From assembly GCA_021613535.1 (NCBI GenBank), contig CP075495.1:3534001-3598000 (forward strand): DNA of 64,000 nt, given 5' to 3'. This document shows, piece by piece, positions 1 through 64,000 of this stretch (position 1 is the stretch's first letter; every line of letters starts with the position of its first letter). This stretch comes from Adineta vaga. Its lineage: Eukaryota > Animalia > Rotifera. Position numbers and translations under genes: made by a program. The notes below the pieces were generated by a model. That model was not told the origin of the DNA and searched no databases. It saw nothing but the letters and a program-made list of their open reading frames with translations.

Positions 1-133
1 TACACTGGGAATTTTGTTTTTCTTACATGACAATGCCAAAAAAGGTGTGGGTATTTTTTGTTCTTATTCTATTGGATATAATTATTCTAGATATTTCCTG
101 TGGTATATATATATAGTTCAGTCGAATTTCAGT

Positions 134-3612
<3,479 letters not shown>

Positions 3613-4124
3613 AAAGTTATGTTTTATTCATAGTACAATTATTCATGTATTGTCAAATATTTCTATTTGAACATTCTATTATCAAGATCAACAAAGAGTA
3701 ATTGTAATTGATTTTTGTTATCATGTTATTTCTTTTCGTTTTGTTCTTTTTTTGAATATAAACTTTGATAAAAAAATAACATATACTCTCTTTGGTTATA
3801 TATATAATTCCGACAGAACCACGTAAAATCATTAGATAACCATCATCATCGTACATAGTATGATATTGAAAATTGAATATTGACTTTATACGTTTGTTGT
3901 CAAGGAAAAAACATGTAATCCAATTATATGCTCAATAATAATTAGCGACAACTACAACATTGAATTTTATTTAGTAATTTTTAACAGCCAATGAAACGCT
4001 GAAAAATGAACTAAAAAACTGGGTAGGTAATTGAGAAGTTTTGAAATGCTGCAAATCATGCCGGATATCAAATGAATATATTAATAAAGAATTATCTCGT
4101 TAAACGTATTAAATTTGTTTCACT

Positions 4125-7100
4125 ATGATTGAAGATTCATCTACAAATTCATCCAATCGAGGTGTTAATTCAAAAGGTCTCACACCCCTTCAACTTCTTC
4201 ATCGACGTTCATCAGATGAAGATTACAATGATGATGAAGAGGAGGAAGAAGAGGAAGAGGTACTGATAGAAGATGAACCAGAAATGTTTGAAGAAGATGA
4301 AAATGATGATGACGAAGATGTTGAAGAAATCGAAAAAACAAATGTTAGCAGTGCTCTTGTCTCACAGCACTCTGTTGATCAACTACATCATTCAATATCT
4401 TCACCAAAATTAACATCGCCCTCAATATGTCCATTTCGTTCAAGTTGGGGTCGCGGTGCTCGGTCAACATCTGTAGTATTAATCTCTCTTCATTTCTTAT
4501 TCTTAACACTAAATCTCTTATATTTAGACACCACCAAGTCCTGCATTATCTACAATTGTGTGTGACCGTCAAACTATTCATGATGAATATAAAGCTGGAC
4601 AAAATGTTAGTACTACTACTACTACTACGAATGAAATAGTAAAAACATCAAGAACTACTACTACAATTCGAGGAACAAATGCGCATTTTCAATCTTTTCC
4701 TTCGGTAAATATCTCTTCGTTGAATTATTTTTTTCATACGATTATTTTCAAATCTAGAAACGTTTCGATGAAACTATTAATTTTTCATTCAATGTAAGTT
4801 CAACAAAAATTATTTTCGTTAACAATGCGGGCTATCGACAAGCTATTCAATTTCTTGAATCATGTGATATTATATATGAACCAACTCGTAATTATCCAGA
4901 TATTTGGTCCTTTTGTTTGAATTCAAGAACAATTCGATTCTATCGATCATCAGAATATAAATCCGATAAATTAAATCAATCGAAAGAATCAAAACCACCT
5001 CAAATATGTATATTTCCATCTGAATTATCGACGTCAAATAAACCATTTTGGTTTCTATTTGAACAGCGACCAATTTTTAATGAAATGATGTTCAATAATG
5101 ATCTAGAATTATCAGAACCTGATCCACTACCTATCACAAATAATACTGTATTAGGTCGGATAAAATTTTATCGTAATGCTCATGTTAATTTATCTTACGG
5201 TGCATTAACATCGATGAATGAATATTACTTTCATCCCGAATATACGTTTTCAAAACAAAATGAATGGACGGTAAAATTTCGAATTTGTCTTCATTATTTC
5301 CACTTGATAATGTATCGAGTTTTTTTCTACAGATACTTTTCCGATCGAAAAAACTCGAAATTGATCGATTGATAAGTTCGAAAAAGGAAGATGAAAAACA
5401 TTACACAAATGTATATGCTAAATCTGTTTTACCAGCAGATTTAATCGATCGAACAGCAATCATTACAGTTAATCAGTTGGGTTTTACTGTTTACATTTGT
5501 ATAAAAGGCAATGTTCATGAATTTATACGAACAACTTATCCAGGTATTTTATTTTCTTTAATTAATTTGAATTTTCATCATTCAATTAGGTAATCGTCAT
5601 TCGCAAAATGAACGTATCTCATCTTTGAATAATGACTGTCCAATATTTTCCACTTTATGTTTACATACATTTGTAAAAACACATGGATCCAATGCTAATA
5701 ATGATGCAACAAAATATGCAGCACTTGGTCAAATAAAAGCATTGTTTAAATATTTTCTCGATTTTTTCTATGACAATCAAATTTCTGTTTGTTTTGCACC
5801 GATCGAAACACATCGTGGTTGTTTAACAAATCTTTCACATTTGACAAAACATTTCACAAATTCAATTCAACGTTATGCATTTTCAATGTTAAGAAATGTC
5901 GGTTATTGTATTGAACTAAAATTATCGAAAGGAACAACTATATCAGATCTATTACTTAATCTAGCAGGTAATGATGATGATAAATTTTATCGTTTATGTT
6001 TGTATTTATTTCGACGATCAACGGAATTTCATTTTTTAAATGTAAGTTTGCTATAATAAGTAAAATCTTTATTAAATTGATTGTTTCTATTTCAAGCTTG
6101 AACATGAATTAAGACAAGCAAATCGAGAATATGAAATGCAAGTCGAACAATGTAAAACATTGAATGAAACGATGGCAACAATTTTATCACCACCAAGACC
6201 AAAGTATGTTTTTTGTGAAATAGAGAACAATATAGAATTTATTTTCATTCTTATTTAGTTATGCTTATGTACCATCTATACGTGTTACACCAACAACTAT
6301 TCAAGTACAACCATTAAAACTAGTTAAATTACATCGTGTGATTCGAGACATGAATTTCGATGATCCAATGAGTTATGCATTGATTGACATACGTGATGAA
6401 GCTAATCGAGCATTATATGCACGTGATTTTCGTTCATTAAGAAAAAAATTCGAAAAGATATTAACGAATGGTATTCGTATTAATAAATCAACTTACCAAT
6501 ATTTACATCATTCAATGTCACAAGTTAAAGAAAAACAATTCTGGTTTTTAGACAATCGTCATTCGTTAGAGAATGTTTTAACATGGATGGGTAATTTCGA
6601 TAATGAACATGTTATTGCTAAACATGCAGCACGTATGGCTCAATGTTTTACATCAACTGAACCATCTATTCGAGTAAGATAAATCTTTGTGAAATTTATT
6701 TGAATATAAAACCAACATATCTTGTTTGTAGATTCCTGCTGAATTGGTAACATATGTGTTAGACGTTGAAACATCTAATAAACAGTATTGTTTTACTGAT
6801 GGTGTTGGTACAATTTCACAAACATTATGCAAAGAAGTTTGTTGAATATGAATTGATTCAAATGAAATGTGTACAAATGATAAAAATTCTAGGTACAAAG
6901 AGCCCTTGGTCGACGTTTTATGCCAAGTGTCTTACAAATCCGATATGGTGGTTGTAAAGGTTTGACGATAGTTTTATATCTATTTCAATCATTAGTTTGA
7001 CTCTTTTTTTTGTCTAGGAACTCTTTCTGTTGATCCTAATCTTGATGAGAAATGTCGTCAACTTGTTATTCGTGAATCTATGCGTAAATTTACAACTGAT

Positions 7101-9709
7101 CATGATAAATTAGAAATTTGTAAAGTCTCATCACCACGTATGTCATTATTTTTTTTGGTTCAATCGAATTCATAGATCACCATTTCATTCCTCTCTTTTT
7201 AAATTATTATTATTAAGGTGCACTTCATCTTAATCGTCAAAATATTCTTCTTCTATCCAGTCGAAATATATCTGAAGCATATTTTCTTGTTCTACAAAAT
7301 GAAAATCATCTTTGGCTTGTTCAAGCTTTACTTTGTTCATCGATTGCATTTGAATTACTAAATGAACGCGTTGGTTCCATGTATTTCAATTTTCGTGATT
7401 TAGCCAATGCTATTAATCTTGTTGAAGAACCATTTTTTCTTCAATTAATTATTACATGTGGTCATGATTCTGTTTCGAAATTTCAACAACGTGCAAAAAT
7501 AAAGGTTGCCAAAGATAAAGCAAGAAACATGTTTGGTATTGTCGATGAATATGGCGTTTTGGAATATGGCGAAGTCTTTATACAGTACAGTCAAATGAAT
7601 GATGAAAAATTAGATTCAAATGAAAAACCACCAGCAATTGCACCAACAATTTTAGATAATGTTAAAGTAGTTATAACTAAAAATCCATGTTACCATCCAG
7701 GAGATTTAAGAAAATTTACAGCTGTTGATAAAATAGAATTACGACATCTTGTTGATGTTGTAGTCTTTCCACAAAAAGGTCCTCGACCACATCCAAATGA
7801 AATCTCAGGCAGTGATCTTGACGGTAAATCGAATGAAAATAATTGACAACAAAAAAAAACAATTCTATTGAATTCTGTTTAGGTGATGAATATGCTGTTA
7901 TTTGGGATCCTAATTTAGTTCCTACTACCGACAATGATGAACCATATGATTATGATTCTCAAGAAAAACCAATTAAAGTTAATCGTACTATTGAACGAAA
8001 AGATATCATTGAAGTTGTTCTTGATATAGCTGCACAAAATTTAACGGGTGACATGTCGAATGCACATTTAGCATTAGCAGATTATTTAGGTCCACGTCAT
8101 CCAAAAGTATTACATTTAGCTGGTTTAATTTCACAGGAACTTGATGCACCCAAAACTGGTAAACATCCAATAAGTAACGAAGAGTTAAATCAATATCGAA
8201 ATGATTCACTCGAAGGACGCTATCCAGATTTTATGATGAGAGAACATTATAAATCATATCTATCTGACAAAACTATTGGTAAATTGATATGATTAGATTT
8301 GCAAAACAAAGAAGTCTCTTTTCTAGGTCAATTATATCGATCAGCTCGTCGTGCCATTATTCGTTGGCATAAAGCAGCTCGAACTCATTGTAGTTTACGT
8401 CATTTACATACTGCACAACTTGATGATGAAACACATCTTGATAGTATTGTTCAAACACCAAATGGTCATATATATAATGGATTTGCCTTTAATAACGAAG
8501 TGCATTATGAACCATCGTTAAGTTTGAATCCATCTATTCATCATCCATTATCTCGTAGTCAAGAAGATTGGGCAAATAAATTATTTTTAGAATATCAAGA
8601 AGGTTTAAAAACTATTATCAGTGTTTTTAATTATCAAGATGAAATTGATCTATTCTGTCGTTGTGAAGCACTCGATCAATTAGCTTCAGGAAAACAAGAT
8701 TTAAATATATCAGCTGGTCTAGAATTACAACGATTGATTGAAACAACACGGCGACATTTCTATCATAGTTTTGATCAATTATCTTCAAATTTAATATCTC
8801 AACCACCTCATTCAGGTTCATGTACACGTGACCGTTCATGTGAAAAATGTAAAGATCTTAAACTAGCACGAGCAGCTGCATGTTATTATGTTTGTTATAC
8901 AACTGCTGCTCGACAATCGACAAAAGCTCGTTCTCGTATATTGAGTTTTCCTTGGCTATTTAGTTCTTTACTTATTGAATTGAAAAAAGAAAATCAAAAA
9001 TCTAATCCGACTCCATCGAAATATATCGTAATTGGTCGTGCTATGCGTAATATGGCTAAACGATTATTAGAAGAAAATGAATTAAAACCAAAAGTTTATG
9101 TTTCAATTTATTCGGAAGAAGGTTGTCTTTATTTTCGTTCAGTCAAATCAACGAATGAAAAAACGATTAAACGACAAATCAAAGCTGATCAACAAACAGA
9201 TTCGATGTGTTTAACAAAAATTCTATTTATTGAAATTATGAATAATTGGATTCGAAAACAAAACATTTTCAGTGAACGTAAGTTAACATTATAATCGATG
9301 TTCAAAAACAATTCATTTCTTTTCAGTAGCATCAACTTCTCGAGAGAAAAAGCCGTTGATTAGAGAAATTTGTTGGCATCAATTACTACGCTGTTTTATT
9401 CTGAATAAAGATCATCCCGATATCTCACTTCATTTCGAAGATTATAAAATTATTTTTCAATCTTCAAATCATCCTGAAATGACTCAACGTTATACTGAAT
9501 TTATTCAACGACAAATTTCGATCATATCTTCGAAATTCGATAATTCCATGTATGATTATTCAATTCAATTAATAAATATATGTTTTCAACTTGCCAGACA
9601 ATATCAATCGGAAGAATATGCATATTTAAGTGATTATTTAATACTTGCTTTACAATCGATTGGTATAGAAAAAGATTTTAATGATATTATATTTGATCTT
9701 GATACCTAG
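4125..9709 (+). CDS. Cellular (RNAi-type) RNA-dependent RNA polymerase (multi-exon)
   Basis: Motifs ARMAQCFT, FTDGVG, QIRYGGCKG, KNPCYHPGD, VVVFPQKGPRPHPNEISGSDLDG|DEY. The catalytic DLDGD is split by intron 7824-7882. Also DAPKTG, YPDFM, ILSFPW and an acidic N-terminal tract. Confidence 0.95.
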
Positions 9710-10757
9710 TCAGACCGTTTCTTTTTTAATTTTTCTCAGGTCAATTGTTTGTTTCTCTGTGTATTTGTATTGATCAATATAAATAATTCTGTACATAAGC
9801 ATGTCATAATGCGCTATTTTTGTTTTGTTCATAAGCGATATAAAACATATATTTTGTTGACTATCCGTTTCGGAGTACGATGCTATATGATTACGTTTAA
9901 GTTTCTCTTATGCAATGCTCTACAAATGAAATGATAGTAAAAACGAGTTATTGTTCTAATAAGTTAGATATATATATTTTTTTCTTTCTCTTGATCAAAG
10001 CTACCGTTGTTCTGTATGGTTTTTTTTTGTTTAAATAATGTTGTGTGTATTATTTGGTTTTTCTTTTGTATTCTCAATGTTATTGATATGGTAAATCAAT
10101 AGACAAGATTGAATAAAATGTATTAGGTGACATCAATATTAGTGATTTGTAATGAGTAATTTTAATCATTACGATTTAATTTTCACGATACATCCCTACC
10201 AAGTGAATAATGGAGAAATGGTCATTAAAATGCATTATTATCCGTAGCTAAACCATTTTGTCCGTTAAAATGCGTTATGCCTTAAAAACTTTTGAGTCTT
10301 AAATTAATTAAAACAATACGCATCGTTTTTAAAGATAATCTGGATTAATAGTGTTCACTAATAAAAGATAGATTTTCACATAAGAGTTCAAAATATTTTT
10401 CGAAATTATACACTAGCAATTGTTTAAAAGCTTCGTGATTCGAACGACGACATAACAAACAGCTCCTTAAGAAAATGTTAACTTTTGCACGATTCTGAAA
10501 GAATTTGTCTGCATAACACCACTGAATTCAAATTTTTTTTTCTGGCAAACGATTAGCTTTACTTGAAATTGTTCGAATTTTTTAACGGTGCCGAATTTCT
10601 TCTGTCTTTATTAAATGAGCAGCGCACTATACACAAAAGATTTAACGCTATAAGACTGTATTATCTGACTGGAAAGAAATGAAACCTTTCTACAGCGACG
10701 AAATATGTTGTCATTATAAGAGAAAAGAAAAGATAAGTTCAATTCATTTTAAAGATA

Positions 10758-11197
10758 GATGGGCTAGCAGTAAAGCTAAGAAATTTTTAAAAGTATTCAT
10801 GTTTATTATCTGTATCGATAAATATCCGATGAGTTGACCATTGAAAAAATAAATTTATTTTTTATTTTTCGAAGGAACTGGGATCAGAAAAAAATTTTGG
10901 TATCGACTTTCAACTAATACTACGAGCTCGAATTTTTTGCTCCAGTGATGAGATTATGAGTGTCAGGAAACTTGAGGGTGAGATGTGTTACATATTTTAA
11001 GTGATAACAACATCGAGCTTGCAGTTTTATACGAAATTCCAGATAAAAAACTTTTGATTCCAGCTTCTGAAAAAGTAAGAGAATTTAAGGAAGAACACAA
11101 AAGTGCTATTTTTCGATGTTCGACTCGTCCAATCCTTGGGTAGTTAAATCATGAGCACGAGTCTTTTCAAAATTACTTAGCCTCACTAAGTCCTACT
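10758..11197. mobile_element. Degenerate long inverted repeat (old foldback/MITE-like element)
   Basis: Left arm gctaagaaatttttaaaag...gatgagttgaccattgaaaaaata...gaactgggatcagaa...actacgagctcga matches, collinearly, the reverse complement of the right arm (gctaagtaattttgaaaag...gacgagtcgaacatcgaaaaata...aagctggaatcaaaa...actgcaagctcga). No ORF. Confidence 0.55.
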
Positions 11198-11573
11198 TGT
11201 AGGCAACAGATGAGGTTAAATGATTTTTGTGAAAGACATTTTTTAGGCATTTTTTGTGACAGTTTCACATCATTACAATTATGTAAAATTTGAGGCATTT
11301 TAATGCCATTACATCATTATATTTTTTTCTGAATATTTTCTTTCTAGTAAAAATATATTTTGTCAAATTATGACTGAAAGAATTTGAATTTCATTTTTAT
11401 AAGTGGTTTTTCTTGATTACTTTTTCCATAGCATCAGTAAGTATAATTAAAAATGGATGAGAATGAAACTAACATCGACAAACAAATATTAACTTTTTTT
11501 CTTTTTCAATGATATGAAACAACATAGAAGTGAACATAAAGGATACTATTAAAGAAAAAATAATCATTCTATG

Positions 11574-11666
11574 AAGGGGGAACAAACTGATTTCTTGATA
11601 AAATGATTTCTATGATTTCTGCGATTTCTCGGTGATCTTCGGCGAGAAATCAGTTTCTTCCCCCTT
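11574..11666. repeat. 93-bp hairpin/mini-MITE with 22-bp terminal inverted repeats and internal GATTTCT repeats
   Basis: aagggggaacaaactgatttct (11574-11595) versus the reverse complement of agaaatcagtttcttccccctt (11645-11666): 21/22 match. GATTTCT recurs in the interior. Confidence 0.75.
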
Positions 11667-13233
11667 GCATTTTATTCATTACAGTCTTTTCCTTTAGTCT
11701 ATGTATGTGAGATGAAAGATTTCAATTCGGATACAATAATCTCAATAACCATAAGTTGTAGGTAATTAACGGAAGTATTGAGATTGAACATATGTAACAT
11801 TCGACTTTGTATATGTTCATGGAATATCTACAAAGAAGACTTCGCTATTTTGTTATTCATTAAAATATTTAAAACGAAAAGAGAAAAAGGTAGGCGTTAT
11901 TCTGTTTCAAAACAAAAAACTTTACAACTGAAAAGATGGACGATCAGACATAATGAGACCGTTTGTGGCATTCATCGAAAACAATAATAATAGTAGTAAC
12001 CCACATCGTCGAACTTTCCTTAACTATTGACAACCTAGATATCCCTTTTAACAACCATTCATTTCGACGATCATCGTATTTGCTCTCATTTGTATCCGTA
12101 CATGAATATATAAGCAGATGTAGAAAAGATATTTTATTATAGACTGCATTGAGAGTTTGTTTTGTTAAAATGTCCCATGACAATCAATCATAACCAACGG
12201 ATCCTGGTGAATTTTCGAGGTGTTCTGGTCAGAATTCTGTGGGAGACCGAATCCGACGTATCCATATTGGCCTGGGGTAGATCAACGAAAATAGATGTCG
12301 TCGATTTGTTTTCCAGCGATAAAGATTCATAAGTTAATAGCGTACTTCACTCCGAAAATCGTAGTATTAACCCTACTGAGATGTAATCTAATTGAATTTA
12401 TCTTCTAGAGTGATATGATCTTTTACAAATTCAATAAAATCAAACAGAAAATCATATGTCGATAGAATTGTCATAAATTACACTTGGGAAATCGACATGA
12501 TTCTTGATATAAGGACTACGTGATATTGAGCATAGCATTTGGCAAACTAGTTTCTGTTAGTAAATATTCTATTATCCATATTAGTTATTTAATTTATGTT
12601 TTCAAAACAATTTTTACGCTCGCTCAACTTTTACCATGCCATTGAAATGCTGTATGCGTTAATAGTTTTCCTTTTTCTCTCTTCTTTATTTACAGTTTTT
12701 ATATTTACTATGCAAATGAATTTTCTAATTACGTTTTTAGCGGTCAATCATGTGATACAGTCTACTTTTGATAAGCTAGGAGGGAAACACATTGATATTT
12801 GCATTGTGCTTCAATAGCAAATAATCATCTACTTCAATTTTAATTCCTACATTTAGTTTACTCGATTTCGATGCCATAGATGAGAAAAATTATACTTTTA
12901 CGCCACATTTTCTTCCTTTTATCATTTATTATAAGACATAAGTATAGCTCATTCACGGACTTACAAATACTGTCGTAATGTGTTGGAAAGTAAATGAGGA
13001 AAGAATTTGTTTTTTTTCATCTTTTGCTTTTTTACAATTCAGAAGTGGTTGCAAGGTGATATTTACCATATCAATAATGAAACGAATGGCTGTCTATCAC
13101 CTATGAGAGTTCAATACGGTACGATTAGATCTGTTGATGCCTATGAACTTTTCTTTCTGTCAAAGAGACCAAAACTGTTCCATCAAAATGCAAATTTCAA
13201 CCAATAATCTGAAACAATAATACAGAAAAAAAA

Positions 13234-15075
13234 ATGAACACACGACGAATTCTTATACTTACAACCATACTATTCACCACTTATATACTATTTCATGAAA
13301 CAAATTTTCGTTCTTCAATAAGCCTGTTTCATTCTAAGAATATGCCGCACGATCAAATTGTATTACGACATTGGCTTATACTCTCGTCACTTACACAACT
13401 GCAACAGTACCTTCTCAAACCTCACACAAATATCTCTATCATTCTCATTGGAAATCATAAGCATTCACTCCCATATCCACCCAACATACAACTTATCCTT
13501 CTCGATTCCAAACTTCTCTCCTCACTCTCATTTCGATCTTCAAATATCATCAACATTGCTTATCTTCTTGCCATCAAACATGGGGCTCACTTCATCTATC
13601 AATTCGATTCAAATACACATCCTCACCTTCACCATCACTATCATGGTCATGATATACAATACATTGCATTTCGACGACATCGATCACCTTTCATCAACAT
13701 TCTACCAACTTTTACTGCTCACTTTCATTCTTCATCACTTGGTCTACCTCAACATGAACTCATCAACATTACACAAGATGGATGGACATCCATCAGAACA
13801 CTGCTACCATATCAAGAGAACATCCATCCTTTCATTCAACAACATATTCCTATTCTTCCTCTGCACAATAATCACTCATCATTGGTCAATCATCCACCAG
13901 TTGCTCTTGAACCATTCACATTCGCACCTTTCACAACAACTAACATTCTTTTTGCGTATGATGCATTCTGGGGTCTTGTTCTACCACAATCACAATCGCA
14001 CATTTGGCGAAGTTGGTGGGTCCAGCGACTATTGTGGGATATCGATGGACATCTTCTCTTCTCTTCTTCTTCCTCTTCTGTGCATCACTTCGTGAATTCC
14101 ACATTCTCGACAAAGAATGAACAGAACACAAAAGACGATGTGAAAGTGAGTAAACTAGTGCGATATTTGACTGAATGGAGATCGACGAAAACGACATTGG
14201 TAGAAAGAATAACTGATCTGTTCACGGACATGATGACCCACGAGTATTGCGATAGAAGTGAAGTGAAAGTGATGCAAGATTGGATCAGCGATCTGCAAAG
14301 TGTAGGATACTCATTTCCATCGATCAAACGAATGACATCACGTGGTGCGTCTACTCCTCGTCGTCGTCGTGTGGCTGTGTGTTTGACAGGATTGATCGAA
14401 TGTATTGATGAAGCATGGAAAAAGACAAGCGATGCTATTCGACAATGTATTGCAGGTGAGATGGATGTATTTATGTATCTGTCATCGACAGAACCAATCG
14501 TTGATCAACTACCAACAATTCCTCAGCGAACTCGACTGATCGAAGCATTACGATATAGGAACTTCACAGTGAAGGTGTTATTCGAAAACATTCCTACGCT
14601 CGATCCTCATTTTCCACCGAACTGTACATCGGAAAAAAGTATCGATCAACCGGTACATAAAGTTCCTCGATATTATCAACAATTGTTTGGATTGAGTAAT
14701 TGTTTTAATATGGTTCGTGAGTATGAAAAGAAGTATAATATCAAGTATGATCTGATGGTACGAACACGAGCTGATATCGAGTTTCTTCGCATTCCATCAA
14801 CATTTGATCGCTCATCACCCTATGATATCAATACGACATTGATTCTACCACCAAATCGTTACAGTTCAAAAGTCGATGATGGTTATGCTGTTGGTCCAAT
14901 AGATGCAGTTGAAGTGTATATGAGTCGATACTATTCGTTTCGAGAATGTTTAACGCTTGATTTGCATCCTGAACGTTATTTATACTTTTACTTGAACTAT
15001 CGAAAAGTCAAAATGATAATCGATAGTAACACGTTAGTAGGTCATATACCTCATTCTCCAAACCGTTGTCATTAG
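13234..15075 (+). CDS. Intronless type II membrane protein: degenerate STELLO/DUF288-like domain fused to a putative glycosyltransferase-like domain (copy 1)
   Basis: 613-aa ORF with N-terminal TM. DUF288-like motifs AYLLAIKHGA, FAPF...AFWGLVLP, IWRSWWVQRLLWDI, WISDL. C-terminal RVAVCLTG...YDLMVRTRAD...DDGYAVG...HPERYL. Confidence 0.75.
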   Translation: MNTRRILILTTILFTTYILFHETNFRSSISLFHSKNMPHDQIVLRHWLILSSLTQLQQYLLKPHTNISIILIGNHKHSLPYPPNIQLILLDSKLLSSLSFRSSNIINIAYLLAIKHGAHFIYQFDSNTHPHLHHHYHGHDIQYIAFRRHRSPFINILPTFTAHFHSSSLGLPQHELINITQDGWTSIRTLLPYQENIHPFIQQHIPILPLHNNHSSLVNHPPVALEPFTFAPFTTTNILFAYDAFWGLVLPQSQSHIWRSWWVQRLLWDIDGHLLFSSSSSSVHHFVNSTFSTKNEQNTKDDVKVSKLVRYLTEWRSTKTTLVERITDLFTDMMTHEYCDRSEVKVMQDWISDLQSVGYSFPSIKRMTSRGASTPRRRRVAVCLTGLIECIDEAWKKTSDAIRQCIAGEMDVFMYLSSTEPIVDQLPTIPQRTRLIEALRYRNFTVKVLFENIPTLDPHFPPNCTSEKSIDQPVHKVPRYYQQLFGLSNCFNMVREYEKKYNIKYDLMVRTRADIEFLRIPSTFDRSSPYDINTTLILPPNRYSSKVDDGYAVGPIDAVEVYMSRYYSFRECLTLDLHPERYLYFYLNYRKVKMIIDSNTLVGHIPHSPNRCH

Positions 15076-16403
15076 CTATAAAACAGAATGTTTAATGTTC
15101 GATTAATCGTAAGACTTTTCCTTTTCCCGCCAAATATAAATTGGATATTTTTTTTTTGAATTTGTTTCATATCTTTTTGCAACCAAGTAATTGTCAGAGT
15201 ACAATTTGTTCTAGTACACAAGTATTTTCATTAATTCTTTGTGTTAACTATTAAATCATTGAACTGATTTGTTCTGCGGAGGAATCTACATGTTACACTC
15301 GTCAAAATATATTTTTGAAATCGATCACGAGGTATCTTTAGTTAGTACGATGGTAAAAACGTTTGTATACTGTAGCGCACTTCGCTCACCAAAACGATTA
15401 CCAACATATTTCTTTTGGTTGTAGAAGAAAAGGCAAGAATTTGCCAGAATGTATAAATAATAATGGAATTTATTCGTACCTTGCAGAGAAAATATAATGT
15501 TTCTTAAAATATTTTCGTCGAATATCTAAAATGCGTGTTAGGATAAAATTTATCATTAATTTTTCTTGTTGATGATGACAACTGAGATATGGTTGTAAGG
15601 CAGAAGCTACTGTTGAGTATTTCGTTTTTTAGAACTGACTAGAATATCAAATGTAATTCTGGCTTCAGCAGTCTAATGTGTTGAATTTTCACTTTCAATT
15701 GTGATCGTTTATTGAAATAGGATTGAAAAGAAAAGAACACCGTCAAGAATGATGCATGTGTGAAGGTTACTGCAAAAAATGTTTGCATTCTTGTTTTGTC
15801 TTTCAACTGTACACTGAGAATTATTATTTTGTTGTGTCACTCAACAATGCATCGAGCATTTTCAGTTATTTCAATATTTTTCGATGAATATATAACTTTA
15901 TTAAGGGTATGCAATTTGATAGAAATAATTCTTTTGAAGAAGTGATGATTCAATTATCAAATAAATTTATTAAGCCCCACCCCTCGCTCAAAACTAAATC
16001 GCAACCCCATCTTGTACGAACCGCATAAAATTTTCAGCCGATACCCTAATGTTGAAAGAAAATATTCAATAAACAACGGTCAAGAATAGTTCATTCTGTG
16101 GCGAAGATTTCTCAATCCTAACCTCTTTTATATCGTTTGTTTGTTAGAAGGATCATGTTAGGATGCAGGGCACCACAGAATTCTTTTGTTTAAATTTTTA
16201 CTTTTTGCAGCGAATGATAGGGTGACAAATGTAATGACTAAAACAATGTGCTAAAATCGGAATCTAATTACATAAGTGTTTATGTATAAGTAGGAAGTAC
16301 ACCTGTATTTAAAAAGTGGCTCTGTATTGCCCTGAATTTTGACATACTATTTCACACGAAAAAAACTAAAGATAGAAAAACAACTTGAACTCAAAAATTG
16401 ACA

Positions 16404-16537
16404 CACTGAAAAAAAAGCGGAAAACATTCTTTTTAAATTCAGAAAGAACTATATTTTTGAAGCAGTCGATACTGAAGTCATATCTTGTACTTATCTCAAG
16501 TTGAAAATTCTTGACGAAACTTGACTTTTTTTTAGTG
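16404..16537. mobile_element. Small MITE-like element with short CACT(G)AAAA terminal inverted repeats
   Basis: cactgaaaaaaaag (16404-16417) versus the reverse complement of cttttttttagtg (16525-16537). CTTGA/TCAAG repeats lie near the right end. Confidence 0.35.
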
Positions 16538-16693
16538 AGGGGCGCTTAATTAATTTTTCAATAACGGCATCTTCCGTACATTCTCTAACATCCACCTTAC
16601 TATGATATTTTTTTAAAGAGATCGCACTTAATTCTTAGATCTACTGAAAAGTTATATTCATCAGTTTCAAGGCCATAATATATCTGCTACGAA

Positions 16694-18592
16694 ATGTATC
16701 GAAGCTATTTTATACATATATTTCCTGATAATTTCCAGCGTAGCATATATACTACAATTATTCAACTTACAACAATACGAAACTTCATTATCATCTTCCT
16801 CATTATTACTGCCACTATCATGTTTCACTCATATTCTTTTCGTCAAGTATTATTTTCCACAACATCTATCTCATCAAGACATTGGCTGATTTTGTCATCT
16901 TTCACACAATTACAACGATATATCGCTTCCCCGTTATTATCCCATTACTCCATCATTCTTATCGATAATCATACCAACTCACTCCCATACCCACCCAACA
17001 TACAAATTATCCTTCTCGATTCCAAACTTCTCTCATCACTCTCATTTCGATCATCAAATATCATCAACATTGCTTATCTTCTTGCCATCAAACATGGGGC
17101 TCACTTCATCCATCAATTCGATTCAAATACACATCCTCACCTTCACCATCATTATCATGGTCATGATATACAATACATTGCATTTCGACGACACCGATCA
17201 CCTTTCATCAACATTCTACCAACTTTTACTGCTCACTTTCATTCTTCATCACTTGGTCTACCTCAACATGAACTCATCAACATTACACAAGATGGATGGA
17301 CATCCATCAGAACACTGCTACCGTATCAAGAGACCATCCATCCTTTCATTCAACAACATATTCCTATTCTTCCTCTGCACAATAATCACTCATCGTTGGT
17401 CAATCATCCACCAGTTGCTCTTGAACCGTTCACATTCGCGCCCTTCACAACAACTAACATTCTTTTCGCGTATGAGGCATTGTGGGGTCTTGTTCTACCA
17501 CAATCACAATCGCACATTTGGCGAAGTTGGTGGGTCCAGCGATTATTGTGGGATATCGATGGACATCTTCTCTTCTCTTCTTCTTCTTCTTCTGTGCATC
17601 ACTTCGTGAACTCCACATTCTCGACAAAGAACGAACAGAACACAAAAGACGATGTGAAAGTCAGTAAACTAGTGCGATATCTGACCGAATGGAGATCGAC
17701 GAAGACGACATTGGTAGAAAGAATGACTGATCTGTTCACGGACATGGTGAAATACGAGTATTGCGATAGAAGTGAAGTGAAAGTGATGCAAGATTGGATC
17801 AGCGATCTACAAAGTGTAGGATACACATTTCCATCGATCAAACGAATGACATCACGTGGTGCGTCTGCTCCTCCTCGTCGTCGTCGTGTGGCTGTGTGTT
17901 TGACAGGATTGATCGAATGTATTGATGAAGCATGGAAAAAGACAAGTGATGCTATTCGACAACATATTGCAGGCGAGATGGATGTATTTATGTATCTGTC
18001 ATCGACAGAACCAATCGTTGATCAACTACCAACAATTCCTCAGCGAACTCGACTGGTCGAAGCACTACGATATACGAACTTTACAGTGAAGGTGTTATTC
18101 GAAAACATTCCTTCGCTCGATCCTCATTTTCCACCGAACTGTACATCGGAAAAAAGTATTGATCAACCGGAACATAAAGTTCCTCGATATTATCAACAAT
18201 TGTTTGGATTGAGTAATTGTTTTAATATGGTTCGTGAGTATGAAAAGAAGTATAATATCAAGTATGATCTTATGGTGCGAACACGAGCTGACATCGAGTT
18301 TCTTCGCATTCCATCAACATTTGATCGCTCATCACCCTATGATATCAATACGACATTGATTTTACCGTACAGTACTCTATCCGGATCACTGGATGATGGT
18401 TTTGCTATTGGTCCAATAGATGCAGTTGAAGTGTATATGAGTCGATACTATTCATTTCGAGAATGTTTAACGCTTGATTTGCATCCAGAACGTTACTTAC
18501 AGTTTTACCTGAACCATCGAAAAGTTAAAATGCTAATAGATCAAAATACAACGATACGTCATATTCCTCACTCTCCGGAACATTGTCATTGA
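16694..18592 (+). CDS. Intronless STELLO/DUF288-like plus putative glycosyltransferase fusion (copy 2, tandem paralog)
   Basis: 632-aa ORF, nearly identical to 13234-15075 from about LPYPPNIQ onward. The N-terminus and two C-terminal patches diverge. Confidence 0.75.
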   Translation: MYRSYFIHIFPDNFQRSIYTTIIQLTTIRNFIIIFLIITATIMFHSYSFRQVLFSTTSISSRHWLILSSFTQLQRYIASPLLSHYSIILIDNHTNSLPYPPNIQIILLDSKLLSSLSFRSSNIINIAYLLAIKHGAHFIHQFDSNTHPHLHHHYHGHDIQYIAFRRHRSPFINILPTFTAHFHSSSLGLPQHELINITQDGWTSIRTLLPYQETIHPFIQQHIPILPLHNNHSSLVNHPPVALEPFTFAPFTTTNILFAYEALWGLVLPQSQSHIWRSWWVQRLLWDIDGHLLFSSSSSSVHHFVNSTFSTKNEQNTKDDVKVSKLVRYLTEWRSTKTTLVERMTDLFTDMVKYEYCDRSEVKVMQDWISDLQSVGYTFPSIKRMTSRGASAPPRRRRVAVCLTGLIECIDEAWKKTSDAIRQHIAGEMDVFMYLSSTEPIVDQLPTIPQRTRLVEALRYTNFTVKVLFENIPSLDPHFPPNCTSEKSIDQPEHKVPRYYQQLFGLSNCFNMVREYEKKYNIKYDLMVRTRADIEFLRIPSTFDRSSPYDINTTLILPYSTLSGSLDDGFAIGPIDAVEVYMSRYYSFRECLTLDLHPERYLQFYLNHRKVKMLIDQNTTIRHIPHSPEHCH

Positions 18593-19196
18593 TAGAATAT
18601 GTACTCGTCTGTATTATAGAAGTTTCATCTGAATCCTGAAAATATAGATAAATATGATCGAAGAGGCGAAGATGATGAGAAACAATGGATGATAAGATAT
18701 CAGAAAAGATTGTTTAAGGATCTACATTCTCTATGTATTTGAAATCTAGAGCATGTGATAAAGAATTAGTAGAAATTTCTCGAAACAAACTAATAGCTTT
18801 TTATTTCAGTGGACGAATATATTAGTACAATCTTCATTTGTATAGTTTATTTTATGAACGATCATCTTTAAATCAATCATGATCATGTTCACTTCCAAAT
18901 AAAGCCAAAACGATTTGTCAAGATGGACAATATAAGAAAGATTCGTATCTAAACATAAAAACAGTGTAGTCTTCGAATATTTTCGAGGAGACAAATCGAA
19001 ATTCTGATTTTAACAAGTTTTATGTCACGGAATAGAAGGATTAAAAAATCTGGTAACTGATTAGTTCTTGCGCTTCATTGATATTTTTAAGATTTGCTTT
19101 ATTTTATCTCTCCGTAAAACTCTCATTACAGTAATACTTTAATTTGATAAAGAAAGTTAGTGATTTTCCAGTAGTTGTATTGTTGTTTATATGAGT

Positions 19197-19719
19197 TTAA
19201 ACAGAACGGCCAAGTCTTGGTGAAGCCCGTCGTTCTATTAAAGATGATTCGCTTTCATTTTGATAGTCGTCTGTGTCATCGTCCTCGCCATTATGATATC
19301 GATCGGCATGATTCAAACGTGAATGTGCGAAAGCAGCAGTACGTCGACCAAGTCGAGGTGAAGCACGGCCAAGTCGAGGTGAAGCACGACCAAGACGTGG
19401 TGATGCTCGTACAACAAGATCTGAATCGTCAGCAAATAAAAAGTTTGGATAATAATCTCCAATCATTTGACGGTCAGATAATTGATCGGTATCAATCGAT
19501 TTCGATTGAACACAAGTACAGCAAACTAAATAAAAATAATGAAATTTGATTGACAATCCTCTCAAATGTGCTTACTAATAAGAATAACTGCTGCGAAGAG
19601 TAAATACCAATTGAATTTTATAATACGAGAAATTCGTTGAGTAAAACCTAAATATATATGTGTATTGAGATTATTTAAAATAAAATGAAAAATGTATATA
19701 TACCTATTGATGATAACAT
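19197..19719 (-). CDS. Neuropeptide precursor yielding 4x ASPRL-amide (PRXamide-like)
   Basis: Exons 19719-19704, 19647-19576 and 19525-19197 give MLSSIGFTQRISRIIKFNWYLLFAAVILIICCTCVQS (signal-like). Then R-ASPRLG-R-ASPRLG-R-ASPRLG-RR, an acidic spacer, and RR-ASPRLG-R. Each copy has a Gly amide donor and basic cleavage sites. Confidence 0.9.
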
Positions 19720-20911
19720 GATGATGATGATGAATATAATGAAATAGAACTGTTTCTTTTTGGAAGAAATAATATAACAATGACCTTTTCTTTTTTTTTT
19801 TCTCTTATATATCTCTTTTCTCAATGTCTAATATTTATTCGATCTCTTCTCTCGAACCAATAATATTCTGGATGGAGACTACTTTCACTATAGGTTACAA
19901 TTAATTATTTAGTTTATTCCAATGTTAGTTTTTCTTCGAAGACAATGTCGACGAAACTAATATTTAGACTTAATTGTTTTCTTCTATCTACGTCGGATAG
20001 ATTCTTCATCAAAACAAACAAGACAAATCAATAGCGAAACAGTAAAACTCTTCTCTCTCATCAATCTTGACATTTCATATGCATCCGATATTCTATTCTT
20101 TTGTTTGATTTTATTAGAAACCTAAACTAGATCTTAATACCAGACACATATTGTTTGTGATATTCGGAGTTTGACTTTTCTCAGGACATTGAATAAGCAA
20201 CGAGATAATTATGAATTATATCTGACAGAGTAAATCATACGATACGACATTTTGTACATATTTGTGTGGGTAGCAGATATTTATATCGTTTCGATGATAT
20301 ACAAAAGAAAAACGCCTTCGAAAGCAAAGGTAAATAGTTTGAAAGAAAATATTGATTTATCTTGATCAACAATCTGTCTATATATCAAAGCAAAACAATG
20401 CTTATGTCAGAATCGGTGAGACACTTGTTTCAATTGTCCGAAACAAAACTTTCTCAACGTTAAGATAAATAAATGTTGATTAAATAAATAATATATGCGT
20501 CTATAAAAATTTACAATCACTATTCTGTCACTAATTAAAGATACTTGTGCAACTGTGTCGTATAGATAGACATAAATATTCTGTAAAACCAACTAGTTTT
20601 GAGTAAGATTTCACAATGAAGTTTGTTGTAATCAGAAACAAGAGTAAAATCATGAATGTGCGTCCTCTATATTTAAACGCACTTGTAGGTCAATCGTCGT
20701 TTGCATCGACAAATCTCACGACAAGAAAAGAAGAAGAAAAAAAAGTTTAATAAAAAAATTTGAAAGATGAATCATCGTCAACAATGGACAAACGAAAATT
20801 ATGAAGAAGATTAACTTAACTCCTCTTCATTTTTATACATTGTAATTTGTAATTAATGAATCAGCGCAAAAACAACGAAATTATCTTGTGAAAATTGCTG
20901 AAAATCTCACG

Positions 20912-21034
20912 CGGAAGTAAAAAAATGATCAGGTAACCGAATTTCGTAATTTTGGTATTACTTATGAAAGAATAAAGATTAATAAATAAATATTGATCAT
21001 ATATATATGTGTGTTTATTTTACTGACTCAATAG
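20912..21034 (+). promoter_or_regulatory. Putative promoter/5'UTR of the PARG-headed cluster: ETS-like CGGAAGT plus a 5'UTR intron
   Basis: CGGAAGT at 20912-20918; donor ag|gtaacc at 20933; acceptor tcaatag at 21034; ATG at 21046. Confidence 0.3.
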
Positions 21035-21045
21035 TAAATTTCAAT

Positions 21046-22484
21046 ATGGCATCTGGATATCAACGAAACCGGAGACAAAATCGTTCAATTGCAGCACCCT
21101 TTGGTCTTCAAGTTCCATCATCATTACGAGATCCAAAAGACACGTCCTTTTCAGAGGTAGAAATAATACGTTTATCTACCGATGATGGTGCACGTGATTT
21201 TGCACTTAAACATTTACATAATCATGAACAATTTGCTGAATTATGGAATTCGACAAGAATTCGACCAAATACACGGCGTTGGATGCGTAAAGTTGTGCAA
21301 ATACAAACTATCAATGCAATCTACAATAGGTAAAAATGAGAAGATTTAGATTGCTGTTTTTTTTAAATATTATTCTCTATAGTTTCTATCGACTTCCTGA
21401 TGGTACAAAAGTACATTTAGATAAACAAAGAATGACTCAAGCTGCTCAAAGTACTAAACGATATCAAAACGAACATGGGTATAAAACAACTATTCATGAT
21501 AAACCTTCATCTCGAATATTTGTTGTTAATGGTGATTGTCTTGATGTTGCTGTATTATTTAAAATTCAATTTCCTCGATCAAATCCTGTTGTACTAAATA
21601 TGGCTTCATCAAGGAAGCCTGGTGGTGGTTGGAAAAATGGTTTGTTGACTTTTGATTGCACTTTCATTCATATACATTCTTCGTTTTGCTTGTATTTAGG
21701 TGCTGGTGCACAAGAAGAAAATCTTCACCGTCGTACTAACATGTGTCAATGTCTTGAAGATCCATATCATGAATTAGATGGTCATCGACATTGGGACTAT
21801 CATGTACCCGAAGTAAGCTGATGCATAGATTTATAAAGAATTTGAAATACTAAAGTTTTTCTTTTAGTTTGGTGGAATTTATTCTTCCAATGTGAGTGTT
21901 TTTCGTGGTTCAGAAACAAATGGTTATCCATTTTTCCCTGATGGTCCGAAATATCTTTCCTTTATTGCATGTGCTGCTTATTCTCATCCACCAACTGAAA
22001 CCGATCAAACTGGACAATTGAAATTAAGTGGTAAAAATATAATTGAAAATACCAAGAAGAAAATGGCGACTATCTGCAATATTGCATTAGAAAATAATCA
22101 CGATATTCTAATTTTATCAGCTATGGGATGGTAAGTAGTCAATACAAATCATTTGTATTCTAAAGTGACGATGAATTGATGAATTTGTTTATTTATTTAG
22201 TGGTGCTTTTCAAAATCCACCAACACATATTGGTAAATTCTTTGTTTTCTTTGATATATATTTGTATAAATGAACGATCGTTGTTTTTCTTCATTCTAGC
22301 ACAATTATTTCGTGACGTGATCTCGCAAAATTATAGTGACTCATTTCAATACATCGTATTTGCGATCATCGACGATCATAATTCTAATAAAGATCATAAT
22401 CCTACGGGCAATATTCAACCATTTGGTGAAGTTTTTAAAACACCTATTCTATCTATTGATGAACTTCAACAATCACTTTCATAA
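21046..22484 (+). CDS. Microbial-type poly(ADP-ribose) glycohydrolase (TIGR02452/DUF2263 macrodomain), intron-containing
   Basis: VVNGDCLD, VLNMASSRKPGGGWKNG|AGAQEENLHRRTN (GGG-x-QEE catalytic loop), GGIYSSNVSVFR, FIACAA, LILSAMGC|GAFQNPP, IVFAIIDD. Confidence 0.9.
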
Positions 22485-22552
22485 TTAAACGAATAAATCC
22501 ATCAATTTTTCTATTGTTTTTTTTCTTCTGTTCCAGATAAATAAAACTTAAA

Positions 22553-23292
22553 ATGTCATCAGCATTTACTGAACTTCTTCGTAAATCAAATCTAGATTTT
22601 ATTGTTACACAAAAAATATCGAAACTTGGATCACGAACCGATGAGATTATCATTGCGACATTCATTGATATGAACATAAAAAAATTACAAGTAAACAATC
22701 ACGATTTTAGAGAGAAAAAAACCGTAAAATTCAAACCATGATTTTTCTTTAGTTAGTTGCATGTTTAGATCAATTCGATTCATCTACAATTTGGTCCACA
22801 TCATTAGATGAACGTACATTTCAATTAAATGCTCGTCTTTTAGATCTAACTGAACTTAGTGATACGATGTTATTTCTTTCCGAACGTTTGACTGAATCAG
22901 ATTTTACATTGAGTAGATCCAATAATAAAACAGAAAGTTCACAACTGAACATCACATTTATACATTCGAAAACGAAACAATCGATTACTCTTCATCTCGA
23001 TGAATGTCTTGATGAAAAAGAAAAAATATTCTTTCTTAGTAAAATTCTTTCACATATTTATAAACGTAATCAACAATTATCAACAGAAGTGAAACAACAA
23101 GAATTACAAATTAAAGAATTATCAACAAATCGAATATCGGATAATAAGACTAAATTAATTCAATCTACAAATGATAATAAAAACATTCCGATGAAATCAA
23201 AAGAACGTACACAAATGAGTTTGATTAATCCAAGTACAAAACGACGTAAAGCAGCAACCGGTATTAATTATGATGATGACGATAGTGATTAA
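22553..23292 (+). CDS. PAXX: PAXX-like (XRCC4/XLF paralog) NHEJ factor
   Basis: Two exons (22553-22690, 22753-23292). Head-like region, then a coiled coil (NQQLSTEVKQQELQIKEL). The C-terminus SLINPSTKRRKAATGINYDD resembles the PAXX Ku-binding tail (human SLINPGFKSKKPAGGVDFDE, from memory). Confidence 0.75.
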
Positions 23293-23408
23293 ATATTTTT
23301 GTATATATTTTTTAATAATGAATAAAAGACAAATTTGTTTTGAAAGATTTTAATAAAAAAGAAAAAGAAAAAGAAATAATTCTTTCGTACTTCTTATAGA
23401 TAATCAAA

Positions 23409-25181
23409 ATGAGTAAACCTTCGGGACCAGATACAAAACAAATTCAATATGATCGTCAACTTCGTCTTTGGGGTGATCATGGACAAAAAGCTTTAGAATC
23501 TGGTCGAGTTTGTTTAATTGGTGCTAATGCTTTAGGTACAGAAATTCTCAAAGCACTTGTTCTACCTGGTCTTGGCTCATTTACAATCATTGATCATCAA
23601 TTAGTTACATTAGCTGATTGTGGTTCGAATTTTTTCGTTCATCCTTCAATGATCGATCAATCACGTGCTCAAGTAACCTGTGAATTATTAAAACAACTTA
23701 ATCCTGATGTACATGGAACATTCATTGATAAACCAACGATTGATGATTTATTAAGACAAAATACATTCGATTTTTCTCAATTTAATGTTGTTATCACTGC
23801 TAATCTTTCACATAAGATACTGATAAATCTTGCCAATCATCTTTGGACATTGAGAGTACCTCTACTCGTTGCACGTACCTATGGGTAATTGAAAGAAAAT
23901 CAAAGACAAAATCATCTTTTCCATTTCTTTATTGTATAGGTTTATTGGTACTATTCGTCTTCAGTTAGTTGAAAATTTCATTATTGAAGCACATCCTGAT
24001 GATACAATTCCTGATCTTCGTCTTGATCGTCCATTGAAATCTTTTCTTGATCATTGTAATTCAATTGATTTTCAAAATCTAACACGTGAAGAACATCTAC
24101 ATCTTCCATCATTAATTATTTTATTCAAAGCTCTACAACAATGGCAAAAACAAACCAATCGAACCGATTTACCACGAATTCGCAAAGAAAAAGATGAATT
24201 TAAACAAATTCTCGACAATTTTTCACATCATTCAGCTTATGAAACAAATGATTCGAATCGAATTCTTGAAAATTTTGAAGAAGCAAAACGAACAATTCCA
24301 TCACGATTAGTTTCTACAACGATTCCATCAACTGTCAAAGAATTATTTCAAGATCGTGAATGTCTAGAATTATCGAATCAATCACATATTTTTTGGTTTA
24401 TTCTTCGTGCTATAAAATTATTTACAGAAAATGAAGGTCAAGGTCTATTACCTGTTCGCGGTGAAGTACCGGATATGATAACAAATACAAATTCATATGT
24501 GAAATTAGTTGAAATCTATCAAGAACAAGCAAAAAAAGATTGTGAAATGATTTATAATTATTTAGTGGATTTATTAAAAAAACATAATCGATTTTCTAAT
24601 GAACAAGCTATTTTACATGATTTAGTTCATATCTATTGTAAAAATGCATCATTTTTACGTGTTCTAAGAACATCACCAATGAAAACTGAAGATGAATTAT
24701 TACAAAAATATTTGGAACAAAATCCAATGGATTCATCACCGGATGAGCCTGAACCAGATATTTGTTGGTAAGATACAAAAATGTGTTTTTTTTAATTCAA
24801 ATTTTTCACCTTCTTTTCAGGTATATTGGTCTACGTGTATGTGATTCATTCTATGACAAATTCAATCGTTATCCAGGAGAATTTCCTCTTTCCATCAATG
24901 AAATGGATACAGATCAACGACAATTAGAAATCGATATAAATGATTTGAAACAAATTGGAAAACAAATGATTCAATTAGATCAACAACAAGGTTCTATTCG
25001 TGAAAATATTCTCGAAGAATTAACACGTTATGGTGCATCAGAACTTCATTCGATTTCAGCATTTATCGGCGGATGTTGTGCACAAGAAGCGATTAAATTA
25101 ATAACACATCAATATGTACCAATTGATAATGTTTTAGTTTATAGTGGTATTCGACAAGCGACAAGTGTTTTCAAAATTTAA
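23409..25181 (+). CDS. NAE1: NEDD8-activating enzyme E1 regulatory subunit (APP-BP1)
   Basis: YDRQLRLWGDHGQKALE, GTEILKALVLPGLGSFTIID, DLRLDRP, GLLPVRGEVPDM, RYGASELHSISAFIGGCCAQEAIKLITHQYVP. Three exons. Confidence 0.96.
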
Positions 25182-25867
25182 AGTTTTCATAAAACAAAAA
25201 ATATATTTTAATCTTTTGTAACTTTTATTTAAAAAAATCGAGATAAATACTCCCCCTACTCCCTTCTTTTTGAGGCATACTATAACAAACAAGAGAAGTA
25301 TAATCAGATTTTATTTCTAGATTTTGATTTCATACGAAAATATTATTTGAAAGATGATATATAAAAGAACTTTATTATGATCGTTGTTATATATGTTCTT
25401 TGAATTTACATTTGAGGATTTACTATACTCTAAACTAATAAACGAAATAAGTTCTACAAGATTTCTTTTGTTTATCAAATCATATAGCCTTATTTATTTT
25501 CTAAAATACACTTCCGTTTAGTAGAACTATGCGATTAAAAACAACATATGTTGATAGTTTTTTTTATCTGATTAAATCTTGAATAAATTTTATGTCAGAA
25601 TCTAGTTTTCTATTTACGAAGAAACAAAATATATGCCTTCTGTGATTCTTTTTCTTTCTATTCTGCATCGAACATTCGAGATTGTGCTTCTTCCTTTTTT
25701 TTCCGTCGTCATCACATCAGTTAGTTTTGCATTCTTTTTCTTTTTATTCTCCATTACTATACTAGACAGATCATACGAGAGGTGTGTATACGTGCGGCTA
25801 CCTTATTTGAGTTTGGGTTTTCTTTATTTCTTTTTTAAATAGATTTTTCGATCGATAAAACGAAATA

Positions 25868-26550
25868 ATGTCATCATCAAACATATATTCACTTCATTAT
25901 TTTAATGGTCGAGGCCGTGCTGAAGCAGTTCGATTAATTTTTGTCCAGGCCGGTGAAAAATTCGAAGATCTTCGTCATAGTCCTGACGAATGGGCAAAAT
26001 TAAAAGGTCAAATGCCCTTAGGTCAAATGCCTGTATTAGGTATAAAATCTCTCGTGTAAAATTTCTAGTTTTCATTTTATATATTTTTTGCCTAGAAATT
26101 AACGGTGAAAAATATCCACAATCAGCATCAATTGCACGTTACGTTGCACGACAATTTAAACTTGCCGGTAAAGATGATCTTGAATCTCTTAAATGTGATA
26201 TTATTGTTGATACGATGCAAGAAATTAATGAAGCATATTATGAAGCATGGTTTCATATTAAAGATGAAAAACGAAAAGAATCGGAACAAGCAAAATTTAA
26301 AACTGATTTATTACCTCAAAAATTAAAAGGTCTTGAAACTATGATGAATACCTATGGAAATGGTACATGGGCTGTTGGTAGCAATGTAACATGGGCAGAT
26401 TTGTTAGTATATGATTCCATACAAAACATTCTTCGAATTGATGAACAAGCATTAGATAAATATGCAACTTTGAAGAAAAATCATGAAGCTGTTGAAAAAT
26501 TACCAAAAATTGCCGGATATTTAGCAGAACGAAAACCAACACCATTTTAA
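25868..26550 (+). CDS. Glutathione S-transferase, sigma-like class
   Basis: [25 protein letters not shown]|[18 protein letters not shown]. Two exons. Confidence 0.95.
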
Positions 26551-26869
26551 AATTAAACGATATATTCAAAAGACTTTTAGTTTACTTTTCTTTTTAACAT
26601 TCATTTGATGAACCTATAGTTTGAAAAGCAAAATTTTTATCTTCAGTATTGTTAAATAAACTTTCATTCTCTATATGTATTGCTTCATAGTTTGATGTAA
26701 TTTGAGAAAATATGAAAAGACACAAATACAATTTAGTTACAGAACTTGTTGTTCTCCAACTATATATAGATAAGGTAGATCAGTGCGGTTGATAACATTT
26801 GTTGACTTGATAGATAACAAAGAAAACGGATCATAAATAGAGTTGTTTTTATTCATACCGTTTATAATC

Positions 26870-28897
26870 ATGAATGTCAATAAGAGTTTCATAATCGTTT
26901 TCCTATATTTTTGTACATTCAGTACTGTTCATTTATTGTCAACATCAGAAACAATTAATCTAAAACACAATAATTCTGATCCGATTGTTATTGAAGTATC
27001 ATGGAATTCACATGATTATGATCTACATACAATTCCAACTTTGCAAGTTGTTTCCAATCCTTTACTAGCTCGACAATTTTCTCCTATTTACAAACAAATA
27101 TTTGCAAGTTTGAAACAACTCAATGCTGATTATGCTCGCTATGCAGTTTGGTTTCCTTATCCAAAACTAGCTGTTGCAGAACTAGATCCTCCATCTGGTC
27201 TTGTTCAATGTGGCAATGTTGGACAAGATTTTTCAATTGATCTATCATGTGAACAAAATAGTGGTGTCATCAGTCAAGTTGATTTTGCATCATATGGTAC
27301 ATCAACTGGAGCTTGTGGTCAGATGAGACAAGGACAATGTCATGCGGCAAATAGTACAACTATTGTTCAACAAATGTGTGTTGGTAAATCAAAATGTTCA
27401 GTACCAGCATCGGTAGAACTCTTTGGAGATCCTTGTAAGTTTTATCACTGTCATTTTGCGGTCAATAGAATAGCTAATTATTATTGTCTATTGTATAGGT
27501 TATGGAACAGTGAAGCGTTTACTTATTCAAATTCAATGTAATCCACCACAAAATAATACTTATTACAATTTTACATATCTTGATACGATGCTTGAAGATT
27601 TTCTCGATGCTACCGATGGTCATTCGCGTATTATTTCATTTTGTACTCAACCAACTTGGTTGTTCAAACAAGATACACCGCATATCTATCCTGATAATGC
27701 AACACTTACGGATTGGGGATATCCCGTTGGTACAGAATTAGTGGATGATACTATGCAAGCATTAGGTGATTATTATGGTCGTCTTCTTGCTTGGTACACG
27801 CGCGGCGGATTTATTGATGAATATGGACGTAAACACACTTCAAACTATTATTACAACTGGGATTATACAGAAATCTTTAATGAAGTTGAAGCTGAACATC
27901 ATATGACAGTTGAATATTATACACGAGCTTATGATGCAGTCGTTCAGGGTATTCGTCGACATACGAATAATTATGCTATGAAATACGTTGGATTAGCATT
28001 GGCATGTAAGTGTTTTACCTTGTTGTTGTTTTTATGAAATCGATCTTTCAGATCATCAATTTGATTGGTTTCGATATTTTCTCAATCATTCAAATCATGC
28101 ATCAGATATTCCACTCGATATGATTTCATATCATTTCTATGCCGGTGGAAAATCTCGAACTAATCCATTAGATTGGGAACCATTTTTCAGTCAACTTGAT
28201 ACATTTACATTACAAGTTGAACAAATTGAAGAAATTCGAAAAATACTTTCACCTGATACAAGAACAACTATTGATGAACTGGGTGTTATCCTTCCTGATG
28301 ATAATACACCTGATGCACCGCAATTTCCACCAATCTATTGGAATGCAGCAGCAGCTCTCTATGCCTATGCATGGGCAAAACTATCACGACTTCGTATCGA
28401 TGTTGTTGGACATAGTCAACTTGTTGGTTAGTATTCATTAATTATTGACTTGTTTTCTTTCTATTTTGATATCTTTTATCGATAGGCTATCCAGAACTAC
28501 ACGATCTTCAACTTCAACCTCAATTTCCAAGTGTTGCTTTACTCAATTGGACAACAGGTGAAGGTACAGCAAAATATTGGACATCAAAACTACTTATTGA
28601 TACAATTGATATTGATAATGATCAAGCTGTAATTACACAGACTACAGATGTTACTGGACAAAATATATTTAGTCAAGCATTTGTAGGTGTCAATGGTCGT
28701 CGATGGGTATTGCTTATTAATAAGCGATATGCCGATGTTGATATATTTCTACCAGGATCGACGGGTGGACGTATGCAAATCATTAATGAAGCAACTGGTT
28801 TTGGGCCTCAACGGAAGTAATCTTAACTTTGAGCACAATATCATTGAATCCATTTGCTGTTGCCGTTGTACATATGCCAACTGCAGATGTAAATTAA
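26870..28897 (+). CDS. Secreted clan-A (GH39-like) glycoside hydrolase with inserted SUEL/Gal-lectin domain; apparent 1-nt frameshift near the C-terminus
   Basis: Signal peptide. Lectin LSC...FASYG...G.CG...CH...C.GK.KC...FGDPC...KRL...C. Catalytic-like EIFNEVE and TIDELG; ISYHFY. As written, the frame stops at 28820; a shifted frame continues TEVILTLSTISLNPFAVAVVHMPTADVN* to 28897. Confidence 0.8.
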
Positions 28898-30313
28898 AAG
28901 ATAAACGAAAACTAGACTACTTTCATAGATCGTTTCTATTTAATGAGAATTCGTAATAAATAAATTTATAATACATTTGCCTATGAACAAAAAACCATAC
29001 TGTGATCTATTTCTTGACATGTGTGTCTCGAATTTAGAAGAAAAAAAAACAACAAATTAAAGTTATTCATCTCAATATTATCATATGATTCGTTCTGATA
29101 CATTTGAATCTTTTGTAATATAACGAATATTTTCATTGATAACTCTGTAGGAAATAATTATCTTCTCTCGTGTTTTTTTTCTATTATATAAAACAGATGT
29201 AAGAATTTTCCTATCAGTTGAAACTCATCAAAAATTTGATGAAATAAACCGCTAAAAGCATCTGAACGATGTTTAATCAAGCTTACAGTATCATCAACAT
29301 TCGAATTCTTTTATTTCGTTTTCCTTTGCAATGATGATGAAATATATATCAAAAACATCTAATCCTTCAGGCTAAATAATGTGCACTGGTGCACGTTCCA
29401 TTTGATGATGATGATGATGAGACATTCCTCAATATATGACTCGTTTTGTTCTTAACACATTATCTACATAGATATCTTATGAAAAGGTGCGTGCACGCGC
29501 ATCTTCCGCATGATGGACAGTTGGAGGATACAAACGTATATATATACATATCTTTATATCCACATACATTTATATATATACATATTCAAAATCAGACGCC
29601 CGAACGTAATGCGAATATTGTCGTTCTCTCATATCGATTCAATAGGGCTAAAGAAACAGAAATGAAGAAGAAAAGGGAGAGAAAAAAGGTAAAAGATATT
29701 ATCATTTTCTCATCTATTTGTACATAACGAAATGACTCTTTTTTGTCGTTATCAAAAATCTATTCTGAGCCATGCATCGATTATTGGAGAAATGAGATTT
29801 TTCTATCGACCAATCCAGAGAAAAAGCCAATCAATAATAGTTAACAATTAAAAATAGTATATAATAAAACAAACATATAACGTTCATTGAGATATGCGAT
29901 TGTCATTCTTCTTTCAACAAAAAACCTTGAATACTAATCATAAAAATGAAGATAAATATCTTTTATTTCGATGAACTCTATCACTAAATCGGTGACTTCG
30001 TTTGTCTAATCAGATGATAATCATTGTTTGCATGTATGAAATAGATGGTAATTTGTATTTATAGAAAACAACATTGATAAGACTTCGTGACTTGACAGAA
30101 ATGTTCATTTGTCATTTGATTGCACATCATTTTACTTCGAAGAAGAAAAAAACCTTTCATAAATATATGAAATTATTTTTGTAACGTTTCTTTTTTTTTC
30201 TTTTTTTTTTTGAACGGACATATATGTTCATTGTAAAAAGCGTGTTGATTTGTTGTCACCAATCGAATCTTTATTCGTATCATCAAATAAGAACGATACG
30301 AGAAGAGAATAAG

Positions 30314-30388
30314 TAGAAGAAGAAGAAGAAGAAGAAGAGAAAAATCGACCATAGAAGAGAGAGAGAGAGGGAGAGACAGAGAAAGAGA
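30314..30388 (+). repeat. (GAA)n / (GA)n purine microsatellite tract upstream of Pax6
   Basis: agaagaagaagaagaagaagaaga and gagagagagagagggagagacagagaaagaga are seen directly. Confidence 0.8.
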
Positions 30389-31301
30389 AAAAATAGTATT
30401 ACAATCTATCAGGTGTATACACGTTGATTCGTTAAAAATTTTCTTTCGTGTATATACGCATATGTATGTGTTTTTTTCTGTATTTCTATATTCTATTGAA
30501 AACTTCGAATGAACATCATTTGAAATCTTGATGATGATGATGATGATGATTTTCTCCCGTTGGCATCGAAATAATTATACTAACTTGATCGTTAAATAGA
30601 CCATTTGAAGTGGGCAACACTAGTGATAGTTAGTTGTTGATGATGTATGTATATGTATTGTAGTAAAGTGGTCCTTTTTAGTGAATAATCCATCTTTGAG
30701 TTGTATTTATTTGCTCTGTTTCTCTGTGCTTGATTATTCATTTCACATTCATTGAAAGAAGAAGAAAAATCTGATGAAACAACTCTATTCATTATATTTA
30801 TATATATATAATTTTACTTTTCATACTTCTAGATTCTTTATTCATTTTTTTTTCTTATTGCTTCATCTTATTAAAGTAAGTAAGATTTTTTTCTTCTTCG
30901 TTTTCTTTCTTTTTTATCTTTTTGACAAAGAAATTAGAATCGATAAGAGGATGACTTTCTGAAATCTTGGATCGCCTACTCCAGCTGACAACTCTATTAA
31001 CTTTCTCTTTAGAAAATATCTTGTCTGTCTTTCCCTATCGATGAGCTTATCATCAGGGAGTCACTCGAAGACTATCATTGATTCGAATTAATTACTATCG
31101 AAAGACAAGAGCAGATTTACAATGTCCCATTTGACCGTATTTACATGAGATAATACAAAAAAAAAACGAAGACAAAAGGGAAGAGAGAGGGATAGAAAAA
31201 AAACGTTTTTTTTTTGAGAATGTTTCTTATATGGCGTTTATATATACTAAAAGAAGAGAAGAGTTTTCTCATTTTCTTTATACATCATTGAATTAAATGA
31301 A

Positions 31302-33360
<2,059 letters not shown>

Positions 33361-34881
33361 TAATGATTCTTCTTTTTTCTCTTTCTTTTTTTCCGTTGTA
33401 GATATCGAAAACAAGAATTTACTGAATATTTCTTTTCTTTACTCATTTGTTTTTGTTTTCTTTCTCATTTTCCTTTTTCTTTTTCTCTCTCTTGTGTTTG
33501 TGATAATCGTCTCATTATGAATAGAAGTTCGTATATCCTATTCTCTGCACTTCAATTGACGAACATTTGACAGTCACCACTAAAATCAGATCAGCAACGC
33601 TCGGTTGAACTGCTCATTCACTCACTCAATGTATCAATGACTCTCTATGACTGAGCAGCTAGACAGACAGACAATATTGTATGCTAGTAATCAAGTTTGA
33701 TCGGTAGTTGTCGAACGACAAGGATGAAAGATTGATTCACATTTAAAACAAAGATGATTATTGCTCTTTTCTTCTTCTTCTTCTTCTTCTTCTTTCTCTT
33801 AAGCTGACCATTCGGCATACCGTCTTAATGTTTTGTTCAATGTTTTCTTTTCTATTTTGTTTAACATTAAATTGTCGTTTTAATAATTATTGTTGATCAC
33901 AATTGAACCACGAAAGATAAAACAATGATCAGTCACATATGACGAACGAATCGTTAAAAATTAGAGGAAGAAGAGAAATAAAAAGCACATGAATCAATGA
34001 ATTTCATTTTCTTCATATATCGGAAAACAAAGATGAAGACCACTAACAACGTGGGAAAGGTATTTTAAAATTTAATCGGAAAAGAAAGAGAATAGAATAC
34101 ATTCATAAAAAGTCAAAACATAGTCAATCAACTAAAATGAAATTGCCCAGTCTCTTGTGTAGTTTCATACTACATATGTTTGAAAAACAATACTTCACAA
34201 TTTTTCAACTATATTAAGTTTATGATAATAGTGACTAGAACTGATAACAATGCATTCAAACTAAGACATTACTTACATCACGGAACGATCATCTCATTTT
34301 ATTTCGAAACTATTGAAATAAATTGTTATCCGATGTAAAAAATAATATTCAAGTCAATATATTTAAGAGATTTCGGTGACATTTAGATCTATTTGAGAAA
34401 CTCGATTATTTTCAAAGAATAATTATTATAACATAGATAAGAATTCGACTGATTTTCTCGACAAAATCGTTTAAAGTTAATTCAATTCAATTCCATTCAA
34501 TCAATCAAAATAAAAATATTTCTTTTTTTCCGAATCGAACATGTATTCGGTCAACAAATATCAGTGTCTGGCAGGCATACTACTGTTGCAATTTCTTATG
34601 AATAAATGTATATATGAAGTAATTTGTGTGTCTTTATTGTCACATTCATTCAAATAAACTAAAAAAAAAAGAAATTCAAACAAAGAAAAAAGAAAACAAT
34701 GAACAAAAAAGAAACATTTGAAAGAAGTTACTTCTATTATAATACAATAGAAAAAAAAAACAAAAGAGTCAAGATAAGAACTATACAGTACTGTTATGAC
34801 ACAACAGCCATTCGCCTTTGCAAAAAAAATTAAAAGAAAGAAAAAGAAGAAGAACAAAGCAAGAAACGTTCAAATCTAAGA

Positions 34882-36973
34882 TCACGTTTCTGATTCTGTC
34901 AACATTGTATGATCACCAAATCGATGGTGTTGAAAAAAATTAGTGGTGCTATTTTGACGCATAAGTATAGTAGGAATTAAATGATCATGATGTAAACGAT
35001 CATAGGGTATTGCAGATGGAAGAGGTTGTGGTGGTCCACTAATTTCTGATGTTGTCATTGATTCAGGTGGTTTTGGCCAAGTATGCTCAGAAGAATCGTC
35101 TTGTGGAGATGATTCCATCATTACTCGAAAACCAAGAATATCATTTGATTGTGTTGATGAGAAACCTTCAAAACCAATTGGTAGAACTGTTGGTTTCTGT
35201 GATCGACAAGGTACAGGTGGCGGTGGAGCTTTTTTCAATTGATTCTCTTCGATTGCCCCATAAATTTTCTGACTATTGAAACGAAGAGCAATTGTATTTG
35301 GATCAAGATCCATTGTAACAGATTGATGTTGGAATGATGATTTGTCCTTCGTAGGAATATTTGATGATCGAATATCATTAAAATGAATTTGAGCAATAGT
35401 TGGTGGTAATGGTGGTGGTTCGTTTGGTGGTTGAACACGTTTCAATGTACCAGCATGAGATCGTGGTAATGTTCGATCTTTTGGTTGTGGTGAATCAGCA
35501 AAACAATCATTTTTAATTCCACGACATGATGAATCATTATGAACATTCATTGTCGATGAGAGATATCTTAATGATCGAATAGGCATTGTATTCGAAGAAT
35601 TTTTAATGATTTCATCATTATTAGTCGTTGATGATGACGATGAAAGAGCAGGTGAAACAGGTAAAACATAGATTCCATGAACTTTTTTTCGAAAATCTAC
35701 AGGTGCACGAGAACGTGGTGTTTGATTTGAAGGAAAATGATGATGATGATGATGATCAATGCTATCTCTATCAGTTAATGTATGATCTTGTCGTTTTAAC
35801 GAATGTGTTGGAGTAAAATTTGGTCGAGATTGTTGACGAACAATCGGTACAATGCATATATCGGAACGATGATCTTTTAATTCTTCATGAAATGTTGTTG
35901 ATGATATTTTTTCATTTTCATCCGATGGATGACGGGAAAAGTTATTTGGTAATTGACGTCGTTGACGTTGAATTGTATTTGCTGCACTTGTCAAACAAGG
36001 TGATCTTGGTGACACCAATGCTACTTTTTCGGTTTCTATTCAAAATGAACAAACAAAAAGAAATTTTTTAATATTTTAAAAGTGAAAGACGATCAAATCA
36101 TTTCATCTCTTTTATTTTGTCATACACCGATCATGCGATTGTCCACTCTAATTAATTGACCCTACTCGAACAATTGTACAGACAGCTTTGTTCCCTTTTT
36201 TTTCTCTTTTTTCATTCTATTCTCGTGCACTTAGCCTCGTCACAACAACTACTCATAAATGTAATTCAATGCCATTGTATATATTCATTCAATCGTTCGT
36301 ATTCTCGGTCATATATATGCATGAATACCATTTCAATAGTCACATATCATCATTGTCGGTCTAATTTCAATTTTGCATTTTATTAAAACATGCCAATGTA
36401 TGTATTACACATACACACAAAAACACGTTGGACGTGTAGATATGAGAAGAAAAAAAATGAAAGACTGTATTATTTATTCAGCTGAACGAAACGCATAGGA
36501 AAAAAAAGGACATCGAAAGAGTCAAGGTAAAGTAGAAGTTATTCACTTCATCTCTCTCTCTCTCTCTTTTGATTAGAAAAAGAAATGTTTGTATAGAGAT
36601 TCATTTTATTTCCTATTCTTTTTCTAATATGACGTAATTCTATGACAATGAAATATGTGTGAAGTATGCAGAGGACTTACCATGATGAGATGCACATAAC
36701 GTATGAAAACAAAAACGTATTACTGCAATAAGTGCTGATAGACATAGTAAACTAATGACAATTACACCAATCCAAAATGGAATTTTATAATGTAGATCAT
36801 TGCTAGCAAATGCATCGGAAGCTATTAAAAATAAATAGCAAATGTATGAAAAGTAATAAAAAGAAAATAATCATCCTACATTCGTCGGAATCTGCCGAAA
36901 AGCTTTCATCATCGTAATTTCGTGAAAGTGATGCTGTATAATTTTTCCACACTAAATTTAAATACTGTTCCAT
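34882..36973 (-). CDS. Uncharacterised single-pass membrane protein with long disordered Pro/Ser-rich cytoplasmic tail
   Basis: Phase-compatible exons 36973-36880, 36821-36681 and 36035-34882: MEQYLNLVWKNYTAS...IPFWIGVIVISLLCLSALIAVIRFCFHTLC...|ETEKVALVSPRSP... An in-frame TAA precedes the ATG. Confidence 0.7.
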
Positions 36974-39061
36974 TTAACGATAAATAGATCATCAATCAAT
37001 CTAAAAAAGCAACATACACATATTTTGGTACCTGTTTGATAATGCAGACATATACACAGTCAAAGAGAGTAATGTCTAGACGATATATGCTGATAGCGAT
37101 ATATAACTTGCATTGCTAACTGTACTAGTGCACTGACATGTCAAGTAAATGCGAAAGAGAATGAATAAAAGAGAATTCAAACAATATGCAAGATTATTCG
37201 ACTCGGACATGTATGTGCGTATGGAACAATATAACCGATCTGATTCTGTTCTTTACTTATATGTATGATGTAATAACCCTATCGATATTGAATAATCAGA
37301 AGACGATGGCGACGACATTGAATGTTGTTTTTTCGAAAAAATAGTTCTGAACATGAATTGAAAAGAAAAAGAAAACAATATATGCATGAGAGAAGATAAG
37401 AAGTATGTATTAGTGAAAAAAAATTGCTAGGTTATTGATTTATCAAACAAAAGAATGAGTGATCATTCGACCATCCTTTTGACCTGTTCGTTTTCTTATC
37501 AATATCTCGAAGGATAAATTGAAGGAGACAACAACGAAAGAGAAGAAGAAGAGGACATGCATCTCTTGAAGAAGTATATGCAAATAAATCATGATCATAT
37601 CTCGCAGGGTAAACTATACTAATGTTTATCGGGATAAGAAAAGACAAAGAGAGCAAGAGAGAGAGTGAGGGAAAGAAATCCTTCATAAATCCATCAAAAA
37701 ATCTCTTTTCTTATATCTACTATATATGTATATTCTTTCAAAGTTATTACATACATATATACCCTTTACCTATGAAGAAAAAAGAGCGAGAGGATATAGA
37801 AGAAGATCGATCCATCCATATATATATATATATATATACATATATAGTGAAGAGTATATATTTATATACATTCTATGCATAGTCAGCTTATGTAATACAA
37901 TCAACCAAAGCACATACATATGTCAAAGAAAAAAAACTGAGAAGTAGAGAGGGAGAGCGAGAAATTTATGAAAAAAGAAAGAAAGAAAGAAAGAAAGAGA
38001 TGAAAGGAAAACAAAGTGTGAATGAACTCAAAATAGATGTTGAATATTGTAACAAGTAGCTTGTGCATTGGCAGAAATATCAAGTATCATTCTACTATTG
38101 TCATACGTAATGTTCTTCTTTCCTACTGAGTTGCTTATATACTATTAAAGATAGAAAAAGAAAAGAGAAGGTTGGTATTAGAATAAGTATCCTGTTCCTC
38201 TATTCTATTATCAAAAAAAGAAGAGAAAGAAAAGCCTTGTTTCTGCACTAGCTTTCATCCGCCTCTGATATATATGTATAAGATGTGTTCGACGTGCATG
38301 TGTTTCTCTTTTTCTTCTGTTCATACTCATGTACTTACCACGGTGGTCATCTATGCCGCAATAAATCATCATGCATGGAGTAATCCTATTCCATCATAAG
38401 ACGAAAGGGAGAGAGAAAGACAAACAGCAAAAAAAGCGTAAAGTATGCACAGACTATGTATGATTATTGTTCGTTGTTGTGATGGTGAAGAAATAAAAGA
38501 ACAAATTGCTCTTCTGAGGCTGTCTATATGGCACATACAGAATAAAGAATGAGCTCTAAAGAAGCGAGAGAGAGGGAGAGGGAGAAAGAAAGACAATCGT
38601 TCGTTTTGTAATTTGGAAATAGAAGACTAGCGGTAGTATGCGTCTGTACCGATGAACAAGAGAGGAAAAAAGAAGGTTGCTTTGTATCAGTCAAGTGCTT
38701 CGTTAAACGTCGATCGTCTCTTTACTCATATCTACTGTACACATACAGAAAAAATATAAATGTATGTGTCGACCTCGTTTCATCTTTCCTCTCTTGCTCT
38801 CCTGTTCAATTGCTATATGCATATATCCGTTGTCGTCGTATTTTTGCGACAAGTGAACTACATTTCTTTCGTACATTGAAAATATGTATATACATATTTC
38901 GAAGCAAAAGAGAAAAAAAGCAATTAACCAACTTTTCATCGTTGTTGTTGTCGTCTTATCTGTCCTGTTTCGTACCGTATACATATATACTCATAAAATG
39001 GTCAATCAATTGGAGCTTATATACTTGGCTTGTTTTTGACCCAGATTAGATATGAAATGAT

Positions 39062-40123
39062 TTATGAAAAAGCTTTCTTCCACATATCACATGCACCACA
39101 ACAAAAAAAATTACCACAAAACTTAAAAATACACGCAAATATAGCAGCAACATAAGTAAATATAAGAACATAGAAGGCAAACCAATAGAGACCTGGATGA
39201 CAATAATTTTCTATATCATTAGGTCTATCTGTTCGTACACGATAACGAGCACCAAATACCCAGAAATTGCCAATAAAAAACCAAATAAAAAGAAATAGTG
39301 CAATAGCACCTTGCATACCACGTGCAAATGCAATAAAACCTATTATAAATTTATGAGTTGCTTTTCTTGCAATAGTCGATGATCGATAATATGTACAAGT
39401 TGATGACAAAAGTAAAAAAAGTATCATAGCTAATCCAGCACCACCTGAGACAATCATATATAATGGAATTTTATCATTTACACGACAGTCATTTATATAA
39501 AGAATACCTAATACAAGTTTTGCAATGGGTAAAGCAAGAGCAAAACAAAGATGAATAAGTACAGCGACAGTGCCAAAACCACCAGAACATAAAGTTGTAC
39601 ATAGGCCTGGTGATTTTTCTCGAATATATCTCTTTTTTCGAATACGATGAAGAATACGTTTTGGAGTTGATTGTGGTGGAGGAACAGATACAATTTGATA
39701 TTGAACTGGTACTGAAGGAGAAGGAAGAGATAGAGGCGGTGGAGTTGATGGTGGAGTAACGTGATAGAATGGTTGTTCGGACAAATGAATTCTCGGTGAT
39801 AAGTTTACATGTGGAGTAAATTCTTCTGTAGATAACGAAGGTCCATCATCATCAGTTGGTGTCCACCATAATAAATCATCTGTAGGTACATGTACAGATG
39901 AACGTGGAAGTGATAATGTTGGTCTTGGAATACGAAATGTTGGTTGATTCCATTCTGTTTCATTCGTATCATCAAGGTCACGTACGTCTAATTGATATAA
40001 CGCTACAGGTGAGGGTCGTCTTCTCGTTGACATGGGTGAATTATGTGATGAAAATGAGGATGTAAAACTCGCAGGAATAGGTGATAATGGTCGACGACGA
40101 TAATGACGACGACTAGAAAACAT
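39062..40123 (-). CDS. TMEM272-like 4-TM protein with long Pro-rich N-terminus (intronless)
   Basis: GILYINDC...IPLYMIVSG, LFIWFFIGNFWVF, YC...LYWFAF, Cys-rich C-terminus. Confidence 0.75.
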   Translation of the reverse strand: MFSSRRHYRRRPLSPIPASFTSSFSSHNSPMSTRRRPSPVALYQLDVRDLDDTNETEWNQPTFRIPRPTLSLPRSSVHVPTDDLLWWTPTDDDGPSLSTEEFTPHVNLSPRIHLSEQPFYHVTPPSTPPPLSLPSPSVPVQYQIVSVPPPQSTPKRILHRIRKKRYIREKSPGLCTTLCSGGFGTVAVLIHLCFALALPIAKLVLGILYINDCRVNDKIPLYMIVSGGAGLAMILFLLLSSTCTYYRSSTIARKATHKFIIGFIAFARGMQGAIALFLFIWFFIGNFWVFGARYRVRTDRPNDIENYCHPGLYWFAFYVLIFTYVAAIFACIFKFCGNFFCCGACDMWKKAFS

Positions 40124-40867
40124 TTCCTTATTCAACTATCATTCACAAAACTACTGTTCTGATGAAGAATGAAGTGTCAAGTTTTTTTTCTTATATTTTA
40201 AAGAGATATTGCGTAGTTGTATTTGTCTGCATATATAAAAGAAGAGCAAATAATGCAAAGATGACATAAATTAGAAAAGTAGAAGAATCATTGTTGACTG
40301 GGCCAAAAAAAGAAGAAGAATTCGACAATGTTGAGATGATTAATGATTATGATATGATTATATCATCGAATGTTCAAACATTATTCGCCTACGTTTTGTA
40401 TGACCAATAACTAGTAAATTCTTTGAATTTAAAGGAAATTTATTCACTGTTTCGTTTTCATTTTCTTGCATTTGAAATATGTTTGATAATCGGTAAGTGA
40501 TTAAAACGAAAGATTTTCGTTCATTTCAAGACGATTTCGAAAAAGGTCAATTCATTCTCGTTTCTTCGAATAAGAATCAAAGATTAATTAAAAAATTTCT
40601 CGTTTTTTTCTTGTTATTTTTCAATACAGAAAAGGTGAACATAGTCAAGTGTAATTCAAAAAGAAAAGCAAACGAAAGCAATGTTTTTCAGTATATTTGA
40701 AAAGTAAAAAAACACGTAAAAGAACCAAAAATAACATACAAAGCAGTACAAAAAGGGAGAAAACATCATAATAACTTCTTTTTTCTCTCTATCTACACAA
40801 TGTGTTGTAATTATAGTTTCTTTTACATTTTCTTTTTTATCACTTATAAAATTTAAGACAAATACTA

Positions 40868-41652
40868 ATGGCACAAGAACCATTGCCAACAATATATCCA
40901 AGACCTTACGCTCCAAGTCATCGAGTTAGTGTGGGTACGCCACAATTTTCCAATGTTTTTGCTGATCCAATAAAGAATGAAAAGTTACCTCGTCAAACAC
41001 ATGATCGAGCCAAACGAATCCGATTTCTACCACCATTTTTAGCTTTAATACTTCGTTCAACTTATTTTCTAGTTGCTCTTTGTATTATTCTCGTTATTCC
41101 TATACTTCAATTAGTATTTGGTATTGTTTATCGCGATCAATGTCCAATCAATGTATATATACCAATTTATTTAATTGTCACGGGTGCATGTGGTATGGCT
41201 ACAATTGGTTTAACAATTGTTATTGTAAGAAATCATTTCTTTTCAAATAAAGATTCTATTTGATTGAGAATCTAGGTAGTAGCATTTGTATGTTGTATCA
41301 AACAGGATTCAATTGCTGGTTCATGTATTAGTGGTTGTATTATTGGTACTGTCATTTTTTTTATATTCTTAATGAGTTTCTTTCTATTCGCTTGGTTTAT
41401 TGCGGTAAGTAGAGAATCTCCTGAGGCTTGAATTGAAAAAATTTTCTTTCTATATTCAAGGGTAATGTTTGGGTATTTGGAGCAAAAACAACAGTTGTCT
41501 TTGATAAAGAAAACTCACCGAAATATTGTCATAAAACTTTATATGAATTTGCTTTTTGGATCATAATTATAACTTATATTTTAATGGTTGCTAGTTGTTG
41601 TATATCATGTTGTCGTGCTTGTTTTCAATCAGTAACATCATTAAAAGCTTAA
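40868..41652 (+). CDS. TMEM272-like 4-TM protein (3 exons)
   Basis: GIVYRDQCPINVYIPIYLIVTG, FAWFIA|GNVWVF, YCHKTLYEFAF, SCCISCCRAC. Confidence 0.8.
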
Positions 41653-42782
41653 ATTACCTCTATACATAGAAGTAAAAAAGAACCATTTATATATATATAT
41701 ATACATATATTAGCATATCTTTCTTTGTCGTATAAATTTGATGTTTACAATAAAGATTCTATTTGTTATCTGTCAGAAAGATATTTTAATTGATGTATCT
41801 TCGATTACTTTTCATTCATTCTGTCTCTCGCTGAATATGTGTAATGACGATTGAAATTACTTTGAACATTATCGTTCTATATGATATTCAACATACGTCG
41901 GTAATTATCTTGTAAGTAGGAAATTATCGAACTGACAGAACGAAATCGAAAATATCTTTGTAATTATTTTGTCTCTCAACAATGGTCAAATAGAAATTAC
42001 ACATTTGATCGTCGTGTTCAATACATTAGACATCATTTAAAATCCGAAATAATGGATTTTGTTTCTTTCTTATCGGAAAAATTCGAGAACTTTTCCGTAT
42101 TGTTTTGAGTGAAGTGTACTTAGATGCACAGGATAAAATCAATGATCTTAGGAATCGACAGAAGACAACTTATACCTTAACTATAAAGTGTTTCTATATT
42201 CGAACTAAATCAGAATAGTTGTTCTGTTAATGTATTTCGACTGAATAAAATCCCTGTATGCCATATACTTATGCAATTAATCGGTATTAACAGTGTCTTT
42301 TAAAATGCACAATGTAACTCTGAACATGAAGTTGAAAATTTGCCTAAAGACTGATTCTTGCGATAACATTATGAATAATATCTTCTAAATTTATGCAAAT
42401 CAATTTAATAATAACAAATTTAAGAGTATTTGTAGAACGATAAAAGCTGTATGATATCGTTCTTGACAGTATTAAATTATCAAAATTATATCGTAGTTTC
42501 TATTTTTAAACATATTTCTTTGCCGGATCATTGTATTCATTGGAGAATAATAAATAACGATCAACAATATGATTCATTTTATGCGACCGATGTATTTGCG
42601 TCGAAATCAGCGAGAAAAAAATGTGAATGACTGTAATTGTGAGTAAAGAAGAAAAAAAAGGGGGGGAAAGAAAAAAAAAGTACAGGAAGAACAAGGCAAG
42701 AATAGAAAAGAGAATAACTTTTATACTCATAATAGTCAGTCATTAAGCATTTTTTCTCTTACATATTTATTACAAACTATAA

Positions 42783-43493
42783 ATGAATCCAACTTTCATA
42801 GAAGGATCTGGTGAAACAGTTCCCCTAAGAATCGGAGCTCGTACAACATCTTATTTACCAGTGGAAACTGCAAGTCGAACATTTGGTACAAGTTATTTTC
42901 TCATGTAAATTTTCATGTTTTTTTATATCGAATTTAAATCGACAATTCATCGTATTTTGTATTTTTTTAGTTCAACACTACTTGCAGCGATTATTCCATG
43001 TATTGAATTAGGAATTGGTTTATATTATAAAGGACAATGTCCAATCGATCAACGTATACCAACATATATGATTGTTGCTGGTATTTGTGGTCTTGCACTT
43101 GTTGGTCTATCTATTTTTCTTGCCTTGTAAATTCAATAACGAAGAAAACTATTTTCTAATACTATTGATTGTCTCTTCTCTCGTTCTAGAACATTTATGT
43201 GTTTTATATCAGACTCAACAGCATTGACACTCTTAGCAAGTTGTGGTGTATGCTTAAACATCCTAGCAACGTTAATTATATCAGTATTTGTTTTTATTTG
43301 GTTCATTCTTGGCTGTGTTTGGGTATTTAGTGTTCATAAAATTGTACAATTTGATCATTCACTCGAGCCAAACTATTGTCAACCAGTTTTATATAAATGG
43401 ACATTTGCTTTATTGATTATAACTATCGTTTGGGCATTTCTTCAATGTTGTTTATCATGTTTTCGACAGTGCTGCACTGGACGAAGTAGTTAG
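42783..43493 (+). CDS. TMEM272-like 4-TM protein (3 exons)
   Basis: GLYYKGQCPIDQRIPTYMIVAG, FIWFILGCVWVF, YCQPVLYKWTF, QCCLSCFRQCC. Confidence 0.8.
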
Positions 43494-44891
43494 ATGACAT
43501 AGATGGAATTTTATAAACAGTTTTTCTTTTCTATTCTACATAGTTTTTCATTTGAAATTTCATATTCAACTTCTATATTGTATCTCTTTAAACAAAAATA
43601 GACTAACATATACACATGTGATAGAATTTAAGTTATGCTTTTCTTTTATTTTTGATGGATAAAATCTCGTTTGTCGAAAAATGATATGAACGTAAATATG
43701 TTCAGTTCAGTTTATATAGAAAAATTGATGATTGGTTCTGTTTCGGCCATTTTATTTAAACATTAATCTCATTCTTTTTTCTTTCCTTTTAACATTGACT
43801 GTCACGACTCACTTTACTATGACATAAAAGTAAAGTTTTTTTTGTCGTGATGTTGTCGAAAGTTACCTTTCTTTTTCTATTATGAAAAACAACAAAATTG
43901 TCATCATACTTTTACCATCTAATAATTACGATTTGATTGACAAAACATACATATAAAGTAAGTCATTAACGGTTTCTAAATCAGAAACATAATCACCGTT
44001 GGTTTATAAGATCTCAGTATCAATCCATCCTTACAACTTTGATTGATTAAAATATAAATAAACAAAAGTAAAGTTCGGTAAATAATTCTTAATAACGATG
44101 TAAGGTTTTTTTCGCCCTATTCGATCTTTTAAATCGTACGGATCATTTTACGCGAAAATTTCTAAGCCTATACTTAAGTGTTTATAATAAAATCGAGTAG
44201 AATTGGAAGATTACATATGTTTTTTAACCGTTACCGTACGAGCATGATAAATAGGTCTACAAATCAGTAAGAAGAGATTTGGTATAGTTGAGTTCTAAGA
44301 AAACGATTTCTATCGAGATACGTTGGAGAAACGCTGTATCAGTCATTTTGTGCATGAAATCGTGTTGATCATAATTGAAAAGGTAACACAAAAGGAATAA
44401 CGACGAATATCTGGAAAAAAATATACTTTGAAGCACATATGGCGCCATTAGATAAGACAAGAAAAAAATAGACTCGATCTATATTTGCATAGTATAGTGT
44501 AGAAAAGGAATCATATTTTCATAAAATTACATTTGAATATAAAAAAATTCATGCAAATATTTTCAATTTCATGTATATATACATATTCTCTTTCGTGAAT
44601 ATTTTACTACACGTATCTACCCATTCGTCTTCATTGCCATGCGTATATATATATACATATGCGAAGACGCTCATAAGTGCATGAATATATATTTTTCTTG
44701 ATAAAAAGACAACGTAAATCATGTTTGCTATGCATGATTGCATTTATATTTCTTTTTCAGAAAAAAAGAAAGAAAAAATCGAGAATATTACTATTCTAGA
44801 TAAATCTTCTTTGTGCAGTAATCATTTCGATAAATTGATCAATACAAAACCATTTACAATTGATTTGATTTATTAGCACAAATTCGAAGAA

Positions 44892-46434
44892 ATGGCCCAT
44901 AAAGTAAGACATTAATCATGATAGTCTTGTAAATTTTTAATCGTTTTTTTTAGGATGATCAAGTCACTATTGAACTAACTGGTAGTGAAAGTGCAAAATC
45001 AAGTAATCGAAATTCTATTACAGGTAAACATTTCTTTTCTTCATGCACGATTTGTTATTCTTTTTTCTATATGAATGTCATTCGTTTTTCTAATGTTTTT
45101 TGTTTTCTCTGTAGTTCCAATATCAGCACACAATGTTTCTGTATCAACAGTACAACATCATTCGAATTTATTTATGAAACAAGTCAGTTTAGTTTCATTA
45201 ACATTACAAAATGCTTTGAGTATATTACTATTACGTTATGTTCGCACACTTCCAGGCGATCGTTTTATTAATTCAACTGCAGTTATTAATTCTGAAATCC
45301 AGAAGACAATTTTTAGTATCATATTAGTCATTAATGAAGAACGAAATATTATGAAAGCTTTTAAATTAATTTATGATAAAATTGTACGCCAACCGTATGA
45401 TACATTTAAAACCGGATTACCCGCCTTACTTTATACATTACAAAATAATCTTCTATTTATTGCTATATCAAATTTAGATGCTGCTACATTTCAGGTAGAG
45501 AAAACGAAAAAAGCCTTTTTTGTTTTTCTTACATTTTATTCTAATTTTTGATCAACAATCGCCTTGATCTACGTTTTAGATTGTGATTGAAGAACTTCTT
45601 ATAAATCTGTAAATAAATTAAAAGATGACCTTAGCCTTTCGAATGATTTCTCTATTGACTTTTGCATGACAAATGACTCATCATCGTCTATAAGATGATT
45701 TGAATTGTAATTATTTATTTAGGTAACATATCAATTAAAAATTTTTACAACGGCTGTTTTAATGGTGTTTATTCTTCGTCGACAATTAAATCTTGTACAA
45801 TGGTTTGCTTTATTTCTTCTTTTCGTTGGTATTTCTCTTGTACAACTCGAAAATATGACATCATCAAGACCAAAACAAGATGTTAATGCTGTTTATGGAT
45901 TTATGGCTGTGATATGTGCTTGTATGTTTATTTTCATTCACATACAATAGAATATTTCATTTGTATTCCCATTCAGGTATATTAAGTGGTTTAGCTGGTG
46001 TTTATTTTGAAAAAATTCTCAAGGGAAGTGATGTTTCAGTTTGGATTCGTAATATTCAATTAGGTGTATTTGGTATGTTCTTCGGTGTTTTAACAATGTA
46101 TGTATCCGATGGTTCTGAAGTGAAAGCAAAAGGTTTTCTCTTTGGTTATTCACCAATGGTCTGGATAGCAACATTACTTCATTCAGTTGGTGGTTTAATT
46201 GTTGCATTAGTTGTTAAATATGCTGATAATATTTTAAAAGGTTTTGCAACATCAATGGCTATTATTATCTCATGTATTGTTAGCATAATTCTATTTGATT
46301 TTCAATTAACTGTATTATTTACATTGGGTTCTAGTTTAGTTATATTTTCGATATTTCTCTATTCAAAACCTGATTTAATATTTAAGGTACCAATTTTGAA
46401 TGCGTGTTTTAATGAAAGATCAATTTTATTATAA
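44892..46434 (+). CDS. Nucleotide-sugar transporter, SLC35A2/A3-like (UDP-Gal/UDP-GlcNAc)
   Basis: LTLQNA, PALLYTLQNNL, DAATFQ|VTYQLKIFTTA, SGLAGVYFEKILK, VWIRNIQL, VVKYADNILKGFATS. Confidence 0.92.
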
Positions 46435-46833
46435 GATTTAATCTACAGATTAAGTGATAGACATTGTTGTTCTTTGTTTAAATTTTACCTCAAATTTTTC
46501 TGTGTATCTCACATTGTGATAGAATTTTGAAAAAAAAACAAATAATAATTCATTCCAAATTGTTTGTTGTTTGTGTCTGTTCTCATTATTTTATCGATTT
46601 ATCGTCTCTCTTTTGTATTTTACGCACGTTTTATTTGTAATCATTTGCAAATATTTGTCATTCCAAATGATTTTAAAGTAAAGCACTTTTCAATTCGAAT
46701 TCGTTTCTTTCTATACAAAATAAATGCTCTTGTCAATTTTACTTATTGACATGAAAAACGATTAATAAATATTTATTGGTTTGATTCTTTATTAGACAAA
46801 TATACTTTGACGTAATTTTCAAGATAAAAATTT

Positions 46834-48495
46834 TTATTTTTTGCTTTCTGTTCTTGGTAACAAATTAATGATATTCGATTTTTCATTCGGATATTTTCTT
46901 GCCGTTTGTGAACGATGTCGATTGTCTTTTGCGATCATCAATCGACGTTTCTTAAATGGAACTAAATACATCCATATCAATGTACCAATTTGATAAGCAA
47001 AGAATAAAATTGTAAATACTCCGAGAGCATATCGATCAATAATGATTAAACTTTGAATACTGGTTATTGCGCCAGATGTATTATAAAAATTAATATATCC
47101 AATAACACCATGATCTAAGAAATATAATAAAAGAAAAAGAATCGTGTATATGTAATGAAGACTTACAAATATTTAAAAGACATAGTGAGAATATATTTCC
47201 AATTGCATAAATATCTACAGCTGTTAGATAGGAGATTGTTCTAAAAGAGAAAAGTTTGTTTTTTCGAGGCAAACAACATGGTTTCTATCTACGGTAATGC
47301 TTTATTACATAACCAACGAAATGTTATTGATGTTAGTAATAAAGTACAAGCGATTTGAACACGACCATGAATACTATGCAAAGATAATGAAAACATGATT
47401 TTGATGAGAGGTTTTTCCATTATTTACTTAGATAAAGGAATTGGAAATGTTGTAAAACTTGCAGATGTGATAAGAAAAATAAGAAAATATGCATTCCATA
47501 TAAAATATCCATATTTACTAAAGATAGAAAATCATTTTATTTTCTATGAAAAAGAGAAGCAAACCGTGCTGTATGACATGAACAAATGACAACTGGATGA
47601 TTATGTCCATCATCAAGATATTCATCAATTTCTTGTGTTACTTCGATATCAACATGTTCAAATAGAAACCATTCTTGTTCATCAGTAAATACTCGTCGAT
47701 TAACACCTGATGGTTTTCTTAAATTTCGTATAAATATCATTTCTTTATCTGAATGTGATGTTGTTAATGAGACTGATAATTCTTGAACATCAACTGGAAA
47801 ATGATGTAATTCCATGCGTTCCCATAACGTTCCTTTTAATCGATGATGTTCAGTGACTGTTGCGAAACCATGTTTATTAAAATGAACACTATATGTTATG
47901 TCATCTTGTAAATCGCCGATTCCATTCATTAATTCTAATTCCGGTGTCCAATTAATAGCTGGATTAAATGGGCGTGTTTGTAAACCTTTGAATGATGGCT
48001 CTTCCCAAGATGCTTCAAGTAAAACTTCAGCATAATATCGTTCATTTAATGTATCAATTTCACCAACACGAATGAATATACAACGAATACTGACCTAAAT
48101 GAAAGAAATAATTAAATGTTAGAAATTATTATTCGTTTACTTCAACAGGACCAGGAGTAACTTTTTTAAAGACTAAATGTCGTAAAGGAGTCGCTGGAAC
48201 TAAATCTCGTTGTTGATTCGTTTTTTCTGAGATATCCTCAATCGAAACGCGTGGTGAAGATTTTGTATTCGATTCAATTGTCGAGAGATTATTTCTACTA
48301 TCAACATCATAAACTTGTTGAGTTGAGATTTGTTGAAGACGCTGACGTGTACTAAATCGAAGTGATGGTGCCGAAGGTGGACGTTCTGCGGAAGTTGCTA
48401 GAAAAAAAAGAGATACCAATGCCCATAAAATTAATCGCGATCTTGAAATTCTTCCTAATGCAAGAAAAATTTTCAAATAAAAACTTACGTCTCAT
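46834..48495 (-). CDS. Pentameric ligand-gated ion channel, Cys-less (Pro-loop) type
   Basis: IRVGEIDTLNERY, SW, WTPELELMN, MELHHFPVDVQ (no Cys-loop cysteines), EW, GYFIWNAYFLIFLI (M1), GRVQIACTLLLTSITFRW (M2), LP|TISYLT..D (M3), IDR (M4). Confidence 0.88.
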
Positions 48496-48868
48496 GATTG
48501 TTGAAGCTTGTGTGAAGGAAATATTTCTTCTAATAGTTTTTGAGTTAACTATTTAACAAAAGTTTTTACTTTTTGTTCCTTTTCCGTACTTCCCATCCCA
48601 TCTGCCGTTAGAAACAACACATTCTTAAAGAATTTCTTTTTACTCTCAGTCTTCATTTATAATAACTTTTATTTTCATGAATTTTCAATGGTCCCTCTCG
48701 ACTTAATTTTCTCATCTACACCTGATATATATTTCTTTCAATGTCATATATAAATGAAAAAAAATTGAAACGAGAAGAAAACAATGTAATTTGCTTTTCT
48801 CAACTATTGATATTCACATAGACCATATGCTATATTTGTTCGAATTGCGTGATATTCACCAGATTGAA

Positions 48869-50462
48869 TCAAACATAAATCGATGAAGTAATAACCACAG
48901 TTAAAGATTGATCTTCGAATGAAACTTTTTTATTCGAATGTGAACGACGTGTACTACTAACGCTATTGAATCGAATAGATGGATTGGAACTTAATGCTTG
49001 ATTGTTACTTGAAAATGTTCGATTATGACTATCTCCACTACAATTACTACTATGATCATCACAGCCCGAATCAAATGAATTGGATTGCTGTGTTTTACCA
49101 TGCATGATTTTATCTGTTGGTAGAATTTTCATTGCTAATGAACTTTCATCACTTAATAATGTTGATTTTAAATGTTCATCGGAGACAACACTTCCATTTA
49201 TCTCATTACGTCTACTATAAGCATTGATAATTGGTTGTATTGTATGTGATTTAGTACGTTTTTTCTTTCCAGATGGAATATCGTTTGACGATAATAATGT
49301 AGGATGTGATGATTTTGATTGATGTGAATGTTTCAGAAGAAGTTTCAAAGGTTCCTAGGAAAATAAATAACAAAAGTATTTAGTGATTGTATATGACATA
49401 GTTGACATAGTTATAGAATAGTATAAAAGAAAAACTTTGTTGCTATACGATTTTTTTAAATACGTACAAGACTAATTGGTTTCGATGATTTTATTGAGCT
49501 ATTTTGTTTATTTGAATGATTCAATTTTATTGATGAATTTGAAACGGATAAAAGACTTTCTTTTATCGGTGGTTTTGAAAATCTTTGATGATAATGGGTA
49601 GAAGAGTCTTGTAAATGATTTGTTCGTATGCGTGATGCATGTTTAAGAATATCCTTTTCGATATTTTTCCGTGATGATGCTGATAATGGAGTAATATCGA
49701 TTGTATCATGATGTATCAAGGGATTCGAATGACTTCTATTTTGTTGAGAATGTCGATACATTGTCGGTGGTAAACGAATTCCTAATCGACGATGATTTGC
49801 ATCTATAAGAAGAAAACAAAAACATAAGATAAGATTCTTTTTTTTTGAAGTTCTATTACCTTGAAACGTAGTACCGCTCGTTTTTTGTAATAAGGAACTC
49901 ATATAAGCAAGATCTGGATCATTTCCAATTAGTTTTCTGAGAGATGTTTTCTCATCGAGTGGATCTAGATATTCACTAGGTACAATCGATGATGCACAGT
50001 AGGTATGATGTTCAATATCATTCTGTTGCGTTTGAGAAATATTCAAGATTTCTGTTTGTTCAACATTAATTGTAGATGTTCGCGATAATGAAGAGAATAT
50101 TCGCGATTGTTGATTGATCATTTGTGTCGTAATTGGACAGTGAAGTAGAGTTGGTGGTCTATTCGATGTTTTTGATCTTGGAACAGGATTTAGATTTATA
50201 CGAATTCCATGATCAAGACATGTTGTTTCTATAGTTTGATATGACGATAGATTCGTTGATTCATTTAATACTGATGATGTCAATTTTTTATTTGTACGAG
50301 ATTTTAATAACTTCGAATCAGTTTCTGGTAGATCGATTCGATTACCATTGATAATAATACCTAAAAAATAGTATGAAATGAATATATATTTCTTTTATGA
50401 AGAAATTAATCACCTTGATTTTCAAAAGCTGGTCGTTCTTTACGAAGTGTTTTCAAACGCAT
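48869..50462 (-). CDS. Uncharacterised Ser/His-rich, probably disordered protein (multi-exon)
   Basis: Long open frames 50283-49456 and 49348-48869 with plausible GT-AG junctions. Likely start MRLKTLRKERPAFENQ at 50462. No recognised domain. Confidence 0.55.
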
Positions 50463-51172
50463 CTGGATATATTCGTTGATGCTGAAAAAGAGAAGAAGGA
50501 GTGTTTTAACGATGCTTTATGTTCAAGCAAAAAAGAAAATGCAAAGAGAAACCGATCAAATGAAGTGGGCAATCAAAGATCAGTCGAATGACAACAATAA
50601 CAAACAAATGTCAGCAACAACCCTTTTTCTTACCTTCTATTTCATGTTTTTTTTCACTTGAATTTCAAGTGCAAAGTTTTTCTTGCTTTGTCAGTTTCCT
50701 TTTTCTTCAATAAACATTCATGAATATGTATTTTATCCAACATTTACTTTCTAATTCATAACATACCGTATCGATTTTTTCTTCTTCTTATGATCACTTG
50801 ACCATGGTTGAGAAATTTATTTATCTTAATTTTAACTCTTTCTTTCTTTTTTCTTTCCTTTTTGTTTCAAAGTCGAACATGACAAATAATGATTGTTATA
50901 CTTGAGAAGAAGAAGAAAACTTTCTCGATATGAATTAGATTTTAAGCTATTGCTGCCTTCATTTTAATGATGTTGAATAGAAAATGACGGTGTTGAAAGG
51001 AAACCAGATAGTTGAATGTAATCAAGGCCTTGAAAGAATAACATTAGAAAGAAAAGCAATGCTCATATGCATACGTTTAATTTTGAGAGTCAAGGTAACT
51101 TTTACAAATTTCAAGAGCTTACAATATAATTCAATTAGTTTCACCTTTAAAAGAGAATATTTTATCTTTTAT

Positions 51173-51809
51173 TTATTTTTCATAGATTTTCAAAAGATAA
51201 ATAATAATTCTTCCAAATGTATCATAACTATCATGAAATGTTAATCGAAATGGATTTTGATCGATTAGATGCGGTGATGGAAGACGAAACACGTACAGAT
51301 AATGTTAAGGAATTTAACTTGAAATGAAATCACGATTTCCTACAAATAAAAAATAAATTATCAAAAAAAGGATATTTGTAATTTTCCATGATCATCTGGA
51401 TAGAATTCTGCTATTGATGCAAATGTTCCATCGGCTTGTCGATATTCCACAGCAAATTGTTTCGCTGCAAAACCTCCTTGAAATTTAATTGCAATACTAT
51501 TCAATTCAAACGATGTTGTAGTAGTAATTTGTATCCATTGTAATGAACCCTGAATATTAGTGATAAGGAAATCGTTTGTTTGTTTTTCTTTTATCAAGAA
51601 TGAAATCTTACTGCTTCCGAATTCCAACATGTTTCTTCACTTCCATCAATTAAATTTTTCTTTCCATAATTTTTATTATCTTTATTCAAAACTGAACTAA
51701 CTCTATTCATATATATATATAACGTGTTATACATAATTTCAAATGAGATCAATAGACAAAACTACCTCACTTGATTTTCATTTAATTCAATTTCTTTTTC
51801 TGTTGACAT
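51173..51809 (-). CDS. NR2C2AP: Nuclear receptor 2C2-associated protein (galactose-binding-like fold)
   Basis: MSTEKEIELNENQVR|VSSVLNKDNKNYGKKNLIDGSEETCWNSE, QWIQI, KFQGGFA, EFYPDD..KLQ|VFRL...RLTFHDSYDTFGRIIIYLL. The last junction needs an AT-AC intron. Confidence 0.88.
51293..51375 (-). other. U12-type (minor spliceosome) AT-AC intron
   Basis: 5'ss ATATCCTTT at 51375, branch point TTCCTTAAC at 51312-51304, 3'ss ...TGTAC ending 51293. Removal (83 nt, phase 0) restores the conserved C-terminus. Confidence 0.93.
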
Positions 51810-51941
51810 CTACAAAGTTTGTATATATAATTATCAATATAGAAACGAGAAAGAAAAAAACATTCTTTTCCTAGGGATGTTTCGAAATTTATTTATTCAT
51901 CTAATGAAAACAAAAAAGCAACGGTCTGTTCTCATTTCTGT

Positions 51942-54900
51942 TTATTCTCCAATCGAAGGCATTTGAACATTTCTGACTTGACGAAATTCTCCATCGATTA
52001 CAAATTTGGGATTATCAGGACCAAGAATTGTTGCTGCAGAAGGTTTCTTATGTAGATATTTTTGTGTAACATTAATCAGATCTTGTTTTTGACATGCAAA
52101 GATACGATCACGATTCTTTTGTCGCATATCATCATCAATTCCATGTAGAAATTGTGTCATACCTTGATTTCCAGGTGATTTGGGTTTATCAAGCTAGAAA
52201 TGTATATATATATATAGATAGTGAAATTTTATCCAATCTTACTCGTTGAAATGTTGCTAATTTCGCTTCGTCTACATCTTTTTCTGTGAATTTACCATTA
52301 ACAAAATAGTCGATACATTGATCAAATCTTTGTAATGTTTCAAGTGAATGTGGATCACTAAAATTGATGATATATAAACAACTTTTTCTTTATAAACTAT
52401 TCGCTCTTACCGATACGAAAAGAATGAAAATAAATTTCCACGAAGACTAGCACCGCCTCCATATGCACCACCGATTTCACGAATTTCACGCAATAAAAAT
52501 TTATTGAACATCAATTTAGTCAATACTGATAATCTAAAGAATTGAAAGTTAAAAACGAATGGATGTTCATTTTAATTTACTTTGCATAATCTTCGTGCGT
52601 ATATGGAATACTTTGATAACATTGACCAGCATAGTAAATATCAAATGGCATTTCAAAATGTGTTTTACTTGGAAGTTTGATTTTTCCACTTTGAAAATCG
52701 TTCTTAAGAATAACATTTGCATTTTCAAAATGAATCGGTTGTACTTTCGTTGATGAACCAGGAAATCGATTAAGAAAAGTTTCTAAACGTTTCATTCCAT
52801 GCGTTAATCCATTTGATTCACCATTAAGTGCACAACTGAAATAAATCAATCTCGACCCAAAACAACATTCGTGTTTTTCTTACCGTAATGAAGTTTTTGT
52901 GAGAATATGACTGGCAATTTGACCTAATTTATTTGTAATATCATCGAACTTTTCCGAACGTGCAATTTCTTGCATTCGATTAACTTGTGTTAGACCATAG
53001 AGACTTTCCGACATTTGATCAACAGGTCCATATTGACTTGCTGAATGCATCATTGCAAATGTATGACCCGATTCATGTACACTATTGGCATATGCAGATG
53101 CTTGACCTTTTATTAATGTTTCCAAACGATCATGTTGATTTAATTGTTTGCTAAATGAATCGAATTGATTTTTACATGATAAGAAAAGAAAATGAAATAG
53201 ATTTTACTTGAAATGAAGAAGTATATCTTCCCAAAGATCAAACATAGCATCGATATTTCTATCGAGACAATACGATGAAAGTAGGATTCCCTGGAAAAAA
53301 AGAGAAAAGTTTTAGTTAAAAATCTTTTTAATTTTCTTTTTCTCTCTCTCTCTCCGTTTGTTATTACTTCTTCATAATCTTCGATATGAAAGGCACTTTC
53401 ATCGAGATGTGTCGATACACTAAGACCACCAGTTTTCAAAGCAATTTGTTCTGATAATTCCAGATAGTTAAATTTTTTTGATCCAAGTCTAAATAACAAC
53501 AAATAAAATATCTCAAGAAAGAAAAGAACGGTTACAGTTGAATGACGCTGATTATATTTTTTTCTTTTTTTCTTTTCTTGGTATATAAGTACACATTTAC
53601 CTGTATCAATCTCTTTCTTTTTTTTCTTCTTCTTCTTGTTTATTCTTAAATACAACGAGAAAAAAACAAACTAGTCGCATGTTTGATCCACAGTTTCGAC
53701 TTTCACCCGATCAATTGGGTAATAATGGTACATCCGATGAATCATTAGCCAATGGTCTCTGGCCTCAAATATCCTTTGATCATCTTCTTGAACATCATGA
53801 TGCACCACCAACAAAATCTTTATCAATGAATGATGCGACAAATAATGATTTTTGGTCATCATCAGCACAATTTAATGAATTTTTAAATAATTATAATCGA
53901 CAAAACCAACCTGTTGATATTTCATCCTTATTATCAGCATCGCCGCCTCAACAGCATCATCATCATCAGCAACAACAACAACAACAACAGCAACAACAAC
54001 GTTACCATCTTCATCAACAGCAACAACAACAAGAAAATTTTTCAATACCAACTTTTGTTGATAATCATATATTTGAACCACAACTAGATCCTCAACCATC
54101 ATTTGTTGGCCATATCTACCAGAGACAAATTCTATAACTATAAGACGAGATTCGCTTCGTCCTCATCACCATCACCAACAACAACAGCAGCAGCAGCAGC
54201 AGCAACAACAGCCACCATTAACATTCAGTAATCGTTCGCGACCAAATCCATATCTTCAACGACAGCAACAACAGCATCATCATAATTATCATCATCGAAC
54301 TCCTCCACTTCTTCAAATACCCAATGAAGATCATTATCAACAACCACAACACCATACAATTGGTCCATCACGTTTTAAACAAAGCCAACTACCTGCTTAT
54401 ATTGCTTGTTTAAATCATGGTATTAACTATAATGGTGTATCGGGTCCACCTATTCTTCTTCCACCGTCGTTTTAAAAAAACAAAACTCATTGAAAATTTC
54501 TCTCGTTTTTCTCTTTCTTCTTCTTCTTCTTTTCATCTATGTTTATGATTTTAATAAAACTCACTTTGTGAGAATATTAACAAATAATGGTAGATATGGT
54601 TTTAATTCATTTGGTAATTGAAATGTATTGAGTAAGCAGCGAAAATAAGTTATACCATTTGTAGGTTGTTCACATAGTTGAACATAGTTATTATCTATAT
54701 AAATAAACGAATCAATAAATCATATATTTAATATATGTATCATATCTACCTATTTGTCCTTGAGTGATTGGAATACGAATAACCTTCTTGTCAATGTCAG
54801 TGATAGATAATGTTGGTAAAACATCAACATTTTGGACAGCTGATTGCCGTTTTTGTAATTCTAAACCTAAAATATGATCAAGAGAAAAAAAAGAAACGAA

Positions 54901-57310
54901 ATTTACGTATAGACAAAAAAAAAGACAAAATACCTTTTTCATAAATCAAGTTTTTATTTTCACATTGAGATATTAGTTGTTGACAAAGTTGAGATTCTTT
55001 TTGTTTTTTCTTTTCGGCATATTCATCATCAATATTCATTGTTGCGATTAATTTATGATTATTTTTCTAATTAACAATATCAAAAGATAATAATCGAAAT
55101 GATTTCTTTTGCTACAAACTAGAAAATATTTTTCGACTATATCTTCAAGTAATTTTGGATTGTTTTTAATTTCTTTATTAAATCTTTCCAAATATTTTGT
55201 TACTTGAAGACTATCAATTGGATCAGTACCATGTATCCATGAATAAATTAAACCCTTCAAATAGAAGAGCATGAAAATAAACAAACAATGAGATGGATAA
55301 TAACGAACCAAAATAACTTTAAGACCAAAATTTTCATCCTGATGTTTAATTCCAATTTCAAATTGATGAATTAATGCATCAATTTGACTTTGTTCAAAAC
55401 CTTGTCTAAAAAACAACAACGAATAATTGAGAAAAGAAAAAAAAAATATATATATATATATTTTGTTAGATGATAAATACTTTGCTACTTCTTGAAATGT
55501 TTCTTCAATTATTTTAATAACACGATCAACATCATCTTTGGAAATATCTTGTAAACCAACATGGAATGTTGTATTTAATGTGTTACGTCCAAAACTAGAA
55601 TATTCAAAAATAAGAAAATATTATAGAAAACAGTCTGTAGATAACAGATTTATCTTTGATTGAATCTATCAGATAGAATTGATTGACAATAGTGACGCGC
55701 ACTGTTTGTTTCTTTTTTCAATTCGTACAATGAAAACCCTTAGTCTGGTGTCTATGCATTTTTATTTTATAAATTAGTCACGAAACGTCTTTTTCCGATA
55801 AAATATGATTATTTTTCTATACTTACCCTGTATCAGGTGAATAATTTGTACCAATATTTGGTATGATTAGTTTCTTATAAAATGGTGATTTTTCAGAATC
55901 AACAAGTAATGAACAGACAATATTTAAGAGAAATGTTTCCCATGTATCACGAATACTAAATTATTGAAAAATAATGATTAGAAAATAAATAATAGAAATA
56001 GAATTTTACCTTCCTAGTAGATAACTAACACTAACAGTTGTTGTTTTATTTGGATCAACAACGAATGATTGTTGTGAACAACTTATATTTACTGATCGTG
56101 ATTTATTCCAACGTGTTTCTTCAATAAGTTTCGAAGAATTTATTTTTGTTTTCTGTTGTTCATATTTTTGTAGATATTCATTTAGATATGCCAATGTATC
56201 CGATAAAGGAAATGATCCATATGTAAAAAATCTAATAGATAGAAGAAGTTCATAGATTATATTTCAAATTATTATCTACCGTCCATTCGATGGATGATAA
56301 TGTGAAGCATGAAATTCTTTCAAATCATTCCATGTTAAATTTGGTATAGCTTCAGGATCACCACCTGATTCATATTGATAAGTTGATGTTGGCATGAGAT
56401 TATTTTGTATTCGACGAGCATAAACTTGATGACTATCGCTCTAGAATAAATAATTCGATGAATATCAATATTTTTCAATCAATTTCACTTACAAATACTC
56501 CTTTCATTTCATTAAATACAACACCTTTAATAACAATTGGTGATTTTGGATCATCAGGTTTTTCATGTTCTAAACGCCAACCTTCTTGCCTTGATTAGAG
56601 AAAACGAAGATATTTATATGATAATCTACTCTTCTTACATGAAATCATATTCATCTAATTTCGGATGTAAAACAGCATCGAGATAAACAGACATAAGATT
56701 AAAATAATCTTTTTGATTTTGTGTAGAAAATGCATACATTGTCCAATCACTGGCTATAAATTAGAAATAAAGTTCAAGTATATTTCCTCGAGAAAATCAT
56801 TCGTATTCAAAATACCAGTAAATGCATTCATAAATGTTGCCATACTTCGATTGGTCATTTTGAAAAATGGATCACGACATGGAAATTTTTCCGAACCACA
56901 AAGTGCCGTATGTTCGAGTATATGTGCAACACCTGTATCATCTTTTGGTGTCGTTTGAAAAGCAGCACTATTGCACAATAGAATATATCGATGTGTTTTA
57001 TTTATTTCGATGACTTACCTCCAAACATTATTTTTATGTTCACGATCAACATGTAAATGTTGACAACCAGTTAGTTTATGTTGAAGTTTAATAGCAGTTA
57101 AACGAAATTCAGGAATAGGTGTAATCTAAAGAGAATGTTTAGATATAATACAGGGTTTGTTTTTCTTTTACGAACTTCTTTAACAACATAACCATGTATT
57201 TCTTGACCAACAGAAAATGATGATGAAGGTGTTTTTTGTGCAACAGATAATTGTTGCAATTGACGATTGAATGAAAATCGTGTTGGATGAATAATTCTAA
57301 TCAAGAACAT
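51942..57310 (-). CDS. PITRM1: Mitochondrial presequence protease (M16C pitrilysin metallopeptidase), many exons
   Basis: Presequence-like N-terminus. [26 protein letters not shown] (HxxEH), [60 protein letters not shown]. Confidence 0.96.
53679..54475 (+). CDS. Nested antisense intronless polyQ/polyH low-complexity gene inside a PITRM1 intron; apparent 1-nt frameshift
   Basis: ORF 53679-54137 overlaps a second frame (open from about 54077) reading [28 protein letters not shown]...PPILLPPSF* to 54475. AATAAA at 54553-54558. It lies in host intron 53489-54564. Confidence 0.65.
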
Positions 57311-57867
57311 ATTTAACACAAAAAGAAATGCAGAACATTATTCATCCTACCGATGACATAAACGAAGAAGATTCATAATTAAGATCAAATCTATCTAGAA
57401 AAGAATCGTATTTCTTTTACTAAGAAGCATTTTCCTATATGTATATTATTCATTTGTTTCCTAATCGTAGAATCAAGTGAAAAAAAGTGACATCTTATAT
57501 TTCTAATTAAGATTATTTATTAAAATTTATTTTTACAAATATATAGCAATAACAATGATTCGAAAAAGAAACATGGATTGGAATGCAAGTATACATCTTC
57601 AATGGTATACATAGAAATAAATCAAAAAATGTCTTTAATTTATTATTACATGGTAAATATTTAGAAGAAAACGACAAGATATAGATAATATGGAATGTAA
57701 TACATCCTATTTGGTTTTTTTTCTCAAAAGACATTGTTTGTAAAATTTGAAGCAATATATGTTAAATATAGACTAGAACAAACAATAATTTCATTGTAAT
57801 TGATCTCATTAAATGTACAACCGAATACATTTTTGAGAAATGTTTTAATGAGACAAAGGTTGTTTTC

Positions 57868-60800
57868 CTAAGAAGAATTCACTGCATTATTATAGAAAGG
57901 TGATTTCGAACCGATTAGATAAAAATCGTTATTATTCGAATTGAAACGAAATACACCATGATACAAGCCAAAAACTTCATGTGAATAAAGTCCAAAACAA
58001 GGTAAAACTGATAAAAGTGATTTAACATCAGTCGATGATTGTTGTGGATATACATGTTTGAATGTATTTGATCTATGAAGAAGATTTAAACAAGTTAGAA
58101 AGATAAATTTGATTATGTTTACATACATATTTTGATTTTGTATTAAATTATACATGTAAGTATTAATTGTATCGCATGGGTCCAATGATTTGAGTAATGT
58201 TGCAGATTGTATTGTAGCTGTTAGAGTTGAATGATATTTATTTTTACGAAGTGTATCGATATTTGATAAAGGTGGAAATGGATTTCTAAATAAAATAAAA
58301 TTGAATAGAATCGAATGAGTAGTTTTTATTGTATTTACAAATTTGTTCGTCGTTTTTGATTGAACAATGTTTCGATATGTTTCTTATGGGTTTCATTTTC
58401 ATCAAATGGTCGCCGAAATACTCTTGAAATATCGGGAATTAAGAAAGATGTTGTGGAATCAGAAAATGTCCATTTTTCCCAAACTCTACACAAAAAGGAT
58501 TTCTCTTTGAAATGAACAAAAGAAAAAGAAATTTTAACAATCAAAGTACCGTTTTGAGCAACATTGTTTGAATGAATCTTTCATAGATTTCTCATAGAAT
58601 GATCGTCTCAATAGATAACCTAAACCATAGAATTCATCAACACGATAGAATAATTCGACAGAACCATTGACAATATCAAAAGCTAGAATAAAACGAATAT
58701 AGAAAATACAATGTTAAATATTCTATATTCTTACCATTTGGATTCCACATTTGTATAGCATTAATTGTATTATCTTTACGAAATACTTCACTTAGTAGTG
58801 CAAGTGAATAAAGAAAGTCAGGTGATAAAATCAAATCTTCTTCAATTACAATTAATTTATCCTAAATCACAACATAATTATTTATATTTATATTCATCAA
58901 GAATTTACTGTTTTTGGATAAATTTCCCAAACTTTTGCCAATGCATTTTCATAAAATTCTAGAACAAAATACATTTATGAAATTTTTATTTTCGAATTTA
59001 ATTGTTTTTCTTACCCATATAATTCGAACTATGTGGTAATGTTTGGTTTTTAAATTCAAATAGACTAACTAATACAGATGCTTCCGTAGATTTCTCATCA
59101 ATAGCGACCTGAAACAATCATAAGTGATATTTTTTAATTTGGCAAGAAAAAATCGAAAGTTATTATTCATACAATAACATTCTCAGCATTGACTCCTGGT
59201 TGCATTAATATCGTTTCCAAACACATTCGAAGTGCGTTATTTGAAGTACCTTTAAAATGTGAAAATGTGTTGTTGTTCTGCTCTGCAAAATCAAAGTTTC
59301 AACCTACCTGCTATGACTAGAATTGGTGTTGAATATATTGGATTATCTTCCAAAGTTCTATTCAACAATGGAACAGCTACTAAACTTTTGTCAACGTTCG
59401 TTTCTTTAAAGGATAAAGATGTTCTAATCATTTTGAAACAAATATCTGGCGCTTACCAGTACAGAAATCTCCATAACCTCCATAATGTGAACAAAATTCT
59501 CGACGTTTATCATTTCGATATGGTATTGGATCAGGTCGAATTGCCCATCCTTTTACTAAAGAATTCAATTTATAAACAATCGAAATGATAATAGAAGTTC
59601 AGTGTTACTCACATGTTTTCGGTACACACATTCGTTTGTCAATTGCCGTTGCGTAAGCAAATCCTGTTCCTGCATATGAAATCTAAATAAATACATTAAA
59701 ATGAATATTTCAAATAGAAAGTCTTAGTTCAAACCTCTTCGAAAGGACTAAAACCATTGATTCCTTTCTGTCCAATCAATACCCAAACATCGCGATATTT
59801 CAAATTTTGTATTGTAGCACTTCCAAGATCAAAAAATAGATTTTTACTATGTTGACTAAGTCTAAACAACATAAAATCGATATTTTGTATAAAAATCGAT
59901 TGATGAATTTACTTCGATGATGCTTCATCAAATGTAACAACAATAATAATAGCATCGTTTTCAAGACTTTCAAGAAATATTTCTAAATTTGTACTATCTA
60001 AAGAATAATCAATATTCTTATTAAAAAAAACTTTTCTACGTTTTGTCAATGTTCTTACCATCTTGCCAAGTATCAAAATGTGCGATTCGAATAACTTCTT
60101 TCTTATGAGAAACAACAGCAATATTTAAACCACGGCCAGCATTATTAATTCCTTTTGAAATAACATATTTTCCATCAACACAAATTTTCGGTTCATCATT
60201 ATTATCTTTGCCAGTATAAACGTGTACAGAGAATTCATCTGATTTACATGTTTCGACTAATCCACAATTTTCAAGCGATGTACCAATTGTAATATTTCCT
60301 TCTTTAGCTATTTCAACATTTGGAAGTACCAATGGCGTAATTTGACCCACTTTTTTTGAATCATTATCAAAAAGATAATACATTATGCAAATAAACAGTA
60401 AAGATAAGAAAACTTACAGGGGAATTTTGCACAACCAGATATTTGTGCAGCTGCACCATATTCACGACTGCCTTTACGTTGATGCTAGACAAAATTACAA
60501 ATAAATGTTTGAATCGTAAAAGAATTCATAATCAATCAGCATACCATTTCAATGGCTTTACCACGTGGTATACCCTTTTGTCCAATCATAACAAATGAAT
60601 CTCGATATTTAACTCCTTTAATTAATTGACTACCATATTTTTCTAATAATGAAGTCGATGCTTCTTTCAATCTATAATGATAAACAAATCGTTCGATAGT
60701 TAAATTCTTCATCTTTTTATTCTTACCCGGAAGTTACTTCATCAAAACTAGCCATTATAACAATATCTCCGTCAGTTAAATTCAGTCTTAATACTCTTAA

Positions 60801-61502
60801 AAAGAATGTTTCTAAACGAAAATTATACAAAACAGTGTTCCCATTAAATCAATATCTTTATTGTTACCTTCAAGATATGTATCAAATGTTTCTGCAAGTT
60901 TAATGGCAAATGTTGTACTGTCAATGACAACAAGATTAATACCACGACCAACTTTAGAATCTTTCATATTCTTATCAAGTAATCTAAATAGATTTGAAAT
61001 ATTCACAAATGCATAACTATTTCTCATTTACATACAATTTATTATTGAAACAAATACTCGGATATTTATTTAATCCATCTCCCGATATAACTTTGTAAGG
61101 AAATGAATCACTCGAACATTTTTCATCAATTTCACATCCTAAAAAATGAATATTGTTTTCTTTAATTATATAAACTATTAAATTCGAACCAGGATCTGGT
61201 GTTGGTTGTCGAGTGATTCGATTGTCTGAATATTGTTGATTGAAATTGTGTTGTGTTTCATTTTGATTAGAAGATAATTCATTGGTATTTGAAACTCTAT
61301 TGGATACTAAAAAGAAACATGTTTTGTTCTTCTTCTTTCTCTCTCTCTCTCTCTCCTTCAGAATCAAGTTAAACTTACAATCTCGTTTTGAAAGAACATA
61401 TGTATTAACAAAAATCACAGTAATCGATACTAAAATAATAATGACAAAGAAATTGCCTATACCACCAAAGATTTTATGGAGAGTTCGTTTGATCTTTCTC
61501 AT
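57868..61502 (-). CDS. POMGNT1-like (GT13) glycosyltransferase with two tandem ILEI/FAM3-like modules
   Basis: Type II TM anchor. Two repeats of C...C..D.F...P.IC...GRG.N..V...FDT...FDE...YRD. Then RREFCSHYGGYGDFC, PILVIAG, LMQPGV, VIEEDLILSPDF, PDISRVF. Confidence 0.82.
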
Positions 61503-61908
61503 CTTGATTTTCGTTTATTGAACATTCAGCTACGATTGATTTAAATGACTTTTATTCGGAAACGTATATCTGAAAGACAAAAAAAATACATCATATAAGA
61601 TTCATTTCAAATGAAATATAAACTATCAAATCTCATTCCTTTATTCAAACAAAATAGATTGCTCTCAAAGGTTATATTACTATGAAATTCGAAGCAATAT
61701 GTAAATCTTCTATTCATCACAACTATTGTTGTAGACTTAAAACACGAACGAAAGATCAATGATTCATTTCTCTTGGAAAAAAAGGAAAGCGAATAAAATT
61801 AATTATTATATTTATTCGCATATGAAAAAAGTTAATCAAAATATTCTTCGAAGAATCTTTTCTGGAAATATTTCACTTATACGAATGTCAATCTACTCAA
61901 AACGGAAA

Positions 61909-63222
61909 TTATTTCATATGATTATCATAATAACTTTCTAATTCATTAAATAACGTTTGATGAAAACTATGCATCGCATGTTCAACTGTTGGAACATAAC
62001 GACCTGTATCATAAGCTTGTGATTGAAGGCCAAGTTGAACATTTTCACATAGATAAATATCTTCTTTTTGAACACGACGCGAATCATTTCGTTCGTTTTC
62101 TTCAACAGATTTTGTTGTTGTTTGAGGACAATAATAATAATCGATATGAACGAGACAATTACATTCATCAATTGGTACAACAATATTTGTATCCATAAAT
62201 GATCCATATCGATTAATCATTAAATTCGGATAGATATAAGCAAAAATAACACTACCTTGTGTTCTTTGTGAACCAGTACAATATTGTACCGATGATTTAC
62301 CATCTTCAATAACAATTTTATATTCATTCATATTCAAAATTGAATCTAATTGTTTATGTGCATATGGAACATGGTAACCACCATCGAGATAATTATCAAC
62401 AAAGATTTTCCAATTACATTTTACTGGATAACTTTCACGAGTAACAAATTGCATTTGTTCATAATTTGTTGATTGTAAATATTTCTTATGAATATGTTCA
62501 ATCGTTGAAAGATCATTTTCAATCGTTGAATGATTTAAAAAATTTAAATTTAAATAAATAAATGGACCAATTGTATGAATAGCAATTGGTTTCAAACGAA
62601 TTTTTGAAGCCTTAAATTGTTCAATAGATTTTAAACGTAAAGCTTTTTTTAAACGTCCATTTAAATCATATATCCAACCATGATATGGACAAACAATTTC
62701 ATTCGATTGAAGATGTCCTTGATGATCTTGTAAAAGACACATACCATGATGACAACAAACATTATAATGGCCACGTAAAGTTCCTGATGAATCCACATTG
62801 ATTAAAAAGGGCTCAGAAAGGAACCGATCGGTTAAAAAATCTCCTGGTTTAGTTACTTGATCTTTTCGTCCAGCATATAACCAATTTTGACCGAAAATAG
62901 CATGTCGTTCAAGTTCGAAGATATCTCGAGATGTATAGAAACCAGATGGAAGTGTCAAAGCACGTTCGACAGGTACTTTCGATGACCATGATTGAAGAAT
63001 ATGTTCGAGTTGATTGCGATTTGATGGTGAATAAGTTTTCAAGTAACGACATGATACTTGAAATAAACTAGATAGAAAAAAATACACATGAAACTAGTGT
63101 CTAAATAGATAGACAAGAGCTGTAGAGAAAATAAATAATATATTGATTTATTTGAGCAGAATTATAGAAATCAATGACTACAGCATTATTTACGATGACG
63201 ATCGTAATAAAAGAAGAGACAT
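61909..63222 (-). CDS. Choline monooxygenase-like Rieske non-heme iron oxygenase with short targeting-peptide exon
   Basis: Rieske NVCCHHG...CPYHGW and iron site NWKIFVDNYLDGGYHVPYAH; YPNLMINRYG, EDIYLCENVQLGL. Exon 63222-63194 (MSLLLLRSSS) splices in phase to 63067. Confidence 0.88.
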
Positions 63223-64000
63223 GCGTTTTCTTTAACCATAAAAGGATGTAATAGTAAAGTAATAAATAAAACAACTTTATCAGTTGTATTATCATTGGTT
63301 GAAAAATCAACCTATCGATTTGTTACCAGACTTATTATTTAATTATTGACGTGAGCGACGCAAGCATGGTATCATTTCATATAGATTCTCGAATGCAAGA
63401 TGCAACATAGTCATTCATAAATACGATAAACAGTTCTATTCTAAACAAATATTAAAATAAAATTAAGAGTATATATTTTAAATGTATATATTCTCATTAA
63501 GGTTTTCGTCAACGGAAAAAATGAATCCTTTTTTTTTATTAGTATCGATCAGTTCCAATATAACGAAATAAATCAGTATTAGATTCAACTAGTATGTTTG
63601 ATCGTCTACTAGATTGGCAGCATAATGTGCAAAGAACAAATCAAAGTGATCGAGTTAGTCATGGAAATTTATCAGTTTCATGTTCATTCAAAACAGATTC
63701 ACGCACAATATGGCATTCCTACTTTCTTAACTATAAGAATATTTTCATCCTTACACTGTTAATCTACATTTATTTAACCAAAAAAAAGGATCGATATTAT
63801 CTTAATTAGAAATCCATTATTTTTGGAGTAAAAATTGATTAAAATTAGACTACATTATCATCCCTTGATCTAATCTATTAACAAGAAAAAAAACAAATAA
63901 ACAATCGAGAGTACGTATATACATACTGATGAATAAAACTCGAAGACATAAATCACGCTAAGAAAAAGATGTGCATTTCTACAAAATATCATTCAATTGT

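Follow-up and report, generated by a model that had tools for sequence, protein, structure and literature searches.

Three co-oriented genes on chromosome 2 of Adineta vaga follow one another in the order PARG, PAXX, NAE1, separated by spacers of 68 and 116 nt. PARG and PAXX, in Adineta probably together with NAE1, are probably an operon of the spliced-leader (SL) type, a reading that we hold to be likely rather than assured. SL-resolved operons occur in nematodes, tunicates, flatworms and chaetognaths; what is new here is the gene trio and an RNA that bridges two of its members. The cluster recurs in all the bdelloid families that were sampled, co-transcription of PARG and PAXX has RNA-level evidence (a single contig, from a wild relative), and the gene content bears on how bdelloids survive massive DNA breakage. 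An operon had already been proposed in the first-pass annotation of the window (the whole 64,000-nt, or 64-kb, stretch of DNA that was analysed). Its gene identities, its layout and the use of a spliced leader by the organism have stood, as has conserved gene order, which it had named as a test; its description of PARG as a foreign-type enzyme and its fixed membership of NAE1 have been weakened.

Three genes and their products

All features described here lie on the + strand. The spliced gene model of the microbial-type PARG (g1, 21046-22484; 377 aa) has six exons, at 21046-21329, 21383-21639, 21700-21812, 21868-22130, 22201-22232 and 22300-22484. It is followed by the gene of a PAXX-like protein (g2, 22553-23292; 225 aa; exons 22553-22690 and 22753-23292) and by NAE1, or APPBP1, the regulatory subunit of the NEDD8-activating enzyme (g3, 23409-25181; 554 aa; spliced from exons 23409-23884, 23940-24767 and 24821-25181). 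The introns of all three are of the GT..AG type and 53-70 nt long. On re-reading the sequence, every coordinate that had been given for the three-gene layout was confirmed.

Domain searches of the spliced models were run exon by exon. Exon 2 of g1 matches PF10021 (microbial-type PARG) with 48.8 bits against a curated cut-off of 23.5 (E 1.2e-12), a match that sustains the original naming of this gene as a microbial-type PARG; exon 3 matches the same family with E 0.003, and full-length bdelloid PARG homologues score 76-99 bits. The translation of g1 also holds GGG-X7-QEE, spanning the join of exons 2 and 3, as well as a GCGAFQNP loop; GGG-X6-8-QEE is what we take to be the catalytic signature of the microbial-type PARG family. 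The claim of a foreign-type enzyme is weakened. The rotifer PARG may have been acquired by horizontal transfer, but outside the rotifers the named proteins closest to it come from Amoebozoa, Heterolobosea and pandoraviruses, and a bacterial origin finds no support among them.

The g2 model has the same length as A. vaga NCBI protein I4U23_006875 (P0001); exon 2 is 100% identical to it, and the full models agree when their alignment is inspected by eye. By itself g2 scores 21.6-22.1 bits against PF15384, under the cut-off of 25, and 23 of 26 bdelloid PAXX homologues match that family at E <= 0.001 (best 1e-7). Searched against solved structures, the profile of the PAXX family picks out only two chains, both of them PAXX Ku-binding peptides (9gyf_C and 8asc_J), which align over the SLINP...GV.YD tail with E values of 0.19 and 0.37 that are weak since the chains have only 23-28 residues. 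A C-terminal Ku-binding motif is thus present. It is the breadth of the family match and this motif that bear out the assignment of g2 as PAXX. The XRCC4-type head and coiled-coil stalk typical of PAXX were sought in the predicted structure of g2: the model has a mean pLDDT of 54.5, and its best Foldseek matches are mostly to XRCC4, Arabidopsis PAXX and SAS-6, with E from 4e-3 to 5e-2. The identity of g3 as NAE1 holds on the grounds of its N-terminal fold (exon 1 matches ThiF with 66.7 bits), its length, which falls in the range of about 530-560 aa typical of NAE1, and its named orthologues: homologues are labelled NAE1 or APPBP1 in JGI, NCBI and UniRef, and identity to insect and sea-urchin NAE1 is 50-55%.

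Spacers, poly(A) signals and splice acceptors

The PARG-PAXX spacer (22485-22552, 68 nt) has an AATAAA at 22492-22497 and a second one at 22540. Its acceptor AG (22535-22536), preceded by a pyrimidine tract at 22514-22534, lies 16 nt upstream of the PAXX ATG. The sole GT dinucleotides, at 22516 and 22530, are not credible donors, in agreement with the first reading of this spacer. The 16-nt leader that follows the AG has stops in all three frames, so this acceptor cannot serve a fusion protein, and a PARG-PAXX fusion in A. vaga is thereby ruled out. The PAXX-NAE1 spacer (23293-23408, 116 nt) has AATAAA at 23321 and 23352, and its acceptor AG (23398-23399), likewise preceded by a pyrimidine tract, leaves a 9-nt leader before the NAE1 ATG. 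Both spacers therefore combine AATAAA with an unpaired acceptor, and neither has a credible donor. When the 64-kb window was scanned crudely from end to end, four junctions of this AATAAA/acceptor type turned up; two of them look like introns, and the two spacers of the cluster are the only apparent intergenic junctions of this kind. Spacers, poly(A) signals and acceptors together uphold the operon-like layout that had been claimed for PARG-PAXX-NAE1.

Ahead of PARG, the segment 20933..21034 is, to judge from sequence alone, a candidate for either a 5'UTR intron or an outron: a donor-like CAG/GTAACC and a branch-like CTGAC are followed by an AG 11 nt before the PARG ATG. The form of this candidate intron is not conserved among the PARG upstream regions of relatives, which show no uniform acceptor; no conserved acceptor before the PARG ATG was found in them. 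That this bdelloid uses a spliced leader, as had been assumed, is substantiated by a genome search with the rotifer SL sequence (PMC3795323): the A. vaga genome yields 58 matches to the SL exon followed by a GT donor, that is, SL RNA genes, and 0 for the control.

Conservation across bdelloids

Conservation of gene order had been set beforehand as a test of the operon reading. The order was found again in the A. vaga ohnologue, A. ricciae, A. steineri, Rotaria sp., R. socialis, Didymodactylos and many wild bdelloids. PARG and PAXX are adjacent in both A. vaga ohnologues, and so they are in those contigs of wild bdelloids that extend as far as the junction. Across 16 distinct homologous spacers the gap between the two genes is 37-92 nt (39 nt in A. 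ricciae, 92 in A. steineri, 90 in Rotaria sp., 69 in R. socialis), with Didymodactylos, at 703 nt, the sole exception to short spacing; it follows that tight packing is either not ancestral or not obligatory. By eye, a YAG/AT acceptor is present in 16/16 of the distinct PARG-PAXX spacers, the remaining spacer sequence having diverged. A stricter definition of the acceptor (the last AG <=35 nt from the ATG, >=6/9 pyrimidines before it and AT after it) is satisfied by 11 of the 16, where shuffles predict 0.69, and by 8 of the 9 spacers between PAXX and NAE1, where 0.36 would be expected. The canonical AATAAA is absent from several of the short spacers.

The place of NAE1 in the cluster is less firm than had been proposed. 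The distance between PAXX and NAE1 ranges over 102-2757 nt: the spacer measures 102-202 nt in most lineages and is larger in A. steineri (291 nt), R. socialis (686 nt) and Rotaria sp. Silwood2 (2757 nt). Even at 0.3-2.7 kb from PAXX, NAE1 keeps an acceptor before its ATG.

The public annotation of Didymodactylos treats PARG and PAXX as a single gene with a product of 622 aa, PARG being joined to the PAXX acceptor. This fused product was rejected: the annotation skips a real stop codon (position 7732 of contig L042). Merged gene models are a frequent annotation error for operonic genes (PMC7986045).

An RNA that bridges PARG and PAXX

One contig of a wild relative, L008, is without three introns that are found in every genomic copy; it is therefore read as RNA-derived, and the missing introns suggest that its sample is a metatranscriptome. 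The contig covers exons 2-4 of PARG and the complete PAXX gene, and it extends at least 46 nt beyond the PAXX AATAAA, with no tail; this read-through is its only reach towards NAE1. Within it, PARG exon 4 is spliced from an internal cryptic donor to the acceptor that precedes PAXX, and thus runs straight into a 14-nt PAXX leader and the ATG; in the product, the upstream PARG frame ends 5 nt before that ATG. The PARG and PAXX halves are each ~90% identical to one and the same genomic contig (L039), which shows that L008 does not combine sequences from two species. Two consequences follow for the wild relative: one pre-mRNA spans both genes, and the AG before PAXX is a working 3' splice site.

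The RNA support is thus one assembled contig, it comes from another species, and what it documents is cis-splicing rather than trans-splicing. No further RNA-derived contig was found among the full-length PAXX protein clusters, all of which are genome annotations except P0022, nor among the matches to NAE1 exon 1, which are all genomic (L040 keeps its intron). A search with the shortened PARG frame of L008 returned L046 alone, a PARG gene that is more distantly related and is followed by nothing beyond its stop codon. In A. vaga the sequence homologous to the cryptic donor is GTGAGT, at 21892..21897 inside PARG exon 4. A conserved alternative donor in this exon was considered and rejected, the codons at this place varying by lineage (GTCAGC in A. 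ricciae, ATAAGT in L030).

A spliced-leader operon and its alternatives

In the operon that we favor, transcription would begin upstream of PARG and continue through the cluster. The PARG message would end at an AAUAAA at or just past its stop codon, and at each downstream gene the unpaired 3' splice site that closely precedes the ATG would receive the 23-nt rotifer spliced leader, which would supply the capped 5' ends of PAXX and NAE1. The spliced leader would accordingly be the usual donor at the PAXX and NAE1 acceptors (at 22537 and 23400), the cluster would have no internal promoter, and A. vaga itself would presumably behave as does the wild relative with the bridging RNA. If all this is true, loss of a single promoter should reduce the messages of two or three repair-related genes together.

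Alternatively, the genes may be separate transcription units, the promoters of PAXX and NAE1 being located within the 3' portion of the gene upstream, their short outrons being SL-trans-spliced, and their adjacency being kept by promoter overlap. Monocistronic genes that are SL-spliced would likewise be expected to carry an acceptor close to the ATG, and both the retention of the NAE1 acceptor far from PAXX and the long interval ahead of PAXX in Didymodactylos sit well with independent units. We nevertheless consider this arrangement unlikely, in view of a bridging RNA that starts at least as far upstream as PARG exon 2 and contains the whole of PAXX, and of gaps of 37-40 nt that leave no spacer for a promoter. 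That same RNA lends itself to a different reading, in which one promoter serves the locus by alternative cis-splicing and RNAs that join a PARG donor to the PAXX or NAE1 acceptor are the working downstream messages. The precedent is the cholinergic locus (ChAT/VAChT; unc-17/cha-1), where alternative cis-splicing of an upstream exon common to both allows one promoter to serve two proteins. L008 is a cis-spliced RNA of precisely this kind, its splice from PARG to the PAXX acceptor resembling those of the cholinergic locus, and the Didymodactylos annotation likewise joins PARG to the PAXX acceptor. The donor in L008, however, is exonic, cryptic and, as its lineage-variable codons indicate, not conserved; a PARG frame that ends so close to the PAXX ATG makes a poor context for translation; and no conserved non-coding first exon, of the kind that the cholinergic genes share, was found in the PARG upstream regions of relatives. 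All told, we regard cis-splicing as the regular source of PAXX and NAE1 messages as improbable.

Finally, the layout could be without regulatory meaning: a chance adjacency dating from the bdelloid ancestor, to which read-through noise has been added. Genes are densely packed in bdelloid genomes, any transcriptome contains some read-through and cryptic splicing, and a pair of ohnologues would retain its order by descent alone. Set against this, gene order and acceptor position persist in ~16 diverged spacers despite turnover elsewhere in the spacer, and the 11/16 outcome of the strict acceptor test compares with 0.69 expected. Furthermore, the linkage groups of rotifer chromosomes are scrambled (PMC12460157), which makes passive retention of gene order less likely. 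Chance seems to us a most improbable account of the locus.

A larger proposal builds on the spliced-leader operon: that it has been a co-regulated double-strand-break module since the bdelloid ancestor, with a PARG that came from an amoeba-like donor or a giant virus and was placed in front of PAXX. One transcript would then yield an enzyme that removes PAR, a scaffold that binds Ku and a neddylation subunit that aids Ku release, a functional tie among the three genes that might contribute to recovery from desiccation and radiation. The notion of a PARG-PAXX-NAE1 repair module is a conjecture; the proposal as a whole strikes us as decidedly doubtful.

Relation to known operons

Operons have not been reported for Rotifera (PMC7986045), and no later report of rotifer operons was found in the literature searched. 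One precedent is the chaetognath Paraspadella gotoi, a fellow gnathiferan with trans-splicing and operons, the latter defined as genes <250 bp apart with SL reads (PMC12460157). The chaetognath operons rest on genome-wide counts of SL reads, whereas the rotifer locus rests on one bridging RNA contig. Operons of C. elegans resemble the rotifer cluster in their co-oriented genes, in an AAUAAA that is followed by an acceptor, and in an order conserved among relatives. Their SL2-type spacers are about 100 nt, similar to the rotifer spacers of ~70-120 nt, and the rarer SL1-type operons have none; bdelloids, on the other hand, have a single SL family and no specialised SL2 (PMC2481426).

The operons of tunicates (Ciona, Oikopleura) are like the rotifer locus in having one type of SL, very little sequence between cistrons and a poly(A) signal near the acceptor. 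Their median intercistronic distance is 1 to about 57 nt (PMC7986045); rotifer spacers, at 37-116 nt, do not come down to about 1 nt, and SL joining at the rotifer locus is a deduction from its layout. With its 37-92 nt spacing and a poly(A) signal near the acceptor, the PARG-PAXX junction is nearer to tunicate operons and to nematode operons of the SL1 type than to those of the SL2 type.

Gene identities and spacers

Three co-oriented genes with GT..AG introns of 53-70 nt occupy 21046-25181 on the forward strand of the window, which belongs to A. vaga chromosome 2: a microbial-type PARG (21046-22484; 377 aa, six exons), a PAXX-like gene (22553-23292; 225 aa, two exons) and NAE1 (23409-25181; 554 aa, three exons). 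Protein and domain searches were run exon by exon, and the names proposed for all three genes in the first-pass annotation are supported. PARG exon 2 matches Pfam PF10021 (microbial-type PARG) with 48.8 bits (cut-off 23.5); the match extends into exon 3, and translation of the spliced model places the motif GGG-X7-QEE across the exon 2/3 join. The PAXX-like product, equal in length to NCBI I4U23_006875 and matching it at 100% identity across exon 2, itself scores slightly below the PF15384 (PAXX) cut-off (21.6-22.1 vs 25 bits), but 23 of its 26 bdelloid homologues match the family. Its family profile finds only two matches among solved chains, both PAXX Ku-binding peptides aligned at the C-terminal tail; the top structures for a low-confidence model (pLDDT 54.5) are mostly XRCC4, Arabidopsis PAXX and SAS-6. 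NAE1 exon 1 matches ThiF (66.7 bits), and the homologues of this gene carry the names NAE1 or APPBP1; those from insects and sea urchin show 50-55% identity.

The motifs reported earlier in both spacers are all where they were placed. The 68-nt PARG-PAXX spacer (22485-22552) has AATAAA at 22492 and an AG at 22535-22536, 16 nt upstream of the PAXX ATG; its sequence bears out the claim that it holds no credible splice donor, and the 16-nt leader has stop codons in all three frames. In the 116-nt PAXX-NAE1 spacer (23293-23408), AATAAA lies at 23321 and the AG at 23398-23399, 9 nt upstream of the NAE1 ATG. In a crude scan of the 64-kb window, no further junction of this type looked intergenic.

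Conservation of order and spacing

A. vaga carries an ohnologous cluster on chromosome 5, its exons 52-73% identical at the protein level, in which the order PARG, PAXX, NAE1 is kept and the two gaps measure 37 and 182 nt. The same order is found in A. ricciae (39 and 102 nt), A. steineri (92 and 291 nt), Rotaria sp. Silwood2 (90 and 2757 nt), R. socialis (69 and 686 nt) and Didymodactylos carnosus (703 nt and ~1.5 kb); in wild bdelloid contigs that cover both junctions the gaps are 38-92 and 107-202 nt. Synteny in other rotifers, proposed earlier as a check, stands for gene order in these bdelloids; the distance to NAE1 reaches 2757 nt. Sixteen distinct PARG-PAXX spacers span 37-92 nt and their sequence has mostly turned over; all 16 keep a pyrimidine tract, with YAG|AT lying 7-33 nt upstream of the ATG. 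Under a strict test (last AG no more than 35 nt before the ATG, at least 6 pyrimidines in the preceding 9 nt, AT following), 11 of 16 PARG-PAXX spacers pass vs 0.69 expected from shuffles, as do 8 of 9 PAXX-NAE1 spacers vs 0.36. Judged by sequence, PARG-PAXX is the firmly held unit, because spacer length and acceptor are kept across the 16 spacers; the tie to NAE1 is looser.

In the wild bdelloid contig L032 (900-1165), PAXX is intact and the PARG ahead of it has decayed: what is left of exons 1 and 2 runs into the C-terminal tail, stop codons are present, and the acceptor ahead of PAXX is retained. If the defunct PARG persists as a transcribed spacer, this would be consistent with a promoter shared by both genes and lying upstream. 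The public annotation of D. carnosus (L042:7580-8436) merges PARG and PAXX into a 622-aa product (P0191) by splicing from a weak donor that lies four codons short of the true PARG stop (7732) into the acceptor that precedes the PAXX ATG (8436). This fusion bypasses that stop and is probably an artefact; annotation errors of this sort have been described for genes in operons. Beyond NAE1, a sigma-class-like glutathione S-transferase gene follows on the same strand (25868-26550, 687 nt past the NAE1 stop), as it does in A. steineri and Rotaria sp. (L009, L045); the other ohnologue type, in A. ricciae and R. socialis, has a SUEL-lectin gene in its place.

An RNA contig that joins PARG to PAXX

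L008 (JGI sample 3300030741, 1015 nt) is a single assembled contig from another species, a wild relative, in a sample taken to be RNA. It holds a full-length PAXX frame and, upstream, a 61-codon frame that takes in the end of PARG exon 2, exon 3 and 24 nt from the start of exon 4. The PAXX intron and two PARG introns that are found in every genomic copy are missing from it, and it is therefore RNA-derived. The 24 nt of exon 4 run straight into a 14-nt PAXX leader and ATG: the break falls directly before a site that reads GTGAGT in the window (21892) and GTAAGT in the ohnologue, and directly after the acceptor AG position of the closest genomic relatives. Both halves are ~90% identical to one genomic contig, L039, in which they lie ~580 nt apart. 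In our reading, a cryptic donor inside the exon was cis-spliced to the PAXX acceptor at this junction. The event looks opportunistic, because the donor varies: the site reads GTCAGC in A. ricciae and ATAAGT in the contig L030. Taken as RNA-derived, this one contig of another species shows that a single pre-mRNA spans PARG and PAXX, and that the AG ahead of PAXX functions as a 3' splice site, one with no regular cis partner. Beyond the PAXX AATAAA, L008 extends for at least 46 nt and shows no tail, consistent with read-through toward NAE1.

A candidate operon and its alternatives

A donor for such an unpaired acceptor could be supplied in trans. The spliced leader (SL) on which the first-pass annotation relied is present in A. 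vaga: the 23-nt rotifer SL (PMC3795323) followed by GT, searched with up to two mismatches in the 100.8-Mb, six-contig assembly, gives 58 matches vs 0 for the reversed sequence, and the required donor is therefore abundant. Many copies form back-to-back pairs ~156 nt apart; the SL RNA genes lie on contigs C1, C2, C4, C5 and C6 of the assembly (G000), clustered chiefly on contig 5 (e.g. C5:9884354-9925971). Several likely RNA data sets contain 0.47-0.59 of the sampled words.

We favor, with some reserve, a single-SL-type operon. Transcription would start upstream of PARG and cross PAXX, and in Adineta probably NAE1 as well; the PARG 3' end would be made at an AAUAAA at, or directly after, its stop codon; and SL trans-splicing is proposed to create the 5' ends of PAXX and NAE1. 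The AAUAAA overlaps the stop in several lineages and lies downstream of the acceptor in some. An AATAAA within the PAXX leader is seen in the window (22540-22545), the ohnologue (L007), L039, L032 and L034; if PARG used it for polyadenylation, the transcript would be cut within PAXX, and one precursor could give either message, not both. The poly(A) signal is so near the acceptor that the layout resembles the operons of tunicates and the SL1-type operons of nematodes more than the SL2 type (PMC7986045).

Internal promoters with SL-spliced outrons would also use these acceptors, an arrangement that we consider unlikely; L008 carries PARG and PAXX sequence in one contig. That contig is also what cis-splicing would give, but a shared promoter with alternative cis-splicing as the working route is a good deal less probable, given a donor that varies among species. 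Inherited adjacency without meaning would account for shared gene order, and is very improbable beside acceptors kept in spacers whose sequence has mostly turned over. Of the trans-spliced three-gene operon proposed initially, PARG-PAXX stands as a strong candidate, through spacer layout, conserved order and one item of RNA support, and NAE1 is a probable third member in Adineta. Rotifer operons are entered as not determined in PMC2481426, and a search of the bdelloid and Adineta operon and spliced-leader literature found no publication that documents one.

Function and origin of PARG

PARG removes PAR, PAXX binds Ku and neddylation promotes Ku release. Operons in other organisms often contain unrelated genes, and that the three products work together at DNA breaks as a module is doubtful; the literature searched held no paper linking PAXX or microbial-type PARG to bdelloids.

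PARG had been called foreign-type. Its best exon 2 matches among 1.84 billion protein representatives are rotifer proteins; the next, at ~36-44% identity, include named members from Heterolobosea, Amoebozoa (Cavostelium, Copromyxa, Stenamoeba, Balamuthia) and pandoraviruses, and none of the named relatives looked up was bacterial. Five spliceosomal introns interrupt the gene. The microbial-type domain stands; transfer from a eukaryotic microbe or giant virus and ancient retention are both possible. In P0126, a protein representative of 1465 aa, 16 separate stretches match residues 20-68 of PARG exon 2, as though a fragment of the PARG domain had been multiplied into a repeat protein. L046 (JGI 3300030564, 1228 nt) carries a more divergent PF10021 gene (~62% identity across 61 residues), broken into three called frames by an A run and an apparent retained intron at the exon 3/4 position, as in bdelloids.
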